This document shows positions 1 to 64,000 of a stretch of 64,000 nt of DNA, in pieces. The stretch lies in contig JALNZK010000003.1 of the NCBI GenBank assembly GCA_023229365.1, forward strand, positions 10,339-74,338. The letters run 5' to 3'. Under the pieces are notes generated by a model that saw only the letters and a list, made by a program, of their open reading frames with translations, ran no database searches and had not been told where the DNA came from. The position numbers were made by a program, and so were the translations under genes. Each line of letters starts with the position of its first letter. Within the stretch, counting starts at the first letter, position 1. This DNA is from Pseudomonadota bacterium. Its GTDB lineage: Bacteria; Myxococcota_A; Polyangia; JAAYKL01.

Positions 1-226
1 CTATAGATTTTTCTCCCGAGTCAATAAGGAGTCCTCTTTTTGTTATCATCCGAAAACCCTTATCTTGTTTCGGCCTTACGTGAATCGCTATTAGGTTGGC
101 CACATATTGTTCGGGAGTTACCGCCATTGTTTGACATTTCTTTTTCAAGAGGTCTAGATCGGATTTTGGAAGAGATATATTAATACTGCGAGGAATTGAC
201 CGAAAAATATTAGATAAAAATTTCAT
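1..226 (-). CDS. hypothetical protein, N-terminal fragment (continues past window start); possible ribbon-helix-helix fold
   Basis: Hand translation: ATG 226-224 overlaps the TGA of gene 223..621 (ATGA). MKFLSNIFRSIPRSINISLPKSDLDLLKKKCQTMAVTPEQYVANLIAIH... stays open to base 1. Confidence 0.4.
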   Translation of the reverse strand, partial: MKFLSNIFRSIPRSINISLPKSDLDLLKKKCQTMAVTPEQYVANLIAIHVRPKQDKGFRMITKRGLLIDSGEKSI

Positions 227-621
227 ATCTTCTCTCCCCTCTTAAAATATCTACATTCTCCTTCCATCAAACATTCTTCTACGCTGTCGTCACATATCCA
301 CCCGATTATACCATTAGTAATCCTTACGATCCATTCAGGGTTGATCATTACTCCGTCTGCGTACCAATAATGAGGAAGTTTAAGGTCAATCTTGTTTTCT
401 TCTAACAGACTTTTATAAGTCAAAAATAAAATTTGTCGGAACTCTTGACAGCGCTTCATTTCTGGCGCAGTTTCTGCGGATAATACGATTATAGCATAGG
501 CTAAAGGTTTATACTCATCGGGAATTTCCTTGAACAATGATTTAAACTTTTCGGCGGAATGTCTTCCCGCTTCTGTGAAAAATGATTCTGGTAAATTTCT
601 TGTTAACCAATCGTCGTTCAT
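223..621 (-). CDS. hypothetical protein (132 aa)
   Basis: ORF track; dominant strand; 4-nt ATGA overlap with upstream gene 618..809. No domain recognised. Confidence 0.6.
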   Translation of the reverse strand: MNDDWLTRNLPESFFTEAGRHSAEKFKSLFKEIPDEYKPLAYAIIVLSAETAPEMKRCQEFRQILFLTYKSLLEENKIDLKLPHYWYADGVMINPEWIVRITNGIIGWICDDSVEECLMEGECRYFKRGEKI

Positions 622-809
622 TGTCTCTCCTTTAACACGGTTTCAAGATTCTTTCCACGATTGGGGCAGTCTATATCAAACTCGTAGAAGCCTGATTGGC
701 CTCCAGTTTGGTCTAATGGTATCGGTTGAGCCTCAACGCGCTGAGCCGTACCACAATGCCAACACTTGAAATTGACTATCATTTTATGCCTCTCCCTTAA
801 TCCACTCAT
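618..809 (-). CDS. small zinc-ribbon protein (63 aa)
   Basis: Two Cys pairs (CWHCG ... CPNRG) in a 63-aa ORF on the dominant strand. Confidence 0.5.
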   Translation of the reverse strand: MSGLRERHKMIVNFKCWHCGTAQRVEAQPIPLDQTGGQSGFYEFDIDCPNRGKNLETVLKERQ

Positions 810-1182
810 ATGTATTCACATGCGTCCGATTTACCAGATCACGCGCCGCCTGTTCTTGCTCGCGTTTTATTTCTGCTATTTCGTTTTGTCGTCTTACATA
901 TTCGATCTCAACCATCTTGACTATTTCGAGATCGGTCGTATTGGTAATCATTGAGCAATTTAATAATTTCAACGCATTGACCATCGCGTGATTGTCGCAA
1001 ATATATGAGTCCACGCTTAAAATTACATTCCAATTATTTTCTGCCAGATCAAATTCAATCATGTCCTCAAGTTGATTATCGAGTATATTGACATACTCAC
1101 CGTCAACTCGCGTGATCGCAATCGATCCGTTATCGGCGCACGACAGGCCGATTAGTATTATAAATATTAGTAAGTATTTCAT
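784..1182 (-). CDS. secreted or membrane-anchored protein
   Basis: ORF track gives 784..1224. The internal ATG at 1182 overlaps the stop of the upstream gene (ATGA) and gives a hydrophobic signal-like N-terminus, MKYLLIFIILIGLSCADNG. Confidence 0.5.
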   Translation of the reverse strand: MKYLLIFIILIGLSCADNGSIAITRVDGEYVNILDNQLEDMIEFDLAENNWNVILSVDSYICDNHAMVNALKLLNCSMITNTTDLEIVKMVEIEYVRRQNEIAEIKREQEQAARDLVNRTHVNTYEWIKGEA

Positions 1183-1589
1183 TTTATTTCTCCCCTCTCC
1201 TTCATTTTCTCGTAAACTCCACACGCAGGTTCACAGTGTAATGGTACAATAAATTCTCTCGATTCTATTGGCTCCGACGATAAAAACGGATGCAACCGAC
1301 ATATTTCCGGTCTAACCTCATATATTTTACACTTCTTGTTTTTAAGGTTATAAAATTTACAAGGTCTATCGTGCTTAATAATTAGCGAACCATTTTCAGG
1401 ATTAATTCTACAGTGTCTTTTTGCTGCGACTTTCATCGACTTCCCAAAGTATTCTGCGATCCTTTTTAAATCTTCCATAGTGACATCTATGGGCGTACAC
1501 TGAGTACAACAGTTTCCACAATTGGAACACTCAAATTCTTCCTGAGCCCTTAAACGGGCTGCGTAAGTTGGGCTAACGTAGTACATCAT
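1179..1589 (-). CDS. YkgJ/UPF0153-type Cys-cluster (CxxCxxCC) protein
   Basis: CSNCGNCCTQC motif plus further conserved Cys (CKFY..CKIY..C), as in the zinc/iron-chelating YkgJ family. Confidence 0.6.
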   Translation of the reverse strand: MMYYVSPTYAARLRAQEEFECSNCGNCCTQCTPIDVTMEDLKRIAEYFGKSMKVAAKRHCRINPENGSLIIKHDRPCKFYNLKNKKCKIYEVRPEICRLHPFLSSEPIESREFIVPLHCEPACGVYEKMKERGEIK

Positions 1590-1740
1590 CTATACATCCC
1601 CATTTCTGTCATAGAGGCAAAATACCCTAGAGATGAAAGAATCACATGTAACGGAACATAGCGAAAATGTTCTTTTGCACAAGATAGGGCGAGGTAAAAA
1701 TATAAGGTTCCATATAGGCCCCATCCGATTGAAAAGAAAG

Positions 1741-2127
1741 TTATTTCCATAGTCCCAATCTCCCCGTAATTTTATCGATATTCTCGTTTAAATCAGGTCC
1801 GATTCCTATGCAGGTAAGAGTGTTGGGGTCCAGTTCTGTCAGGCCGAAATCATAAACCGTATAGAACGGAAGATTGTGTTCCGCACACTTTCCTTCGAGC
1901 GCTATAATTTCTTTCGCCGATGGGACCCTAAGAACTATCTTTCGAAATCCTTCGGCAAACCAATTTTCCAGCGTTGCTTTTGCTCGATATACTCCAGATC
2001 CGTTACATATCACTCCCACGCTCGCGTGAGCTACCTGAACCGCCAGTTTCCCCGGCGACATTTTAAGATCTTCTCGGACAACTATTACTTGCTTATAAAG
2101 GAATTTAGTAGTCATAATATTTGTCAT
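1741..2127 (-). CDS. pth2: peptidyl-tRNA hydrolase, archaeal/eukaryotic Pth2 type
   Basis: KQVIVVREDLKMSPGKLAVQVAHASV ... FRKIVLRV ... GLTELDPNTLTCIGIGP aligns by eye along its whole length with Pth2 proteins. Confidence 0.85.
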   Translation of the reverse strand: MTNIMTTKFLYKQVIVVREDLKMSPGKLAVQVAHASVGVICNGSGVYRAKATLENWFAEGFRKIVLRVPSAKEIIALEGKCAEHNLPFYTVYDFGLTELDPNTLTCIGIGPDLNENIDKITGRLGLWK

Positions 2128-2692
2128 CTCCGATTTTCTCTACTTTAAGAACTTTAATGGTCGGAACCGTAATTTCTAGATAATTGTCATATTCCATATC
2201 TTCCTCTTCTATTATCTTTCTGTCTGCTTCATCTGGATCTGGAGCGCTCACAACCATTTTACCTGTAAAGGTGGTCTTAACCGTAAACTCCACCATATAG
2301 TCGGGCATCTCTTCCTTTCTCCTCTTAATTTCTTCGTCCCACAGTATACTCTTCATACAGTCTTCTAGGTCATAAAACTTTTGGTGGAGCCTTTTGAGAT
2401 TATCAAGACTCGTATTATGCTTTCCAAGGAAGAACGAGATCTGATTTGCAATTTCGTGTATCTCAGATTCGGAGTCTTTAGTATTCATAGTTTTGGTTTC
2501 TTCTTTGTGTTGCTCGATTTCTTCCTTCGTGATTTTTCGTAGATCTTCTGCATAATATTCATGCCCTTCTTTGTCCGTGCAATACGCTTTTTTACTCCAT
2601 GTACTAAATCTAATTGTTTTTATTTGGAACACTAAAAGGGGTGGATATGCGAGTTGTACCCAATCGCCCGTCTCCAATATGTCGGAACTCAT
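2105..2692 (-). CDS. hypothetical protein (195 aa)
   Basis: ORF track; dominant strand; overlaps neighbours by a few nt. No domain recognised. Confidence 0.5.
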   Translation of the reverse strand: MSSDILETGDWVQLAYPPLLVFQIKTIRFSTWSKKAYCTDKEGHEYYAEDLRKITKEEIEQHKEETKTMNTKDSESEIHEIANQISFFLGKHNTSLDNLKRLHQKFYDLEDCMKSILWDEEIKRRKEEMPDYMVEFTVKTTFTGKMVVSAPDPDEADRKIIEEEDMEYDNYLEITVPTIKVLKVEKIGDDKYYDY

Positions 2693-3132
2693 TTCCTTAA
2701 CCTCTCTATATCATCTAGAATAATGTTCGTGATTTCTTTTACTACCACTTCAAGTTCAGCAAGACCTTTCATATGACTCATTAAATCTTGAATCTTTTCT
2801 GGCGGAGTTTTTCTACAGTCTGGACATAGATAAAAGTATCCAGCTCTATAATCGTCCGACGCGGGATAATCATAACACGAGTAAGAGTCTCCACTATATC
2901 CGGCATCACCTACTTCAAACTCATATTCCTCAAAGATTTTATTTTTCTGAAGGCAAAAATTGCAAGCATGTTTTCCACACCCCAGACATGAGGGCATTCT
3001 GTCTCCCGATCCTCTGGCGCAAAAATCACAGTCCCAGACAATTCTAGGGACATCTATAGTAATTACTTCGTTCACCGCTGGCACGACGGTTCTTACTTCT
3101 TTTTTTCTCTCGATAATGGTTTTTTGAGTCAT
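2689..3132 (-). CDS. Cys-rich (multi zinc-ribbon) protein (147 aa)
   Basis: CDFC..CLGCGKHACNFC..CPDC pattern; 4-nt overlaps on both sides. Confidence 0.5.
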   Translation of the reverse strand: MTQKTIIERKKEVRTVVPAVNEVITIDVPRIVWDCDFCARGSGDRMPSCLGCGKHACNFCLQKNKIFEEYEFEVGDAGYSGDSYSCYDYPASDDYRAGYFYLCPDCRKTPPEKIQDLMSHMKGLAELEVVVKEITNIILDDIERLRK

Positions 3133-3626
3133 AATCCGTCTCCGTACATTGGAGTATCTAATCTTCTCTTTACGTTTTCTTTTATCTCATCCCTTACCTG
3201 CACCAAAAGTTTTCCTAGCATATTCTGACTTCCGGGAAGCGCTCCGCCCCAGAACATATCAGTTGGCGAATCCTCAATAAGAATTGCATCTCCAGTCCAT
3301 AGTAACAAGTATCTCAGGGTATTATTGTAGTGGAACTTCTTTCTCAATCCTTCCAACATAACCTCCGTTTTCTTTGTCTCCCACTTTTGAACCATTTCTT
3401 CGGGTCTCAAATTTCTGCCCGCGGTCATGGCGGCGTAAGCGGTTGGTGCTCTTCGTATCCATTCTTTCATCGCGTAACTTTTTGCTTTTTGAGATTGATA
3501 ATAATGTTCGTTCGTTTGATAAGTATCCGGTTTGGTTCCATATCCAAAATCTATTGGTTCTCTCCAAAAATTAGACAGGAATCCATAAGGCTCCTCTCTT
3601 AAATAAAATCTTATTTCTTCGGACAT
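3129..3626 (-). CDS. NADAR (YbiA/DUF1768) family protein
   Basis: YGFLSNFW ... NEHYYQSQKA ... GRNLR ... W...K..VMLEGLRKKF ... TGDAILIEDSPTDMFWG matches the YbiA/NADAR pattern. Confidence 0.8.
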   Translation of the reverse strand: MSEEIRFYLREEPYGFLSNFWREPIDFGYGTKPDTYQTNEHYYQSQKAKSYAMKEWIRRAPTAYAAMTAGRNLRPEEMVQKWETKKTEVMLEGLRKKFHYNNTLRYLLLWTGDAILIEDSPTDMFWGGALPGSQNMLGKLLVQVRDEIKENVKRRLDTPMYGDGL

Positions 3627-3627
3627 T

Positions 3628-3816
3628 TTACTTTTCTCTCCTTAAAATATCATCTAAATGTGTAACGGCCATTTCTACGGCCTTTCCCGGATTATGTCCC
3701 ATATTCATATATCTAGATTGCTCGGATTGGATATATGCATCTATCAGTATGTGGTACTTTGGAACGGTCATTTCCTGTTTAATTTGTTCTATTCTTTTAT
3801 ATAAGTTTTCGGACAT
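3628..3816 (-). CDS. hypothetical protein (62 aa)
   Basis: ORF track; dominant strand; 1-nt gap to upstream gene. Confidence 0.45.
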   Translation of the reverse strand: MSENLYKRIEQIKQEMTVPKYHILIDAYIQSEQSRYMNMGHNPGKAVEMAVTHLDDILRREK

Positions 3817-3856
3817 ATCACTTTCCCCTCTTTATGCCTCGTAATATACATATTAG

Positions 3857-4897
3857 CTAATTATGGTGCGCGGAAAGGGGAATTGTGCGAGTTCCCCGCC
3901 AAGTTACTTTTGTTAATATATTTAGGTCTTCTGACTTCGCAATTTTAGTAATCCGTTTTCCTGTTCTAACACTGTGTAGGGAAATTCTACCCTTATAACT
4001 TCCACCAATATAGGTTAATTTCCACTTAGGATGCCGAACCAAGGTTCCTCTGCTAAATCCCATTGATCGCGTCCCGCCTTGGGGTCTTCTAGTCCCTCCT
4101 TTTGTGAATTGAAACATATGTAATTGTCTTCTATTTAACACTATAGGTGTCCAATAGTTTAAATCTTTTGTGGTAGGTTGGCCTGCTCCGCAGATACTAG
4201 CAGCCATAACCCAAGCATCCACTGCATGAGATTCGAACACCTTCCTGGATTTAACGGAAGTTTTCTTCAGTCGGTACGTATCGCGGAGCATCTTAGTGTC
4301 GTAACCTCTAAATAATTCTAGCTTCAGCCGCATATCCCGAATTGTTTGGTAGAACCACGCTTTTCCCACTTCTAAAGGCGAGAAATTCACATTGAACTTT
4401 CGAGCCCCTTTCCTGGTCTTAGCCGCTATATCTTCCACGCAAACATCTGTGATAGGTAACACCCTCTTTATCTGTTTTAGTATTCGTACCTTGGAATTCC
4501 ATCTAGCTAGGGTCGAAGGCGGCAACCACTTTTTATTTCTATTTCGGTTAAATCTGGCGGGTCTTCTCCAACAGTTTCTATGCCTCCTAGATTTTCGTAG
4601 ATTACGGCGTCTCTCGACCGCGCCCTTAACGTGAATGGGCTCTTCCTGCATACCATTGAGTACCGTCTTATGTTGCCCTACCACGCTCCACCCGGTCCAC
4701 TTTGATCCAGGGTCAATACCAACTACTAACTTCTGGTTATCGGGTACGACCTCTTTGTGTAATATAATACAGAATATTCCTAATTTATTCCAGTAGGCGG
4801 ATGCCTTTCCGTTATCGAGCAGTTTCCTCGCGTGTGCCGGTGATGTAGGCATTAACGGAACCATTCTTGAATCTAATACGGGTATTTGTTGCGACAT
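3857..4897 (-). CDS. isrB: IsrB (HNH-less IscB-like, RuvC-only OMEGA nuclease/nickase)
   Basis: PLMP motif (RMVPLMPTSPAHARKLL); RuvC-I VVGIDPGSKWTGW; Arg-rich bridge helix RRRNLRKSRRHRNCWRRPARFNRNRNKKWLPPS; RuvC-II DVCVEDIA; RuvC-III ESHAVDAW. There is no HNH insert. Length is 346 aa. Confidence 0.85.
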   Translation of the reverse strand: MSQQIPVLDSRMVPLMPTSPAHARKLLDNGKASAYWNKLGIFCIILHKEVVPDNQKLVVGIDPGSKWTGWSVVGQHKTVLNGMQEEPIHVKGAVERRRNLRKSRRHRNCWRRPARFNRNRNKKWLPPSTLARWNSKVRILKQIKRVLPITDVCVEDIAAKTRKGARKFNVNFSPLEVGKAWFYQTIRDMRLKLELFRGYDTKMLRDTYRLKKTSVKSRKVFESHAVDAWVMAASICGAGQPTTKDLNYWTPIVLNRRQLHMFQFTKGGTRRPQGGTRSMGFSRGTLVRHPKWKLTYIGGSYKGRISLHSVRTGKRITKIAKSEDLNILTKVTWRGTRTIPLSAHHN

Positions 4898-5125
4898 ATT
4901 ATGTCTCCTACGGGTTAAACCCGCGTAACATTTCCCTTCGAGATTGCAGAAAAAGCTTAGCCGGATAACGGCGTCCTATTTGGCAAATAGAGAGGTGGTC
5001 CGCATTAGGGAAGCGTGCGGTACGTTCTTGTAGCTTCTGGTGCTGCTGCATGTTCTAATGCCCTCTAGTCAATACTTGCGACGTGTTAGCCATTAACACG
5101 TACCTAGTTTACCTAGATTATCAAC
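4898..5125 (-). ncRNA. candidate IsrB omega-RNA (guide plus scaffold)
   Basis: ORF-free, visibly GC-richer gap immediately 5' of isrB. Perfect 8-bp hairpin at 5071-5091, with further helices at 4900-4917, 4950-4963, 4966-4980 and 4990-5010. Promoter-like box at 5144-5157. The 5' boundary is a guess. Confidence 0.55.
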
Positions 5126-5143
5126 TCAACAATTGCTTGCAAA

Positions 5144-5157
5144 CAATATATTTATTC
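5144..5157 (-). promoter_or_regulatory. TATA/-10-like box GAATAAATATATTG upstream of omega-RNA/isrB
   Basis: Variant of the recurrent TAAATA(G/T)TA intergenic motif; overlaps the stop codon of the polymerase gene. Confidence 0.4.
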
Positions 5158-8100
5158 TCCATTCCAAAACGTACCCTTTGCGGTCGCATTCCACTTTCCT
5201 CTAATAATCGATCCATACATAGGCAACAATCCTCCGCGGCTCATCATGGCTCCGTAGGTTATCTGACCTACATTATCCACGCATTCTATTGAGGAGAATG
5301 CGTTTCCAGCCTTGCTGGTCCCATAACTTATATTTGTTATCAAGAACTCTTTGGCCCCTAGTGTATCGAATCCACCTTCCAATCCTCTCAGTACATTCTT
5401 AGACATTTCATCTTCTACATTACCCATCCATAGTATTTGTAACTTTCCCTCTCTAACTTCTATATGGCCTCTGTTCATGTAATAGGGATTTAAACAAAAC
5501 ACCAAGGGATTCTTTTGTTCTCCCTTAACTATCGTGTCCACAATCTCTTTATGTCTCCTCGCAACTACCGCAGACAAATTTAATGTAACTCTCGACGTGC
5601 CGTCCTCAAAATTCAAAACATACGAAGTGTTCCCATTACTACTAAACGCCTTATGATCATAAACCCATCCAACAGACAATATTGCTTTGTTTTCTACGGA
5701 CTCAGACTTTAAGTAGTTTAAAGGCTTCCTATGTAAATCATATTGAGTTTTTGGCAGTTCATCATACGATCTAGGCCAGGGCAAGGACTTTCTGAGCCTA
5801 AACATCTTTTCCTCCTCAGACCAGTCGTCGCTTGTATTCGGTTCTGTAGACCACCTCCACAGCGTATTCCTAGTGAGTTCCTTTCCCCCTAATAATTGTT
5901 TGCGATTCTTCTCTACTGAATCTAAATAACCGACCTCTACGAGCGTTTGGTAAACATTCTTTTTAATTTTCTTTATCTTATCAAAGTCATCTCCAGCCGC
6001 CAAGACCTTTTTGATTTCTTCAGGTCCGATTCCTTTGACTTTGTTTAATCCTAAGTAAATAATATTTTTGTCTTTATTGAACGTAGTTAATTCTGATGGA
6101 GATTCTACGCTTGGAGGTTTGATTTCTACTCCAGAATCCATCGCTTCTTTTACAAAGGATAAAGACTGAGTTTCATCGGATTCTACGTTAATTAGAGAGG
6201 CATAGAAAGCTAGGGGATAATATAATTTTAACCATGCTGTCCAGTATCCTAGCATAGAATATTCAATAGAATGTGCTTCGTTGAAACTATAGCGTCCAAA
6301 TTCAAGAATTTTGTTGAATAAATTATCAAATTGTGGTTTTGTGAAGCCATTTGATAACGCGCCCCGGAGCATTTTATCTTCACTTTCTTTAAGCGCTTCT
6401 CGACCCTTTGACTTTGCCACCAGCTTCATTTCCCGCTCACTTTCCACCAAAGAGAAATTTCCAATTTGATGGTAGATTTGCATAATCTGTTCTTGATAAC
6501 AAATAATTCCATAGGTGTCCTTCGTGATCGACTCAAGTGTTGGATGATCGTAGTTCCACTCTTTTCCTCCCTTTCGATCTACATAATCAAATGACATCCC
6601 AGAGTTAAGAGGTCCTGGACGACACAAAGCATTCACGGCTACTAAGTCATTAAACTTGTCGGGATTTAGCTTCCTCAAATAGTCTGTCACTAATTGAGAA
6701 CCAAATTGGAATATTCCAGCGGTTTTACTTGACTTAAGAAGTTCAAATATTTTAGGATCAGCATAATCCTCTGGTAAAACATCCCATTCTAATCCAGAGG
6801 ATTTTAACGCTCCGTCGATGACATCTAGGACGGAGATTCCTAGGACATCGAACTTGATTATACCCAAACTTTCCAACATATCCTTTTCAAAACTTGCGGC
6901 GAGGCAATTTTTGATATCTCCTTTGTCATATATTTCTGTTGGGATAGTGCTTTCTAGATCCTTACAAATTACTACTCCTGCGGCATGAAGTCCTACGTGT
7001 CTAATTTTGCCTTTGAGTTTTATAGATGCATCTATTACTTGGGGGTACTTTTTCGCGAACTCTGCGGCGGTTTCTGAAGTAAGAATTATATCTTCGATTT
7101 TAAGGTTCTCTGCGGTCTTAGTGGAGAGTTCTTTGTTGAATTTATTTACCTCGGAAAGGGGAACGTCATAAATTCTGGCTACATCCTTAATTGCGGATTT
7201 ATCAGACCACTCGTTAAACGTCATAATATAGGACACGTTGGTTGGTCCATATTTGAGCCTGAGACTTCCAATTATACTTCCCCTTTTCTCGGCGCTGAAA
7301 TCCATATCAATATCAGGAGTCCGTGTAGGTGAAAGGAATCTCTCCCATAAAGTATTAAATCTTAGTGGATCGACTCGTGTAATTTTTAATAAATATGCAA
7401 GTAGAGAACCGCCAACCGATCCTCTTCCTGGACCCCTTGGAATATTATGGGAATCTGCGTAGTCTGTCATATGCATAACTTTATCAAAATAATTAAAAAA
7501 TTTTCTAGATGTAAGGAGATCTATTTCTTTTGTTATTCTTTCGTTTACTATTTGTGGATCATATCCGTTCTTTTTGGTATAACCTTCAACATCTATTCTA
7601 TCTAAAATCTTTTGTCGGGCTTTCTCTTCATTTCCAGGCAAAGTATCCCCTAGATTTGACGGTAATTCAAAAGTGCATTTGCTAGCTACCTCTAAAGTAT
7701 TAGCAAATAACTCTTCTCTTATGGGGTATATTTTTGGGTGATTCGATTTCAACAAGGACTCTATTTGGTCGCAAGTTAAATTACAAAATGTGTCATCAGA
7801 GAACCCAATTTTATCTGTAATCTTTTTTCTCCATTCGTTCGCTTTTACGAGATCGTGATAATGTTTATCCTCTGGAGAGTTGTAGTGGGAGTCGGTAGTG
7901 ATTATTGGTTTAATATTATACTTTCTTGCTATATTAATTATATATTCATTAAATCTTATTTGTTCCTCCATTCGATTCGGCATTAGTTCCATATAAAGAT
8001 CTTCTCCGAACGCCGCTTGAAGTTTTTGTATTATAGGCTCAGGATCATCTCCTCTTTTCCATCTTTGGGCTACCGTTCCACTAATACATGCGGTGCTACA

Positions 8101-9138
8101 AATTAAACCTTCTGAATGCTTACAAACTTCGTCTAGAGGAATCTTTTGGAATACTTTATTGAAAACTTTATGGACATGTTCTTTTGCAATCGTATGTAAT
8201 TTTAGTAGATTCTTATATCCAATCTCGTTTTTAACAAGAAGAACGAGATGACTTTGTTTTTTCTCAGATTCCTCTATATAGGCTTCTAGTCCAATAATGG
8301 GTTTAATTCCTTTTTTCTTCAGGGCATTTTGAAAGTAAGGGAGACCGGAAAGAGATCCGTGATCTGTTATGGCACACGCTTTGAAGCCTTTCTGCGACAA
8401 ATCTTCTGCTAATTCATCTTCTGTACGGAAAACATCTCCCACAGATCCGTGTTCAGTGTGTACGTGCAAAGGCGCATATCTTTGCATTCCCAACGGAAAA
8501 GGTTTGGTTGACTGAGGTCCATTCGGAATTGGAGATCTCAGAGGACTTGGAAGGGGATCGGTTATTGATTGTTCTGCTGGAGCTTCAATACGTGTCGATC
8601 CATCTTCAAGAAAAAAGTTTACACGCTCGAAGGATTTCACGTAATCCTCAATTTTTACAGCTCCGCGCAGGCAGTAAGACGGATGATATAATCCGACAAA
8701 CCTTCTGCCGCTATCGTCTTTTAGGGTTTGTCCAATCGCTTCCGAGATTTTTTTGGCAGGGAAGAAGAAGTTTAGAGCGGTAGCTCCGAGGCACACGATG
8801 AGTTCTGGATTTAGCAATTCTAACTGTTGCTCCAGCCAGGGCTTGCACGCGGCGATCTCTTCTGACGTTGGTTTTCTGTTTTCTGGCGGGCGGCATTTTA
8901 AAATATTGAGAATGCAAAAATCTTTAATCCCATTTTCCGATATGCAGCGATCCAGTAACATTCCAGAGCGGCCCACAAATGGCTTCCCTGCGGCGTCTTC
9001 GGCCTCACCCGGAGCTTCCCCCAAAATTACTATTTTCGGAGTCTGCGAACCGCGTCCGACGACAACGTTTTTTCTTGATTCGCAGAGTCCACATTTTTTA
9101 CACGATTTGATTTCTTGAGATAGAATTTTTAGATCCAA
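5152..9138 (-). CDS. dnaE: family-4 uracil-DNA glycosylase fused to DNA polymerase III alpha (PHP + DnaE core)
   Basis: N-terminus: CKKCGL ... GEAPGEAEDAAGKPFVGRSG ... LYHPSY (UDG family 4). Then PHP HVHTEHGSVGD. A roughly 1100-aa DnaE-like body follows (GRGSVGGSLLAYLL, DIDMDF, HAAGVVI, GIIKFDVLG). Confidence 0.85.
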   Translation of the reverse strand: MDLKILSQEIKSCKKCGLCESRKNVVVGRGSQTPKIVILGEAPGEAEDAAGKPFVGRSGMLLDRCISENGIKDFCILNILKCRPPENRKPTSEEIAACKPWLEQQLELLNPELIVCLGATALNFFFPAKKISEAIGQTLKDDSGRRFVGLYHPSYCLRGAVKIEDYVKSFERVNFFLEDGSTRIEAPAEQSITDPLPSPLRSPIPNGPQSTKPFPLGMQRYAPLHVHTEHGSVGDVFRTEDELAEDLSQKGFKACAITDHGSLSGLPYFQNALKKKGIKPIIGLEAYIEESEKKQSHLVLLVKNEIGYKNLLKLHTIAKEHVHKVFNKVFQKIPLDEVCKHSEGLICSTACISGTVAQRWKRGDDPEPIIQKLQAAFGEDLYMELMPNRMEEQIRFNEYIINIARKYNIKPIITTDSHYNSPEDKHYHDLVKANEWRKKITDKIGFSDDTFCNLTCDQIESLLKSNHPKIYPIREELFANTLEVASKCTFELPSNLGDTLPGNEEKARQKILDRIDVEGYTKKNGYDPQIVNERITKEIDLLTSRKFFNYFDKVMHMTDYADSHNIPRGPGRGSVGGSLLAYLLKITRVDPLRFNTLWERFLSPTRTPDIDMDFSAEKRGSIIGSLRLKYGPTNVSYIMTFNEWSDKSAIKDVARIYDVPLSEVNKFNKELSTKTAENLKIEDIILTSETAAEFAKKYPQVIDASIKLKGKIRHVGLHAAGVVICKDLESTIPTEIYDKGDIKNCLAASFEKDMLESLGIIKFDVLGISVLDVIDGALKSSGLEWDVLPEDYADPKIFELLKSSKTAGIFQFGSQLVTDYLRKLNPDKFNDLVAVNALCRPGPLNSGMSFDYVDRKGGKEWNYDHPTLESITKDTYGIICYQEQIMQIYHQIGNFSLVESEREMKLVAKSKGREALKESEDKMLRGALSNGFTKPQFDNLFNKILEFGRYSFNEAHSIEYSMLGYWTAWLKLYYPLAFYASLINVESDETQSLSFVKEAMDSGVEIKPPSVESPSELTTFNKDKNIIYLGLNKVKGIGPEEIKKVLAAGDDFDKIKKIKKNVYQTLVEVGYLDSVEKNRKQLLGGKELTRNTLWRWSTEPNTSDDWSEEEKMFRLRKSLPWPRSYDELPKTQYDLHRKPLNYLKSESVENKAILSVGWVYDHKAFSSNGNTSYVLNFEDGTSRVTLNLSAVVARRHKEIVDTIVKGEQKNPLVFCLNPYYMNRGHIEVREGKLQILWMGNVEDEMSKNVLRGLEGGFDTLGAKEFLITNISYGTSKAGNAFSSIECVDNVGQITYGAMMSRGGLLPMYGSIIRGKWNATAKGTFWNGE

Positions 9139-9151
9139 CTTAAATCATCAC

Positions 9152-9937
9152 CTAAATAATTTTTCCTTCGCTTTCACTAAATCGGTTGCAATTATCGTTA
9201 AAACATTCTAGAGAATATGTTTCTTTTAATTCTTTGGGCCACCCCATTTTATTCCATTTGGATAATAATTTGGTTGAATCCGTTTCCCCATTGCGCCTCA
9301 TTTCAGCCCCATTATGTCCTATATGTCCAACACAAAGATGTATTAAACTTTGATCGCCACAGACTCTACAAGGACCAAAGAATTCATAGGCCGCTTTCCA
9401 AAGTTTTATTTGGCGTTTTTGAGACAAAGATATCTCCGACTTTGATAAATTAAAATACCCGCGCCGCTTCACTCCGCAATTGCAATTGTAATCCAAAACC
9501 CGCAATCTCCTTCTAATTTCGGTTTCTTCGGGCCAAACCGTTTTATTCCAATATTGAATCATCCCGTAAACGTAGTTTTCCCCATAAACTTCTCTGTCGT
9601 GTTTAGAGTCATTGTTTATGTGGTCGAAGGTTAAATACTTTTTGTTTGATTCTCCGCACATAACACATTCATAACCCAATATATCGAATAGCTTATTTCT
9701 TAGCTTTTCGTTGTATTTTCTTTGATACTCAATTATTGATTTATGATTTTGGGATCTATATTCTTCTTCTTTTCCCCTGGTCTTGTCATAGTTTATCCAT
9801 CGATTTATTGTCCCAACAGCGCAATTGCATTCTATCGCTATTTGTCTCTGGCTTTTTCCTAGTCGCATTTGTTTGTCCAACCAATCTTTATTTTTATATG
9901 GTTTTGCTCCGCTAAGTAACAAATAAAGTCCTCCCAA
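9152..9937 (-). CDS. free-standing HNH-type endonuclease with N-terminal HTH
   Basis: HTH-like KSQRQIAIECNCAVGTINRWI. Cys/His modules CVMCG...LTFDHINND and CRVCG...VGHIGHNG. Sits between the polymerase and methyltransferase genes. Confidence 0.55.
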   Translation of the reverse strand: MGGLYLLLSGAKPYKNKDWLDKQMRLGKSQRQIAIECNCAVGTINRWINYDKTRGKEEEYRSQNHKSIIEYQRKYNEKLRNKLFDILGYECVMCGESNKKYLTFDHINNDSKHDREVYGENYVYGMIQYWNKTVWPEETEIRRRLRVLDYNCNCGVKRRGYFNLSKSEISLSQKRQIKLWKAAYEFFGPCRVCGDQSLIHLCVGHIGHNGAEMRRNGETDSTKLLSKWNKMGWPKELKETYSLECFNDNCNRFSESEGKII

Positions 9938-9952
9938 AAAAGTTATAGCTAG

Positions 9953-11962
9953 TTAAATAGAATTAATCCGTTCTTCCGCCATTTTACAATAATCTGCGTT
10001 CAGATCTATCCCCACGAAATCCCGGCCCAACTTCTTGGAAACCACGCCTACAGTCCCACTTCCCATAAATGGATCTAATATCAAGCAAGGTTCAGGATCT
10101 CCCCAGGCGCAGTCCAGAATACATGAGCAGGTCTGTTGCCATCCTACGGTTTTAGATTCTGCGGGAGATAGCATAGTTCCACTAGCTTGAGTCCTTCCAA
10201 ATTCTCCCATTTGCGCCATTCTATCTGTCTTTCGAATAACCATTGGTTTCTTAAGAAGAATTCTCTTGTATGGAGCATTACATGCGGGACAGCAACCTTT
10301 TTCGGAAGTGGACGATTTGATAGGATTTAGAAGTAATTCTTCACAAAATGTCGCAAAATGCGCCGACTTAAAGGGCTTCGTTACAAGGGTCCAAACCGAA
10401 CGGAGGTTGCGCTTACTGGTACAATATTGACTGAGACGCCCACGAGACGTTTGTCCATTTGGCGTATTTTCTCTTGCAGAGCCAGATAGTTTGCCCGTCG
10501 TGTAATTCCCTGATTTTCCCGGTCTAGTGTCTTCTGGATTTTTGCGTCCTTCCTTCACCGCCTCTCCATCATAAAAATACTTCTTACTTTTCGTGAACAT
10601 AAACAAGTATTCATGACTTTTTGATGGGCGATCAACTACCGACTCAGGCATTGAATTCCCCACATATAATCCCAGGTTCTCAATGAGTGCTTCTATTTTA
10701 TTTTGATCAATTCCAATTTCTATGCCAGCATTATAGATCTGAGAAGTCAGTTCTTTTTGTCCACTCACTCCCTTGGCCCAGATAATGTCTGACCGGAGCC
10801 ACCAGCCGTCGTCTCTAAGAGCGAAAGCTACGAGCCAGGGAATTCCGATGAGATCTTTGGGTTTAATAGATATATTTATATAGTTTGTGGTATTATATGG
10901 CTGAATATATGGAAGGTTCAACCATGACGAAACAAGCGAATAGTATCTGGAAATGCATCGAATGTGGTCGCACAGTTCCTCGAAGGACGAAAAGGTGTCC
11001 CGAGTGTCACAAGGCGTTTCTAAAGATCCGACCGACTTACGTTCGAACTCCCGAGCACAAACGGCTAATGAGCGAAGTAACGACAGGAAAACCAAAAGCG
11101 TATCCTTCGGCTTCAACTCGCCCAGAAGTGGCGGAACGTATTCGTTTGGCTTGGACTCCTGAAATGAAAGAATCTGCTCGATTGCGGGGATTAGCGTTTG
11201 CGCTCGATCCAAACTGGCGTTTAATGATTGCCGAATCTGTTTCCGGAGAGAAAAATCCTCGATGGGAAGATGGTCGGGCAGTTTTACCTTATTCACCAGG
11301 TTTTGCTGGCAAAGTAAGGCAACTTGTTCATGAGCGAGACGGAGAGTGTTGTCAGAAATGTGGTTCCACCAAAAATTTATGCGTTCACCACATGGACTTT
11401 CAGAAAAATGATCACGATCTGGGAAACTTGGTTCTCCTCTGTCGGAAGTGTCACACGGGAACGCATTTAGAGCATAAGAACGGTCATGTTTAGACCTCCC
11501 GTTTGTTCTGTTAACTCCGCCCGTGTTTTTATGATTGCTATACCCCGCGCCGCAATAAGAATCTCCTAAATTTAAAAATAGGATTCCGTCGTCTCTCAGA
11601 GTCCTTTTTACCTCTCTAAATACTTCTACGAGATTAGTCACGTATTCGTCTGGCGTAGCCTCTAATCCGAGTTGAAAATCCTCATATGTGGCTCCACACT
11701 TAGAACATGTTGGGGATGGGAACTCGGACGGATAACTATTTGTTGTGTTTTTAGCATTGGGTCCAGATCCACCTCTCCCGTTCCTCGCTGGAATTGTATC
11801 GTGAACGCAATCTTGCGATCCTCCGATCCATTTTCCGGTATTGTACGATCTTAAGCCAAAAAATGGCGGACTCGTTATGCAACATTGAAACACTTTGTCT
11901 GGAAAAGTCTTTAAAACGTCCAAAGAATTGCCACAATAAATTTTATTTCGCTCCATACTCAT
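9953..11962 (-). CDS. beta-class N4/N6 DNA methyltransferase carrying a ~209-codon in-frame insertion
   Basis: Motif IV ITSPPFFG, FLNLGDSY, KPKDLIGIPWLVAFALRDDGWWLRSDIIWAK, MPESVVDRPSKSHEYLF, motif I ILDPFMGSGTVG. The loop between GDSY and KPKD is expanded by the antisense HNH cassette. Confidence 0.8.
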   Translation of the reverse strand: MSMERNKIYCGNSLDVLKTFPDKVFQCCITSPPFFGLRSYNTGKWIGGSQDCVHDTIPARNGRGGSGPNAKNTTNSYPSEFPSPTCSKCGATYEDFQLGLEATPDEYVTNLVEVFREVKRTLRDDGILFLNLGDSYCGAGYSNHKNTGGVNRTNGRSKHDRSYALNAFPCDTSDRGEPSFPDRDHFSESPCGERINFWWNHISDNTLRLAHEQVALLCQQNLVNKVKLPDHLPIEDFSLRKQIRQSLNASLDRAQTLIPAIEQILSFQESKPNEYVPPLLGELKPKDTLLVFLSLLRSLAVCAREFERKSVGSLETPCDTRDTFSSFEELCDHIRCISRYYSLVSSWLNLPYIQPYNTTNYINISIKPKDLIGIPWLVAFALRDDGWWLRSDIIWAKGVSGQKELTSQIYNAGIEIGIDQNKIEALIENLGLYVGNSMPESVVDRPSKSHEYLFMFTKSKKYFYDGEAVKEGRKNPEDTRPGKSGNYTTGKLSGSARENTPNGQTSRGRLSQYCTSKRNLRSVWTLVTKPFKSAHFATFCEELLLNPIKSSTSEKGCCPACNAPYKRILLKKPMVIRKTDRMAQMGEFGRTQASGTMLSPAESKTVGWQQTCSCILDCAWGDPEPCLILDPFMGSGTVGVVSKKLGRDFVGIDLNADYCKMAEERINSI
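10868..11494 (+). mobile_element. HNH endonuclease cassette (own promoter, SD and ORF) inserted in the variable loop of the methyltransferase gene
   Basis: Boundaries inferred from where the MTase translation leaves (..GGVNRTNGRS) and re-enters (IKPKDLIGIPW) family-typical sequence. TTTATATAGTTT box at 10875-10886. Confidence 0.5.
10924..11493 (+). CDS. HNH homing-type endonuclease, antisense inside the methyltransferase ORF
   Basis: Zinc ribbon CIECG..CPEC and HNH core CQKCGS...CVHHMD...NLVLLCRKCHTGTH. SD GGAAGG precedes ATG 10924. The ORF track start at 10885 is less likely. Confidence 0.8.
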   Translation: MTKQANSIWKCIECGRTVPRRTKRCPECHKAFLKIRPTYVRTPEHKRLMSEVTTGKPKAYPSASTRPEVAERIRLAWTPEMKESARLRGLAFALDPNWRLMIAESVSGEKNPRWEDGRAVLPYSPGFAGKVRQLVHERDGECCQKCGSTKNLCVHHMDFQKNDHDLGNLVLLCRKCHTGTHLEHKNGHV

Positions 11963-12420
11963 CTCTTCTCCAAATTTAGCCTTTTAGCTTTATGATATAC
12001 AGAATGGTCCTTTCTCCCTAGATGTTCCCCTATCTCTCCCGCTGTCATTGTGAGATAATTATTTTTCAAATAATCTATATCTTCAGGAGACCAACTAGAG
12101 TTTCTTTTTCTCCGAAGTCCTAAACTACTTGCCTTTAGTATTATTCCTTCCTTTTTCCTCCCCAGCACAAAACTCATTTCTTCCCAAGAGGTCGTAGCGT
12201 AACTTCTTTTAAGATATTCTATATCTTCCGAACTAAAATGTTTTAAATACTCTAAATTAGTTCCATTCAGTCCCAATTCATCAATTCTTTTTTCAATTTG
12301 AGATTCCGATCGGCCCCAGAGTTTATTTTGAATAGAGTTTCTTTTAACTCCTCTAACAGGGATCTTTCCATAAAATTCTTTTAAGATATCGTCTTCTTCT
12401 GTCGTAAACTTGTCGGGTAT
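11959..12420 (-). CDS. three-repeat Myb/SANT-like DNA-binding protein (start codon uncertain, probably AUA)
   Basis: Three ~45-aa repeats: FTTEEDDILKEFY.., FSSEDIEYLKRSY.., WSPEDIDYLKNNY... The ORF track starts at TTG 12276 inside repeat 1. The frame is open up to 12453 with no ATG, GTG or TTG. SD AGGAGAG lies 8 nt before ATA 12420. Confidence 0.55.
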   Translation of the reverse strand: MPDKFTTEEDDILKEFYGKIPVRGVKRNSIQNKLWGRSESQIEKRIDELGLNGTNLEYLKHFSSEDIEYLKRSYATTSWEEMSFVLGRKKEGIILKASSLGLRRKRNSSWSPEDIDYLKNNYLTMTAGEIGEHLGRKDHSVYHKAKRLNLEKR

Positions 12421-12595
12421 AAAAATCTCTCCTAATATTCGGTCTTTCAGACCTCATCTACCATATCTAGTCGTCAGAATCCTTTCTAGGGCCACCGCAA
12501 TTCTTACTAATGAATCACAATTCTCCCTCATCATGCAACTTTCTTTTTTCGGAATATAGGCCATACATTTTCCCAGAATACATTCATCGTTTATT

Positions 12596-13087
12596 TTAGG
12601 ACAAAACACCAAGAAATTCAGCCTCCTCTTTTGTTAAATCGATCTGTTGATCAAGAAGTGATTTTGATTTATTTGCTAGTTCTATTCCATGTTTACATTC
12701 CTTAATAAACCTTTCGACCGCTCTAATAGGAGAAATGTATGTGGGATGATCCCAAGGGAAGCGAACAAAGAATTTATCGGCCTCATATTTATAATATATA
12801 CAAAGGTAAGGATCTTTTATTTCGGTTTTCCATAACCGAATATTTATTCCGCTTTGCTTCAGGAGTTTTAAAACTTTCAGCGCCTTTCCCGCGTTTAAAA
12901 TATCGTTGTTTATATTTTGAATTATACATAGATGATTTCTTGGAAGAATCTCGCTGTAATTTTCTTCTATCTTAAACTCAAGGGTATCCAATATTTCTAT
13001 AGATTTTTGGATCAACTCTCGTCGAGGAATGGTCTTTTCAATATCTGTAAACGGAGGAGTTTTCTTAAAAAGAGAGAATAGGAACAT
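12596..13087 (-). CDS. hypothetical protein (163 aa)
   Basis: ORF track; dominant strand; abuts the next gene. Confidence 0.5.
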   Translation of the reverse strand: MFLFSLFKKTPPFTDIEKTIPRRELIQKSIEILDTLEFKIEENYSEILPRNHLCIIQNINNDILNAGKALKVLKLLKQSGINIRLWKTEIKDPYLCIYYKYEADKFFVRFPWDHPTYISPIRAVERFIKECKHGIELANKSKSLLDQQIDLTKEEAEFLGVLS

Positions 13088-13477
13088 TTATATTTCCTCC
13101 AATCTTTCCATGTAATATTTCTCTTCTTCCGGAGGAACAAATTCGTTATTTAAAAACGGACTAATCAGATCAGACAGTTCCTCTCTTGTTAGCGCATGTA
13201 CAATTATGTTCCTTTTTTCGCACCCATTTGCCGTACAAGTAGTTCTGGATTTTCCTCCAATGTACCATTGCAACCCACTACATTTCGGACACTTTATAAG
13301 TCTCGGACGATTACCCAGAGGCTCGATCTCGATGGGTGTCACGGTAGATTTACACTTAGAACACGCTGTCTTTTCACTACCTTGATACCAAGTCCTCCAA
13401 AACCAAGGTTCTTGACATTTGGGGCATTGTACGGATTTTGGCATCGGGAGCAAAATAGGATTATTAGGAATAAACAT
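13088..13477 (-). CDS. multi zinc-ribbon protein (129 aa)
   Basis: CPKC..CSKC..CPKC..C..GC Cys pairs. Confidence 0.5.
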   Translation of the reverse strand: MFIPNNPILLPMPKSVQCPKCQEPWFWRTWYQGSEKTACSKCKSTVTPIEIEPLGNRPRLIKCPKCSGLQWYIGGKSRTTCTANGCEKRNIIVHALTREELSDLISPFLNNEFVPPEEEKYYMERLEEI

Positions 13478-13591
13478 TTAAATCTCCTATCCCAGGCGGG
13501 CCGTTACGTCTCGAACAAAACCATTCCACCACGAATTCCAAGGAACCATCAGAAGCCTTCTGAGAGTTCCAATTTGAGAATGAGAAAGCAT

Positions 13592-13834
13592 CTACTCCCC
13601 TATCCCCGCATAAACATTCAATTCCTGAGCAATTGCCTTCCGCGCCTTATTAACGTCTCTCTTTCCTCCGCCGACAAGCTCGAGGTAACCTTCAATAGCG
13701 ACGATCTTCTGAGCAATATCCTTATCGGATTCAGAAGCGGTCATTTCCTGTGCTTTATCATACAACGCCTGAGAAGTATTTCTCAACTTCTCGGCACATG
13801 CCTTAATTTCATCGATAAATTGTTGGTCTAACAT
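13592..13834 (-). CDS. hypothetical protein (80 aa)
   Basis: ORF track; dominant strand. Confidence 0.45.
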   Translation of the reverse strand: MLDQQFIDEIKACAEKLRNTSQALYDKAQEMTASESDKDIAQKIVAIEGYLELVGGGKRDVNKARKAIAQELNVYAGIGE

Positions 13835-14031
13835 GTTTTATTCTCCGTTATCTGTATTAATTTAAGGTAAATTTGGTCGAGTTCTATGATTATAGCAAGT
13901 ACGCCGAAAAATATCATATATTTAATGTTCCCTATATAACATTCAACCGCGAATAACAAAAACGTCAAAAGGGATATCCAAGAAATAATCGGTATCAAAT
14001 ACTTGTTAATATTCGTCTTATCAATTAGCAT
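13828..14031 (-). CDS. small membrane protein (67 aa, two hydrophobic helices)
   Basis: LIPIISWISLLTFLLFAV and MIFFGVLAIII hydrophobic stretches. Confidence 0.5.
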   Translation of the reverse strand: MLIDKTNINKYLIPIISWISLLTFLLFAVECYIGNIKYMIFFGVLAIIIELDQIYLKLIQITENKTC

Positions 14032-14036
14032 TTTTT

Positions 14037-14240
14037 TTATTCTCCCTCAAATCCCATAAATTTTCTCCAACCCTCTGGACCGAAAAACTCTTCATCATCT
14101 AACGAATTCAGGGATTGAATAATTAGCTTAAGATACTTTTTTACCGCAAATTCGGTCATGTCGTCTACGATAGAAACAGATAACATAAAGACTCCTAAAA
14201 ATAAGACCTCGGATTCTGAAACGAATCCTACGGTTACCAC
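14037..14240 (-). CDS. hypothetical protein (67 aa)
   Basis: ORF track; dominant strand; 7-nt overlap with upstream gene. Confidence 0.45.
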   Translation of the reverse strand: MVTVGFVSESEVLFLGVFMLSVSIVDDMTEFAVKKYLKLIIQSLNSLDDEEFFGPEGWRKFMGFEGE

Positions 14241-15511
14241 GCATCCGCAGTGTTTTCCGCTGCGGTAGGCTCTTCATTAATCTTTATCGGCTCGCTAGGC
14301 ATCCCAGAAGAGATATCCTTTATGGCGTACACCCTAATTCCGGGAGTATCTCTTTCCTTGTTTATAAACACCTTTCCGATTACCTGTACGATTCCAGCGA
14401 GGTTTCCTTTTGGACCTGTTACAGAGTCAAATATAGCCGCATCTCCGATAATATTAATGGAATTAGCACTCATATCTGAAATCGTAGTGTATCCGATCTT
14501 AGTTCCCTTCTCTGGATTCTGCTTAACTTCTACAATTGCGTCCCCAAACATTGGCTGCAATTTCACAAACTTACCTGCGAAATTACGAACTCCATTTAGA
14601 TCCGCCAGGATCTCGCACGCCATACTGTCATCTATTGTGATCTTCTCATTGGAAGTGTTTGGCTTACTATTAAGGTTCCAGTATGGCCCGTTTTCTCTAA
14701 GAACTCCCTTGTACGTGGCCCCAAAATCCACCTTATGGGCCATCCACTCATCGAATATTGTAGAAACAGTCCGAACCTCGGTAGTTCCGTTTGAGTTTAA
14801 AACGAGAATCTCCATCGAACGAGACATAAGAGGCTCTGCGGAGATCTGACCATCCCTAGTCTTCTTGTAGAGAGGCTCTTTTACGATCTTTCCATCTTCT
14901 CCCTTTGTAACCTGTCCATCTGCGTCCTTTACGTTTCTCATTACGGGTTTGGGCTCATATGCTACTAGGATTTTAAATGGAGATCCCTGAGCGATTGCGG
15001 GAACCGTAAAAGTCCTTTCGGTTGTACCGATATCATTGATCCCATAGTTTGTATACCCATCCCTAATAGACTTATTAAGCTTACCTCTATAAAATCCCGG
15101 CCTAAAAGACTTGTTGTTCCAATGGGTAACCCGAATCCTTACACATCCTTCGGTCTGCGCCTCGCTGTGGAACATATCGGTATTGTTTCCAACTGGCACA
15201 ATAATATATAGATTGGAAAACGCCTTGTTATTCTTGGTGAGCTTGGCATCGTCCTGTTGCTCCAAGTAGAACAAAACCTCTGTATCTCCCTTGGAAGCCG
15301 CCTTCTCACAAGAAATAACCTGATTAATAGCCATCTCTTCTACAGAAAGAACTTTTGCAACTCCTCCAACATTCAGATTAAAGGGCTTTGTACCCGCGTC
15401 CTTTAAAACCTTAAATTTTGCCGCATACTTATCCTTAAACGTATCTATAGCGAGTCCTGTAGCTTCAACGCCCTTGTTTAGGGCGGCTTCTATATTAAAT
15501 TTCTCTGTCAT
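14234..15511 (-). CDS. 425-aa protein with acidic C-terminal tail; possible ssDNA-binding protein (speculative)
   Basis: Strong SD (GAGGAG, 9 nt before ATG) and its own promoter box. C-terminus is INEEPTAAENTADAW, acidic with a terminal aromatic residue as in many phage SSBs. No fold recognised by eye. Confidence 0.6.
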   Translation of the reverse strand: MTEKFNIEAALNKGVEATGLAIDTFKDKYAAKFKVLKDAGTKPFNLNVGGVAKVLSVEEMAINQVISCEKAASKGDTEVLFYLEQQDDAKLTKNNKAFSNLYIIVPVGNNTDMFHSEAQTEGCVRIRVTHWNNKSFRPGFYRGKLNKSIRDGYTNYGINDIGTTERTFTVPAIAQGSPFKILVAYEPKPVMRNVKDADGQVTKGEDGKIVKEPLYKKTRDGQISAEPLMSRSMEILVLNSNGTTEVRTVSTIFDEWMAHKVDFGATYKGVLRENGPYWNLNSKPNTSNEKITIDDSMACEILADLNGVRNFAGKFVKLQPMFGDAIVEVKQNPEKGTKIGYTTISDMSANSINIIGDAAIFDSVTGPKGNLAGIVQVIGKVFINKERDTPGIRVYAIKDISSGMPSEPIKINEEPTAAENTADAW

Positions 15512-15554
15512 GAATTTATGCTCCTCTTGTTTGATACCATTACAATGGATTGCT

Positions 15555-15567
15555 AGAATAAATAGTT
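15555..15567 (-). promoter_or_regulatory. promoter box AACTATTTATTCT (exact 13-mer, copy 1 of 3)
   Basis: 43 nt upstream of ATG 15511. Identical 13-mers occur at 16532-16544 and 54508-54520. Confidence 0.5.
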
Positions 15568-15570
15568 TCT

Positions 15571-15641
15571 GGTAGGCGTTTCAGCCTACCATCATAGCAC
15601 GCCGTCTTTCAGGCGTGCGTACCGAGTGACTCCGCAGAGTC
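15571..15641. other. three consecutive GC-rich hairpins in the leader/intergenic region
   Basis: GGTAGGC-GTTTCA-GCCTACC (15571-15590); GCACGCC-GTCTTTCA-GGCGTGC (15597-15618); GACTC-CGCA-GAGTC (15628-15641). The first two have perfect 7-bp stems and near-identical loops. Confidence 0.6.
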
Positions 15642-15647
15642 CGAGGT

Positions 15648-15659
15648 GATATTTATACC
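15648..15659 (-). promoter_or_regulatory. TATA/-10-like box GGTATAAATATC
   Basis: Matches the recurrent TATAAATA motif. It would launch a minus-strand transcript through the three hairpins. Confidence 0.4.
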
Positions 15660-15801
15660 GTCTCCAACAACAAATTAGCCGCAAACATCGAAAAAGATGC
15701 AGCTATTATCCTTTCCGTATACGAGTTTTCCCTATTAATTGAAATATCTAATCCAACATAAATTACAATAATAAATATAAATCTAACCACGAATTTCTCT
15801 A

Positions 15802-16500
15802 TCATAACCACCTCTCCAATCCAAGATTCCACACCTCTTCATGGTCTCCTAAATACTGACCAATTTTCTTTTCCTTTCTAACATATTTCGCCATGAAATC
15901 AAGCTTTCCTTCCCTTTCGACTCTATAAACACAACCCTCAGCGAGTTCCAGCGCTCCATGATGACCAAACTCACCAAGTAAAATGTCCGCCTCTTGAGTA
16001 GTTATCGGACCTCCCTCATGGAGAACATAAGGTCTGGGGAAGAAGGACGGGACAATCGAATTAAAAACATCTAATGTTTTAGCTCCGCCAGGACCTAATA
16101 GATCAAACGCTACGAAAGGTTCATGTTGTAATTCATATTTTGTTCCATGAGCCTGCGCCATCCACTCTCCACATAATCTTTGATTATTTTCTAAGAATTC
16201 AAATTCGTCCTGATTCTTATAGAACCAGTCAGAAAACAATCTATGCTGCTTAAATTTAGACGTATTTGCTTGCCAGCCTTTTCGTGTTACTGGTGTTAAT
16301 ATTCCATCAATTCGTGCGCCAGCACAGCTCGATCCGTCGCATTTCTCCTGTAGAATTATTTTGTCCTTCTTGTCGCGCAGTTTACGAGTACAAATTCTGT
16401 CCATTCCCTCATTTACAAAGAAATCTCCTTTCTCAGCGTGAGATCCTAGTAGGTGAGGAATTCGGTGATAGGCTTTTCTGCCTAGTGCTTTTGTGAGAAT
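15802..16500 (-). CDS. RNA ligase family nucleotidyltransferase (Rnl2/DRB0094-like), probable AUU start
   Basis: KxDG motif QEKCDGSS, CGEWM, FVAFDLL, EGCVYRV, FMAKYVRKE. The family-typical YHRIPHLLGS lies upstream of the first ATG (16404). The frame is open to 16506. SD AGGTGATC lies 4 nt before ATT 16500. Confidence 0.7.
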   Translation of the reverse strand: MLTKALGRKAYHRIPHLLGSHAEKGDFFVNEGMDRICTRKLRDKKDKIILQEKCDGSSCAGARIDGILTPVTRKGWQANTSKFKQHRLFSDWFYKNQDEFEFLENNQRLCGEWMAQAHGTKYELQHEPFVAFDLLGPGGAKTLDVFNSIVPSFFPRPYVLHEGGPITTQEADILLGEFGHHGALELAEGCVYRVEREGKLDFMAKYVRKEKKIGQYLGDHEEVWNLGLERWL

Positions 16501-16531
16501 TTGGGATCACCTATGTAAAAAGAGCGGTATT

Positions 16532-16544
16532 AGAATAAATAGTT
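16532..16544 (-). promoter_or_regulatory. promoter box AACTATTTATTCT (exact 13-mer, copy 2 of 3)
   Basis: 31 nt upstream of the proposed AUU start of the RNA ligase gene. Confidence 0.5.
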
Positions 16545-16558
16545 ATCGGAAAGTATGC

Positions 16559-16590
16559 AAAAAAAGACCTTGGTCTTTGGCGAGGCCAAG
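16559..16590 (-). terminator. hairpin(s) followed by a U7 run; candidate intrinsic terminator
   Basis: Minus strand reads CTTGGCCTCGCCAAAGACCAAGGTCTTTTTTT, with alternative 5-bp stems TTGGC/GCCAA or CTTGG/CCAAG. Confidence 0.4.
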
Positions 16591-16775
16591 AAGCCACTAA
16601 GAAATTGATATATATAACAATCATCCTCGCTAAATAGGGAGAGATGTCCCAAGGGCGCGAATTATAGGCCCGCGAGGAGACATAAACGGACCGCCGTAGG
16701 TTTCATTTTTTCAGAAACAGAGGCACGGAGGGAAGAATGGAGACGAATTTCCCTTGGGACGTTTTGAATTATTGT
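16591..16775 (-). ncRNA. candidate ~200-nt structured small RNA (strand assignment tentative)
   Basis: ORF-free, GC-richer stretch between a TATAAATA box (16782-16793) and the U7 terminator. Perfect 10-bp long-range helix GTCCCAAGGG (16649-16658) / CCCTTGGGAC (16752-16761) encloses about 93 nt with inner helices. Confidence 0.35.
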
Positions 16776-16781
16776 TCTAAT

Positions 16782-16793
16782 GGTATTTATAGA
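16782..16793 (-). promoter_or_regulatory. TATA/-10-like box TCTATAAATACC
   Basis: Recurrent motif, directly after the stop of gene 16800..17183. Confidence 0.45.
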
Positions 16794-16799
16794 TTACGG

Positions 16800-17183
16800 T
16801 CAATCTTGGTTTGTGTACGAAGCTAAGGCTTGTTCCGCTAAGAATTCTCCAAACAAACCCTCCATTACCTCTTCGTAACCCCAATTCCACAAGAAATAAT
16901 ATGTGTCGCCCTCGAAGCGTTTTAGTTGAGCTAATTCACGTTTCCATTCTTGCCTTCTCTTGACCCTCATGCGCCAATCTTTCCAACCCCTCATTCGACC
17001 CCAAGCGGCATAGGGATGGTATCCGATCCAAGTGGGCCAAAGAAGGTCGTTCGCGATAGGATCTATTAAATCTTCTGCTTTTAATTTCTGCGAAGAAATC
17101 CAACCACAGTATCCGGGACCGCCAATTATAGGGCGTTTGTTATAAATCCTTCTGGTTCTGGTCAAAGTTTTACTCTCCCACAA
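16800..17183 (-). CDS. hypothetical Trp-rich protein (127 aa)
   Basis: ORF track; dominant strand. Confidence 0.5.
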   Translation of the reverse strand: MWESKTLTRTRRIYNKRPIIGGPGYCGWISSQKLKAEDLIDPIANDLLWPTWIGYHPYAAWGRMRGWKDWRMRVKRRQEWKRELAQLKRFEGDTYYFLWNWGYEEVMEGLFGEFLAEQALASYTNQD

Positions 17184-17529
17184 TCGACTCCACGCATTCC
17201 TTCAGCATTTCCCAACATTCCTCTTTCGATACTTCGCGATTTATACTCATTCCCCGCCCCAAATATTTATACCAAGAAACTTCAATATCTTTGTATTTGA
17301 AATTAAATAGCTGATTATTTTCCTCATTCCAGTCGTGGGCGTTAACCTCAAAAATAGAATTATGCCATCGCGCACCAGTGTTTCTAAATGGATTTCCGTT
17401 AGAGATTTTCTTATTGTAAAAAAACTGAGCAAGATATTCTAATGCCGCAGCTATATGATCAGGACACTCAAATTTTTGTGGTTCCTGACCATAAAAGATT
17501 TGCCCCAATTCGGGCTCATATTCTTTCAT
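17170..17529 (-). CDS. hypothetical protein (119 aa)
   Basis: ORF track; dominant strand; overlaps neighbours. Confidence 0.5.
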   Translation of the reverse strand: MKEYEPELGQIFYGQEPQKFECPDHIAAALEYLAQFFYNKKISNGNPFRNTGARWHNSIFEVNAHDWNEENNQLFNFKYKDIEVSWYKYLGRGMSINREVSKEECWEMLKECVESIVGE

Positions 17530-17714
17530 CTAAACACTCCCAATAAAATCGCTCCACCAATGGCCATCGTTACTCCAAGAACTATCATACCAAGATCTAT
17601 GATAAAACAAATATGTTTAAACGTTTCTGGAAAAATTCTGGCCAACTTAGGATCAAATTCGGCTGGCTCATATTCGGTCCTTTTATCGGATGCCTCACGA
17701 GGCCTTCTTCCCAT
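17526..17714 (-). CDS. small C-terminally membrane-anchored protein
   Basis: ORF track gives 17526..17783. The ATG at 17714 lies just after the stop of the upstream gene. C-terminal hydrophobic helix IIDLGMIVLGVTMAIGGAILLGVF. Confidence 0.45.
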   Translation of the reverse strand: MGRRPREASDKRTEYEPAEFDPKLARIFPETFKHICFIIDLGMIVLGVTMAIGGAILLGVFR

Positions 17715-17715
17715 T

Positions 17716-18408
17716 TTATCCACCCTTCCATTCATAACATTCGCTATAGAGATCTCGTTTCTCATTCGAATCAAAAATCTCAACTACCCCATCTTTTATA
17801 ACTGCATACCTAAATCTTCCAGAATCAAATCCTACTTTACAATACGGATCAATCATATAGAAATCTTTTATGGGACGACACCATGAAGGAGGTGTATGCC
17901 CCACTACCTGCACTATTTCAGGGTGAGGATTAACTCCTTCTCCAGGCCGGAACCACAAAATGTTATCTCCAGACCATAAGTTAACCAATGGAGTTCTATT
18001 TAGAGTTTCTTTGATAAGACCCACATCATTTTGCCTACTAAAATATACATCAGATAGTCCCGCATGAGTAATTAATACGCCATCATGTACCGCAGCCATT
18101 TTAAATTCGTTCTGGATTTTAATAATTTTTTCTTGTTCCTCATAATTTATCATATTCTGAGGCCAGATCTGTTTATTTAATATAATGGCAGCGTCATGAT
18201 TCCCAATTAAAAGTTCTGCGTTATTTCTTTGTAGGATATCTATACATTCTAACGCTGAATATCCAATATCAACCAGATCTCCACAAAATACAAGTCTATC
18301 TGTATTTTTGTCATATCTAGAATGTTTTAAAACATTAGTAATAAGGTGAGGGCTTCCATGCGCGTCGGAGCAAATTATACATCTAATAGTAATCATCCTC
18401 ATATTCAT
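17716..18408 (-). CDS. calcineurin-like metallophosphoesterase (lambda-phosphatase/PrpE-like)
   Basis: CSDAHG, GDLVDIGY, GNHD, THAG and GHT motifs in canonical order. Confidence 0.75.
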   Translation of the reverse strand: MNMRMITIRCIICSDAHGSPHLITNVLKHSRYDKNTDRLVFCGDLVDIGYSALECIDILQRNNAELLIGNHDAAIILNKQIWPQNMINYEEQEKIIKIQNEFKMAAVHDGVLITHAGLSDVYFSRQNDVGLIKETLNRTPLVNLWSGDNILWFRPGEGVNPHPEIVQVVGHTPPSWCRPIKDFYMIDPYCKVGFDSGRFRYAVIKDGVVEIFDSNEKRDLYSECYEWKGG

Positions 18409-18631
18409 TATATGGCGGGTCTAACCAGTCTAAATAATCATACCACATTTCTACCGCGTAACCCATCGGGTCTTTAATTATCTCGGTCCAATTAATATCT
18501 CCATCTCTGTTTTTAATTTCAGTCTCCTTAAACCTCCTCAAATTCTCCTTCCTGTGGCTCAAATATTGTTTTACTTTCCAAGAAAAACAATCTGGACAGG
18601 CATCGAACCTGTCGAAACGGGAACGGATCAT
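18383..18631 (-). CDS. hypothetical protein (82 aa)
   Basis: ORF track; dominant strand. Confidence 0.45.
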   Translation of the reverse strand: MIRSRFDRFDACPDCFSWKVKQYLSHRKENLRRFKETEIKNRDGDINWTEIIKDPMGYAVEMWYDYLDWLDPPYNEYEDDYY

Positions 18632-18933
18632 GGATATTCTCTTCTGTAGAACTTCATCACTTCGAGTTGAAATTTTTCCATTAATTCATCTTTTATTGTC
18701 GGATATCGATCGACCTCTTTCCATAATTCCTCCAACATCTCTTCTTTGACGCGATCTCTTTCTAAATAATAGCTAACATCTATTTTCTGGAGATCATCAA
18801 TTAATTGTCGGATTGCTTGAAAATCCAAAGATATACTGTTTTCTTCTCCTGCGTCTATAATTACTTTTTCTCCCAAATAAGGTCCGTAATTGTGAATATA
18901 GACCTTTGCTGCACCAAAATCCTCGGTCACCAA
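18628..18933 (-). CDS. hypothetical protein (101 aa)
   Basis: ORF track; dominant strand; 4-nt overlap downstream. Confidence 0.5.
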   Translation of the reverse strand: MVTEDFGAAKVYIHNYGPYLGEKVIIDAGEENSISLDFQAIRQLIDDLQKIDVSYYLERDRVKEEMLEELWKEVDRYPTIKDELMEKFQLEVMKFYRREYP

Positions 18934-19088
18934 TATGTATAACCCCTATCTTTTGTTACTGTAAAAATCTCTCCAAACTTCTTAAAATATTGTCGCTCGC
19001 GAATCCTAAACGCTTTGTTCTCTGCGCGACGCCATTTAGCTGGTGCGTGATGAGACCAGTATTTTGTATTCTTTATTGTATGAGACAT
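18927..19088 (-). CDS. small basic protein (53 aa)
   Basis: Hand translation: MSHTIKNTKYWSHHAPAKWRRAENKAFRIRERQYFKKFGEIF... The stop overlaps the start of the next gene. Below the ORF-track length cut-off. Confidence 0.4.
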   Translation of the reverse strand: MSHTIKNTKYWSHHAPAKWRRAENKAFRIRERQYFKKFGEIFTVTKDRGYTYW

Positions 19089-19149
19089 AATTCGAACCGA
19101 TTATTTCTAGATCTGGAATCTGGCGCATCTGCCTTGTCCCCAAAAATTT

Positions 19150-19902
19150 TTAAAGAGGGTTCGGCACCCTCGTACTATATACCTTCTTTAGAGGTTTAAT
19201 ATCAGATGACTCTTCTTTATTGAACGCGATTCTTAAATATATAGATGTCGCAGGTTCTGTGTACTCCAGTGCGTCCACCTCATTAAACTTTTGGTTGCTT
19301 TTCCCAGAGAGTCCAGTTCCTCCGCTGATTAAACTGCGAGAGGCATAGGAACAGTTATCGGAGGAAAATTTGGCGTCACTAGATGTTACCGCGGAAGATC
19401 CACCACTATTCGTCTCACAAGAGAAAGATGATACCGTATCCCAATCCGAGACTGCATAGGCGTAAACTCTGGGCGGATTCCAAGGTTTTTCTGGGGTTTT
19501 TGTGATATAAGGCCAAGGATCTACGACAATTGGATGTTGAATTATAGGAACACATATCTTATTCCCAGGTCTAAATACCGCGCGAATTAATCCCATAGAT
19601 TTGTTATGGTCAATCTTCGCGATTTTAGCCTCTTCTGAATCAATTCTATAGGCAGTAAATCTTTGATTAGAATGCTCTGGCCTTTCAAGGATCATGCTTT
19701 GCCCACTCTCGATTCTGTAGATACCGCAGAATTCATCGTCGATATAGATTTCTACATCACAGGGTTTTCCATGACCGTCCTCTTTGTGATGATTAGAAAG
19801 TTTTAAAGAATACTGTTGTCTGTGCCGCATTATTACATAGCTCTCCGAAGTTTCACTTAAACACTCGGGAACTTTTACTGAAAATCCATTGAGACTTGCC
19901 AT
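19150..19902 (-). CDS. hypothetical protein (250 aa)
   Basis: ORF track; preceded by promoter box 19963-19973. Confidence 0.55.
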   Translation of the reverse strand: MASLNGFSVKVPECLSETSESYVIMRHRQQYSLKLSNHHKEDGHGKPCDVEIYIDDEFCGIYRIESGQSMILERPEHSNQRFTAYRIDSEEAKIAKIDHNKSMGLIRAVFRPGNKICVPIIQHPIVVDPWPYITKTPEKPWNPPRVYAYAVSDWDTVSSFSCETNSGGSSAVTSSDAKFSSDNCSYASRSLISGGTGLSGKSNQKFNEVDALEYTEPATSIYLRIAFNKEESSDIKPLKKVYSTRVPNPL

Positions 19903-19962
19903 TTAAAACTCACATCCATATTACATCCGCTTGGGATGAGGATATCTTAAATATGAGATCGA

Positions 19963-19973
19963 TACTATTTATA
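19963..19973 (-). promoter_or_regulatory. TATAAATAGTA promoter box
   Basis: Intergenic, 60 nt upstream of ATG 19902. Confidence 0.5.
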
Positions 19974-19999
19974 TTTATTGGTCATCAGTATATTTTCAA

Positions 20000-20275
20000 T
20001 CACAGAAGTTCCTCGATTAGCATATCTATAAAATCGTTGTCATGCCGATCGTTATAGCGAAAACATAATGCCCATCCAGCACTCACACGTTCCCAGGATT
20101 CATCTAATTTTCCTAAATCGGTAAGATGTTCCAGCGCAAAATGAACATCCGTTTTACTCAATCCAGTCTGCACTACTAAATTAGAAAAATATGGAAGATA
20201 GCAGTACCTACATGCAACCGCAACCTTTAGATTTCTTGACAAAAGGTTCCATCTTTCTTGGTTGAAGCATTTCAT
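20000..20275 (-). CDS. hypothetical protein (91 aa), possibly winged-helix
   Basis: ORF track; 4-nt overlap with upstream gene. Confidence 0.45.
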   Translation of the reverse strand: MKCFNQERWNLLSRNLKVAVACRYCYLPYFSNLVVQTGLSKTDVHFALEHLTDLGKLDESWERVSAGWALCFRYNDRHDNDFIDMLIEELL

Positions 20276-20496
20276 TTAGATTCCCACCACCGACCTTCAA
20301 CGCCACACGCGCCATCAAGGCGACACGAAATCCAACCACCAAGGAGAGACGACCTTTGGGTGCTGCAATAGTTATATCTTCTTTCTTCTTCAAACCCAGT
20401 CTGTTTATTTATATTTTTCTTGTTTTGAGGAGCGCGACATTCAGCAAATTCTCCTGGATTTTTACACCATCTACATTCTTTGCAAAGTTTTATCAT
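20272..20496 (-). CDS. Cys-rich small protein (CKECRWC ... CG.EGRWWE.K family)
   Basis: ATG 20496 overlaps the radical-SAM stop (ATGA). Paralog of 43286..43606. Confidence 0.5.
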   Translation of the reverse strand: MIKLCKECRWCKNPGEFAECRAPQNKKNINKQTGFEEERRYNYCSTQRSSLLGGWISCRLDGACGVEGRWWESK

Positions 20497-21560
20497 TTCC
20501 ACACCTCCGATTCCCAACAACTAAGTGCCGCTATATTCCAATCTGTAACTCCGTAAGACATCACATTACCGCCAAAGCAACCTCCATAGGAATCTCGCGG
20601 CTTGCGCTTAGTAGAAGAAGTTACTTCTTCAAAAATCTTTTGGACCTCTTCTGTCGTTAATTTTATCTCTTCCTTTTCTTCTGGGGTTATCTGTGGTTTA
20701 GGATGTTGACCGTGCTTTACTTTCTCTATGGGTGCAATAGTCGGCGTACATTCATCTATTTTGGGATACGAAACACAATTCCTACAGGACTTCGACCAAC
20801 CAGATCCGAACCTTATGTCTCTGAACTCGGTTTCCCATATATCTTTTAAAGACCTCTTAAATAAATTCCCTTGAACCGATATGCTTCCTGATGTTCTTTC
20901 GCTCAGACAAGGAATTACGTCTCCATCCACCGTAATCCCACATGAAACAATTCCTGCGGAGCATTTATGTTCATCCTGTAGATTATCTGCTAGGATGTAT
21001 TTTACGCCCTCTAATTCGCGAATTTTCTTTCTCAAGTAAGAAATCCCTTCAGAACTTAACATAAACTCCGATCCCGTAGTTAACTGAATCTGCCAAGATC
21101 TAAACGATTTAGCAATCTCGGCTAACGCATCGAATTCCCAAATGTTATGAGTTCCGAAATTTGTAACCATAACAATCTTGTTGTGTGGAATTTTCGGAAG
21201 ATACATTGGGTATAAATGGTCTCTTGGGGTGTTCACAGATAACCCAATTATGGTAAACTTTTCCAGTAGTTCTTTACTATGAGCAAAAAATGTACCATTT
21301 GTAATAATTCTTACGTCGCAGTTGTAAGACTTTAAAACATCAACTACTCTATTCAATTTATTGGACGAAAGCCCTCCGGGTTCTCCTCCACTTAGGGTGA
21401 CTACATCGACTCCGTAGGAGCCAATTTCGTGCGCGATATGAATCATATGTTCCAAAGTCGGATGGTCTTCCCTCAAAACATCCTTCGAACCACAGTATTT
21501 ACAACCTTTGTTACATCTAAGTGTAATTTCCCATATTATGTCCTTTAATTTAAGACTCAT
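20493..21560 (-). CDS. radical SAM enzyme with SPASM/twitch-like C-terminal Cys cluster
   Basis: Canonical CNKGCKYCG (Cx3Cx2C). C-terminal CSAGIVSCGITVDGDVIPC ... CRNC. Confidence 0.75.
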   Translation of the reverse strand: MSLKLKDIIWEITLRCNKGCKYCGSKDVLREDHPTLEHMIHIAHEIGSYGVDVVTLSGGEPGGLSSNKLNRVVDVLKSYNCDVRIITNGTFFAHSKELLEKFTIIGLSVNTPRDHLYPMYLPKIPHNKIVMVTNFGTHNIWEFDALAEIAKSFRSWQIQLTTGSEFMLSSEGISYLRKKIRELEGVKYILADNLQDEHKCSAGIVSCGITVDGDVIPCLSERTSGSISVQGNLFKRSLKDIWETEFRDIRFGSGWSKSCRNCVSYPKIDECTPTIAPIEKVKHGQHPKPQITPEEKEEIKLTTEEVQKIFEEVTSSTKRKPRDSYGGCFGGNVMSYGVTDWNIAALSCWESEVWK

Positions 21561-21828
21561 TTTCTCGTATCTCCTCTCTAATTTTACTTATTTCGTCCCA
21601 ATGTCTTGATATAAGCCCCGCCATGTATTCTCTGGTTTCCATGTCAGAGAAAACCTCTAAGTCATTAAAATCTCGAAGTACTATATCCTTTATCTCCTGC
21701 CTCTCTAATAAACTTTTCTCTGCTTCCGGCACCGATCTTCCTATTCCATAGTTACCCGGACTATCCGTGTCAAAGGCATAGTATTTTTTATCCTTATCCT
21801 TCCAGGGTTTAATACATTTTATGGGCAT
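21550..21828 (-). CDS. hypothetical protein (92 aa)
   Basis: ORF track; promoter box 21844-21854 lies 15 nt upstream. Confidence 0.5.
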   Translation of the reverse strand: MPIKCIKPWKDKDKKYYAFDTDSPGNYGIGRSVPEAEKSLLERQEIKDIVLRDFNDLEVFSDMETREYMAGLISRHWDEISKIREEIRENES

Positions 21829-21843
21829 ATCTCTCCTATCGCA

Positions 21844-21854
21844 AACTATTTAAA
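21844..21854 (-). promoter_or_regulatory. TTTAAATAGTT promoter box
   Basis: Intergenic; close to ATG 21828, a near-leaderless geometry. Confidence 0.45.
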
Positions 21855-21923
21855 TCATTAAAATAATATGGGTTTAATGGTCTAGTGGGTGGATAGATCT
21901 AGAATTGATAGTCTCCCGATATA

Positions 21924-22133
21924 CTAGACCCTCACCTCTTCAATCTCGTTTCCAAGGAACCACTCTATTTTATCCTTAACTTTTAGGATCATCAGCCTGA
22001 TTTTCCAATCCATCGGTTCGTTCTCTTGTTCCTCTAAATATTTAAGAGCATTTTCTAGGAGAGATAAACCATTATCTGTAATCCTATATTCTTTATCTTC
22101 CATAATATTAAACCTCTTTCTTATTGATATCAA
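21924..22133 (-). CDS. hypothetical protein (69 aa)
   Basis: ORF track; dominant strand. Confidence 0.45.
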   Translation of the reverse strand: MISIRKRFNIMEDKEYRITDNGLSLLENALKYLEEQENEPMDWKIRLMILKVKDKIEWFLGNEIEEVRV

Positions 22134-22284
22134 ATTTAGTTTTCACCCATTCAAATAATTCGTCTCGATCTTCTGAAGACAAACCTCCAACATACAAACT
22201 CATATGTATATAGTGCTTACCTTCATTGTGAATATCTTCTCCAGATGTCCACGTAAATCCTCCAGGTTTTATTTTATCTACCAC
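22114..22284 (-). CDS. small protein (56 aa, GTG start)
   Basis: Hand translation: VDKIKPGGFTWTSGEDIHNEGKHYIHMSLYVGGLSSEDRDELFEWVKTKF... Fills the gap between annotated ORFs. Confidence 0.4.
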
Positions 22285-22531
22285 TTAAACCATACTCCTT
22301 AATATCCTGTATCAAATCTACAAGTTTTTCATATTTAGATAATATCGCGATTCCCGCAAGGGATACGTTCGGGTCCCAAGATTCTTCTGCCTTCTTAATG
22401 GTCTCATAAAGATCTTTCTGGACCAGTTCTAAATAGACGCGATCTACGGGAGGCTTGGTGGGATAGGTGTGGGTGTGACTTGTTTTAAGGTAGTACTCCT
22501 CGTCAAACTGCCCATTCATGTAGGGTTCCAC
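22274..22531 (-). CDS. hypothetical protein (85 aa)
   Basis: ORF track; 2-nt gap after the radical SAM gene. Confidence 0.5.
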   Translation of the reverse strand: MEPYMNGQFDEEYYLKTSHTHTYPTKPPVDRVYLELVQKDLYETIKKAEESWDPNVSLAGIAILSKYEKLVDLIQDIKEYGLSGR

Positions 22532-22533
22532 GG

Positions 22534-23547
22534 TTACACCTCATATATCGGACAAACTCTTTCGTTCGCAATCAGTACTTTTCTAAACCATTTAAACTCT
22601 TCGCCGTACCATACGTCCTGTAACAGTCCATCACATTTAAGAAGATTTTCTTCGTTTAATCTCCCTTCGCAGAAACTACAGGGCAATACGTCTCCTCTTA
22701 CGTTTATATACGCACTAAACAGCGTAGACTCACACGGCTCAATACTCTGTTTCATCTGTTTCTTTATGATGTCGTATTTCGGATGTCTGTCCAAATACCG
22801 GAGAAACCGACCAGATGAGCAACTGTCGAACCCGAACCTGATCCAGTTATCGAGGCAATAACTTACTAGCGTATTAAACCTCTCTTGGCTCATCCGGGTG
22901 TAACCTTCTCCCCGGCCTTTCTTTTTAAGGGAAAGAAATACGATGGCATTTAAATCTTTGAGTCTAGGATCTGTTTCAATATCGTGGACGGTTTCTAGAC
23001 AATTCGCGTAGGTCTCCTCCGCTACCAATTGGTGGATATTAACTTGTTTTAATCCTGCGGCAACCAATTTCTCGACAGCAGAGTAGCAAACATTTTTGTC
23101 GTCATATCTTGAAACGGCTATGGCTCCACAAACCTCCGCTAATTTAAAAACCCAGGCATCGGTTAATCCCCAGCCATTTATGGTAACGTTTGGTACTACA
23201 TTATGATCTCTGCAATACCAAAATATTTCCAATAAGTCGGGATTCGCGTTCAGATCTCCAAGTCCAAAGGCAATTTGCAAAACTGAATTTGGCAATTTGT
23301 GGAATATGTTCCTGAAAGTCTCAAGACTCATATTCTCTCCAATACCTGTATTTGATTTATAGCAGTGAGAACATGGTTTTCCATTTATCCCATGACAGAT
23401 GGTGGAGACCTCACAATCTATGAGTTCTGGCCCTATCGGTGAAAACTGAGGATCATCGTTCTTGTCTAGGCCCCATCTACTAAACTTTCCCGTAATATCA
23501 TCAAAATCGTAGTTGTATGATGGTGTACGGACGGATTTAATGGACAT
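22534..23547 (-). CDS. radical SAM-like enzyme with non-canonical Cx7Cx2C cluster motif and SPASM/twitch-like C-terminus
   Basis: EVSTICHGINGKPCSHCY; C-terminal IEPCESTLFSAYINVRGDVLPCSFC ... CPIYEV. Starts 7 nt after the last tagged paralog. Confidence 0.65.
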   Translation of the reverse strand: MSIKSVRTPSYNYDFDDITGKFSRWGLDKNDDPQFSPIGPELIDCEVSTICHGINGKPCSHCYKSNTGIGENMSLETFRNIFHKLPNSVLQIAFGLGDLNANPDLLEIFWYCRDHNVVPNVTINGWGLTDAWVFKLAEVCGAIAVSRYDDKNVCYSAVEKLVAAGLKQVNIHQLVAEETYANCLETVHDIETDPRLKDLNAIVFLSLKKKGRGEGYTRMSQERFNTLVSYCLDNWIRFGFDSCSSGRFLRYLDRHPKYDIIKKQMKQSIEPCESTLFSAYINVRGDVLPCSFCEGRLNEENLLKCDGLLQDVWYGEEFKWFRKVLIANERVCPIYEV

Positions 23548-23554
23548 TCGCGAC

Positions 23555-23800
23555 CTACCTCGCTATTGTAAACTCATTGGTCAACTCAATTAATCTTTGA
23601 TCCTTTAATTCTCTGGCACGTATTTTAATATTGATTAATGTATTTATTAACCTTGACACCATTTCATGATTAATCTCATACATCTCACATCCAGTACCAA
23701 ATTCCTCTGTTTCTAAATACAATGGTTCTTCCTCATCTCTAAATTTTACAACAAAACTGGAAGAACTACTATTAGATACGAATCCGTCTCTAGTCTTCAT
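23555..23800 (-). CDS. tagged small protein P6 (N-terminal R-x-GFVSNSSSSSF tag)
   Basis: MKTRDGFVSNSSSSSFVVKF...; acidic helical remainder; ATGA overlap with P5. Confidence 0.7.
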   Translation of the reverse strand: MKTRDGFVSNSSSSSFVVKFRDEEEPLYLETEEFGTGCEMYEINHEMVSRLINTLINIKIRARELKDQRLIELTNEFTIAR

Positions 23801-24174
23801 GTTTTTATATACTCCTTCAATTCCGCATACGTCTTAAATTTTTCTTTAATCTCATCCTGCGCTATGTTGTAACTTACATTTCTAGATTTGAATATGTATT
23901 TTAAAACTTCTTCAGAGTCAAAAGCCAGAAGATTACATACGGGACACAAAGTAGATGGAACTTCTCCTTCCCATTCGTCTTTATCTTTTATTTCGTTTAT
24001 TAAAACTTTAATTTCTGAGGACAAACAAAATTCATGGAATAAATGCTCGTTTTCACATCCAACCATATCAAAATCGGAGGGTCCTACCTCGAATCCCGCT
24101 TCTTCTTCACCACATATTGCGCACACAAACGAACTTGAACTTGAGTTCGACACAAATCCCAATCTAACTATCAT
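23797..24174 (-). CDS. tagged small protein P5 (tag plus zinc-ribbon/RING-like module)
   Basis: MIVRLGFVSNSSSSSFVCAICG...CENEHLFHEFC...CPVCN. Confidence 0.7.
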   Translation of the reverse strand: MIVRLGFVSNSSSSSFVCAICGEEEAGFEVGPSDFDMVGCENEHLFHEFCLSSEIKVLINEIKDKDEWEGEVPSTLCPVCNLLAFDSEEVLKYIFKSRNVSYNIAQDEIKEKFKTYAELKEYIKT

Positions 24175-24349
24175 AAATATTTCCCTCTTTAAAATCTTTT
24201 ATGATTTTGGCTTCAACCATTTTGTTTAACATTTCTTCCAGTTTTTCTCTTTCTTCCTCGTATACTTCTAAGGATATTTCTACTCCTTTATATTTTACTA
24301 TAAAAGAGGACGAACTAGAATTACTCACAAATCCTTGTCTAACCTTCAT
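24164..24349 (-). CDS. tagged small protein P4
   Basis: MKVRQGFVSNSSSSSFIVKYKG...; 61 aa; acidic. Confidence 0.65.
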   Translation of the reverse strand: MKVRQGFVSNSSSSSFIVKYKGVEISLEVYEEEREKLEEMLNKMVEAKIIKDFKEGNIYDS

Positions 24350-24653
24350 TATTGCAAATCTCCTCGATAATCTCGTCTACAGTTTTACCAGACTTCTTTA
24401 GCAGGTACTCCTTTAAAGAGTTTGCGCTTGCTCGGCAGAGTGGACAAAACTTCGACGCAACTCTTTGTGGATCAGGTTTTGTTTTCTTGAAAGAGAAATG
24501 TTCTCTACAAAGTAAGTGTCCTTTTTCGCACCTTAATAGATCTCCCATCGATGGTATCTCATCCCAATCCCATCCTTCTTCCATCTTTCCGCAAAGATTG
24601 CAGATAAAAGAACAGGAAGAAGAATTACTTACGAACCCAACTCTTTCTTTCAT
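24339..24653 (-). CDS. tagged small protein P3 (tag plus zinc-ribbon/RING-like module)
   Basis: The ORF track extends to 24767. The internal ATG at 24653 (SD GGAG) gives MKERVGFVSNSSSCSFICNLCG...CEKGHLLCREH...CPLCR, matching its paralogs. Confidence 0.65.
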   Translation of the reverse strand: MKERVGFVSNSSSCSFICNLCGKMEEGWDWDEIPSMGDLLRCEKGHLLCREHFSFKKTKPDPQRVASKFCPLCRASANSLKEYLLKKSGKTVDEIIEEICNNEG

Positions 24654-24666
24654 ATTCGCTCCGCTT

Positions 24667-25092
24667 TCACCTATTATAAAAGTCAAATCTCCACTTAAAT
24701 CTCTTGGACTCTCCGCCGTCGCGAAGGATATAATCGTAAATTTCTCCCAAGAGAGTTCCCTGCTCATCTCCGAACTGGACAGAATTTTCTCCTGGCGCGA
24801 GAGCTTTGGTCTTTTTCGGGGACCAATACATTCCTCTGGATTCTTCTAGTTCTTTTGCCTCTTGGCACATAAGAGAGATTACGTCTTCGAGAGTCTTGAG
24901 ATTTATCTTCTCGTCCTTATGACTTTTCCGAAATTCTTTTCCCACAATTGGAGAATATTCTTCCTCATATTTCTTTATAAGACGTGAGTTTTCTTTTACG
25001 AACTCACAAAGATGGAGTCTCTCTTTAGTTTTATTCTCAATAATAAAACTGGTGGAGCTACTATTAGACACAAATCCAGATCTAGTAATCAC
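24667..25092 (-). CDS. tagged small protein P2
   Basis: GTG 25092 (SD AGGTGATC upstream) gives (M)ITRSGFVSNSSSTSFIIE..., identical in register to P1. The ORF track uses GTG 25101. Confidence 0.65.
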   Translation of the reverse strand: MITRSGFVSNSSSTSFIIENKTKERLHLCEFVKENSRLIKKYEEEYSPIVGKEFRKSHKDEKINLKTLEDVISLMCQEAKELEESRGMYWSPKKTKALAPGENSVQFGDEQGTLLGEIYDYILRDGGESKRFKWRFDFYNR

Positions 25093-25396
25093 GGCGATCA
25101 CCTATGTATATCCTTCCGATTTCTATGGTTTTTAATTCTAAGTTTTCTAACCGAGTCAACGAAGATTCGAATTTATCATCCGATTCGCTGGTTATTGTAA
25201 TCCGGACCTCTTTTAGATTCCCTCTGGCGTCATACTCTTCTAACCCATGCTCCTCAAATCTATTTGCCACCTTTTCAATCCAATTGGTCATCTCCTCTTT
25301 GAACCTGTTTATTAAATCAAATTTATCCGTTCCCTTTCCACTGATTATAAAGGAAGAAGATGACGAATTTGATACAAATCCAGATCTAGTAATCAT
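25082..25396 (-). CDS. tagged small protein P1
   Basis: MITRSGFVSNSSSSSFIISGKG...; the ATG overlaps the stop of the upstream membrane-protein gene (ATGA). Confidence 0.7.
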   Translation of the reverse strand: MITRSGFVSNSSSSSFIISGKGTDKFDLINRFKEEMTNWIEKVANRFEEHGLEEYDARGNLKEVRITITSESDDKFESSLTRLENLELKTIEIGRIYIGDRRDY

Positions 25397-25593
25397 TTTC
25401 TATTCTCCCAACCCATCAAGAATCCAAATACAGCAACAAAAACTATTCCTAATCCGAAACTCCAAGGTCTAAGATCAAATAATCCGTTAGGAGACGGAAT
25501 TGCATCTCCTAGATAAATAACCCTTAAAATTAGGAATCCTACGACACCTATAATTAAGGCGACGACTTCGTTATTTTTCATCTTCCCTCCCAT
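25393..25593 (-). CDS. small membrane protein (66 aa, two TM helices)
   Basis: VVALIIGVVGFLILRVIYL and FGLGIVFVAVFGFLMGW; translationally coupled to P1. Confidence 0.55.
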   Translation of the reverse strand: MGGKMKNNEVVALIIGVVGFLILRVIYLGDAIPSPNGLFDLRPWSFGLGIVFVAVFGFLMGWENRK

Positions 25594-26042
25594 AACATAT
25601 CAATAGCAACAGCATATTTCTTTCTCATTCTGTCCGCCGTCTCTGGCGGAAGTCCTCTCATTCGGCAGTCGCTTGAATTGTGCGCCACGTCTTCCCACTT
25701 TACGTTAACCGCTATTTTACCTGCGGCGAGGACTCTCTTAAGGTAGTCCACATACGGCTCGTTTTTAATATGAGTAAGAGCTACTAACGCACTCACTTCC
25801 TCTTCTGTCATATCTATTCTGTCTGTGATATCAGAGATGGTTATCTGCGGGCAATCTTCGAGTACATCATGAAGGACCGCAATCACTCTTTCGGGTTCGG
25901 TTTTCATTTGGAGCATTACATATAACGGATGAAGTATATAAGGAAGTCCAACTTTATCTAACTGCCCCACATGGCCCGCAACAGCGATCATAATCGCAAT
26001 ATCAAGTCTTGATGTTCCTTCGACGGGTTCTATTCTCGGCAT
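25578..26042 (-). CDS. HD-domain (p)ppGpp hydrolase-like small alarmone hydrolase
   Basis: IAVAGHVGQLDKVGLPYILHPLYV ... AVLHDVLEDC pattern of the SpoT/Mesh1-type HD domain; 154 aa. Confidence 0.7.
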   Translation of the reverse strand: MPRIEPVEGTSRLDIAIMIAVAGHVGQLDKVGLPYILHPLYVMLQMKTEPERVIAVLHDVLEDCPQITISDITDRIDMTEEEVSALVALTHIKNEPYVDYLKRVLAAGKIAVNVKWEDVAHNSSDCRMRGLPPETADRMRKKYAVAIDMLWEGR

Positions 26043-26061
26043 ACCTACACCTTGTCTCTAC

Positions 26062-26072
26062 TACTATTTAAT
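26062..26072 (-). promoter_or_regulatory. ATTAAATAGTA promoter box
   Basis: 19 nt upstream of ATG 26042. Likely the start of the operon HD - membrane - P1..P6 - rSAM. Confidence 0.5.
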
Positions 26073-26082
26073 CCTGGCGGCA

Positions 26083-26838
26083 CTAATATCTCATCACGTA
26101 AGGCAATCTTTTCTCAACAATTCCTTTTGCCGATTCTACGTCCCCTCTATAGATATGTAACGAATCGTTTTTATCTAATAATCTATATATTTTACAGTTG
26201 TTGGGTCCATACACGTATTTATTCATCATCCAGGTAATCGCGATTAGATTAGGTTGCCACGCATTAAATAGATCCCGAGACCTCCAATCTAAATGAAGAT
26301 CCGCGAAGTTAACTTCGTTTTCCTCTCCGATCCAGCGGGACCATATGCGCTGCATGCAGGGTGAAGCGTTATTTACAACATCCGCTTCTGGCTCCCATGT
26401 AATCGCCTGAGACCTGTTAGAGGCAATCCTATTGTTTATCTGATCTTCTAGTTGGTCTCTTAATACTTTTAGTTGGTCTACGGTTTTATTTTCGCTTTTA
26501 TATTGAACTATCCTTTCTATGTACAAATATGTAAACTTCTTTTCTTCGGGCCAATCGTTATATCCAGCGAGAAAATCAACATCAAATTCTCGTTTATATT
26601 GGTCAATAGATTTAAAAGAAAAATCTGGATGTAAAACTCCATTAGACATCTGATCTATAGCATTTCCCGTTAATTCTATTACTTGACAGGAGTCTTTTAT
26701 ATATTTAGGTTCCTCCACAGAACCGAATATAACATCCGTATTTGATTTTAAGACATTATTTATTGCGGTTAACCACGCTACATTAAAATCTCCCGATTTT
26801 ACCATATACATTTTAGATAGCTTCATCCCATTCCTCAT
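26083..26838 (-). CDS. thymidylate synthase (ThyA) superfamily protein; could be TS or a pyrimidine hydroxymethylase
   Basis: NRSQAITWEPE...ASPCMQRIW (catalytic Cys context), LDWRSRDLFNAWQPNLIA (QRSxD-like), DSLHIY. Confidence 0.5.
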   Translation of the reverse strand: MRNGMKLSKMYMVKSGDFNVAWLTAINNVLKSNTDVIFGSVEEPKYIKDSCQVIELTGNAIDQMSNGVLHPDFSFKSIDQYKREFDVDFLAGYNDWPEEKKFTYLYIERIVQYKSENKTVDQLKVLRDQLEDQINNRIASNRSQAITWEPEADVVNNASPCMQRIWSRWIGEENEVNFADLHLDWRSRDLFNAWQPNLIAITWMMNKYVYGPNNCKIYRLLDKNDSLHIYRGDVESAKGIVEKRLPYVMRY

Positions 26839-27004
26839 ATTTAATAATAATTTTATTGATTTCTTCTTGCGTCCAAGGCGGTCTCTTGTATAATGAATCT
26901 ACCAATATTACATCTTTTTCTCTAAAAATTGAAACAATCAGATTGTTTAGAATCAACTTGTGAGAAACAGACATTTTACACCTCTCTTTTGGTTCACCCC
27001 ACAA
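26813..27004 (-). CDS. hypothetical protein (63 aa), paralog of 27367..27588
   Basis: Shared motif ILVDSLY..PPWTQEEI versus ILIDSIY..KPWTQEDI. Confidence 0.45.
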   Translation of the reverse strand: MWGEPKERCKMSVSHKLILNNLIVSIFREKDVILVDSLYKRPPWTQEEINKIIIKYEEWDEAI

Positions 27005-27197
27005 AAGAAATAGACGAATTAAAAAGACTTAAGACGAATGACATAGCAATAAATATAAAAATTAAATACATGCTAAGGGCAAATACGTCAGCGCAAAATT
27101 CTCTTTTATTCGGAACTAATATACCCGCAATAAAACTTATGGAAGCGGACCCAGTAAACCATAGAGCCATTTTAATGCAAGAAAGTTCTAGAATCAT
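26994..27197 (-). CDS. small membrane protein (67 aa)
   Basis: Two hydrophobic helices. Confidence 0.5.
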   Translation of the reverse strand: MILELSCIKMALWFTGSASISFIAGILVPNKREFCADVFALSMYLIFIFIAMSFVLSLFNSSISFVG

Positions 27198-27361
27198 CCG
27201 AATAACACTCCCATAAGCATTTCAAACAACCCTGTAACTATAAAAATCGCAGCAACAGCAACAGCGACGAGAAAATTAGACCTTTGGTGTAAAAATATTG
27301 AAATCACATTAAAAATCATCCCAATCACTATTTGGATCATCCCAATCAAAACAAGATTCAT
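27194..27361 (-). CDS. small membrane protein (55 aa)
   Basis: Hand translation: MNLVLIGMIQIVIGMIFNVISIF...VAVAVAAIFIVTGLFEMLMGVLFG. SD GGAGG; ATGA overlap downstream. Confidence 0.45.
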   Translation of the reverse strand: MNLVLIGMIQIVIGMIFNVISIFLHQRSNFLVAVAVAAIFIVTGLFEMLMGVLFG

Positions 27362-27366
27362 ATTAA

Positions 27367-27588
27367 TTACCTCCTTATCATTTCCGATCTTTCAATCATC
27401 TTTCTTTCGCCAGAAGAAATCCATCTCTCAATTCCATAATACAGAGAAATTTTACCTAAATCGGCATCAATATCTTCTTGAGTCCAAGGTTTATTCATAT
27501 AAATAGAATCTATTAAAATACCGACCTCATCACAAATTGAGATAACCATGTGGGAGGGAAATGTATCGCACACCGCAAGTATGGTCAT
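27367..27588 (-). CDS. hypothetical protein (73 aa)
   Basis: ATG 27588 overlaps the upstream stop (ATGA). The ORF track start at 27615 is less likely. Confidence 0.45.
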   Translation of the reverse strand: MTILAVCDTFPSHMVISICDEVGILIDSIYMNKPWTQEDIDADLGKISLYYGIERWISSGERKMIERSEMIRR

Positions 27589-27782
27589 GGCGCACGCTCC
27601 ACCACTTTTAACCACTCTTTGGGATAAAATAAATATTGATTAGTATCTAGGACTTTAATGTATACGTCCTTCGAGTTCGGAGTTAAAATGTTGTTAACTC
27701 TAGCCCGCTTCCCTGCCAGACTATTTCCATCGAAATCTTCTCCTTTAATTATGAGAACTATATCGCAAACTTGGAAGGACAT
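27585..27782 (-). CDS. hypothetical protein (65 aa)
   Basis: ORF track; dominant strand. Confidence 0.45.
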   Translation of the reverse strand: MSFQVCDIVLIIKGEDFDGNSLAGKRARVNNILTPNSKDVYIKVLDTNQYLFYPKEWLKVVERAP

Positions 27783-27785
27783 GGA

Positions 27786-28043
27786 TTATGCTCCATATTT
27801 TGACAATTCGTCATCAATTGTCATTAAATCTCTCGCAATTGAAGATCTCTTTTGGAGAAGTTCCGATACCTCTTCAATGAAAAGGTATTCTCCTTTATCG
27901 AATATTTTTATTTTGCCTTTTTTCTCCTTTTTATTACTTCCATAAGATGTAATTATAAGAGTCGCATATTCGGCATCAGATCTAGATTTTAACCAACGGA
28001 CCAGAACAAAATAGGGAAGAATCTTCCATAGAGAGCGATACAA
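27786..28043 (-). CDS. hypothetical protein (85 aa)
   Basis: ORF track; dominant strand. Confidence 0.45.
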   Translation of the reverse strand: MYRSLWKILPYFVLVRWLKSRSDAEYATLIITSYGSNKKEKKGKIKIFDKGEYLFIEEVSELLQKRSSIARDLMTIDDELSKYGA

Positions 28044-28046
28044 TTT

Positions 28047-28268
28047 TCACTCCTCCCCGTCGTCGTCATTCTCATAATACTCTTTATCGAAGTCTTTTGA
28101 ATAAATTCCAGGCGACGCCATAATATCTCGTTCCTCGTCTACAAAATAAAATTGAATACCGACAAACTGCCATTTTCCGGGCATCACCCCTTCGGTTTGG
28201 CTCTTGAAAGACTCATACAATTCTTCTACGGTGATTCCTTTTCGCAGACGTTCCATGATTTCTTTCAT
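28047..28268 (-). CDS. hypothetical acidic protein (73 aa)
   Basis: ORF track; dominant strand. Confidence 0.45.
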   Translation of the reverse strand: MKEIMERLRKGITVEELYESFKSQTEGVMPGKWQFVGIQFYFVDEERDIMASPGIYSKDFDKEYYENDDDGEE

Positions 28269-28269
28269 G

Positions 28270-28482
28270 TTAGTACTTCCTTAACGCCGACAGCGCCCGC
28301 GAGAGGTCCATAGAAGCCCTTCTAACCGCACCAGATTCTTTGGGGCAGGACGGAATATGTGTATATTCCTTTTCTCCAACAAAATACCTTACCGTTATTT
28401 TCTGTTCGTTCTGGAGTTCTTTTACCCGATCTAAGAATCTTTTAGCCTCTTCGACCGCCGTTTTTAGTTTCTTTTCATCCAT
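28270..28482 (-). CDS. hypothetical protein (70 aa)
   Basis: ORF track; dominant strand. Confidence 0.45.
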   Translation of the reverse strand: MDEKKLKTAVEEAKRFLDRVKELQNEQKITVRYFVGEKEYTHIPSCPKESGAVRRASMDLSRALSALRKY

Positions 28483-28485
28483 AAA

Positions 28486-28836
28486 TTAATCTCCTCTTAA
28501 ATACTTCTCTCTATCTTCCGTCACCATCCAAGAAAAATCATCCTTGATAATTCCAGAATCTACTTTAGACTTATAGCCATTAAAATTAGGATCTCTGCAC
28601 CCGTGATCGCTCATCTCAAAGGAGAAATTTGTATTAGCGCATCCCGATCTACTTCTTATTTCATTCCAGATGGATTTATCAAGGATAAAACCTCTAATAA
28701 TTTCAAAAAATGATTCAAAATCAATATTAAGTTTAGCCGCCTCCCTCATATAACAAAGATGATACTCCCCATTTTTATTAGTAGCGATCTCCTTCGCCAT
28801 TTTATCGATAAACCAACTTCGGATTTCTTTGGACAT
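28486..28836 (-). CDS. hypothetical protein (116 aa)
   Basis: ORF track; dominant strand. Confidence 0.5.
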   Translation of the reverse strand: MSKEIRSWFIDKMAKEIATNKNGEYHLCYMREAAKLNIDFESFFEIIRGFILDKSIWNEIRSRSGCANTNFSFEMSDHGCRDPNFNGYKSKVDSGIIKDDFSWMVTEDREKYLRGD

Positions 28837-28849
28837 ACCCTCTCCCTCC

Positions 28850-28999
28850 TCAATTACTACAAAAATGTCTTATGTGTGAACTGCAACGTTCGGCAAATAC
28901 CGAAAATAATTCTCCGGCTTCTCTATTTATTACGTGTCCACATACGGGACACTTAAATTTAGAAAGGTCTTCTATGTAGTGCCACACATCTAACGCCAT
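28850..28999 (-). CDS. small Cys-containing protein (49 aa)
   Basis: Hand translation: MALDVWHYIEDLSKFKCPVCGHVINREAGELF... Confidence 0.35.
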   Translation of the reverse strand: MALDVWHYIEDLSKFKCPVCGHVINREAGELFSVFAERCSSHIRHFCSN

Positions 29000-29023
29000 A
29001 TTAAAGAATATGTGGGATTAGTA

Positions 29024-29347
29024 TTAATAGTTTGCGAGGCAATTACTACAACCAATTATATCGCCTTCGAAAGACAACATATCAATCCTTTTGCACATCG
29101 GACACTCTTCTTCAACCCAAGAATAACATCCAATCTTTAAGCCTTCTAAAGGCTCAACAACGTGGCCTTCTTTGAATCTTGTAACATCTACGTCTCGCTG
29201 CCACAGAACCCTTATATCTATCCAATCGTAGAGGTCTAGCCCCGATTTCCAAGCTAACTTCTTGGCATCTCTCGCGGTCTTAGCGACAATAGAAAACCCC
29301 TCACATTCGTCCGGATCGGGTTTAACGAAATAACACTTAAGGGTCAT
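29024..29347 (-). CDS. hypothetical protein (107 aa) with C-terminal CxxC..CxxC
   Basis: ORF track; CPMC...CSNC. Confidence 0.5.
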   Translation of the reverse strand: MTLKCYFVKPDPDECEGFSIVAKTARDAKKLAWKSGLDLYDWIDIRVLWQRDVDVTRFKEGHVVEPLEGLKIGCYSWVEEECPMCKRIDMLSFEGDIIGCSNCLANY

Positions 29348-29579
29348 TAAACACCACGTTCTGTAGTTGAAATTTAGGTTCCGTCCTGGTTATTACCAAG
29401 ATCCCATTATATCTCTTCAAATCAGATTTAATTAAGATATTTGTATAATCTCGCAAGTCTAGTCTCATATCTTTTGGGTAGTCTCTTGGTATGTAGGAAA
29501 TGTAGTCTCCCTCTGAGATTAATTCTTTTAACTCCTTTGGTGCATTGTTGAAGTTCCAAAATTGGATGAATTCTTTCAT
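29337..29579 (-). CDS. hypothetical protein (80 aa)
   Basis: ORF track; dominant strand. Confidence 0.45.
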   Translation of the reverse strand: MKEFIQFWNFNNAPKELKELISEGDYISYIPRDYPKDMRLDLRDYTNILIKSDLKRYNGILVITRTEPKFQLQNVVFNDP

Positions 29580-29767
29580 AGCTTTTTCTCCCTTATTTGA
29601 TTATGCGAGTCCATTAACACTTTAGAGTGAGGTTCCCCATCGGGACCTAATAGAGTAAAAACTTCTCCACACGCCAGACTTTCTAGGTTAACCTCGGATA
29701 TATTTTCTCCCCATTTTAGGGTTCTTGCGTTATCAAAATAATATTTCGGATTATAACCTTCGTTCAT
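29576..29767 (-). CDS. hypothetical protein (63 aa)
   Basis: ORF track; 4-nt overlaps on both sides. Confidence 0.45.
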   Translation of the reverse strand: MNEGYNPKYYFDNARTLKWGENISEVNLESLACGEVFTLLGPDGEPHSKVLMDSHNQIREKKL

Positions 29768-31464
29768 CTCATCACCTCCCTCGCTAATACTCTTTCTGAT
29801 AACTTCTCCTTCTTTTCGAGGATTTTATTTATGCGGGCCTCGATTACACTGTTACTGTTTAATTCATAAAAAGTCATAGGGTGAAGTTGGCCGCGCCTAT
29901 CGATTCTTCCTCGGAGCTGCTCCATACGGCTAAATGTCCATGAAGAATTTATAACAATCATTGATGAACAAAATTGAAGATTTAAACCTTCCTGGGCTTT
30001 TTCTGAAGCTAAGAGAATCCTAGTATCTCCTCTGAACTTCTCAAGTTCGTCTTCAGTGTCATAACTCCCGGCAACCATAGCGCAGTCCTCATTTGTAAGA
30101 CACCTTTTTACGAGTTCCAGAGCTTTTACATAGGTTGAAAATACAATGATTTTTTCTCTGCCCGATTCTTCCAAAATATCTTTTACCTCTAGAAGTCTTG
30201 GTGTTAATTCTATGTCTTCTGGTTTAATTTTGCCTTCTAATAGTTCTTGAACTTTGCTTGGAATATATTCAATAGACTCATTGCTATTCCCCTCGATCTG
30301 ACTCCACAAGTCTAGACCTCTCGGTGCGTCCAAAACCGCTATCGGGAGGAGCGATGGGCTTATGAGATTTTCGCGGCTATACGTGAAGTATTTAAGAACA
30401 TTATTTGGGTCCTCTTTTGCCAGTTCCAAGAGTCTTTTTTCTATTCGTTTCTGCTCCTTGGAGAGTTCTACGGTTCTTGTAATTATTGAAGTTGGTGGCA
30501 AATTTAATACTTCGCGTTTTTCTTTCCGGATCATAAGGGGTTTAATAAGTTCTCGGAACTCGTCTACATTACGTTCTCCCCGGATTTGCCAGTAAGATCT
30601 CCCGTTAGAACCTTGTCTTAGTTCTCTGACAAGGAACATTTCTGCAAATTTTTCATAAGACGGGATAAAGCCCGGACTAACTATATTTAATATTGTATAA
30701 AATTCTCCTAAATTATTATCAATTGGTTGTCCCGTTAAACCTATACAAGAGAACGTCTTGCTTCTTAGATCTATGCAGGCTTTTGTTCTCTTGGACTCCC
30801 TGTTTTTTATACGCATAACTTCGTCAAATATTAATAATCCATTCCTGTTTAAATACAATTTAGCTTTATCAAGATCTGTTTTTTGTCTCATTAAGTCATA
30901 AGAGCAGATAACATATTGGCACTCTTTTGCGAGTTTCCACTGCTTCTCTCTTTTCTCTCTTGATCCATCGATTACTATTCTACTTGGATCTAGATTATTA
31001 AACTTTTTTAATTCTTCATACCACTGGCCTCTTAATGAAGCGGGGCAAACAACAAGATTTCTTTGTCCCAAGTAATCTGCATACCCTATTGCGGTCGGTG
31101 TCTTGCCGAGGCCTATTGATAGGGCTATTACGCAAGATTGGGCATTTTTAGTAAACTCCAAAGCCTCTTTTTGATAGTCAAGTAACATTTCATATTTAAA
31201 ATTGTCTTCAAAAATTCTAATGGGTCTAAACGCTGTTTTTTGATTGTATTCCTCTAATACAGCTTTTGAAGGTTGTATCCCAAAAGACTCCAACACTTTA
31301 ATTACGTGAGGTTGAAACTCTCCTCCGCGAGCCCAGAAATGACCCAATGGATTGAATGTGAATCCTAATACAGATAATTTATTTCGTAGAGAGGTAGAGC
31401 TATCTGTAAGGACAGCTAAAACTCTCTCTTTGAAGCCTTGAGGCGTTCCAAATTTCATTTCCAC
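29764..31464 (-). CDS. SNF2-family (SF2) helicase/translocase
   Basis: Walker A SIGLGKTP, DExx FDEVMRIKN, LTGQPIDNNLGEFYTILN, C-terminal helicase motif QLRGRIDRRGQ. Confidence 0.8.
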   Translation of the reverse strand: MEMKFGTPQGFKERVLAVLTDSSTSLRNKLSVLGFTFNPLGHFWARGGEFQPHVIKVLESFGIQPSKAVLEEYNQKTAFRPIRIFEDNFKYEMLLDYQKEALEFTKNAQSCVIALSIGLGKTPTAIGYADYLGQRNLVVCPASLRGQWYEELKKFNNLDPSRIVIDGSREKREKQWKLAKECQYVICSYDLMRQKTDLDKAKLYLNRNGLLIFDEVMRIKNRESKRTKACIDLRSKTFSCIGLTGQPIDNNLGEFYTILNIVSPGFIPSYEKFAEMFLVRELRQGSNGRSYWQIRGERNVDEFRELIKPLMIRKEKREVLNLPPTSIITRTVELSKEQKRIEKRLLELAKEDPNNVLKYFTYSRENLISPSLLPIAVLDAPRGLDLWSQIEGNSNESIEYIPSKVQELLEGKIKPEDIELTPRLLEVKDILEESGREKIIVFSTYVKALELVKRCLTNEDCAMVAGSYDTEDELEKFRGDTRILLASEKAQEGLNLQFCSSMIVINSSWTFSRMEQLRGRIDRRGQLHPMTFYELNSNSVIEARINKILEKKEKLSERVLAREVMR

Positions 31465-31925
31465 GGTACGAACCCCAATATACCCATATACGTATATCCA
31501 ATTAACCCATCTGGATTAGTAGTAATAATGTGGTCTCCAATGCCTTCTCCACCATAATCTTCTCCACTTACAAGTTGAGTAGTTCTATAGAATTTATATA
31601 ATGCTCGCGTTCCGCTCATGTGAGTGGCATATACCCACATCTCAGGCTCAGTTGCATTAACCCAACATTTACTATTAAGTAATTCTTTTAGACTATCCGT
31701 ACTCGTTACAAATGTATTATCATAGTTCTCTGTAAAAGGAGCAACTACGTGATACAGTCGCACCATCCCTGGTTCCCACGACGAGTATACTTCGCAGACC
31801 GGTTTAACCGAATATAAATGATTTCCTATATGGGTGGTTGTTTCAGTTATTTCAACCGTCGTCTGCGTGCCATCGACCATGTTCATCATAAAAATGAACA
31901 CAAGCGCTCCAATTATTTTCCTCAT
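31455..31925 (-). CDS. secreted protein (signal peptide)
   Basis: The internal ATG at 31925 gives MRKIIGALVFIFMMNMVDG. The ORF track start is 31958. Confidence 0.5.
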   Translation of the reverse strand: MRKIIGALVFIFMMNMVDGTQTTVEITETTTHIGNHLYSVKPVCEVYSSWEPGMVRLYHVVAPFTENYDNTFVTSTDSLKELLNSKCWVNATEPEMWVYATHMSGTRALYKFYRTTQLVSGEDYGGEGIGDHIITTNPDGLIGYTYMGILGFVPWK

Positions 31926-32069
31926 GGTATATCCTCTCTTAATCAAATTCGTGTCCACATCTTTTGCAGGCCCAAAAAGCTTGCGAATAATCCATTTCTA
32001 TAAGTAACTCGATCCAAGTATATCCGCATTTAGGACATTTAGCTGGAAAATTAATTAAACACATTAGGG

Positions 32070-32606
32070 TCACCTAAAACAATTATGTTCCGCCCTTTCT
32101 TCCATCTCTTGTATATAAGAAATAGTATATTGACTCATTAACCAATCATACCTATATTTAATCTCGCGAGCATCCCACAGTGCATGATGTTCAATTTTAT
32201 CTGGCAGATTGGGTAATACAGGATTTACACATTCTGTTGCCATCTGCTTTAAATCTAAACAATACTTTGGCCATCCCACGGGCAAATCGATCATGCGTCC
32301 GAATAATTGGCACAATACAACCCAATCATAGTCACTGTAGTACCCAATCCAACTGGGATTGCTCTTCTGACTAACAAATTCCACAATCTCTTTAGCGATA
32401 ACCCTTCTTCTCTTCCCTTTACTAAAATCCAGGTGCTTTATCACATTATCATAGACCCAATCATCCGCAAGGCTTAATGCGAGTTCAATCTGATCCACTA
32501 CAGCATAATATTCTCTTCCGTCTTCCGCAACAATTCCTATACTCAAAAGCTGAATGGGATAATCGGGACCCGCTTCTATGAATTCGGTGTCTAAAAAGTA
32601 TTTCAT
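32070..32606 (-). CDS. DEDD 3'-5' exo(ribo)nuclease, Rv2179c-like
   Basis: FLDTEFIEAG...LLSIGIVAEDGREYYAV, YYSDYDWVVL, HHALWDA. Confidence 0.65.
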   Translation of the reverse strand: MKYFLDTEFIEAGPDYPIQLLSIGIVAEDGREYYAVVDQIELALSLADDWVYDNVIKHLDFSKGKRRRVIAKEIVEFVSQKSNPSWIGYYSDYDWVVLCQLFGRMIDLPVGWPKYCLDLKQMATECVNPVLPNLPDKIEHHALWDAREIKYRYDWLMSQYTISYIQEMEERAEHNCFR

Positions 32607-32827
32607 CTTTTTGCCTTCTTTCTGTTTCCAATAATATCATAGTCATGTGTATTTTTTTCAGGAACATCACACCTATGAGCATACTCAGTTGTCTTCCCGT
32701 TAATTTTACATTTACCTACATGATCAAAAGTATATAGTTCTTTCCACAATTCACAATTTCCACAAATTCCTTGAACAGGTTTCGCTCTAAAAGCAACTAG
32801 CACATCTCCATCTCCTTCTCCAGCCAA
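32603..32827 (-). CDS. hypothetical protein (74 aa)
   Basis: ORF track; 4-nt overlap downstream. Confidence 0.45.
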   Translation of the reverse strand: MAGEGDGDVLVAFRAKPVQGICGNCELWKELYTFDHVGKCKINGKTTEYAHRCDVPEKNTHDYDIIGNRKKAKR

Positions 32828-33087
32828 TTTAAGAAATCTGCCACATGTTCCAAACCATACCCCGCTTTCCTCGCTCCAGGGCTCAGGAATTCTCTATGGG
32901 CGAATTCATTGAGAACCATTGGATAAGTTCTCCCTTTATTTTCGGGGCGGTCTAGTTCGTCCTGAAGGGCTCCTTTCAATTCCTCTTTGTGTTTCTTGCG
33001 AAGGATTTTAGAGCTATCTGAGTTTTCCATTAATTCGAATATTAAAGCGTATATTCTTCCCTTATTCATTGCTGAACCTCGTCTCAA
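32797..33087 (-). CDS. hypothetical protein (96 aa)
   Basis: ORF track; dominant strand. Confidence 0.45.
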   Translation of the reverse strand: MRRGSAMNKGRIYALIFELMENSDSSKILRKKHKEELKGALQDELDRPENKGRTYPMVLNEFAHREFLSPGARKAGYGLEHVADFLNWLEKEMEMC

Positions 33088-33316
33088 TTATTATTCCTTG
33101 TTTTTCGGCGTGTCTATATGTAGAAAATTCACACTCTTTTAAAAGAAAAAGTTCCGAGTCAGAAACAAAAACTTTTTCTCCTAATCGAACAACCAGGGCC
33201 GTGATAATGCTTTTCGTAAATTCTAACTCTGCTTTTAAATGTTTTGTCTCAATGATTTCTTCACAAAATCCCGCTTTTAAGGCTTCAATTTCATTTTCTA
33301 GATCTTTGGACGACAT
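33062..33316 (-). CDS. hypothetical coiled-coil protein (84 aa)
   Basis: ORF track; dominant strand. Confidence 0.45.
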   Translation of the reverse strand: MSSKDLENEIEALKAGFCEEIIETKHLKAELEFTKSIITALVVRLGEKVFVSDSELFLLKECEFSTYRHAEKQGIIIETRFSNE

Positions 33317-33317
33317 C

Positions 33318-33599
33318 TCAAATCTCCATTTGCATCTGTTTTATCTCCTCAATCAATCTATTTAACTTTTCTGATCCTTTTATTTTTAATGTTTTATCTC
33401 CTAACTTCTTCCACCAAAATTTGTGAGGTTTAAACAATCGATGAATTTCTTCATGACAATGGGAACAAACCCACATTTTGTTAGAAACCGTAGGGTTGAA
33501 ATAATATTTCATCGCTTTAATTATAGCAATAGGAATAATATGATGTTTTTCTATATTGTCGTGAAGAACGGAAGATTTACATTTTTCACATATGGGCAC
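33318..33599 (-). CDS. small HNH endonuclease (93 aa)
   Basis: CEKCKS...EKHHIIP...VCSHCHEEIH. Confidence 0.65.
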   Translation of the reverse strand: MPICEKCKSSVLHDNIEKHHIIPIAIIKAMKYYFNPTVSNKMWVCSHCHEEIHRLFKPHKFWWKKLGDKTLKIKGSEKLNRLIEEIKQMQMEI

Positions 33600-33610
33600 A
33601 TGGATACCTC

Positions 33611-33760
33611 CTATTCGTCTCTTCGGATCTCCATATCTATATCGGTATATAACTTATAGGCGATTTCGGAATTTGGTCCAAATAGTACTTTTTTGGAATA
33701 CCAATGCAGCAATTCCCTTAAAAATTTAGCATCTTCGTCACTAAATGTTATACCGATCAT
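33611..33760 (-). CDS. small protein (49 aa), tandem paralog b
   Basis: Hand translation: MIGITFSDEDAKFLRELLHWYSKK... ATGA overlap with paralog a. Confidence 0.4.
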   Translation of the reverse strand: MIGITFSDEDAKFLRELLHWYSKKVLFGPNSEIAYKLYTDIDMEIRRDE

Positions 33761-33903
33761 TCTTCTCCTCCAATAGCCCGATCTATTTCAGCGTGTAAAC
33801 GCAGGGTCGTGTAAGACTCATGTCCAAGGGCAACCGCAGAGTGTTTGAATAACAACGCTCTTAGAAATCTGGCATCCTCATTATTTAAAGTTATGTTAAC
33901 CAT
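33757..33903 (-). CDS. small protein (48 aa), tandem paralog a
   Basis: Hand translation: MVNITLNNEDARFLRALLFKHSAV... Same N-terminal pattern as paralog b. Confidence 0.4.
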   Translation of the reverse strand: MVNITLNNEDARFLRALLFKHSAVALGHESYTTLRLHAEIDRAIGGEE

Positions 33904-34365
33904 TCAAACCGTCTCCGGAGCGTTCCTATAATACTTTATCGCATCCACAAAACACCTTTGTTCTATCATAAGTTCAATAATTTCCGAGTCCGACAAATTC
34001 TCCTTAATACCATCATTTATTGTTTCAAGCGAACACGCTGCAACCTCGCCAAATTCTAACGTTTCGTGTAAAATTTTATGCTCCGCGTCGAATTCTTTCC
34101 AAGAAAGTTTCCGTGGTCTGAGAAGGTGGTCGTATCCAAGCTTTTTAGAAAGAATTCGTACTACTTTATCGGCGTATTCCGAATCCCCACACTCTCGCTC
34201 TATAAATGTACCAATTAATTCTATAAAGGATATGTCGTCTTCATATTTGTCTCCCCAGTCTTCTATTTTGATGTCTTCAGAATTTGGTTTATTGGTTCCG
34301 ATAACATATGATTTCGTTATTCCATAAAACCAATCGAGAGGGCTAACGGGTCTCATATAGCTCAT
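33904..34365 (-). CDS. hypothetical protein (153 aa)
   Basis: ORF track; promoter box 34402-34412 upstream. Confidence 0.5.
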   Translation of the reverse strand: MSYMRPVSPLDWFYGITKSYVIGTNKPNSEDIKIEDWGDKYEDDISFIELIGTFIERECGDSEYADKVVRILSKKLGYDHLLRPRKLSWKEFDAEHKILHETLEFGEVAACSLETINDGIKENLSDSEIIELMIEQRCFVDAIKYYRNAPETV

Positions 34366-34401
34366 TTAGAATCACCTTAATTTATAGGGCATACGTTTTA
34401 A

Positions 34402-34412
34402 TACTATTTATT
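34402..34412 (-). promoter_or_regulatory. AATAAATAGTA promoter box
   Basis: Overlaps the stop of the upstream gene; 36 nt before ATG 34365. Confidence 0.5.
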
Positions 34413-34590
34413 CCTTCTGGCTTGAAATATGTGGTACCTCTTCTACCCAGATTCTAACATCATATCTAGAACCCGGCGCTAACCATCCTAGTTTGTTTGC
34501 GATATCATACGCCCCTCTATAGGCCTCATCATATGTATCTGCCGTACAAAGCGGACTATCATTAGCCATACCCACAAATTTTGTTACCAA
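34408..34590 (-). CDS. hypothetical protein (60 aa)
   Basis: ORF track; dominant strand. Confidence 0.4.
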   Translation of the reverse strand: MVTKFVGMANDSPLCTADTYDEAYRGAYDIANKLGWLAPGSRYDVRIWVEEVPHISSQKE

Positions 34591-34877
34591 TTATTCCACA
34601 CTCCCCTGATATTCATCGCTTCAAAGAAAACATATGTGGCCACCATAAACCAATTTCTATCCTTGTAAAACCCAATAGCAATAATCCCATTGGAAATCAA
34701 CCACACACCGAAACCGATAGCCCTGAATAGCGCCGTAGGGTCTGACGTTAAATACGCCCCACTCATACTTAAAACCATCGCTAGGGCATACCAAGGTTTA
34801 GTTTTTATTTCATGGATTAATTCCTTCCATACCATCCACTTCCTCCCACTTCTTTTTAAATTTATCAAGTTCCTCAC
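34584..34877 (-). CDS. small membrane protein (start uncertain)
   Basis: Three hydrophobic helices; faint PnuC-like C-terminus (weak). Confidence 0.45.
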   Translation of the reverse strand: MRNLINLKRSGRKWMVWKELIHEIKTKPWYALAMVLSMSGAYLTSDPTALFRAIGFGVWLISNGIIAIGFYKDRNWFMVATYVFFEAMNIRGVWNNW

Positions 34878-35004
34878 GGGATTTATCTAGTGAGTTATTT
34901 AAATTTTGAAGATAATAAGTAGTATTATCCAACAAAGCGCTGATTACCCCAAGGTTATAACTTCTCTTTTTGATTACTTCTAACTCTTCTTCGGCAATTT
35001 CCAT
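34810..35004 (-). CDS. hypothetical coiled-coil protein (64 aa)
   Basis: ATG 35004 lies just after the upstream stop, with SD GGAAGGGG. The ORF track start is 35076. Confidence 0.4.
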   Translation of the reverse strand: MEIAEEELEVIKKRSYNLGVISALLDNTTYYLQNLNNSLDKSREELDKFKKKWEEVDGMEGINP

Positions 35005-35005
35005 C

Positions 35006-35281
35006 TCAATACCCCTTCCTCGGGCGCCCATTGTCACATAAATCAGCGTTGCAATTCTTTTCGGCGCATAATTCATAATAATGGCAATCTTCGGGAAACG
35101 GGCAATAGGAAAACGCCTTATTAATTTTAAGAGATCTAAAGATTTCTATCTTTGGAAGAAATATGGAATCTTCAAAGTAATCAAAATTTCGACTTTTTAG
35201 CTCTTCTCTTAAAATAGAGAAGATCTTCCCGTAAGCGGTGCAAATATCTTCCAAGTTTTTAACATCGGATGAAAGGGACAT
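35006..35281 (-). CDS. hypothetical protein (91 aa)
   Basis: ORF track; dominant strand. Confidence 0.45.
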   Translation of the reverse strand: MSLSSDVKNLEDICTAYGKIFSILREELKSRNFDYFEDSIFLPKIEIFRSLKINKAFSYCPFPEDCHYYELCAEKNCNADLCDNGRPRKGY

Positions 35282-35289
35282 GAAACCAC

Positions 35290-35484
35290 CTATCCAGAAA
35301 TACTAAGTATTAAAGAGTCACCTGCTCTAGCATTAGAGATCATTCTGTCTAATTCGGAAATAATATCAGATTTTGTAGCGTAGTCCTTTGACAGGAAACT
35401 TACGTCAAATCCACGTTCCTTTAGTGTTGCTGCAAAATTAATCATTTCGTCTTTATAGGTTGTTACGAATAGAGCGCGTTTCAT
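35290..35484 (-). CDS. caspase/metacaspase (C14) N-terminal half only, truncated before the catalytic His
   Basis: KRALFVTTYKD...LKERGFDVSFLSKDYATKSDIISELDRMISNARAGDSLILSISG then a stop. Resembles the start of the caspase p20 fold and ends where SGHG is expected. Confidence 0.4.
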   Translation of the reverse strand: MKRALFVTTYKDEMINFAATLKERGFDVSFLSKDYATKSDIISELDRMISNARAGDSLILSISG

Positions 35485-35807
35485 GTTGACTCGCCCTGAG
35501 TAAACGTAGTAGTTTTTGAGCAGTCTTTACAGTGCCATCTCGCTATAGGTTTGTTGCATTCCTCGACCCAGAAATTCCCTCTGACAGAACCGCAATGGCT
35601 GCATCTTAAATTGGCCTGGTCTGCATCTATACAAGTTTTACATCTATATGCGCCGCCAGCCGATGTTAGGCTTAAATCCTCGTTAAATACTCCGCAAGAC
35701 GGATCTTTAAATTTACCCGTTCCATATAAGTCTACATATCCTAGCGACTGACAGTTTTCGCACAACTCAACGTCGTTCGTATCTATTTTAACCAGAATTT
35801 GCCTCAT
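35481..35807 (-). CDS. Cys-rich protein (108 aa)
   Basis: CENCQS..C..CKTC..CSHCG..CKDC. Confidence 0.5.
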   Translation of the reverse strand: MRQILVKIDTNDVELCENCQSLGYVDLYGTGKFKDPSCGVFNEDLSLTSAGGAYRCKTCIDADQANLRCSHCGSVRGNFWVEECNKPIARWHCKDCSKTTTFTQGEST

Positions 35808-35970
35808 TTAATAACCCCTCTTCCTTCATCCTCTCAATATCTTTTGTCGAAACTCCAGCCGAAAGTAACATAGCTTCTGAGCGCTCTCCGGGACAATCAA
35901 AAACAGAGACAAGGCACTTAAAGCCTTTACCTTGTCTCCTATCACAATCTAGTTTAGAACAGAGTCTCAT
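35788..35970 (-). CDS. hypothetical protein (60 aa)
   Basis: ORF track; dominant strand. Confidence 0.4.
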   Translation of the reverse strand: MRLCSKLDCDRRQGKGFKCLVSVFDCPGERSEAMLLSAGVSTKDIERMKEEGLLNEANSG

Positions 35971-36140
35971 TGGATATAATCCTCAATTCTCGTAATCTGC
36001 GAGATATTAATAATACTACCATCATCTAATTCGTGCCATCTAACGGGACCTAATCCTATATGTTTAAGAAAATCGTCTACCGAATCATAATTAATATCCC
36101 GAAAATAAGTTTTATCCGAGAGATAAATAAGAATAGCCAT
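35967..36140 (-). CDS. small protein (57 aa)
   Basis: Hand translation: MAILIYLSDKTYFRDINYDSVDDFLKHIGLGPVRWHELDDGS... ATGA overlap downstream. Confidence 0.4.
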   Translation of the reverse strand: MAILIYLSDKTYFRDINYDSVDDFLKHIGLGPVRWHELDDGSIINISQITRIEDYIQ

Positions 36141-36145
36141 CTTCC

Positions 36146-36586
36146 TCAGATCCTATACGTCGTAATCTCTAGTTCTCTAATATTCGCTGCCTCTTTCTCT
36201 CTAAATCTTCTGTTTATCTCAGACAATCTCTTCCCTGCTTTATAAGCAATATTCATCATATCTTCCATGTCGCTAATAGAAATTGCTTCATTAAAGGCAG
36301 GTACGTCCTCCTTGCAGACTTTAATCTTGTAAGTAACAAAATTAGACTCCTCAAAGAGATCACAATTATAACTAGACTTATCCATAAAGAGAATTACTTC
36401 TCCAGACTTATAAACTCGGGGATAACCTCTAAGATATTCTTCGGGAAGATGTTCCTTTGGTAGAACTCCATCTGCTTTTATAAGAACCCTGTAGTTCTCC
36501 ACAAATGGCTTGTAGTCTCCACATTCATACACTACCTTCTCAGGAACATCTCTTGGAAGGTCCCACTTAAATTCCATGTTGGTCAT
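36146..36586 (-). CDS. hypothetical protein (146 aa)
   Basis: ORF track; dominant strand. Confidence 0.5.
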   Translation of the reverse strand: MTNMEFKWDLPRDVPEKVVYECGDYKPFVENYRVLIKADGVLPKEHLPEEYLRGYPRVYKSGEVILFMDKSSYNCDLFEESNFVTYKIKVCKEDVPAFNEAISISDMEDMMNIAYKAGKRLSEINRRFREKEAANIRELEITTYRI

Positions 36587-36592
36587 GTCGTC

Positions 36593-36820
36593 TCATTCCT
36601 CCAATTTTCTTAACGGAAGCGCTCTGTTCTCCTGCGATTTATCCCATTCAGATCTGAGCATCACGGAAACTTCAAAAGTTTTCGAATCCTCGATTGGTTT
36701 GTTAGGATGGTCTGGTTCCAACCACTCTTCAAAAACTAGGTTGTCTCCGGGTTTACCTTCCATATTTTTCACAATTTCTTTTGGAATAGTAATTGTCCCG
36801 TCAGAATTAATTTGTGGCAT
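36593..36820 (-). CDS. AbrB/SpoVT-like DNA-binding protein
   Basis: INSDGTITIPKEIVKNMEGKPGDNLVFEE matches the swapped-hairpin AbrB/MazE pattern. Confidence 0.55.
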   Translation of the reverse strand: MPQINSDGTITIPKEIVKNMEGKPGDNLVFEEWLEPDHPNKPIEDSKTFEVSVMLRSEWDKSQENRALPLRKLEE

Positions 36821-37170
36821 TATACCGCACTTCTCCTCACTGTTCTCTTCTTATATTTGCGTTTTATTGGTGCAAGATTTTCAATCTCAGAGGAGTCTTC
36901 CTCTGAATCGTCCTCTTTCCTCAACGTCCCTTTTATCCTGCTATGTTCTATATAGTTTTCTGCCGTGACGAGTTCAGACGCGAATTTTCCATGATCTAAT
37001 ACAGATTTTATAGTTAATAAATGTTCCGCTTGAAGTTCTCGGATAGCGTTGGCGAGCTTTTCCGTTGCTTTATATGTTTTATTCTCATATAGGGAATCTG
37101 CGGTTACTATTCCTTTTTTGTTTTTCTCTTGAATGCGGAGGTAGAGACGAGAGGCGTAAGAGGACAACAT
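36820..37170 (-). CDS. hypothetical protein (116 aa), basic C-terminus
   Basis: ORF track; dominant strand. Confidence 0.45.
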   Translation of the reverse strand: MLSSYASRLYLRIQEKNKKGIVTADSLYENKTYKATEKLANAIRELQAEHLLTIKSVLDHGKFASELVTAENYIEHSRIKGTLRKEDDSEEDSSEIENLAPIKRKYKKRTVRRSAV

Positions 37171-37172
37171 AA

Positions 37173-37655
37173 TTATACTCCCTTAAGATCAAATGTGGAA
37201 ATTCTAGTCTCTCCATTGTGTTTCTCAAACACGACAAGAGCCAATGGTTGAGGCAGTCCCTGCGTCGCTCCGCTAAATTTAGGACGACCACGGATAAACT
37301 TAATTTCTTTGGCCTTCATACAATATTCATGCCACCAATTGGTATTTGTCCTGGCGGGAATCAACATCACAATGGTTGTAGTACAATATTTCTGAGATTC
37401 TTTATAACTCTTTATTACCCAATCCTTTAGTTTTCCGTTTTTATCTCCATAAGGCGGGTTTAACCAACAAGATCCTTTCCATTCTTGTATTAGGGCGTTA
37501 TCTGTCTCGGAATAAAAAAGATCACACTTCTTGTTAGACTCACTCGCGGCCAAATCCCAATTAAAGTGAAACTCCTCATCCAATTTATTAAAAAGTTCAT
37601 CTGGCGTCTCCCAATCTTGTTTTACAGAATTAAATTTACTATCAAAGTTTACCAT
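37173..37655 (-). CDS. dam: phage-type DNA N6-adenine methyltransferase (Dam family)
   Basis: QDWETPDELF ... DLAAS ... WLNPPYG ... MLIPARTNTNWWH. Confidence 0.8.
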   Translation of the reverse strand: MVNFDSKFNSVKQDWETPDELFNKLDEEFHFNWDLAASESNKKCDLFYSETDNALIQEWKGSCWLNPPYGDKNGKLKDWVIKSYKESQKYCTTTIVMLIPARTNTNWWHEYCMKAKEIKFIRGRPKFSGATQGLPQPLALVVFEKHNGETRISTFDLKGV

Positions 37656-38405
37656 TTACAATCTCTCCATAACTTCTAAAATTCTATTGGCTAAAAATTC
37701 AATTACAGGTGGACAAACTGCGTTTCCATAGGATTTTACTCTATGTCGAGCCAACCGTAAGGGAACCCCATCGCCCATTCGTATATTTGGGATATTCTTA
37801 AACCACCAAGACCCGCAAGCAATACTTCGGTTGCCAAACTCGGTTGATGCCTGTTTCTCGACGCTGCATATGCCTCCTTCAAAGAAAGGTCTCTGTAGTC
37901 CCTTGCTGACGGGGTAGGCAACGACAAAGATCCGATCCCTCTTGTGAGGCGCACCAAAGGCTCTCGCCGGAAGCACTTCCCATTCTGCATTATACCCGAT
38001 GGAGGCCAAGTCTGATAAGATTCTCCCGAAGATTTCCCCTTTTTCTGCGGTAAGCAGCCCTCTAACATTTTCCAGGATAAACCAGTCTGGTCTAAGACCG
38101 CAAATAACGTTAAAGGTTTGGGGCCACAAGTATCTATCGTCGCTTGATCCATTGCGTCTTCCGGCGAAAGAATAGGGTTGACACGGCATTCCTGCGCAGA
38201 TAATGTTGGGTTTTTCAAGTTCATTAATATCAACTTCTTTAATATCAGTATATCTTTTGGTGTTTGGATAGTGCTTTTCTAATATAGAAATACAAAATGG
38301 ATCGTTTTCTATTTGCCATATGGTTTTAAAAAGGTTAGAAGTGCTCTGAAATCCAAGTTCGAATCCACCTATACCAGAAAAGAGGGAGCCAAGGGTTAAA
38401 GTGAT
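37656..38405 (-). CDS. dcm: DNA cytosine-5 methyltransferase, short phage type (probable AUC start or frameshift entry)
   Basis: Motif I LFSGIGGFELG lies upstream of the first ATG (38189). Also IV GMPCQPYS, VI ILENV, VIII HKRDRIFVVAY, and tail GVPLRLARHRVKSYGNAVCPPV. SD GGAGGG lies 6 nt before ATC 38405. Confidence 0.75.
   Translation of the reverse strand: MTLTLGSLFSGIGGFELGFQSTSNLFKTIWQIENDPFCISILEKHYPNTKRYTDIKEVDINELEKPNIICAGMPCQPYSFAGRRNGSSDDRYLWPQTFNVICGLRPDWFILENVRGLLTAEKGEIFGRILSDLASIGYNAEWEVLPARAFGAPHKRDRIFVVAYPVSKGLQRPFFEGGICSVEKQASTEFGNRSIACGSWWFKNIPNIRMGDGVPLRLARHRVKSYGNAVCPPVIEFLANRILEVMERL
37736..38233 (-). CDS. alternative-frame ORF inside dcm with methyltransferase TRD/tail-like motifs (coding status uncertain)
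   Basis: 165 aa. DTCGPKP..., WPPSGIMQNGKCF, SLSLPTPSARDY, IYEWAMGFPYGW resemble the C-terminal part of long phage C5-MTases, from my recollection of those families. Confidence 0.3.
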   Translation of the reverse strand: MILMNLKNPTLSAQECRVNPILSPEDAMDQATIDTCGPKPLTLFAVLDQTGLSWKMLEGCLPQKKGKSSGESYQTWPPSGIMQNGKCFRREPLVRLTRGIGSLSLPTPSARDYRDLSLKEAYAASRNRHQPSLATEVLLAGLGGLRISQIYEWAMGFPYGWLDIE

Positions 38406-38980
38406 ATTCTTCCCTCCTGTTTCTTCCAGTTTAAACCGTTTCTCTCCACTAATCCTTTTATTTCGTCCAAACTTTCTAAATCTGGATAATCTGGAAAAAC
38501 CGTTGTGCGGATCTGTAGTGGAATATCATACCATTTGCACAACAAAATTACATTTTCCGCATTTTCCCAAGAATCCTCAACACCAGTAAGTTTAAAATAA
38601 TTCTCTTCTCCATAAGTTTTCATATCCAGGAAAACTTCATCAATTAATTTCTCCCTCATTAAAAGATCTAATTTTCCCGAATTATATCCAGATGTTTCCA
38701 ACCCCACTTTGAATCCTATTAGGTGACAAAATTTAGCAATTTCTTCTACAGCCGCAGGCTGGAGCATTGCTTCTCCGCCGGAGAAAATCACCTCTGAAAT
38801 CAAATAATTATCTAATATTTGTTTCGTTATATCTCTAATGTCTACGAAACTTTCCCCAGATTGTAACTCTTTGTTGTGGCAATAAAAACATTTATAAGGA
38901 CAACCTCGGAAAAATAAAATTAATGAGGAATGATTGGAATCCGAACATGAGAGTTGGGACCCTCCAAAATTAACTAGCAC
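38396..38980 (-). CDS. nrdG: anaerobic ribonucleotide reductase activating enzyme (radical SAM)
   Basis: GCPYKCFYCHN cluster motif; 194 aa; adjacent to nrdD. Confidence 0.8.
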   Translation of the reverse strand: MLVNFGGSQLSCSDSNHSSLILFFRGCPYKCFYCHNKELQSGESFVDIRDITKQILDNYLISEVIFSGGEAMLQPAAVEEIAKFCHLIGFKVGLETSGYNSGKLDLLMREKLIDEVFLDMKTYGEENYFKLTGVEDSWENAENVILLCKWYDIPLQIRTTVFPDYPDLESLDEIKGLVERNGLNWKKQEGRISL

Positions 38981-39224
38981 GCTCGATTACTCCTTTAATT
39001 CCCCTAAATTTCTCTCCATCGAACATATCATTTACGGTATAAAATTTGTCATCAACCTGTAGAACCGGAGCAGACATAGTAAAAACTCCGTTGGAGTATA
39101 GCTCGGTTTGCGATTCGGGGGTTCCCATATCTACTACTTCAAAAGACTCTCCCGCTCTCATTAGGATATCTTTCAAAAACGAACATTTTGGACAATTCTT
39201 TGTAAAAAAAAGTTTATATTTCAT
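38970..39224 (-). CDS. glutaredoxin/NrdH-like redoxin
   Basis: 84 aa; FTKNCPKCSFLK CxxC motif; lies between nrdD and nrdG. Confidence 0.6.
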   Translation of the reverse strand: MKYKLFFTKNCPKCSFLKDILMRAGESFEVVDMGTPESQTELYSNGVFTMSAPVLQVDDKFYTVNDMFDGEKFRGIKGVIERAS

Positions 39225-39238
39225 ATTTCAGTCTCCTC

Positions 39239-41449
39239 TTAAATTGAATATCTCTTTCGGTCCATCAACTCTTCTTTCTTGCCTGCATTCCATCCGCTCA
39301 CAGCTTGCAGGTAGCCCGTAACTCGGCTGATAAAATCTACATTTTTAGAGCCGCAGTTTGGGCAAACATGCCTTAATCCCTTGTTTGTTTTTGAGCAGTC
39401 CAAGCAAATTGTCATATCTCTAGTAACATCAAAATAGCCAATTTGAGTATTCCGAGCAGTCTTGTTTACGAGATCATAGAGCGCTTCGGGATCGGGATCT
39501 TTCTCCCCAAGGAATATATGGAAAATATTCCCACCGTCGAGGATAGGGAAAAATGTTTGTTCATAATTCATCCGCTCAACAAGAGAAACGTCGGCATTTG
39601 GCGGTAGCATTGTGCCATTCGTATAATATATTGGTAAATCGTTCATCTTGTTTATACGAGACAACGCCCCATTTACATCTCCCTGGACAATATTTTGTGT
39701 AAAAGGTCTGTATTTTTCGTTAAGAAGATCGGCCACCGCAAATCGTTGTGCCACTGATTCGGCAGGCGTTCTTGCTACCGCAATTTTGATCCCGCTCTCT
39801 TTCTCTAACTCTCTAGCATAATTTTTCATCTCCAAAAGAGCGCGAATAGCTAATCTATATGCATCCTTGCTTTCATGTAAGGCAAACCCCGTATGATGCT
39901 TTACCATTTCATTAATTCCCACGACGCCAATCGTATAAACAAGGTCTTTTAGCAAATATGCATCTGGAAACCGTTTTCCGCTTTCGTGATCTAGTGATTT
40001 TTGGGTAAGGAATGGAAGCCGATCCGCCTGTAAAATCCTTTTCATCCAAGATTGTTTGATCTTAAAAACCTTAATAGCATCGTCCATTATCGATTTCAAG
40101 TTCTCGAATAATAGATTGTCATCTCCATTAGATTTATAGGAAGCTCTAGGGGCGTTTACGGTAACTACCTGCCACGAACCCATTGAAAAATGTTTTCCAT
40201 CAACAAAGTTTAACTTGTCTTCAAATTCGTTATCCGTTTCCTCATTATCCGAGAATTGATACGCGCAACATTGATAGCAAGAAATTCCCTTCCCCGCTCC
40301 TCGGTATTCCGGCATCTGGTTATCGAAATATGGAGTTCCAAATTTCGCTGCCAACTCTATTGATAATCTATATAAATCATCATATTCCGAGTTGTTCATA
40401 AAAAATGGTTCCATATTAATTTCGGGTTTTGGGAAATTAAACGGCTTCCCAAGATAGTCCCCTTCCAACATTACTTCCATTAAAGCCCTAAAAGTGGTTT
40501 GAGCCTCAGTCTCGAAATCTCCATAGGTCTGATTGTTCCAAATTTTTCCCTTATAAACTGGAGAAATATCGCGCCACATTTCCGGAATACCAGGAGACAG
40601 TTGTAGAGAAGAAAATACTATCTGGCCACCGCGAGCGACCTGGACCTGGGATGTCTCGTAGATTAATTCTTGCATAAGCTGTTTTATTTCTTTATACTCT
40701 AGCCCGCGCATGTATGGAGCAATAAATGGTATAAAATTATAAAATCCTTGTCCGCCCGCGCAATTTGTTTGTCCCGCGGCAAGTATTTTTACTGCATGGA
40801 GAATAGCCACGGAAGGTTTCATTGCAGGACCAGCTACCGCGGCACGAATACCTTTTCCGTCGGGAAGAAATCCCGTCTTAAAGAAATAACGCAAATCCCA
40901 GTCAGCGCAAAAAGGTCTTGTGCCAAAATATTCAAGGTCGTGGATGTGTAGATCTCCGCCTAAATGTTTGTCCGCTAACTGAGGCGGCATAAGCAACAAA
41001 TATTGTTCCTTTGAAACCTTGTCGGCCTTCTTCTTGTGGCTCGTTTCAGGATTTCCCTGAACGTTGGCGTTCTCGTTCCGCTCAAATGAATTTTGGTCTC
41101 CCACATCGATCATGAAGGCGTCGTATACCGGCAATCCTACCCGTGTTGATCTTTTTCTGTAGGAATCATATCTCATTATGTCTTCTTTGTTTTTAGATTT
41201 TTGGCTTTTTTCAAGTAAAATTTGATTCGCAATTTCTCGGACCAACGAAGAATTTATTATTGAGTGTTTCTTGAAATTAATTCTCCTTTCTACTTCTATC
41301 GCTATTCCTTCTGCTTCTTCTCTAGAAATTCCATCAATTTCAAAGAACTCTTTAAGCGCGGCGGTTTCCTTTATAAGTTGATTAGAAATAGCGGCGCGGT
41401 CCCAAGGTCGATGTAGGCCACTAGACGTTCGTACAAAAATATTATCCAT
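39239..41449 (-). CDS. nrdD: class III anaerobic ribonucleoside-triphosphate reductase
   Basis: 736 aa. C-terminal zinc site CLDC..CPNCG and glycyl-radical motif SRVTGYL. The body resembles NrdD throughout. Confidence 0.85.
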   Translation of the reverse strand: MDNIFVRTSSGLHRPWDRAAISNQLIKETAALKEFFEIDGISREEAEGIAIEVERRINFKKHSIINSSLVREIANQILLEKSQKSKNKEDIMRYDSYRKRSTRVGLPVYDAFMIDVGDQNSFERNENANVQGNPETSHKKKADKVSKEQYLLLMPPQLADKHLGGDLHIHDLEYFGTRPFCADWDLRYFFKTGFLPDGKGIRAAVAGPAMKPSVAILHAVKILAAGQTNCAGGQGFYNFIPFIAPYMRGLEYKEIKQLMQELIYETSQVQVARGGQIVFSSLQLSPGIPEMWRDISPVYKGKIWNNQTYGDFETEAQTTFRALMEVMLEGDYLGKPFNFPKPEINMEPFFMNNSEYDDLYRLSIELAAKFGTPYFDNQMPEYRGAGKGISCYQCCAYQFSDNEETDNEFEDKLNFVDGKHFSMGSWQVVTVNAPRASYKSNGDDNLLFENLKSIMDDAIKVFKIKQSWMKRILQADRLPFLTQKSLDHESGKRFPDAYLLKDLVYTIGVVGINEMVKHHTGFALHESKDAYRLAIRALLEMKNYARELEKESGIKIAVARTPAESVAQRFAVADLLNEKYRPFTQNIVQGDVNGALSRINKMNDLPIYYTNGTMLPPNADVSLVERMNYEQTFFPILDGGNIFHIFLGEKDPDPEALYDLVNKTARNTQIGYFDVTRDMTICLDCSKTNKGLRHVCPNCGSKNVDFISRVTGYLQAVSGWNAGKKEELMDRKRYSI

Positions 41450-41464
41450 AATGATTAACCTCTA

Positions 41465-41489
41465 TAAATTAAATTAAATTAAATTAAAT
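41465..41489. repeat. (TAAAT)x5 microsatellite
   Basis: Perfect five-unit pentanucleotide repeat, 16-40 nt upstream of the nrdD ATG. Confidence 0.9.
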
Positions 41490-41545
41490 CGTCCTCAAAT
41501 TCGGGCAGCCTTCAAGATAGCTTTACGATGTTATAAACTTGTCGC

Positions 41546-41800
41546 TCAGAAATCTAACTCAGTAAAATACTTATCAAATTCTTCTTTGTTTATTAAATCA
41601 TCTCCCAAGGCACATTCTAAAATCCAATTCTTTACGAATTCTCCCTCGTATGTATGTTCTGGATATTCTTCATAACGTTCATCATACGCCCACAAGTATA
41701 ACATTAAACGGTCTAGAGGAATTACGGTAACAGTTGTTAGAGTCCCATTACTGATATTACCGTCGCCTATTAAACCGTTTAACATCTCTACCTCACCCAT
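41546..41800 (-). CDS. hypothetical protein (84 aa)
   Basis: ORF track; dominant strand. Confidence 0.45.
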   Translation of the reverse strand: MGEVEMLNGLIGDGNISNGTLTTVTVIPLDRLMLYLWAYDERYEEYPEHTYEGEFVKNWILECALGDDLINKEEFDKYFTELDF

Positions 41801-41991
41801 CCCACAGTCTTACTCGCTCGGACCTGCTCACTATCAGATAATTGAGACTTCTTAAGTTTCATTCTTTCCGCAAAATAATCTCCGACTTCTCCCTGAAACA
41901 AAACGGCTCCTATGGGAGCGAACCTCCACGCTCTAAGCATTTGCTCATAATTCATGGTATCAATTCGATTCTTTGTAGACTCGTCTATCAT
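41788..41991 (-). CDS. hypothetical protein (67 aa)
   Basis: ORF track; dominant strand. Confidence 0.45.
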   Translation of the reverse strand: MIDESTKNRIDTMNYEQMLRAWRFAPIGAVLFQGEVGDYFAERMKLKKSQLSDSEQVRASKTVGWVR

Positions 41992-41992
41992 T

Positions 41993-42349
41993 TTAAATCA
42001 CTCCCAATCTTTGCGCTTCACAATCCGCTGCGGCTTGTTCATTTCTTATTTGCCACTGGAGGCATTCTATCTCGTCGGAGACCAATGAATATTCCAGGTC
42101 TAAAGACCTCTTTTTAGCCTCCAAAGATTCAAGGGCAAGGACTTCAGCCAAGGTCTGATCGATTATATAAGCCTCTCTTTCCTTATCGTTGGTTCCCAAC
42201 TTCTTTTTGTCCGTCGTGTTAATAATACGTGCCCTTAACTTTTTAAGATCGGCTTGAGCAGTCAACACATCTTCGTTGATTTTGTGTAGAGATTTTTTTG
42301 TAGCGCCTTTCTTGGCGTATATTTCCTTTATTTCTTGGTTGGTTGGCAT
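41993..42349 (-). CDS. hypothetical coiled-coil protein (118 aa)
   Basis: ORF track; dominant strand. Confidence 0.5.
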   Translation of the reverse strand: MPTNQEIKEIYAKKGATKKSLHKINEDVLTAQADLKKLRARIINTTDKKKLGTNDKEREAYIIDQTLAEVLALESLEAKKRSLDLEYSLVSDEIECLQWQIRNEQAAADCEAQRLGVI

Positions 42350-42350
42350 A

Positions 42351-43070
42351 TTAATTACTCCTCTCGTAGTCTTTAAATCTTATCTTAGCTATCCTAGACC
42401 GATCCGCAGATCGGACAACAATTCCCTCTGGTCTCCCGCCACCACCATCATCTAACGCGGCCTGCGTCCTAGAAATCTTAGTCTTGAGCCAATCATAGGT
42501 ATCTACTAATCCAGTCGGAATCAAATCTTCACCGATTCTTGGAGTCACAGGAAGTCCTAGACTTTGTAATAGAAATTCATCATAAAATTTCTGCCCTCCG
42601 TTATCTCTCCAAGATGCAATTTTTTCTACAGGCATCTCAAGAATTTCGTCTGAGTTTGCAATCATGGCAACATCAAATAGTCGAGCACCCAACAATCCAG
42701 TTCCGGTATATTGTTTCCCATTTTTAGTTGTTTTTCCCCCGTATACTTCAAAATAGAATATAGTAACCCAAAGACGAGGGGCTAATCTCTCCGCAATTGG
42801 CTTCAAAGTCTCCACTATTCCTAATTGTGGATTCCCTATAAGATCACCTTTAGCATACAACAATTCTTCCCTACTACCAATAATGTATAATCCGTCGGGG
42901 AATATAATAATTCTTCCGTTTACCCCATCTATCTTTTCCGTGAGAATTGCTGTCGCGCCATCAAACGGAACCTGCACTTCATCAAGTAGTCTTCCACGAT
43001 CCTCACCTATTTTATGATAAGTGAGGATGGAAGGATACTTGGTCATGGAATTTACTTTGGAAAGGTCCAT
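42351..43070 (-). CDS. ATP-dependent RNA ligase-like nucleotidyltransferase
   Basis: KxDG motif LTEKIDGVNGR, FEVYGG, LFDV, PEGIVVRS, AKIRFKDY. Confidence 0.65.
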   Translation of the reverse strand: MDLSKVNSMTKYPSILTYHKIGEDRGRLLDEVQVPFDGATAILTEKIDGVNGRIIIFPDGLYIIGSREELLYAKGDLIGNPQLGIVETLKPIAERLAPRLWVTIFYFEVYGGKTTKNGKQYTGTGLLGARLFDVAMIANSDEILEMPVEKIASWRDNGGQKFYDEFLLQSLGLPVTPRIGEDLIPTGLVDTYDWLKTKISRTQAALDDGGGGRPEGIVVRSADRSRIAKIRFKDYERSN

Positions 43071-43073
43071 GTT

Positions 43074-43280
43074 TTAAATCTCCTTCGCACACGCTTCCAA
43101 TTTCACAATGTCGAGACCCGAAAGAATTGTGGCACTATGGGTATAATTATGGCAGTGAGGACAATGTATTTTAAAATATTTAATCTCTACGTCTGTGGTT
43201 GGTTTCTCACTCGTATATTTAATAATTTCAATGTCAGGCGATCTACAAGCCTGACAGACAAGAACTATTCTGGCGTACAT
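43074..43280 (-). CDS. small zinc-ribbon protein (68 aa)
   Basis: CQACRS ... CPHCHN. Confidence 0.5.
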   Translation of the reverse strand: MYARIVLVCQACRSPDIEIIKYTSEKPTTDVEIKYFKIHCPHCHNYTHSATILSGLDIVKLEACAKEI

Positions 43281-43285
43281 TTAAG

Positions 43286-43606
43286 TTACCTCCAAATTTG
43301 CCACCATTTCTTCGCGGGTTTGGGTTCGAACCAAAGACCTTCTTTTCCGCAAATATCTACGCCCGGAACGTGGTACCCATAATCTAGTCCCACGCGCAGA
43401 GATCTGCAATATTCGGAAAGTTTTGATTGTTTGCATTTTCGTCCTGACTTCCCAGAAACATAACAAGATTCGGGGATCTCTTTATACTCTCCTTCGTTAT
43501 AAAAAACTTTTGGGTTAGAACACTTGTCTAACGAACCATAGTTATAACTATTCGGTTTATCCCATCTACAATCTCTACAAATTCTATCGACTTTAGGACA
43601 GGTCAT
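43286..43606 (-). CDS. Cys-rich small protein (CRDCRW ... CGKEGLWFEPK family)
   Basis: Paralog of 20272..20496. Confidence 0.5.
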   Translation of the reverse strand: MTCPKVDRICRDCRWDKPNSYNYGSLDKCSNPKVFYNEGEYKEIPESCYVSGKSGRKCKQSKLSEYCRSLRVGLDYGYHVPGVDICGKEGLWFEPKPAKKWWQIWR

Positions 43607-43612
43607 TTGAGA

Positions 43613-44578
43613 TCAACTCTCGTTAGGATTATAGACACAATCTATTGCATTCTTATCCGACCTAAATCTCAAGAAGCGCGGATGTCTAAAGCGCCCTGTT
43701 GGAAATCTGTCATTCGCCTTTATTTCGATAACCTTTCCCAGATACCTCTCTTTATTGTTACTGATCTCTTCCCTAAGAGCGTCGTCCATTCCCGAGCAAG
43801 TGCCAAATTCTATTAGTTTTTCGTCGTAAAACTGCCCAAATTTAATGGCCCCAATCCAACCATTATCGTATAATCTAGATGTTGATTCCTCCCCGGAAGA
43901 TTTCTTTGTAATCTTGGTTGGATCTTCAAAACCCATTATGACGCAATCATGCGTGGCCTCTTTTTTAATTTTAATCCAATCCTTCGCATATGGAGATTTG
44001 GTATTTTTCAAAATTATACCCTCTCCTCCATTAGCCACGATTGTATTAAAATATTCTTCCTTGTCTTCGGTGATCGCCGGAACTATACTAAAGTGTTTAC
44101 TCTCGGCGGCAGAGAAATTGTCCACCAAGACACTTCTCCTTTCTTCATATGAACGGTCTCGTAGATCTTGACCCTTGAAATATAAAATGTCGAATACTCG
44201 GTAATCTACCCAGATATTCTCATTTTGAAGTCTTATAGCCTTTTCTGGGAGGGCTCCCATAATTTTTGACACGCGAGTACTTTGACTTTGATCTCCAACT
44301 ACAATTTCGCCATCCAAAACCGTTCCTTCAAACTCTATATCCATCCCGTTACTCGTAAACAAATCTCTTAAATGCGGGACATTTTCAGTTTTTTCCACAA
44401 AAAGGTTATTTTTCACGGAAATATGTCTACTTGTGAACCTGTTTTTACCAATTCCGCAATGTAAAAGGAACCTTTCTCCGTCGAGCTTTTCCTCTCCTAC
44501 AAATAAATTGGATTTTAACATCTTCTCATTAAATTTACCCCTAGCTTTTCCAGGAGTTAGTTGCTGCAATGGTTCCAT
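43613..44578 (-). CDS. lig: ATP-dependent DNA ligase
   Basis: Motif I EEKLDGER, III VLDGEIV, IIIa YRVFDILY, IV GEGIILK, V DWIKIKK, plus an OB-like C-terminal domain ending RFLRFRSDK. Confidence 0.85.
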   Translation of the reverse strand: MEPLQQLTPGKARGKFNEKMLKSNLFVGEEKLDGERFLLHCGIGKNRFTSRHISVKNNLFVEKTENVPHLRDLFTSNGMDIEFEGTVLDGEIVVGDQSQSTRVSKIMGALPEKAIRLQNENIWVDYRVFDILYFKGQDLRDRSYEERRSVLVDNFSAAESKHFSIVPAITEDKEEYFNTIVANGGEGIILKNTKSPYAKDWIKIKKEATHDCVIMGFEDPTKITKKSSGEESTSRLYDNGWIGAIKFGQFYDEKLIEFGTCSGMDDALREEISNNKERYLGKVIEIKANDRFPTGRFRHPRFLRFRSDKNAIDCVYNPNES

Positions 44579-44610
44579 ATTCGTCTCCTCTACTCACATA
44601 TCTACCTTGC

Positions 44611-44621
44611 TACTATTTATA
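44611..44621 (-). promoter_or_regulatory. TATAAATAGTA promoter box
   Basis: Intergenic, 32 nt upstream of the ligase ATG 44578. Confidence 0.5.
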
Positions 44622-44627
44622 CTTATC

Positions 44628-45011
44628 CTAGTTTAAATGCGCCTTACTCTTCAAAAATTCCCACCTAAAAATTGAGTCTCCGATTACGGGTTCTGGACTC
44701 CACCCAAGGAATTCCCTAGCCTTTTTAATGGTTCTCATATTATTAAAAACGGCCCTTTCAAGATACTCAATTTCCGACTCGGAAGAGTCCTCACCCGTAT
44801 CTTCGTCACTACAGGAAATTATTCCATCTTCTATTCCTGTCTTCAGATCCCTTTGAAAAGCGACTTTAGACTCTATCTCTTTCACTAATTGAGGAAGATC
44901 TTCTTGAGATTCCAAGAAATTATCTATGTTGGTAATCTCAAATTCCTTTTCAAGTCCAGTTTCATCGTGAGTATAAATAAAATAGTTACTTTCGTCCACA
45001 GTAGCACCCAT
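44628..45011 (-). CDS. hypothetical acidic protein (127 aa)
   Basis: ORF track; dominant strand. Confidence 0.5.
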   Translation of the reverse strand: MGATVDESNYFIYTHDETGLEKEFEITNIDNFLESQEDLPQLVKEIESKVAFQRDLKTGIEDGIISCSDEDTGEDSSESEIEYLERAVFNNMRTIKKAREFLGWSPEPVIGDSIFRWEFLKSKAHLN

Positions 45012-45204
45012 CTTTTGTGATCTCTCGCGGAACTATACACCCATCCATAATCTTTCTTATTCTCCCAATAAGAATGGGAGGATTATGATCCGTACAATAA
45101 AAATCTTCCCCAACCATTGGGACCCGCTCGGTCAAAAGATCTATACAGCCCCAACAGGGACGACCCGTGGGGATTATAGTTACACCACATTTGATGTCGG
45201 ACAT
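44986..45204 (-). CDS. hypothetical Cys-rich protein (72 aa)
   Basis: ORF track; dominant strand. Confidence 0.45.
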   Translation of the reverse strand: MSDIKCGVTIIPTGRPCWGCIDLLTERVPMVGEDFYCTDHNPPILIGRIRKIMDGCIVPREITKDGCYCGRK

Positions 45205-45225
45205 AAAAAAATGATGGGTAGGTTT

Positions 45226-46149
45226 TCACCTACCCAAAGGAACTATCTTCTCCGATCCTGTCAGATCCGATACAAGGGTGGTTACGTTGGTACCCTGCGG
45301 GACTATTATCTTGGAGTTACTCTTAAAGATCACTTCTCCAACTTCCAATTGTTTTAACGTTACTGAAGGTCCCGTAAAAGTTTCATTTGCGGCGGCGTTT
45401 ACGGTTCGAATCGCTTCTGCTTTAGCCGTAGCGTTCACCGTAATAGCATTTGCATTAGCTTCTGCGGCAATCGTAACCGACTTAGCCAATCCCTCTGCCT
45501 CTTTAATAGCGGCCCTCTTTTTACCATCCGCCTGAGTCTCAACTGCGGTAGCAAAATCAATCGCGGCCCTCTTCTCTGACTCGGCCTTAACAATCTCATT
45601 CATGGCCTTTTGAACATCTGCGGGTGCGTCAATCTCAGCGATTTCGGTACGAACCACGTCAATACCCCAACTAGAGGTCTCTGATGCAATGGTATCCTTA
45701 AGGCTTGTATTAAGTCCCGCCCTCTTACTGTTTGCGTCCCTCAGAGTTAGTCCTCCTACTACATTTCTAAGAGTTGTCTGAGCTAGAGAAACTATCTGAA
45801 CAGCGATGTTGTCTACATTATACTGAGAATTTTTAACACTCTGTTCATCCCCCTTGATTCTGTAATATACCTGTGCAGATACACCCGCATTAAGATTATC
45901 TCCAGTGATTACTTCCTGGCGCTGACAAGTAACCATCTTCTCGGTTACATTTACGAGTCGGATTCTCTCAATTATCGGGATACAGATAGCGAGACCAGAA
46001 TCAACGTATCTATTAAACCTTCCTGCTCTCTCAATGAGCGCTCTATGTGTTGGTCTCACAAACTTTACACTACTAGACATTATAGCCGCGAATATTCCTG
46101 TAAGGAATACGAGAACGACTACCCAAAGTAGTACTTCAAATATTTCCAT
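45226..46149 (-). CDS. SPFH/band-7 (stomatin/prohibitin-like) membrane protein
   Basis: N-terminal TM helix, then a band-7 core (HRALIERAGRF..., AQVYYRI) and an Ala-rich coiled-coil tail. Confidence 0.75.
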   Translation of the reverse strand: MEIFEVLLWVVVLVFLTGIFAAIMSSSVKFVRPTHRALIERAGRFNRYVDSGLAICIPIIERIRLVNVTEKMVTCQRQEVITGDNLNAGVSAQVYYRIKGDEQSVKNSQYNVDNIAVQIVSLAQTTLRNVVGGLTLRDANSKRAGLNTSLKDTIASETSSWGIDVVRTEIAEIDAPADVQKAMNEIVKAESEKRAAIDFATAVETQADGKKRAAIKEAEGLAKSVTIAAEANANAITVNATAKAEAIRTVNAAANETFTGPSVTLKQLEVGEVIFKSNSKIIVPQGTNVTTLVSDLTGSEKIVPLGR

Positions 46150-46187
46150 GTTGAATCTCCTCTAAACAAATTCCCATTACACTTTAA

Positions 46188-46198
46188 TACTATTTAAT
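46188..46198 (-). promoter_or_regulatory. ATTAAATAGTA promoter box
   Basis: Overlaps the upstream stop codon; 38 nt before ATG 46149, with an SD in between. Confidence 0.5.
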
Positions 46199-46877
46199 CC
46201 TTCCGCAGGTATTTTTTTGGAATACCCTCACCCTGGTATTGTCCGTTATAAACACTATCAGTCGGAGTTCCTTCAAAGAATATCATCTGTCCAAATGAAT
46301 CTCCCGGTTTAATTTGAAGGGGAACCTCAGAAGTTCTTACGAACACAACCCCAGATCCCTTATATCCCGCGTCCCACCATGCAGAGTGGACCGAAATACC
46401 TCTGCGCGAGAGGGAAGACTTGGGAAGGACAAGGGCGTTAATCGTGGGGACTTTTAAAGATTGTTTCCCTAAGAACAAACTCAGAGTATCCGCCACGAGC
46501 TTTTGTTCTGGGTCACAGTCGGCACCATTAAATCGCTGTAACGGGTCATAGGTCTTCTTCGACAGATCTACCGTCTCCATCAACTTGAAAAGAACGGAGG
46601 ACTCTGGAGGTATCCAGTAATAGAGAAGATTTCCGGCGTCATTCCAAACCTGAGCTATACAGGTTTGTCTAAAAGATTTCTCATAATACCGAACCGGCTC
46701 CACATAATCCTCTTCCTTAATCTTTTGGCCCCAAGGCTTATTCACACATCTATAAACCTTATCTAGTCTCACATCCCATCCCTGAGCTTGCATGTTCGAT
46801 TCTTCCGCATTTAGAAGAAGATTATACTTTTTAATATCTTGTCCACTAAGAATCATAGCATCTCCATTTGATTCCAT
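46194..46877 (-). CDS. dcd: dCTP deaminase/dUTPase-fold protein
   Basis: SRRGISVHSAWWDAGYKGSGVVFVRT, IKPGDSFGQMIFFE, YNGQYQGE. Confidence 0.65.
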   Translation of the reverse strand: MESNGDAMILSGQDIKKYNLLLNAEESNMQAQGWDVRLDKVYRCVNKPWGQKIKEEDYVEPVRYYEKSFRQTCIAQVWNDAGNLLYYWIPPESSVLFKLMETVDLSKKTYDPLQRFNGADCDPEQKLVADTLSLFLGKQSLKVPTINALVLPKSSLSRRGISVHSAWWDAGYKGSGVVFVRTSEVPLQIKPGDSFGQMIFFEGTPTDSVYNGQYQGEGIPKKYLRKD

Positions 46878-47212
46878 AAATTTGAGGCCAATCGGTGTCC
46901 TACGTGGTCAGCTATATCCTTTCTCTTTTCAATATCTAGAAGATCCGAGAACGGAACCATGTCGGGATGAGTTTTCCTTTCGAAGTCTTTTACGGGGCCA
47001 TAAACCCATCCCTGTGATGCTTTCATTTTCATCCAATTGTCATGATTTTGTTCTGGTGTCATGTCTGAATGTTCATCAGCATACTTGATGCCATCCAAAA
47101 GGCTCTTAATTTGGTCTCCGTTGGCTACCTCGTTATATTGTTGTCCCGCCGCAATTTGATAATAAACCCACCCAATGTGCCGAACTGCCGCGATAAACTT
47201 TTCGCGATTCAT
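46853..47212 (-). CDS. RyR-domain protein
   Basis: HDNWMKMKASQGWVYGPVKDFERKTHPDMVPFSDL...EKRKD matches the ryanodine-receptor RyR repeat pattern seen in phages. Confidence 0.6.
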   Translation of the reverse strand: MNREKFIAAVRHIGWVYYQIAAGQQYNEVANGDQIKSLLDGIKYADEHSDMTPEQNHDNWMKMKASQGWVYGPVKDFERKTHPDMVPFSDLLDIEKRKDIADHVGHRLASNLWNQMEML

Positions 47213-47214
47213 CT

Positions 47215-47409
47215 TTACTCCACCTCCATAAACAATTTCAGTCCCTCGATCAACTTTGGTATATCTGATTTAGGAACGTAATACTCGGCTTCGGTTCCCT
47301 CTAGAGTGTCGATATCGCGAATAATTACGCTATCTCCATCCTCTACAATTTCTATTCCAACCATATCTTCAGTTTCTTCCGAAACTACAAAATTATCTCT
47401 CGTCAACAA
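47215..47409 (-). CDS. hypothetical acidic protein (64 aa)
   Basis: ORF track; dominant strand. Confidence 0.45.
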   Translation of the reverse strand: MLTRDNFVVSEETEDMVGIEIVEDGDSVIIRDIDTLEGTEAEYYVPKSDIPKLIEGLKLFMEVE

Positions 47410-47858
47410 AAATCAACTCCTATAGAACTATAAAATCTTATGGGACACTCTTCAAGAATTTGCTTAAATTCCTCAATAGTAAATCTCCTCCCATATTCAT
47501 CTTTTACAACCTTTATTCTCTTCAACTCAGATTCGGGGATCGCCCAAGAAAACGAGGAACAAGATGAGACACCCGTCTTCTTTCCGTAGGGTTCACTATT
47601 AAATCCCAATTCCCTTCCTACCGCGGAACTATTTAAGTCTTCCTCTCTTGGAAGATCACCACAAATGGGACATTTATCGTACCACTCTCTTTTGTGCGCT
47701 TCTTGATCAAATGGATTTGCTCTGGAACTATTGACAAGAGATTCTCCACCAATTCTTAATGATTTCATACATGTCCAGCAAAAGAGCCCGCTAGCTGATT
47801 TCTTCCCAAGATGTTTTCTCTTTGCGCGGCTTCCTAATGTGTAGTAATTAGTTCCCAT
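47403..47858 (-). CDS. hypothetical protein (151 aa; MGTNYY... family common in phages)
   Basis: ORF track; N-terminus MGTNYYTLG...HLGKKSASG; CPICG. Confidence 0.5.
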   Translation of the reverse strand: MGTNYYTLGSRAKRKHLGKKSASGLFCWTCMKSLRIGGESLVNSSRANPFDQEAHKREWYDKCPICGDLPREEDLNSSAVGRELGFNSEPYGKKTGVSSCSSFSWAIPESELKRIKVVKDEYGRRFTIEEFKQILEECPIRFYSSIGVDFC

Positions 47859-47860
47859 CT

Positions 47861-48244
47861 TTACTCATACTCCAGCGCTTCTAGCAACTCCCGAGATCTT
47901 AAAATTATCGATTCAATAGAGTCCCAAAGACGACTTTCAAAGCTTTTGTTTATGACCGCTTTAATCTCAGGCGACCTTGGTTCGTGATTAATTTCAAGCC
48001 GTACATGTGTGGTCTGGTCTTCTAAAACAAGAAAATGGCCCAAAACCTTTTCATGAACACAATCTCTTTCTCTGACTATAAGAACCCAACCTTTGAGATC
48101 GTAATAGATATCTTCGGGTCCAGGTTTTAACTCTAGAGAAGCAATAAAATTTATACCCTTCGAGATATAAAGGGTATCATTAAATTTTTTAAAGTCACTC
48201 ATCATTTCGTCTCTCACTCCCACGGTAATCTCGGAGATTTCCAA
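47861..48244 (-). CDS. hypothetical protein (start uncertain; alternative ATG 48205)
   Basis: ORF track; dominant strand. Confidence 0.45.
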   Translation of the reverse strand: MEISEITVGVRDEMMSDFKKFNDTLYISKGINFIASLELKPGPEDIYYDLKGWVLIVRERDCVHEKVLGHFLVLEDQTTHVRLEINHEPRSPEIKAVINKSFESRLWDSIESIILRSRELLEALEYE

Positions 48245-49134
48245 TTAAATCCCGCGGCCTTCTGATGTCCATTTCCCTTGTATTTCTTCGCTAGAACCGA
48301 TAGGTCTATGTCATCTCTGACGGTCCTCAAGCTTACCTCCCAAGATTCTCCTTTTATATTTGCGTAATTAATAGCGATGTCGCAACCATCAAATTCTTTG
48401 CTTCGGGTCATATAGTTAGCAATATACGGATCGCTATTAACTACGAGACAGGTATAGCCTTCCCAGTCGATTTTATAGGATCTATCTGTGAGGGTGGATT
48501 TGAAGCGGTCTTCGACGTAAGACCGGACTATTTTACCGTCACTAGATATGGATTTGACAACGGAGAACTGGTCGTTTTCATTAAATTTGTTAGTATTAAA
48601 CCAATTCGCCCAAAATATTATATCATCTTTAGGATCTCTTGATTGAGCTTTAAATCCGTACTGGAACGCCTCGATAAAGGCCCAATCAAATTCTTTGTCA
48701 TCGTGCCGCCATACATCATAGCAACTCAATAATCTAATAAACATTGGGGTTTTTGATCCAAACAAATACCACCACGTCAACTCACAGGCTGCGACTCCCG
48801 ATTGCCGATACCCTTTAATCCATACTCCGTTGTGAGCAGTCTCTTTCTTCTCCATTTCGTCAATTATGCCCTTATGATGGTCTATCCAGAAGAAGTTTTG
48901 ACTCGCTTTATTCTCTTTTAACCCCAAATACCTTGCGAGTTTTTCCATGTCATCAACGGACAAACTAAAATCCACCATATAAACTACATCATCGGTTTTT
49001 ATCTCATCCCACGGAAATTTATCTCCATAATTAATCGGAAACATCTTCGCTTCTGGAAATTTATGTTTTACAATCGAACCACTGGCCCAACCATCGAGGT
49101 CTTTGCCGTGGTAGAATACTTTTATGTTAGACAT
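48214..49134 (-). CDS. DHH/DHHA1-family phosphoesterase (NrnA-like)
   Basis: YHGKDLDG, WIDHHKG (DHH), and C-terminal GNGHQKAAGF (GGGH-type DHHA1 motif). Confidence 0.65.
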   Translation of the reverse strand: MSNIKVFYHGKDLDGWASGSIVKHKFPEAKMFPINYGDKFPWDEIKTDDVVYMVDFSLSVDDMEKLARYLGLKENKASQNFFWIDHHKGIIDEMEKKETAHNGVWIKGYRQSGVAACELTWWYLFGSKTPMFIRLLSCYDVWRHDDKEFDWAFIEAFQYGFKAQSRDPKDDIIFWANWFNTNKFNENDQFSVVKSISSDGKIVRSYVEDRFKSTLTDRSYKIDWEGYTCLVVNSDPYIANYMTRSKEFDGCDIAINYANIKGESWEVSLRTVRDDIDLSVLAKKYKGNGHQKAAGFNWKSPRLPWE

Positions 49135-49469
49135 TTCTTCTCCTCTCTAATCTTATCTTCCAGAATTTTCTGGATTTTCCGCTCAGACTCATAAAAGTTA
49201 GTTTCTCTGTTTTTTAGAGCGTCCATCTCATCGTATAACGACATCAACTTCTTAAATTCTTTTGGTGGATTCGCAATGCATTTATTGCAGAATTGGTTAC
49301 CACTACTGGAAATATGTAATTCAGCAGTCCTTTCCGTAAAATGATCTTTCTTACATTCATAACAAGCGTGAGCACCACATATAGGACATTCTCCATAAGT
49401 TTCCTTATTCTCATCTTCACAATAATCACAAACATTTCTTTCTTCTGTTATAGTTACCACTTTCTTCAT
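49122..49469 (-). CDS. zinc-ribbon protein (115 aa)
   Basis: CDYC..CPICGAHACYEC..CNKC. Confidence 0.5.
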   Translation of the reverse strand: MKKVVTITEERNVCDYCEDENKETYGECPICGAHACYECKKDHFTERTAELHISSSGNQFCNKCIANPPKEFKKLMSLYDEMDALKNRETNFYESERKIQKILEDKIREEKKCLT

Positions 49470-49909
49470 TTCCTATCCACCACCATAATCTCTCTATTCA
49501 GTCTCTGTCCCTCTACTTCCCTCGTCTTGAAAAATCGATCTTGTTCTCTTTTAAATTCCAAAAATTCCCTACTTGGAACCACCTTATCAAGAATTCCGTT
49601 AGTTTCCATAATGGTTTTACTCTGTGAATTATAATGTTTTGATCTTCCGGGCAGCACATTGTCGCCATTAGTTCCTTTCAATATATAACGACACCCTGAT
49701 CTGGAAATAATTTTTGCATCTCCAAACCCATATCCAATCTTGAGTACTTCCCTTCGAACTATTCTCCCTTTATGGAGTCTGACGATATGAATCTTTTCTC
49801 CATTATCAATCACATCAACTATTCCTGCATTAAATACCTTCCCATTTCCTAGCGCGATTTTCACGGTATTCTCTTCCTTTGTGGCTTCTTTCGGGGTATA
49901 GTTGCACAT
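49466..49909 (-). CDS. hypothetical protein (147 aa)
   Basis: ORF track; promoter box 49943-49953 upstream. Confidence 0.5.
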   Translation of the reverse strand: MCNYTPKEATKEENTVKIALGNGKVFNAGIVDVIDNGEKIHIVRLHKGRIVRREVLKIGYGFGDAKIISRSGCRYILKGTNGDNVLPGRSKHYNSQSKTIMETNGILDKVVPSREFLEFKREQDRFFKTREVEGQRLNREIMVVDRK

Positions 49910-49942
49910 GACAATTCTCCTCTATCATATAGGTGGGTGTAC

Positions 49943-49953
49943 TACTATTTATA
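49943..49953 (-). promoter_or_regulatory. TATAAATAGTA promoter box
   Basis: Overlaps the upstream stop; 33 nt before ATG 49909. Confidence 0.5.
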
Positions 49954-50182
49954 CTTTACGTATGATCTTAGATATCCCGATCATCAAAAAGCCGATACTC
50001 ACCATGAGTATCATCACTGGCCCCATAAGATCTATATTTGTAAAATCTCGCATGGGATATACAAAGTTTGGGGTATAAAAATCAACAATTCCCAAATAAG
50101 CGGCGTATATCATCTCCATAATTGCAATAAGTGCAGAAAACAATATTAATCCGAATCCGACTGAGCCGATGTATCGCGTCAT
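49949..50182 (-). CDS. small membrane protein (77 aa)
   Basis: Three hydrophobic helices. Confidence 0.5.
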   Translation of the reverse strand: MTRYIGSVGFGLILFSALIAIMEMIYAAYLGIVDFYTPNFVYPMRDFTNIDLMGPVMILMVSIGFLMIGISKIIRKV

Positions 50183-50541
50183 GTGGCCTCTTTTGCATTA
50201 ATGTAGGCTATGAGAAGGGCCTGGGCGGGCGTATCTCCATGCGCCCGAAACATATCATATGGCCGATATACATTCGCTCTGATCTCATCTCGGAAGGCCT
50301 CGACTGAATAGCTCCAAGTGTCGGTCGTCTTTTCTGTGTTGGGATCGATTTGGCTGCTTATCGCTCTCTGCAATTCTCCCTGTAAGCTGTCCAAGACGCA
50401 TTCGCCCATGTGGATATCTTGCGGCGACCCTTCCAGACTGCATACATCTTCCCAACATATGGTACGGATACCGATCTTATCATTGATCTTATTCCATGTG
50501 GCGGGATCGCATTTTTGCAAGCGGACGAGCAATTCCTTCAT
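50179..50541 (-). CDS. hypothetical protein (120 aa)
   Basis: ORF track; 4-nt overlap downstream. Confidence 0.5.
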   Translation of the reverse strand: MKELLVRLQKCDPATWNKINDKIGIRTICWEDVCSLEGSPQDIHMGECVLDSLQGELQRAISSQIDPNTEKTTDTWSYSVEAFRDEIRANVYRPYDMFRAHGDTPAQALLIAYINAKEAT

Positions 50542-50557
50542 AGATCATCACATCCTT

Positions 50558-50704
50558 TTATTTTAAAAAATGCTGAAATACATCCGTCGGGGCCTTCCAA
50601 ATATACAAATTGATCATCTTCATCAATTTTCTTGGAGCCGTCCGGTCGAGTGCATATATATCATATAAACATTTATTTATCTCACATAATAGATCTTTGT
50701 TCAT
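50558..50704 (-). CDS. small protein (48 aa)
   Basis: ATG 50704 lies directly after the upstream stop. The ORF track start is 50755. Confidence 0.35.
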   Translation of the reverse strand: MNKDLLCEINKCLYDIYALDRTAPRKLMKMINLYIWKAPTDVFQHFLK

Positions 50705-50705
50705 G

Positions 50706-51392
50706 TTACTTGCCCTCTCGAATCCTGTCCAAGGCGGCTTGCGCCGTTCGGTCAATCACTTCTTGCATGTTCTCTCCTCGTTTGCATCTATAATGGAACG
50801 CAATTAGACGCTTTTCGGCTACCAAATAGGCAGCTTCCAACCTCTCTACATATCCGGCTTCTTTGGCCGCCTCTAGCTGAAGCTCTTTAGCGGCACGTGC
50901 TCTGAAATCTCGGACAAAACGGTCATTAATCTGCGTGCCGTTCCCCGGTTGTGCTTTTACGCTCCACGGAGTGTATGCCAATTTACATTTTTCAATTTTA
51001 TCGAAATACCAGTTACCTCTCGCTCGCTCCTCTATGGCGACCTGTTCCAGCTCGGCTATGCGGGCCTTCATTTTCCTGACGGCCTCTATAGCCTGCGTTT
51101 GGCTCCAATCGCATCCGATCACGTCGGTGATGGCGCGCGAGCTTGCTTCCAGTCCTAGTTTATCGCATTCTAGTGTCCTTATGAGCACATCCCTGGCGGC
51201 AAGTTGCTCTTTCATTTGTCGTATATCGTTGAATGCGGCATTTGCCGTATCAGCATGGCTAGCAGCAAGGCTCTTTAGTTGCGATTCTCTTTCTCGGAGC
51301 CGCTTGATCTCGGACACTAAATCAGGTCTTTCCTTGATCGAAAAGACGCCGATGCACATCGCTTCGACCTCCTGCAAAATATCCTCGCTCAT
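50706..51392 (-). CDS. coiled-coil protein (228 aa)
   Basis: ATG 51392 overlaps the upstream stop (ATGA). The ORF track start is 51476. Confidence 0.5.
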   Translation of the reverse strand: MSEDILQEVEAMCIGVFSIKERPDLVSEIKRLRERESQLKSLAASHADTANAAFNDIRQMKEQLAARDVLIRTLECDKLGLEASSRAITDVIGCDWSQTQAIEAVRKMKARIAELEQVAIEERARGNWYFDKIEKCKLAYTPWSVKAQPGNGTQINDRFVRDFRARAAKELQLEAAKEAGYVERLEAAYLVAEKRLIAFHYRCKRGENMQEVIDRTAQAALDRIREGK

Positions 51393-52036
51393 ATCAAACC
51401 TACCTTTATTAGCGGAGTTCCTTTGTCCGCATGAAACGGCTCGTCGAAGTCTACAGTAAACCTTCCTTTGGCCCATCTATTCTCCGGAGTTATTCCAGGG
51501 TTGGAATCATACGCTAATCTATTTCTTATTACTTGATGCATGTCCCACAATGTTCTTGCTGTATCCGGAACTTCCAAAGAAAATATTCCATAACTGGCAT
51601 TTGAAGACATTCCCCACCAAGATTTTAGTCTATTTAGATTGCCTCTAAATTCCCAAAGTTTCTTAAAGTCTGGATCGAGGCCAGATGGCTCTATTATGTC
51701 GGCTATCCTATCAAACTGGCAGATCTGGATTCGAGAAATAAGATCGCAGGACCAAGATAGGGTTCTTAGTTGGGACTCATTGCAGGTTATGGTGTTATTT
51801 ACGATAGTAAACACCTCTCTGTTGCCTTCTATTGGCAGCGTAGAAAAATATTTTAACTTCAACCTTGAAATATCAGATTTAAGTCCCTCCAGTTTAGACC
51901 CATCTAAGTCGTTAAAAGGTTGAATTATCTCTGCAATTAATTCAATTTTCCCGTTTCCAATACGGTAAACAAAGTCATACGCCTCCAACAGGAGATTTAG
52001 CTGGTTTGACGTTCCCTCAATAACGTATTCGTCCAT
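51389..52036 (-). CDS. hypothetical protein (215 aa) with internal duplication
   Basis: QLNLLLEAYDFVYRI..IELIAEIIQP versus QLRTLSWSCDLISRI..FDRIADIIEP. Promoter box 19 nt upstream. Confidence 0.55.
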   Translation of the reverse strand: MDEYVIEGTSNQLNLLLEAYDFVYRIGNGKIELIAEIIQPFNDLDGSKLEGLKSDISRLKLKYFSTLPIEGNREVFTIVNNTITCNESQLRTLSWSCDLISRIQICQFDRIADIIEPSGLDPDFKKLWEFRGNLNRLKSWWGMSSNASYGIFSLEVPDTARTLWDMHQVIRNRLAYDSNPGITPENRWAKGRFTVDFDEPFHADKGTPLIKVGLI

Positions 52037-52055
52037 ACTACCTTATCAGCACTAA

Positions 52056-52066
52056 TACTATTTAAT
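52056..52066 (-). promoter_or_regulatory. ATTAAATAGTA promoter box
   Basis: Contains the upstream TAG stop; only 19 nt before ATG 52036. Confidence 0.5.
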
Positions 52067-52627
52067 CTCATCGCTGGTCGAAATTATGGTAAAAGGCTTC
52101 CTTACGTGACAATTAAATTGAGCGGAGGCACGTAGGGCTTTTATTAATTTGCCTTGTGGACTTATTTCTAGGTCAGGTGAATCCTCTAGTCCATATAAAC
52201 ATCCAAGGGCCACAGCCATCCCACACCCCACGGCATTATAGTTTAGGGCGCTCTCCGAAACATGAAAATAGGATTCCAAGACAAACAACCTTCCTTGATA
52301 GCCAATTAAAACCCACGCATCACTAGATGTAATTTCATCCTGTTTTATGAGTACTCCATTTTCCTCGAGGCATTCTTTTAGATCGGGTATAAAACATTGA
52401 TGCATATATTCAAGCGCGTCTTGGCCATCATAAGTCGGTAATGGAATATTGAAATTATACCTCAATACATCACTCATCCGCGGGTTTCCACTGACCCCAA
52501 AAATAAATTCTCCTAGTTTAAAAACCTTGGAGCCTTTAATAGTTTGAATCGATGAATCATCTGTCGCTGCGGAGTCTCCGCCGATATAAACTACGCCGTT
52601 TTCTATGAGACCTACAATACAAGTCAT
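52058..52627 (-). CDS. Ntn-hydrolase, HslV/proteasome-beta-like peptidase
   Basis: MTCIVGLIENGVVYIGGDSAAT (Thr2 nucleophile context); GVSGNPR. Confidence 0.6.
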   Translation of the reverse strand: MTCIVGLIENGVVYIGGDSAATDDSSIQTIKGSKVFKLGEFIFGVSGNPRMSDVLRYNFNIPLPTYDGQDALEYMHQCFIPDLKECLEENGVLIKQDEITSSDAWVLIGYQGRLFVLESYFHVSESALNYNAVGCGMAVALGCLYGLEDSPDLEISPQGKLIKALRASAQFNCHVRKPFTIISTSDEIK

Positions 52628-52791
52628 TTTAAAAACCCTCTTCTAAAAGAAGTTTTTCAATTTCTTCGGTAGCTTGCTCCTTATATTCCTGAAACGTTTT
52701 ACTCGGAAAACCGGAGTCTTTAATTTTTTCAATTAATATGATAACTTTACATCGTTCATCTATCGCGATCTCTAATAATTTCTTCTCTTTA

Positions 52792-52986
52792 CTACTCACA
52801 CTTATCACTCTCCTGATCCATTTTATCTACACATTCACTGGAACAAAAATATCCTTGATAGTTAATCTCGACAAAGTGTGTCGGAAATCCACAAATAGAA
52901 CATGGTTCAACTACATTACTATAAATTAAACCCTCGCGAACTTCCTCTAGGTGTTTTGCGACAGAGAACAAGGTCTCAAAAATCAA
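52792..52986 (-). CDS. small zinc-binding protein (64 aa)
   Basis: CSICGFPTH...CSSEC. Confidence 0.45.
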   Translation of the reverse strand: MIFETLFSVAKHLEEVREGLIYSNVVEPCSICGFPTHFVEINYQGYFCSSECVDKMDQESDKCE

Positions 52987-52992
52987 TAATTC

Positions 52993-53253
52993 TCACTCCT
53001 TAAAAATCGCTATTTTACTCGCGATGTTGGTATGCAACAAAAATATTCCTATCATTACTTTTTCTTTGTCGTCGAAGTCGTTCAATTGTATAAAATTTTG
53101 GACATAATTTTTATCTGGTGGGGCAGTTTTTATATGCGCGGCCCACAAAGAATTAAATCTACTGATTGATTCTTGCGAGATTTCCAGGGAGCGAAATACG
53201 TCTTGAAGACTAGAATCAAGAACAAAGGTATAAAAAGTCTGAAGAGTACTCAT
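52993..53253 (-). CDS. hypothetical protein (86 aa)
   Basis: ORF track; dominant strand. Confidence 0.45.
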   Translation of the reverse strand: MSTLQTFYTFVLDSSLQDVFRSLEISQESISRFNSLWAAHIKTAPPDKNYVQNFIQLNDFDDKEKVMIGIFLLHTNIASKIAIFKE

Positions 53254-53426
53254 TCACCCACCTTAAATGGACAATTTTCTTTTTGACATTCGTTGTTCTC
53301 TAGACGATTTTCTTCCCGAATTAGACAACCTATGTATTCCGCGGGATAGTATATAAATGGACACCTGACATTGTTTAGTTTAATTATCACGGTCCAGTTC
53401 TCTTTTGGATATTTAACATCTACCAT
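53250..53426 (-). CDS. small Cys-containing protein (58 aa)
   Basis: Hand translation: MVDVKYPKENWTVIIKLNNVRCPFIYYPAEYIGCLIREEN... ATGA overlap downstream. Confidence 0.4.
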   Translation of the reverse strand: MVDVKYPKENWTVIIKLNNVRCPFIYYPAEYIGCLIREENRLENNECQKENCPFKVGE

Positions 53427-53748
53427 GCGTATCCTCCCTTATTCGGTCTCCGTCACACATAATTTTCTCAGCTAAGATATCTGTCTCGCTTCTGTAATAA
53501 GTAGTACCACTACAAATTGATTTCTCCGATAGATACTTTTGAGACGGTTTCCGCCAGCCTATCGGCAATTCATAGACGGATGCAATATCATGATGCCAAT
53601 TTCTTGCTCCTGCGGGATCTGCATAAGATAATTTTGCTTTTTCTTCCAATGCAGCCAGGATAGCCTTCTTAGATATAGTAAATTCTATTCTAGAATTGGG
53701 ACTCCTAGAATCAGTACTTTGCCGAATAATGGCATATCTTCTTCTCAT
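53413..53748 (-). CDS. hypothetical protein (111 aa)
   Basis: ORF track; dominant strand. Confidence 0.5.
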   Translation of the reverse strand: MRRRYAIIRQSTDSRSPNSRIEFTISKKAILAALEEKAKLSYADPAGARNWHHDIASVYELPIGWRKPSQKYLSEKSICSGTTYYRSETDILAEKIMCDGDRIREDTHGRC

Positions 53749-53954
53749 AGTTTCATCTCCATAAATTCTTTTAATTCCTCGGGACTCAAATAACTTTCCC
53801 AGGGTTTTTCATAAATCAAAGATTTATATCTTATTGGAAATCCACAAAGAGTTCCTTTTACCACGACGCTTAATTCCAAAATTTCATTATTAACTACGTC
53901 CATTTCAAGACCAAAATCATATTCTATCTTACATTTTAAGGTAAATGACTTCAT
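53745..53954 (-). CDS. hypothetical protein (69 aa)
   Basis: ORF track; 4-nt overlaps. Confidence 0.45.
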   Translation of the reverse strand: MKSFTLKCKIEYDFGLEMDVVNNEILELSVVVKGTLCGFPIRYKSLIYEKPWESYLSPEELKEFMEMKL

Positions 53955-54127
53955 ACTCTAAACACCACCGCGCCACTTCTAAAGAATATTCTTCCCGCAT
54001 TAATTTGCTGGGTTGGATATTTCTCTTTTTGATAAATTAACTTCTTTTCCCTTAAAGGAACCCTACATTTAGGACACTCATCTCTGGATGAAGAAAAGAA
54101 ATGGCCACACGAGGAACAATATCCCAT
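53951..54127 (-). CDS. small zinc-ribbon protein (58 aa)
   Basis: Hand translation: MGYCSSCGHFFSSSRDECPKCRVPL... ATGA overlap downstream. Confidence 0.45.
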   Translation of the reverse strand: MGYCSSCGHFFSSSRDECPKCRVPLREKKLIYQKEKYPTQQINAGRIFFRSGAVVFRV

Positions 54128-54129
54128 AA

Positions 54130-54534
54130 TTACTCCTCCAGAAATCTTTTAGGAATCATGCTTGTCTCATTAAATATACCTTTCAATTCAGTTTGAATAT
54201 GAGAAATCCTCTCCGCCAGAAATAATCTCATCTCGTTTTGATAATCCTTCTCTGCCAATAGGTCTCTATACATCGCATCTTTATCTTCTATGGTCAGGTC
54301 CGATCTCATTTCTCCCACGGATAACTCTATAGCGGAAAGGGACTCTTCCATAGATTTTAAAACATCTTTGTACACCTTGTCAGATTCCATATTATGAGCC
54401 GAAATGTAATCCAATCTCTGGATATCTTGGATCATGTGAGCGCAGGCGGTTCTCATTTTCTCCGTAGTAAAGACATCGCATTTCATGTTATATCTCTGAA
54501 CCAGCAGAGAATAAATAGTTGGCGGTGGGAACAT
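54130..54534 (-). CDS. hypothetical protein (start uncertain)
   Basis: ORF track; alternative ATG at 54486. Confidence 0.5.
   Translation of the reverse strand: MFPPPTIYSLLVQRYNMKCDVFTTEKMRTACAHMIQDIQRLDYISAHNMESDKVYKDVLKSMEESLSAIELSVGEMRSDLTIEDKDAMYRDLLAEKDYQNEMRLFLAERISHIQTELKGIFNETSMIPKRFLEE
54508..54520 (+). promoter_or_regulatory. AGAATAAATAGTT (exact 13-mer, copy 3 of 3; here plus-oriented upstream of a plus-strand gene)
   Basis: 47 nt upstream of ATG 54568. A second box, TTTAAATATTATTA, lies at 54534-54547. Confidence 0.4.
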
Positions 54535-54567
54535 TTAAATATTATTAGTACATATTCATTTCTTGTT

Positions 54568-55044
54568 ATGACGCAAATGGAAGCAAATTTAGTCAAGTCT
54601 TTAAATTCTTTTTTTATAGAACAAAAAATTAAAGCCTTTGCCTTCCGCCAGTACCAGGCTAAATTTGGCCTCGGTCAAGTTGCGGACATTCTTTGTGACA
54701 GCTTAGACAAAAGGTTTTACTCTATGATTGAAGCCAAATCAATGGATACGTCAACAGGAGTTAAAACATTTAACTTTAAATCGCGCTTTGATGAAAGTAA
54801 AGAAGGGTTTCAGCTTGTAAGGGAAAACGCTTTTTGCGAATTAACGGGAAGAAAAGGAATTCTTGCTTTAGAATTAAGAAATGGCGTAGGAAAATCGCGG
54901 GATTGTTATTTTATCCCATTATGTGAGGTCTATAACCTCTGGAAATCAGGCGAAAAATCACTAAAAATGAAAGATATAATCAGTTATCCAAAATTAAAAA
55001 GAAAAAAAAGTTTATATGTGGTTGACGAAGAAATATTTATGTAG
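54568..55044 (+). CDS. PD-(D/E)XK nuclease, Hjc-like Holliday-junction resolvase (putative)
   Basis: E...VADILC...MIEAKS gives E/D/ExK spacing like archaeal Hjc. An isolated plus-strand gene with its own promoter boxes. The ORF track start at 54394 overlaps the neighbouring gene. Confidence 0.4.
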   Translation: MTQMEANLVKSLNSFFIEQKIKAFAFRQYQAKFGLGQVADILCDSLDKRFYSMIEAKSMDTSTGVKTFNFKSRFDESKEGFQLVRENAFCELTGRKGILALELRNGVGKSRDCYFIPLCEVYNLWKSGEKSLKMKDIISYPKLKRKKSLYVVDEEIFM

Positions 55045-55348
55045 GAACCGAACTCCCTACATAGGCTCTCTTTGGACTCACATTTCCCATAGGCTTTCCA
55101 TCTCTTTCGTCATTCTCCATAAAGGCTCTCTGAGAGGGAGTCCACTGAGACATTAGGCCGCCGCTCATAAACCAATATCCATCTCCACCACTAAAAATCG
55201 CATCAATTTCTTCCAACGAAAGATTACCAAGTTCTTTCACTACTGGCATTCCACCGTTAGTCTTAATGAAATCCTCGGCGGAAACTATACTCATAGCCAT
55301 AATAGAGGCTATTATAAACATCGTAGTCAAAATCTTCTTCATCATCAT
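55037..55348 (-). CDS. secreted protein (signal peptide)
   Basis: MMMKKILTTMFIIASIMAMSIVSA; promoter box 55385-55395. Confidence 0.55.
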   Translation of the reverse strand: MMMKKILTTMFIIASIMAMSIVSAEDFIKTNGGMPVVKELGNLSLEEIDAIFSGGDGYWFMSGGLMSQWTPSQRAFMENDERDGKPMGNVSPKRAYVGSSVPT

Positions 55349-55746
55349 TTATACACCTTTTTGTTAATTCTAAGTTTGAATTTATTCTATTTATAGGTTG
55401 CGGTTGTTTCTGTTGTAACACTCTTCTCTGGTAGTCCAAGATTTAACTTTCTTCGAAAAACAAATAGAGCAAATCAACTCATCGTGAGGCTTTAAATGCC
55501 AGTTACACTGGAGAAAGGCTCGCATGGAGAATCAAATAATCAAGAACTAAAAAGAGAGATTTTAAAAAAGTGAATTAAATCATGGTGCCGTCCACAGTCA
55601 CACGTCTCTCCCAATTCAAGCCATCTCCTAATTTTCAGTAATTGACCGTATGTATACAACATTTCCTACAGTGCAATACTCAGATACATCATCAGATTTA
55701 TTTTTTTTCCATTCCATTTTTTTATCACCTCCTTCCAACAAAAAAC

Positions 55747-56034
55747 TTAGTTTCTCGTAAAACTATCCGGCAGCGGAGTCCATTCATTGGACCAATTTTG
55801 AAGCTCTGGATCTGAAGGAGTATTATTCTGCCTGACAACCTTCGGGTCCCACACATAATGAGACGGCCCAAGAGGTCCAACATCAAATGCAGATGAGTTA
55901 AAGACGCTTCCATTTATTCCAGAAATGGAAATTGTTGGGGTATCCGCTGGTCCCGTCTGCAATACTACTCCCGCGGGTCCACTTACTGCTCCGGCCATTC
56001 CTATCAGGGCAAAAAGGATTAGAAGGAACTTCAT
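55747..56034 (-). CDS. secreted protein (95 aa)
   Basis: ATG 56034 overlaps the upstream stop (ATGA) and gives MKFLLILFALIGMAGAVSG. The ORF track start is 56139. Confidence 0.5.
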   Translation of the reverse strand: MKFLLILFALIGMAGAVSGPAGVVLQTGPADTPTISISGINGSVFNSSAFDVGPLGPSHYVWDPKVVRQNNTPSDPELQNWSNEWTPLPDSFTRN

Positions 56035-56552
56035 CCCGTAACCACCCCAGGACCAGCTATCTTTCTCCTTATCTCTCCAGTAGCCCACACTCTCAACCCG
56101 TCGCGACCAAAATCCTTGTACCAAGATAGTCGGGTCCATTCCATCCGACCTTTTGCATCAGAAAGAAGAATTGCGTCAGAATCGCCCTCATAGAGTTCTC
56201 CTATGAGATCTTCATCCAGAATGGCTTTAATAACCATATCACCCTTCTTGACCGGAAGATTACCTTCCTCATCGGACTCTATGGTAATAATCTTCTTCCC
56301 GCGCTTTACTTTAACGGCGGCAACCAAATCTACCACATGCCAACCTTGGGGCATCTTGCCTCCGGTGGGGTCTTTCGCTCCTGGTCCAGAATATTCCAAA
56401 CACGAATTCCAATCGTCTCCAGACTCGGTGGTGGGGATATTGTCGGTGTTCCCAATCTCGTTTACGGTTCCGCAAGGACACTTCCAAGTGCCACAAGTGA
56501 CGCAATCGGGTATTTCCGATTCCATCTTACATTTCGTGCATATATATTTCAT
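56031..56552 (-). CDS. protein with N-terminal double zinc ribbon (173 aa)
   Basis: CTKC..CVTCG..CPCG. Confidence 0.5.
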   Translation of the reverse strand: MKYICTKCKMESEIPDCVTCGTWKCPCGTVNEIGNTDNIPTTESGDDWNSCLEYSGPGAKDPTGGKMPQGWHVVDLVAAVKVKRGKKIITIESDEEGNLPVKKGDMVIKAILDEDLIGELYEGDSDAILLSDAKGRMEWTRLSWYKDFGRDGLRVWATGEIRRKIAGPGVVTG

Positions 56553-56724
56553 TTGTTTCGCATCTCCTCAGAGACTAAAACTAGATTATGGTTTAAGATG
56601 TATTTAAGGTTTGGGGAGAATTTCTACCAATACTGGTTCTTGTTTACCGGGAGGTTGTCTCGTCCACAAGACTTTATATTCCTTCCCGTCTTCACTTTCG
56701 ATAACTTGTTCTTTCATGAGGACC

Positions 56725-57333
56725 TCAAATTACTATGATCAGCGGTAAAATATCTACAATCTTTTTATTGTAGGGATCGTAATACACCCTTGTCTTTTCG
56801 TCCAGCCAAAACACATTGTATGCCGCTCCGGGTTCGCCTTCTTTATATCCTCCCGCTACTCCTATGGGACACCCCGCAAACTTTTCCTTTACCTTATCTC
56901 TAATTTCATAGGGATCGACCGTTTCCAGTCCCTCCAAGAACATAAGTAGAGCTTCGCGAGAGCAGAGTTGATACTCGGCGGGGAATATCCCTATGTAGCA
57001 ATTTTTGGGGAACATTAACCCAGAGGAACCAAATGTTCTTTCCTTCTTCTTAGGTTCCTGAAAACTGAATCCAGAGTCCACAAATAGCGTATCTGAGTAC
57101 GGAGGTCTTCCAGTCTCTATCACACTATTTATAATATCTTGAACGAGAAGAGTGGCAGGAGATACTTCCTCTGTTCTGTGTGAAACATCTATAGGATACT
57201 CCACATCTAATTTAATCGGATCTACCTGCGGGTCAGGAACTATACCCAGTATCCTCTCGGAGAAACTTTTCTTCTTGGACGACATAATCTCGAATAAACG
57301 CAGTGATAGTATTTTAAGGTTTCGGTACGGCAA
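56725..57333 (-). CDS. hypothetical protein (start uncertain; alternative ATG 57285)
   Basis: ORF track; last minus-strand gene before the strand switch. Confidence 0.5.
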   Translation of the reverse strand: MPYRNLKILSLRLFEIMSSKKKSFSERILGIVPDPQVDPIKLDVEYPIDVSHRTEEVSPATLLVQDIINSVIETGRPPYSDTLFVDSGFSFQEPKKKERTFGSSGLMFPKNCYIGIFPAEYQLCSREALLMFLEGLETVDPYEIRDKVKEKFAGCPIGVAGGYKEGEPGAAYNVFWLDEKTRVYYDPYNKKIVDILPLIIVI

Positions 57334-57347
57334 GATTCCTAGCGAAA

Positions 57348-57359
57348 CCTATTTAAACC
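57348..57359 (-). promoter_or_regulatory. GGTTTAAATAGG box in the divergent intergenic region
   Basis: Quasi-palindromic TATA-like element between divergent genes. Confidence 0.35.
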
Positions 57360-57386
57360 ATTGGGACAAAACTCAAGGTTCACCTC

Positions 57387-57396
57387 TTTATAGGTA
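57387..57396 (+). promoter_or_regulatory. TTTATAGGTA box upstream of the primase gene
   Basis: 13 nt before ATG 57410. Confidence 0.35.
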
Positions 57397-57409
57397 GGTT
57401 AGGTTTACA

Positions 57410-59818
57410 ATGGTCTCTCTTATTCAACAATATATAGACAAAGGTTGGGGCATTATCCCCATTCGGCCCAAAGGACATATAAATGAAAAAACAGGGGAGT
57501 CGGATGAAAAAGCACCCTTTGTCACCTGGGGAGGCTATAAAAGTAGTAATGGGCATAAACCTGATGAAGACCAAATTCTTCAGTGGTTATCTCAATTTGA
57601 TCGCGCAGACTGGGCCGTGCTAACAGGTTATGATAATCTTGTTTTAGTAGACATAGACGACCCCAATCTTTATGATCTCTATCTTTCTGATTTTAAAAAG
57701 TGTTTAATGAGAACCCCATCTGGCGGGATGTCTTTTCTTATTAGGAGTACGGTAGTTCCTAAATTTCATGCCCGTATAAATGGAGTCGCCGTAGATATTA
57801 AAGGTATAGATGGGTATGCCATTCTTCCGTCTCGCGACTTGAGTCAAGAAGAAATAGATCTGGAAGAGAAAGAAGAAAAAGAAGGGACCAAAAGAGATTT
57901 TATACGTCATTGGATTAACTCTGAAGAGCCAGAAGAAATAGAAGACATCTATAGACACCTTGAATCGGTGTTACCTCTCATTAAGCCGGATGTTAAACCG
58001 GGAAAAGGAATTCCTACTGCTCTGGCATGGGCAAGAGAACATAATTTACAAATTGCTTATGATGGTGGAAGATATATCCAAGTTTTGTGCCCCCACCATG
58101 AGGATACAAAACCATCAATGAGTATATATGCAGATGGATATTTTTGTCACAGCTGCCGGGCAACGGGTGGGTTGTTTTCTCTCATTAAATCTTTCAGTAA
58201 TAAAACCGACGATGAGATCTATGCCGATTTTCCAGGGATTAAAAAGCAAAAGAAGACAATAACAGATAATGTAATAGAAATCGTGGGGAACAACGTATCA
58301 TTAGTAAAGGATCAAAACAATAACAGCTACTTCAAACTTCACGACTATTCTGAAATAGGAATAAATCTATTACCAATTACTTCTAAGATCACAAAATATT
58401 GGATTGCAACCACCGCAGAAAAAGTTATAGATAAGCTCCCATCTGAAAGCGTTTTATCCTATGTAATAAAATATTATGATGGAAAATGTATGGCTACCGG
58501 AGAAAAAGCAAAAATATTCCGCCGAGTGGGAGGGGATCTAGCTGGAAAGGTGGTCTGGTATGATCTCGGAAATAACAATTTTGTAAAAATAACACCTGAT
58601 GGGATTGGGGTATATCCTTACTCAGATGTTACTTTTATTAGAGAAACCAATCAAGGGACTCAGAATGTTCCAACAAAGAAAAATATTAAAAGTATCTTTA
58701 AGTTATTTAATATCATAAACGTAAAAGACGAGGCACAAAAAGTTTTACTTCTAACGTGGATAGTCAACTCGTTACTTCCCTGGGCTCAGAGTCCCATTCT
58801 TCTGTTGTGTGGTACTCGAGGTTCGGGAAAATCTTTTATGGGACGTATAATTAAAAGAACTCTAGATCCCGTGGAAGGAAACGCATCTGAGCTATTGGTA
58901 AACAAACCGCAGGATTTAAATTATTTAATAGGATTACTTTCGCATAACGCCGTTGCTGTTTTAGATAACATCAGCAGAATTGATAGAGCTACGGGTGACG
59001 TACTATGTAACGTGGTTACTGGTGGTGTAATTTCTACTAGGGAATTGTATACCACCAATGATCAAATATTAATTGATATCCGTTCAAAATTAATTATTAC
59101 AGCCATCAATTCTCAAATATTTGATACCGGAGCAGGAGATCTCGCGGAAAGGACCGTAAGCATAGAAATTTCCAGACCTGAATCAAATTATTTATCCGAA
59201 GAATGGCTAAATGAGGAATTTGAAACCTATAGGAGCGAAATATTTGGTGCGATCCTTGAACTCATACGCGGATACCTACAGAAAGGAATTCCCAGAAAGG
59301 GCGAGGTATCCGAATTTAGACTGACTACGTTTGCTTCCGTAGGGCGCTATATTTCAGACGTACTAGGATTAAAACCTAGCTTTGATGTCGCTTACAGACT
59401 GAGCCAGGCTGGAATGTGCCAGACCTCATTGGAAGCAGAACCCGTTACTGAATTCTTTGTTGATTTCGTAAGAAAATATGGAGGCGTAGACTTCAACAAC
59501 AATTCAGGATGGGGTATTTCTTCGGATGTATTATTCGGTAAATATTTCAACCAATGGATGATAGAAAACAATAGCGGTGGCATGGACAAAAAGTTACCTG
59601 CAACATCAAGCTCTCTATTAAATAGATTAAAGAGAATAGAACCTGATCTAAAGAGAATCTACTCAATTGTTATTGAGCCCCAAGGAGTCCATAGAGGAAA
59701 GAAGTGGTACAGGTTGTATTGTAAGGACCTTGAAATGCTTAACGAGGGAGCAGAGGAAGAGATCTTGGAGAAACAAACATCTATCGAGAAAGATAGTAAC
59801 GAGGAAGCGGGATGGTAA
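57410..59818 (+). CDS. Prim-Pol / CHC2 zinc-finger / SF3 (D5-like) primase-helicase
   Basis: GWGIIPIRPK ... VLVDIDD (Prim-Pol); CPHHEDTKPSMSIY..GYFCHSC (CHC2); Walker A CGTRGSGKS. Confidence 0.8.
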   Translation: MVSLIQQYIDKGWGIIPIRPKGHINEKTGESDEKAPFVTWGGYKSSNGHKPDEDQILQWLSQFDRADWAVLTGYDNLVLVDIDDPNLYDLYLSDFKKCLMRTPSGGMSFLIRSTVVPKFHARINGVAVDIKGIDGYAILPSRDLSQEEIDLEEKEEKEGTKRDFIRHWINSEEPEEIEDIYRHLESVLPLIKPDVKPGKGIPTALAWAREHNLQIAYDGGRYIQVLCPHHEDTKPSMSIYADGYFCHSCRATGGLFSLIKSFSNKTDDEIYADFPGIKKQKKTITDNVIEIVGNNVSLVKDQNNNSYFKLHDYSEIGINLLPITSKITKYWIATTAEKVIDKLPSESVLSYVIKYYDGKCMATGEKAKIFRRVGGDLAGKVVWYDLGNNNFVKITPDGIGVYPYSDVTFIRETNQGTQNVPTKKNIKSIFKLFNIINVKDEAQKVLLLTWIVNSLLPWAQSPILLLCGTRGSGKSFMGRIIKRTLDPVEGNASELLVNKPQDLNYLIGLLSHNAVAVLDNISRIDRATGDVLCNVVTGGVISTRELYTTNDQILIDIRSKLIITAINSQIFDTGAGDLAERTVSIEISRPESNYLSEEWLNEEFETYRSEIFGAILELIRGYLQKGIPRKGEVSEFRLTTFASVGRYISDVLGLKPSFDVAYRLSQAGMCQTSLEAEPVTEFFVDFVRKYGGVDFNNNSGWGISSDVLFGKYFNQWMIENNSGGMDKKLPATSSSLLNRLKRIEPDLKRIYSIVIEPQGVHRGKKWYRLYCKDLEMLNEGAEEEILEKQTSIEKDSNEEAGW

Positions 59819-60060
59819 ATAAATGTATTTGGTGCGGCTCGGAGGATACGTACTTCGAGCAAGATACGCATAATAAAACAACTAAGGATGGAACGGATTA
59901 CGGAGTCTTTATTTGTAACAACTGCCATCAAATTCAATTTTGGTTTTTTAAGATTAAAGGAGGAGTTAATGTTGCAAACGGAAAACTTACCATAAAACAT
60001 AAGGAACCAAAAATTGTTTTTATAAATCAATGGGATGGTCCAGTAACTCAATTTCTTTAG
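59812..60060 (+). CDS. small zinc-ribbon protein (82 aa)
   Basis: CIWCGS ... CNNCH. Confidence 0.5.
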   Translation: MVNKCIWCGSEDTYFEQDTHNKTTKDGTDYGVFICNNCHQIQFWFFKIKGGVNVANGKLTIKHKEPKIVFINQWDGPVTQFL

Positions 60061-60224
60061 AATCACATAGAGCAATCCTCAAAATTAACTGGAAGACCCA
60101 TAGATACTTACTATACACATATTATTATTAAAAACGCGAAAGAAATGTTTGCGAGAAGATTAGATTTTACTGAAGTAATCGACGCTTTTAATAAAAAGGT
60201 TTTGAAGGAAATCGCGGAGGAGAG

Positions 60225-60428
60225 ATGATCACTAAAGAAGAGACAAAAATTGTTGCCTCCTTGGCACCAATTACAGAAGAATTTTTAAGGGAAAATGTTA
60301 CAGATATGAGTGAGGCGTGTTTCCTGGCGGCAATGGCGACTATGGGATTCCACAAAAGCGTGATGATAGAATTACTCGAAAAATATAATAGGTTATTCCT
60401 TTATGCAATACAAAGGCGTTATCCTTAA
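60225..60428 (+). CDS. hypothetical protein (67 aa)
   Basis: ORF track; plus-strand block. Confidence 0.45.
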   Translation: MITKEETKIVASLAPITEEFLRENVTDMSEACFLAAMATMGFHKSVMIELLEKYNRLFLYAIQRRYP

Positions 60429-60453
60429 GTAGGATTAAGTAGTGGTTAGAGGT

Positions 60454-60588
60454 ATGATATTCGAACCTGGGGATTCCGACGAGTTAGACTTTGCGATGGA
60501 CGTTGTGGGCGAAAGCGTAGGCGATCCTGAGCCAACAATGGCAGTTCTAAGGCGCTTGAGAGATGCAGCAAAAATGGAGGGATATTAG
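60454..60588 (+). CDS. small acidic protein (44 aa)
   Basis: Hand translation: MIFEPGDSDELDFAMDVVGESVGDPEPTMAVLRRLRDAAKMEGY. The stop abuts the next ATG. Confidence 0.35.
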   Translation: MIFEPGDSDELDFAMDVVGESVGDPEPTMAVLRRLRDAAKMEGY

Positions 60589-60834
60589 ATGGAAGAAGAT
60601 GTTATTATAGGGGAAGACGATTGGGCTCCAATCCCACCAATCCGAAGTTACAAAATGGTAATGGTCCCGCCAGAGAAATATGCGACGCTAAAATCTATTA
60701 CCGAAGAAATTGTTAATAGAAGTTGGTTCTCGGCGGACTGGCCGATGGAATGTAAAATATGCGGAGAGGTTTATCCGAACCATTATGAGTTTTGTTTAGT
60801 GTTAAAGGCTAAGAAGGTATTGGAGGAGGTATGA
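60589..60834 (+). CDS. hypothetical protein (81 aa)
   Basis: ORF track; plus-strand block. Confidence 0.45.
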   Translation: MEEDVIIGEDDWAPIPPIRSYKMVMVPPEKYATLKSITEEIVNRSWFSADWPMECKICGEVYPNHYEFCLVLKAKKVLEEV

Positions 60835-60955
60835 AGAAATGTTTGATCTATTATCATGGGTGTTGGGGGTTGCGCTTGGTGTGTGCGGCACGTATTTTGT
60901 CATCGCAGGTCGGAGATGAATTGAAATAATCTCGCGCCTATAATTAAGCGAAACC

Positions 60956-60969
60956 TTTAAATACTATTA
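60956..60969 (+). promoter_or_regulatory. TTTAAATACTATTA box upstream of tnpB
   Basis: Same family as the viral intergenic boxes; 22 nt before ATG 60992. Confidence 0.45.
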
Positions 60970-60991
60970 CAGCATAAATCAAACTACTTCT

Positions 60992-62149
60992 ATGAAGAAA
61001 TCCTATAAATTTCGGGTGTTTCCAACTAAGGCTCAACAACATCTCTTAGAAGAAACTCTCGATCTTTGTAGGTGGACCTACAATCAAACCTTGGCCTACA
61101 GAAAGAACATGTGGGAATCAGAGAAAAAGAACGTTTCTAAGTACGATTCCCATCTTTTGCTTCCAACATGGAAGGCTGAAAGGCCAGAGTTGAAAGGCGT
61201 ATTTTCTCAGGTTCTACAAAACGCCCAAGAAAGGATTGACCTCGCTTTTAAGGCTTTCTTTAGACGAGTCAAAAACCATGAAAATCCTGGATATCCTAGA
61301 TTTAAAGGAAAGGGGAACTATGACTCGTTTACGTACCCTCAAAGCGGATTCTCTGTAAAGGATAACAAAACTCTTTACCTCTCCAAAATCGGAGATGTCA
61401 AGATAAAGATTCATAGAGAAATTGAGGGCCAAATAAAAAGGTTGACCGTCCTTAGAACCATACGGAACAAATGGTATGTTACGTTCTCCGTAGAACAAGA
61501 AACTATATTCATACCTTCTGATAACGGTCCAGTAATCGGAATTGATCTTGGGTTAGAAAGCTTTTTAACATTCTCAGATGGCAGCAAGGTTGATAATCCA
61601 AGGTTCTTCCGATCTGAAGAACATTTATTGGCTAAGAAACAGAGTCGAAGAGACAAACTCCCTAAAGGCTCCGTAGAAAGGAAGAAAACAACAAGGGTTA
61701 TCCAGAGAATTCATGAGAGAATAACCAATAAACGTTCTAATTTTGCCCATCAACTCAGTCATAAATTAGTAACAAAATATTCTGTAGTTTGCTTAGAAGA
61801 TCTTAATATAAAATCAATGCTCAGAGATGGAACACGCGGACTGTCTAAGTCTATCTCAGACGCTTCTTGGAATCTTCTACTCCGATTAATTTCCTACAAG
61901 GCTGAAAGTGCCGGTTCGAAAGCGATCTTTGTAGATCCTCGAAATACGTCTCAGATGTGTTCTTTCTGCGGAGCGATGGTTCCGAAGCAGTTAAAGGACC
62001 GAATCCATAAATGCCCATTCTGCGGCTTAGAAATGGACCGAGACAAAAACGCTGCTATAAATATACTCAGATTGGGATTACAATCTGTCGGTAAAACCGA
62101 TCTTAGATCGGAAGTCCGTAGAAGCCCCATCTTTCAGGATGGGGAATGA
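60992..62149 (+). CDS. tnpB: TnpB (IS200/IS605-IS1341 family RuvC RNA-guided nuclease)
   Basis: N-terminus YKFRVFPTKAQQHLL; RuvC D IGIDLG; E VCLEDLN; zinc finger CSFCG..CPFCG; D DRDKNAAINI. Confidence 0.9.
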   Translation: MKKSYKFRVFPTKAQQHLLEETLDLCRWTYNQTLAYRKNMWESEKKNVSKYDSHLLLPTWKAERPELKGVFSQVLQNAQERIDLAFKAFFRRVKNHENPGYPRFKGKGNYDSFTYPQSGFSVKDNKTLYLSKIGDVKIKIHREIEGQIKRLTVLRTIRNKWYVTFSVEQETIFIPSDNGPVIGIDLGLESFLTFSDGSKVDNPRFFRSEEHLLAKKQSRRDKLPKGSVERKKTTRVIQRIHERITNKRSNFAHQLSHKLVTKYSVVCLEDLNIKSMLRDGTRGLSKSISDASWNLLLRLISYKAESAGSKAIFVDPRNTSQMCSFCGAMVPKQLKDRIHKCPFCGLEMDRDKNAAINILRLGLQSVGKTDLRSEVRRSPIFQDGE

Positions 62150-62150
62150 T
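62040..62150 (+). ncRNA. candidate TnpB omega/reRNA scaffold (3' portion; 5' boundary unknown)
   Basis: Two perfect hairpins inside the last 55 nt of tnpB: CCGATC-TTA-GATCGG (62097-62111) and CCCCATC-TTTCAG-GATGGGG (62125-62144). The second ends 3 nt before the stop codon. Confidence 0.35.
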
Positions 62151-62358
62151 CACGAACCCAGATTTATTACCAGATGATATTATTTCCGACCTATGTAACA
62201 ATCTCGGAATCGACCCAGGAGATGACAAAAGTTCTAAAATCATAGAAGAAATGACTCCAGATCAAGTACTTAAATGCGTCTGTAATTGGAACGGATTGAT
62301 AGGATATTCTCAGAAAATAAAATATTGGGTTGATAGCATTTATCAGAGGGGAGTTTAA
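62146..62358 (+). CDS. hypothetical protein (70 aa)
   Basis: The ATG overlaps the tnpB stop (ATGA). Confidence 0.45.
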   Translation: MITNPDLLPDDIISDLCNNLGIDPGDDKSSKIIEEMTPDQVLKCVCNWNGLIGYSQKIKYWVDSIYQRGV

Positions 62359-62359
62359 T

Positions 62360-62497
62360 TTGATCTATTGTGAATCCTGCGGGTACTCTGAAGATAGACC
62401 GCTCTATAATTTAAAAATATGGTGTTCCTTATGGAAGATTTCTGTATGTCCGGAAGATACAGACTGCGGAAGCGGGATACCAAAAGGGGAATAATCT
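62360..62497 (+). CDS. small Cys-rich protein (45 aa, TTG start)
   Basis: Hand translation: (M)IYCESCGYSEDRPLYNLKIWCSLWKISVCPEDTDCG... SD GGGGAG upstream. Confidence 0.35.
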
Positions 62498-62519
62498 TTT
62501 TTTAAAAGGGGAGATTTGA

Positions 62520-62972
62520 TTGGTAAATAAAATAAAGATCACTATTACATCAATAGACAGAGAGCCTTCTTTTTTGGTAGATGAGTATACCTCATCTAGA
62601 GAGATAGAGGAATATATTAAAAATAGATATGGGGCTCAGGCACCTCCCAAGAAAGGTATGCAGGCTAAGAAACATGAGTGGATTTCTCAAAAGTCCGAGA
62701 GGACTAGAGATAACAGCCTATATCTAGAAGAAGAGATTTCACAATTAAGAGAGCAGATCGCGCTACAGGAAAGGGAAGAAAAGAGATTAAAACAAGCAAT
62801 TAAAAACCTGAATAAATGTCTAGTGCAGGCCCACACAAAGATATACTACATAGATAGGACACAAAACATCAATTGGTTAGATAACGTTCCATCTAAAGAA
62901 GACATAAAATCAGCAAAGTTGAAAACAGAAGAGATTCTAATTAGACTGAAATTGGAAGACATAGAAAAATAA
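62520..62972 (+). CDS. coiled-coil protein (150 aa)
   Basis: ORF track; last plus-strand gene before the convergent junction. Confidence 0.5.
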   Translation: MVNKIKITITSIDREPSFLVDEYTSSREIEEYIKNRYGAQAPPKKGMQAKKHEWISQKSERTRDNSLYLEEEISQLREQIALQEREEKRLKQAIKNLNKCLVQAHTKIYYIDRTQNINWLDNVPSKEDIKSAKLKTEEILIRLKLEDIEK

Positions 62973-63092
62973 TATTTTTTTTAAATCCTGCGAGGTCGGA
63001 AAATCTCCTGCGGATGTTTTTGGGTCCGTATTAGGGGCTGTTTAAATTTATAAATTTTAATTAAAATAGTATGTTTTTTTTAAATGGTTTAT

Positions 63093-63392
63093 TTATAACG
63101 ATTGTTCATAATTTCCCAGACTTTTATTCTTCCTCTTCTTTATTTCTAAAGAATATTCCTTTTTTCTCCTTAGAATATCGTCCTTTATAGATGCTTCTAA
63201 TCCGTTTAAGAGGTGAAGCAAGTACTGACTAGGAAGAGTCTTCGCGACTTCGGGTAGGTCGATAAATAGTCTACTATATTGAGATATTAGACGAACCCTG
63301 TCATTTGGATGCCTATTGGGGACACTAAATTCTTCTTCAAAGTAAAGTAGCTCACCTACTGGATCTAATAAAAAAGAATCTTTAATTTGCAT
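63093..63392 (-). CDS. hypothetical protein (99 aa)
   Basis: ORF track. Confidence 0.45.
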   Translation of the reverse strand: MQIKDSFLLDPVGELLYFEEEFSVPNRHPNDRVRLISQYSRLFIDLPEVAKTLPSQYLLHLLNGLEASIKDDILRRKKEYSLEIKKRKNKSLGNYEQSL

Positions 63393-63694
63393 TATTCCTT
63401 CTCCCCTTTAATCTTCTTTTCAATCATTTCTATCTCTGCCGAATTTGCAGCGCCAAGAGTGTCATGTAGAAATTCATTAATACTCAGGGCCGCATTATAA
63501 TCTATAAGTGCATTTTTCTTATAAGTCGGATCTTTAAGGACTTCTGAGATCTCAATACCATAATCCGCTCTATTGACACATGCCACGGAATATTCCTTTA
63601 AAATGTTTATAGCTGTCCTCTTGTGAGATTGAACATTGCTATCATACTCCTCTTTGGCACTAAATATTGCGTCTTTTACCATTTCAAGAGCCAT
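63392..63694 (-). CDS. hypothetical protein (100 aa)
   Basis: ORF track; 1-nt overlap downstream. Confidence 0.45.
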   Translation of the reverse strand: MALEMVKDAIFSAKEEYDSNVQSHKRTAINILKEYSVACVNRADYGIEISEVLKDPTYKKNALIDYNAALSINEFLHDTLGAANSAEIEMIEKKIKGEKE

Positions 63695-63698
63695 AGGT

Positions 63699-63932
63699 TT
63701 AGTCCTCCTTTATTGTAACATATTTTATATCTTTAACGCCCCAGCTAAGATGCTCGTATACTTCAATTATATCCCGATAAATCCATATTCGAGTCCCATC
63801 TTGTCTCATTCTTTCCGTTGTTATTCTGGTTGCACCATCTCTTAAGAGGTGATAATAATCTCTAGAATCTACAAGGCTCCATTTTTCATCACTCATTTTA
63901 ATCACTTCCAATTGAATATAGCCTTGCATCAT
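63699..63932 (-). CDS. hypothetical protein (77 aa)
   Basis: ORF track. Confidence 0.45.
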   Translation of the reverse strand: MMQGYIQLEVIKMSDEKWSLVDSRDYYHLLRDGATRITTERMRQDGTRIWIYRDIIEVYEHLSWGVKDIKYVTIKED

Positions 63933-64000
63933 CAGGTTTCTTTAGTCTGTTCCCGTCTTTATCATAAAATCCCTCCAGATCTAATCCGACAACCGCATCA
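63932..64000 (-). CDS. C-terminal fragment of a gene entering from beyond the window end
   Basis: The TGA at 63934-63932 overlaps the next ATG (ATGA). The frame is open to 64000. Confidence 0.35.

Follow-up and report, generated by a model that had tools for sequence, protein, structure and literature searches.

A solo tnpB gene lies within the 64,000-nt stretch of DNA analysed here (the window, part of a 145-kb contig), directly upstream of a small viral gene. As the original prediction had it, the stop codon of tnpB overlaps the start codon of its viral neighbour (ATGA, 62146–62149). The features of the locus, from the remnant of a left end (LE) to a base-exact right end (RE) and the guide predicted to follow it, are collected in Table 1.

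Table 1. Features of the tnpB locus, in window positions. A slash in the text marks the boundary between element and flank.
Feature	Position	Strand	Details	Basis
Left-end remnant	60907–60945	+	3' arm of LE hairpin, AGGTCGGAG, then GATGAATTGAAATAAT and spacer	alignment to intact left ends
Promoter-like box	60946–60969	+	AAGCGAAA (BRE-like), TTTAAATA (TATA-like), CTATTA	conserved in copies
tnpB	60992–62149	+	385 aa; D185/E269/D351; CxxC...CxxC zinc finger	
Omega-RNA scaffold, conserved 3' part	62039–62153	+		covariance model and covariation
Helix A	62068–62087	+	CAGATTG / CAATCTG, loop GGATTA	covariation
Closing helix CGG/CCG	62089–62118	+	encloses variable hairpin (62097–62111, 6-bp stem)	covarying closing pairs
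Terminal hairpin	62125–62144	+	8-bp stem, UUCA loop	right-end subterminal hairpin and last omega-RNA stem
Downstream viral gene	62146–62358	+	70 aa	homologues P0123–P0127
Right-end terminus	62150–62153	+	TCAC	flank divergence among copies
Predicted guide	62154–62169	+	16 nt, GAACCCAGATTTATTA	ISDra2 reRNA rule (PMC8612924)

The TnpB protein and its viral context

The tnpB product carries the Pfam domains HTH_OrfB_IS605, OrfB_IS605 and Cas12f1-like_TNB (PF12323, PF01385, PF07282) and aligns over residues 3–371 with ISDra2 TnpB (8BF8/8EXA; E 3e-52). In this alignment its GIDLG, CLEDL and DRDKN motifs match D191, E278 and D361 of ISDra2, which gives D185, E269 and D351, and the zinc-finger cysteines are C323, C326, C341 and C344. 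The intact RuvC triad and zinc finger claimed for this 385-aa protein are thus borne out by proper alignment, with none of the catalytic residues mutated, and TnpB looks catalytically intact. A nuclease-dead, domesticated (TldR-like) TnpB was considered and ruled out, as all three RuvC catalytic residues are present. Strong purifying selection on the protein is indicated by dN/dS values of 0.08–0.15 against relatives. Over the last 45 codons dN/dS is higher in four out of four close relatives, and dS is lower there in the closest of them (L002).

Elsewhere, most members of this TnpB lineage come from methanogenic archaea and their viruses. Cellular homologues at 60–63% identity come from Methanothrix and Methanotrichaceae, the best match among phage records belongs to a virus whose recorded host is Methanosarcinales, and the viral DnaE-UDG polymerase is best matched by that of Methanobacterium virus PhiF1. 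The host is probably a methanogen, the case for an archaeal host and an archaeal virus as the source of the 145-kb contig being circumstantial; the presence of the contig in a 64% GC bacterial bin is probably due to mis-binning. As had also been noted, the window encodes a second OMEGA-type effector, an RRXRR (IsrB-like) protein. A tRNA scan of the window found none, megablast of 59000–64000 matched none of 50,697 phage records, and the contig has a 127-nt repeat between its start and position 143105 and no clean terminal repeat. In a landfill metagenome the insertion-bearing virus reaches high depth. The stretch was found in none of the sequencing runs recorded as RNA, and two runs that we had guessed to be RNA (X4, X11) held diverged relatives only and are probably DNA.

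Ends, probable target site and promoter-like box of the element

The right end can be placed to the base. By blastn, DNA identity of 77–87% to L002, L003/L007, L017, L020 and L027 is confined to 60906/60946–62153, with unrelated flanks on either side, and across copies in at least five unrelated contexts the likeness always ends at 62153 (TCAC/). The flanks part right after TCAC in L002, L003, L017, L020, L027 and about 40 more distant members, some of them in multi-copy genomes, and a contig from run X4 loses its likeness at the same base. The terminus (G)AGNNNTCAC/ is kept in about 40 relatives, among them three copies in one Methanothermococcus chromosome. In the window the RE hairpin is followed by 9 nt up to the TCAC end, which lies 4 nt beyond the tnpB stop.

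At the left end the window copy is damaged. Relatives here read TTTTAT/CT, about 20 nt, an RE-like hairpin, GGGGATGAA, about 30 nt and a TATA box; the LE hairpin, which resembles the RE hairpin, is present in L002, L017, L021 and L023–25. In the window, likeness begins at 60906 and 60912 against L002 and L017, respectively, and the 3' arm (AGGTCGGAG) alone remains: no stem is possible, and in place of the 5' arm and the LE terminus there is either nothing or other sequence. The window copy is thus a structurally incomplete descendant of the family, in keeping with the earlier observation that no obvious left-end hairpin could be seen. A short, hairpin-less left end (TTTAT/CC...) in L003 and L020 was also considered, and was rejected since that stretch aligns with an internal AAATAAT segment of the LE-bearing copies.

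In six relatives TTTAT comes directly before the left end. When the flanks are joined at TTTAT/ and TCAC/, L002 regains an uninterrupted NT5C reading frame and the frame of L017 is open. From these copies we infer that the element family inserts 3' of TTTAT and that TTTAT is its TAM. At the expected TAM site the window has TTTTGT at best, and its exact left boundary is lost. One possibility is that a 23-codon upstream ORF once ended in the downstream ATGA, with TTTTGT at 60895–60900 as a mutated TAM; the frames fit, and the relatives give no support.

No Y1 TnpA (PF01797) was found on the 145-kb contig, as predicted, nor in any of three complete viral genomes in which relatives occur. Membership of the IS1341-type subgroup does not depend on TnpA. 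The element is present as a single copy in its genome, and a search of viral contigs for further copies by the RE pattern returned known contexts only. With no TnpA in the virus and no 5' arm left in its LE hairpin, the window copy is probably no longer excisable. We considered whether it might instead be an ordinary, still mobile insertion sequence (IS), recently inserted and excised and moved in trans by a host-encoded TnpA. It has a complete right end, mobility of the family is clear and the cellular relatives are multi-copy; yet neither the 5' arm of the LE hairpin nor the LE terminus was found, and TnpA in this family requires the subterminal hairpins of both ends (IS608, ISDra2; PMC8612924), which makes this the least probable of the readings we weighed.

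The original prediction, which saw no signs of a mobile IS at the locus, does not hold in that respect, given the copies in at least five unrelated contexts, the base-exact right end and the relatives with an LE hairpin and a TTTAT motif. It had also allowed that relatives elsewhere with a TnpA and clear ends would make this an ordinary recent IS insertion; this is largely the case, with clear ends elsewhere, although no TnpA accompanies them.

A similar correction applies to the box TTTAAATACTATTA at 60956–60969, which had been assigned to the family of viral intergenic promoters. Its position, 22 nt upstream of the tnpB ATG, is as described, but the box is found in all copies of the element, including those from unrelated contexts (L003, L020, L021, L008, L002, L017). 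Being conserved inside the element, it belongs to the IS and is no evidence of viral wiring; its sequence suggests an archaeal BRE/TATA promoter. Matches to the box family in the window (36 at ≤ 3 mismatches, versus 23 ± 4.3 expected) amount to mild enrichment only, and over the whole contig a TATA-like motif upstream of 26 of 191 genes, compared with about 16 expected from overall motif density, is too weak a signal to tell the domain of the host.

The RNA scaffold and predicted guide

The conserved 3' part of the omega-RNA scaffold lies inside the tnpB ORF save for its final 4 nt. Covariance model R1 has a single match in the window (93.9 bits, E 1.4e-19), which ends at 62153 and has a score typical for the family, while an Rfam scan of the window found no family at gathering score, HgcC (RF00062) included, and matches at chance level only in 60800–62400 at E up to 10. 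The last ∼95 nt of the element form three helices, all perfect in the window copy. Compensatory double changes occur in 16 of the 18 consensus pairs among 28 relatives. In helix A, compensatory changes are seen at six of the seven pairs with 28 sequences aligned and at all seven with 67, and the hairpin at 62097–62111 is an insert that is present, absent or of different sequence in relatives, with its closing pairs still covarying. Among 67 distinct sequences, 94.4% of cells are paired, versus 63.4% in shuffles and 30–47% with slid partners, and the covariation score (0.555 versus 0.145) was reached by none of 500 shuffles. A 200-nt fold gave z = −2.97. The hairpins at the 3' end of tnpB thus exceed chance, and G-U pairs on the + strand support an RNA structure, as expected for RNA. 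The original prediction had placed two hairpins here, at 62097–62111 and 62125–62144, and had taken the end of the ORF to hold the omega-RNA 3' scaffold and the right-end hairpin; the coordinates are confirmed, the structure is backed by covariation and the model match ends where the element does.

These features bear on whether the insertion is an inert relic, dead and decaying, whose TnpB and RNA have no function. A damaged left end, the lack of a transposase and the single genomic copy would fit such a relic, and yet the 385-aa ORF is intact with all its catalytic and zinc-binding residues, the RNA helices are perfect with a model score typical of the family, and dN/dS is low. We consider a relic very unlikely.

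In ISDra2, the last ∼16 nt of the reRNA are flank (PMC8612924). Applied here, this rule predicts a guide that corresponds to codons 3–8 of the downstream viral gene. A guide taken from the start of the neighbouring ORF (its first ∼16–20 nt) had been proposed, and this stands at ∼16 nt, with its start moved from 62150 to 62154 because the element ends at 62153. The 145-kb contig contains no second RE-like end and no TAM-flanked match to the guide.

Both the protein and the RNA have known counterparts. Archaeal IS1341-type tnpB genes give rise to sense-overlapping 3' RNAs (sotRNAs) with an 'RE-like UUCA tetraloop' (Gomes-Filho et al., 2015; PMC4615843). The window element is likewise TnpB-only, with an RNA overlapping the 3' end of the ORF and an 8-bp, UUCA-loop stem just upstream of the stop that is also the right-end hairpin. 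It differs from them in lying in a viral genome, in its truncated LE hairpin and in an RE that gives the next gene its start codon; in contrast to the sotRNAs, its omega-RNA is a prediction from sequence. With the TnpB–reRNA system of Deinococcus radiodurans ISDra2, for which reRNA, TAM and donor-joint cleavage have been described (Karvelis et al., 2021; PMC8612924; structures 8EXA/8BF8/8H1J), it shares the D/E/D triad and zinc finger, a predicted RNA from the 3' end of tnpB and the RE followed by ∼16 nt of flank, and, for its lineage, a putative 5-nt TAM 5' of the left end. However, ISDra2 has a TnpA and the TAM TTGAT, whereas the window element has no TnpA and its TAM would be TTTAT; and, unlike in ISDra2, the conserved scaffold is almost wholly coding because the right end is only 4 nt past the stop.

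Insertion into a viral gene and proposed homing

Homologues of the downstream protein (P0123–P0127) begin MNPDLL, while the window protein begins MITNPDLL; the start codon and the two codons after it (ATG ATC AC) come from the right end of the IS. Loci free of the IS read ...AT/GAAYCCAGA, and in IS-free relatives (L129–L131) the gene is ATGA-coupled to its upstream gene. Compared with these homologues, the element appears to have split the start codon (AT/G) of a small conserved viral gene that relatives couple to its upstream neighbour. The right end (ATGATCAC) now supplies an in-frame ATG that overlaps the tnpB stop and lets the viral gene survive, longer by two residues; the wiring through ATGA is real, but a consequence of the insertion, in which the IS split one start codon and its right end gave a substitute. 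Insertion at this site is sporadic, as L129 and L130 are without it and in L027 and L131 a copy lies elsewhere or is oriented differently.

No IS-free allele of the same virus was found in viral contigs, either by exact search for the guide region or by a pattern search for the downstream protein, and no contig in runs X1 and X2 joins across the element. The empty site was therefore reconstructed from homologues ∼70% identical, in which the bases before the ATG are AATAT, AAGAT and ACCAT, not TTTAT. An IS-free allele or excision product would be recognisable as ...AT or TTTAT joined directly to GAACCCAGA. In the alignment with relatives lacking the insertion, proposed as a way to define ends and TAM, the right junction fits the AT/G of a start codon, whereas the left junction is lost and TTTAT comes from other copies.

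All three same-orientation intragenic insertions seen (window, L002, L017) have the element at TTT-AT/N, and in the IS subfamily the tnpB stop overlaps a GTG or ATG (GTGA/ATGA), followed by TCAC. Insertion at TTT-AT/N leaves the downstream part of the gene in frame with the RE start codon, so that re-initiation by translational coupling is possible. A speculative extension, to which we give a small chance, is that the right end of this subfamily is built to spare interrupted genes and that, with the LE lost, the virus keeps a non-polar, immobile, RNA-guided nuclease for homing or marker exclusion against relatives lacking the module.

Alternatively, the virus has fixed an immobile, operon-wired TnpB/omega-RNA module for its own benefit, for example to cut insertion-free competitors or another programmed target. 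Such a domesticated nuclease would account for the destroyed LE hairpin and missing TnpA, the strong purifying selection on TnpB, a promoter of its own combined with coupling to the next viral gene, the synonymous GAG>GAA change that turns the GTG of the RE into an ATG for that gene, and the high depth of the virus with its insertion. Against this, the guide is plain flank as in any IS, with no array or retargeting, LE-intact copies have the same architecture, the site is occupied only sporadically, and selection on the protein may predate loss of the LE. We regard domestication as unlikely.

Rather, ∼60907–62153 is probably a TnpB-only (IS1341-type) insertion sequence of the IS200/IS605 family that landed in a viral start codon, and we infer a role in homing. 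The element would have four working parts, namely its own TATA-type promoter, an intact tnpB, the omega/reRNA scaffold and the right end. TnpB made from this promoter would bind an RNA ending in the guide GAACCCAGAUUUAUUA and would cut DNA with TTTAT directly before the guide sequence; its target would be this viral locus in its IS-free form. Where a cell contains numerous viral genomes or a co-infecting relative, recombinational repair would then copy the element into the cut genome, the outcome being selfish homing and possibly marker exclusion. Transposon homing by TnpB and IscB has been described (Meers et al., 2023; PMC10055086), and its proposed analogue here, cutting of an element-free allele defined by TAM and guide and copying in by recombination, differs in that the damaged left end would leave only the homing half of the life cycle. 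Homing in viruses, including 'non-restorative homing' into co-infecting phages, is a published concept (reviewed in PMC13565253), undemonstrated for such an element. TnpB genes occur in 442 phage records (e.g. Thermus phages, Clostridium phage c-st and Caudoviricetes sp. vir525 of Methanosarcinales), where, as here, a virus-borne solo tnpB is annotated as a transposase, the closest deposited phage or virus record being only 54.5% identical to the window TnpB.

The kind of element is already known, a small archaeal-type IS made of a TnpB nuclease and a built-in guide RNA, and understanding of the TnpB mechanism is unchanged by it. What is new is that, from comparison of copies, the ends, putative TAM (TTTAT), ∼95-nt conserved RNA core and guide position are defined for a TnpB lineage of methanogens and their viruses, a lineage of possible use for compact genome editors. 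The affinity of this TnpB adds circumstantial support to the view that the 145-kb contig is an archaeal virus mis-binned in a bacterial MAG, and the locus offers a clean case of a selfish element inside a tightly packed viral operon whose interrupted gene was not destroyed.

The viral contig and its TnpB

The window spans positions 10339–74338 of a contig of 145,414 bp with 38.5% GC. The bin that contains it, a bacterial MAG of 6.2 Mb, has 64% GC, and the contig is therefore foreign, a viral sequence binned there in error. Among its products are a UDG-PHP-DnaE polymerase, NrdD, an SNF2 helicase, a ligase, methyltransferases, a primase-helicase and an RRXRR (IsrB-like) protein. The polymerase was compared with 50,697 phage records and matched Methanobacterium virus PhiF1 best (33.8% identity over 72%), with Streptomyces phages ranking behind it; for TnpB, the best match in the phage records is Caudoviricetes sp. 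vir525, whose recorded host is Methanosarcinales. The great majority of cellular TnpB homologues with 60–63% identity come from Methanothrix and Methanotrichaceae, and the host is taken, on circumstantial grounds, to be a methanogen. Since 442 phage records have a TnpB gene, its presence in a virus is by itself nothing uncommon. The RRXRR-only protein, the IsrB of the original prediction, gave no Pfam match to an HNH domain; its presence beside TnpB gives this virus two OMEGA-type elements.

Two further observations concern the contig. Logan contigs place it in one groundwater and one landfill metagenome, and in the landfill run its word depth is high. An exact 127-nt repeat occurs at contig positions 1–127 and 143105–143231, both outside the window, the second copy lying 2.3 kb before the contig end. 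It may be an overlap left by assembly of a genome that is circular or terminally redundant.

Features of the viral contig and the TnpB element (window positions)
Feature	Position	Strand	Size	Description or basis
UDG-PHP-DnaE fusion	5152–9138	-	1328 aa	uracil-DNA glycosylase, PHP and bacterial-type DnaE (Pol III alpha)
RRXRR-only protein	3857–4897	-	346 aa	IscB/IsrB N-terminal Pfam domain
tnpB ORF	60992–62149	+	385 aa	
Helix A	62068–62074 / 62081–62087	+		28-element alignment
Closing helix	62089–62091 / 62116–62118	+	3 bp	around a variable insert (the first hairpin in the window); 28-element alignment
Terminal hairpin	62125–62144	+	8-bp stem	UUCA loop, just before stop codon; 28-element alignment
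Downstream viral ORF	62146–62358	+	70 aa	conserved viral gene

The TnpB ORF contains three TnpB domains (Pfam HTH_OrfB_IS605, OrfB_IS605 and Cas12f1-like_TNB), and its residues 3–371 align with solved ISDra2 TnpB (8BF8/8EXA/8H1J; E ~3e-52). In this alignment, D191, E278 and D361 of ISDra2 are matched by GIDLG, CLEDL and DRDKN, placing the catalytic positions at D185, E269 and D351, and the Zn finger is matched by two CxxC pairs (C323/326/341/344). The dN/dS of tnpB is 0.08–0.15 overall. The original prediction, a solo TnpB wired into the viral operon rather than a mobile IS, is confirmed in its observations: the box TTTAAATACTATTA at 60956–60969, the ATGA overlap at 62146–62149, and two perfect hairpins, one at 62097–62111 and the other being the terminal hairpin of the table. 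Its interpretation is partly supported.

Ends, promoter and insertion site

Comparison by blastn of window 55–64 kb with loci obtained via the TnpB protein gave 77–87% DNA likeness to loci L002/L006, L003/L007/L133, L017, L020 and L027, restricted to 60906/60946–62153; the flanks of the L002, L003, L017, L020 and L027 groups are unrelated. In all cases likeness stops after GGGGA(G/A)T(G/A)ATCAC, at window 62153, 4 nt past the tnpB stop, and one contig of sequencing run X4 also loses likeness there. The terminus (G)AGNNNTCAC recurs in ~40 more distant members, among them copy sets from a single genome or metagenome that diverge directly past it. The claim that signs of a mobile IS are lacking is thus contradicted by a discrete unit with a fixed right end and unrelated flanks across loci. 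L027, a related virus whose primase region has 74–75% DNA identity to the window, carries its TnpB copy in opposite orientation behind a different gene, and in L131 the orthologue of the gene next to the window's element has a copy ~0.8 kb downstream. Insertion of the element has therefore recurred in this virus group.

The neighbourhood of the site is a mosaic hot spot between window and L027, in which (L027:1–3753) the TnpB copy directly follows the orthologue of window ORF 62330–62494, and the place of the window's IS and 70-aa gene is taken by two unrelated genes. Elsewhere, one metagenome contig has two omega-RNA-like matches in opposite orientation within 2.7 kb (L036:4039–4136, +; 6696–6791, -), pointing to a second element or solo right end nearby.

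Upstream of tnpB, loci L002, L017, L021 and L023–25 share the order TTTTAT/CT (in motifs here and below, a slash marks an element boundary or the point of insertion), ~20 nt, a hairpin, ATGAA..., ~30 nt, a TATA-like box and the ATG. The hairpin is GC-rich (GAAGACCCC...GGGG) and closely resembles that of the right end, and the flanks upstream of TTTAT differ. Judged from sequence, this arrangement is that of a classical IS200/IS605 element, and TTTAT is the predicted target motif (TAM). When the L002 flanks are joined at TTTAT/ and TCAC/, NT5C regains an uninterrupted frame (...WLNDRFI/HNKVIF...LIDD...), and likewise joining those of L017 yields a continuous ORF. The window keeps the hairpin's 3' arm and the sequence after it, from ~60907 (AGGTCGGAGATGAATTGAAATAAT...); the terminus and the 5' arm are missing or have been replaced, and the TAM and exact left boundary are unreadable there. 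No Y1 TnpA was found on the contig or in any of three complete genomes of viruses harbouring relatives. Because the left terminus and TnpA are missing, the window copy is classed as IS1341-type (TnpB-only), with a defective left end. Excision has most likely become impossible for it, and a still-mobile copy fits the data less well. Two overlapping putative short ORFs (60832–60930 and 60840–60920) run from the stop of ORF 60589–60834, which one of them overlaps by ATGA, into the left-end remnant, where both stop (TGA of GGAGATGA at 60918–60920; TAA at 60928–60930).

The box AAGCGAAACC-TTTAAATA-CTATTA is kept inside the element in all contexts and is therefore the element's own promoter, which speaks against the proposed wiring to viral promoters. 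It resembles boxes 17–36 nt upstream of several viral genes, a likeness we ascribe to a common archaeal BRE/TATA-type consensus: the family is only mildly enriched over the window (36 matches vs 23 +/- 4.3 expected), and on the contig 26 of 191 genes have a TATA-like box upstream. Domestication as a viral weapon fits the data less well.

Five homologues of the downstream 70-aa protein (66–73% identity) start MNPDLLPDDIISD..., and the window protein MITNPDLL.... At the IS-free loci L129, L130 and L131 the gene's sequence is ...AT/GAAYCCAGA..., with its ATG overlapping the stop of whichever gene is upstream. Homologue starts and IS-free loci thus indicate that the element split the start codon between AT and G, which agrees with a target ending in AT. 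Searches of viral contigs and of contigs of runs X1 and X2 gave no element-free allele of this virus itself. The right end (ATG ATC AC/G) provides an in-frame ATG overlapping the tnpB stop; close relatives have GTGATCAC here, and the window's G>A, synonymous in TnpB (GAG>GAA), turns GTG into ATG. The downstream gene part is also in frame with the right-end GTG in L002 and L017, so that all three same-orientation intragenic insertions keep frame (chance ~1/27), which is suggestive of a frame-keeping right end in a sample too small for a claim. In L002 (5469–7268 of a 69-kb IMG/VR contig), the same IS cuts a viral NT5C (5'-nucleotidase) gene into 119-aa and 75-aa parts, the latter beginning at that GTG.

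The predicted omega-RNA

Aligned over their last 200 nt, 28 elements gave a consensus of three helices within the last ~95 nt, with compensatory double changes in 16 of 18 pairs; folding of this 200-nt stretch in the window gives z = -2.97. A covariance model (R1) built from the last ~100 nt has a single window match (62039–62153, 93.9 bits) and also matches tnpB 3' ends at 70 other places, many not used in model building. In the R1 alignment, which is fitted to the model and hence somewhat favourable, 94.4% of cells pair vs 63.4% in shuffles and 30–47% with slid partners, and the covariation score (0.555 vs 0.145) is attained by none of 500 shuffles. G-U pairs occur on the + strand, which points to folding as RNA and not just as single-stranded DNA. 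In L002, the closest relative, dS drops over the last 45 codons (0.27 vs 0.63), where dN/dS is raised in all four close relatives (0.29–0.43 vs 0.06–0.13), which would fit an overlapping RNA constraint. An inert relic fits the data less well.

No Rfam family matches the region; the terminal hairpin is the 'RE-like tetraloop' described in sense-overlapping RNAs of archaeal IS1341-type tnpB genes (8-bp stem, UUCA loop; PMC4615843). Under the ISDra2 rule that the RNA ends with ~16 nt of flank (PMC8612924), the predicted guide is 62154–62169 (GAACCCAGATTTATTA), in the flank as originally proposed and starting 4 nt further right. The contig has no second TAM-flanked guide match, and hence no self-targeting.

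A proposed homing element in a probable methanogen virus

Established here are the element's family, ends, insertion site and RNA fold conservation, its absent TnpA and its incomplete left end. By analogy (PMC8612924, PMC10055086, PMC13565253), TnpB and RNA would form a nuclease cutting TTTAT followed by a guide match, i.e. the element-free allele of the locus, and where a cell contains many viral genomes, or a relative co-infects, recombinational repair would insert a copy of the element. Given the damaged left end, homing would be the only half of the life cycle left. The element is unusual solely in its start-codon insertion, the ATG supplied by its right end and its truncated left end; otherwise it is an archaeal IS1341-type TnpB/omega-RNA element of a kind already known, in what is probably a methanogen virus.
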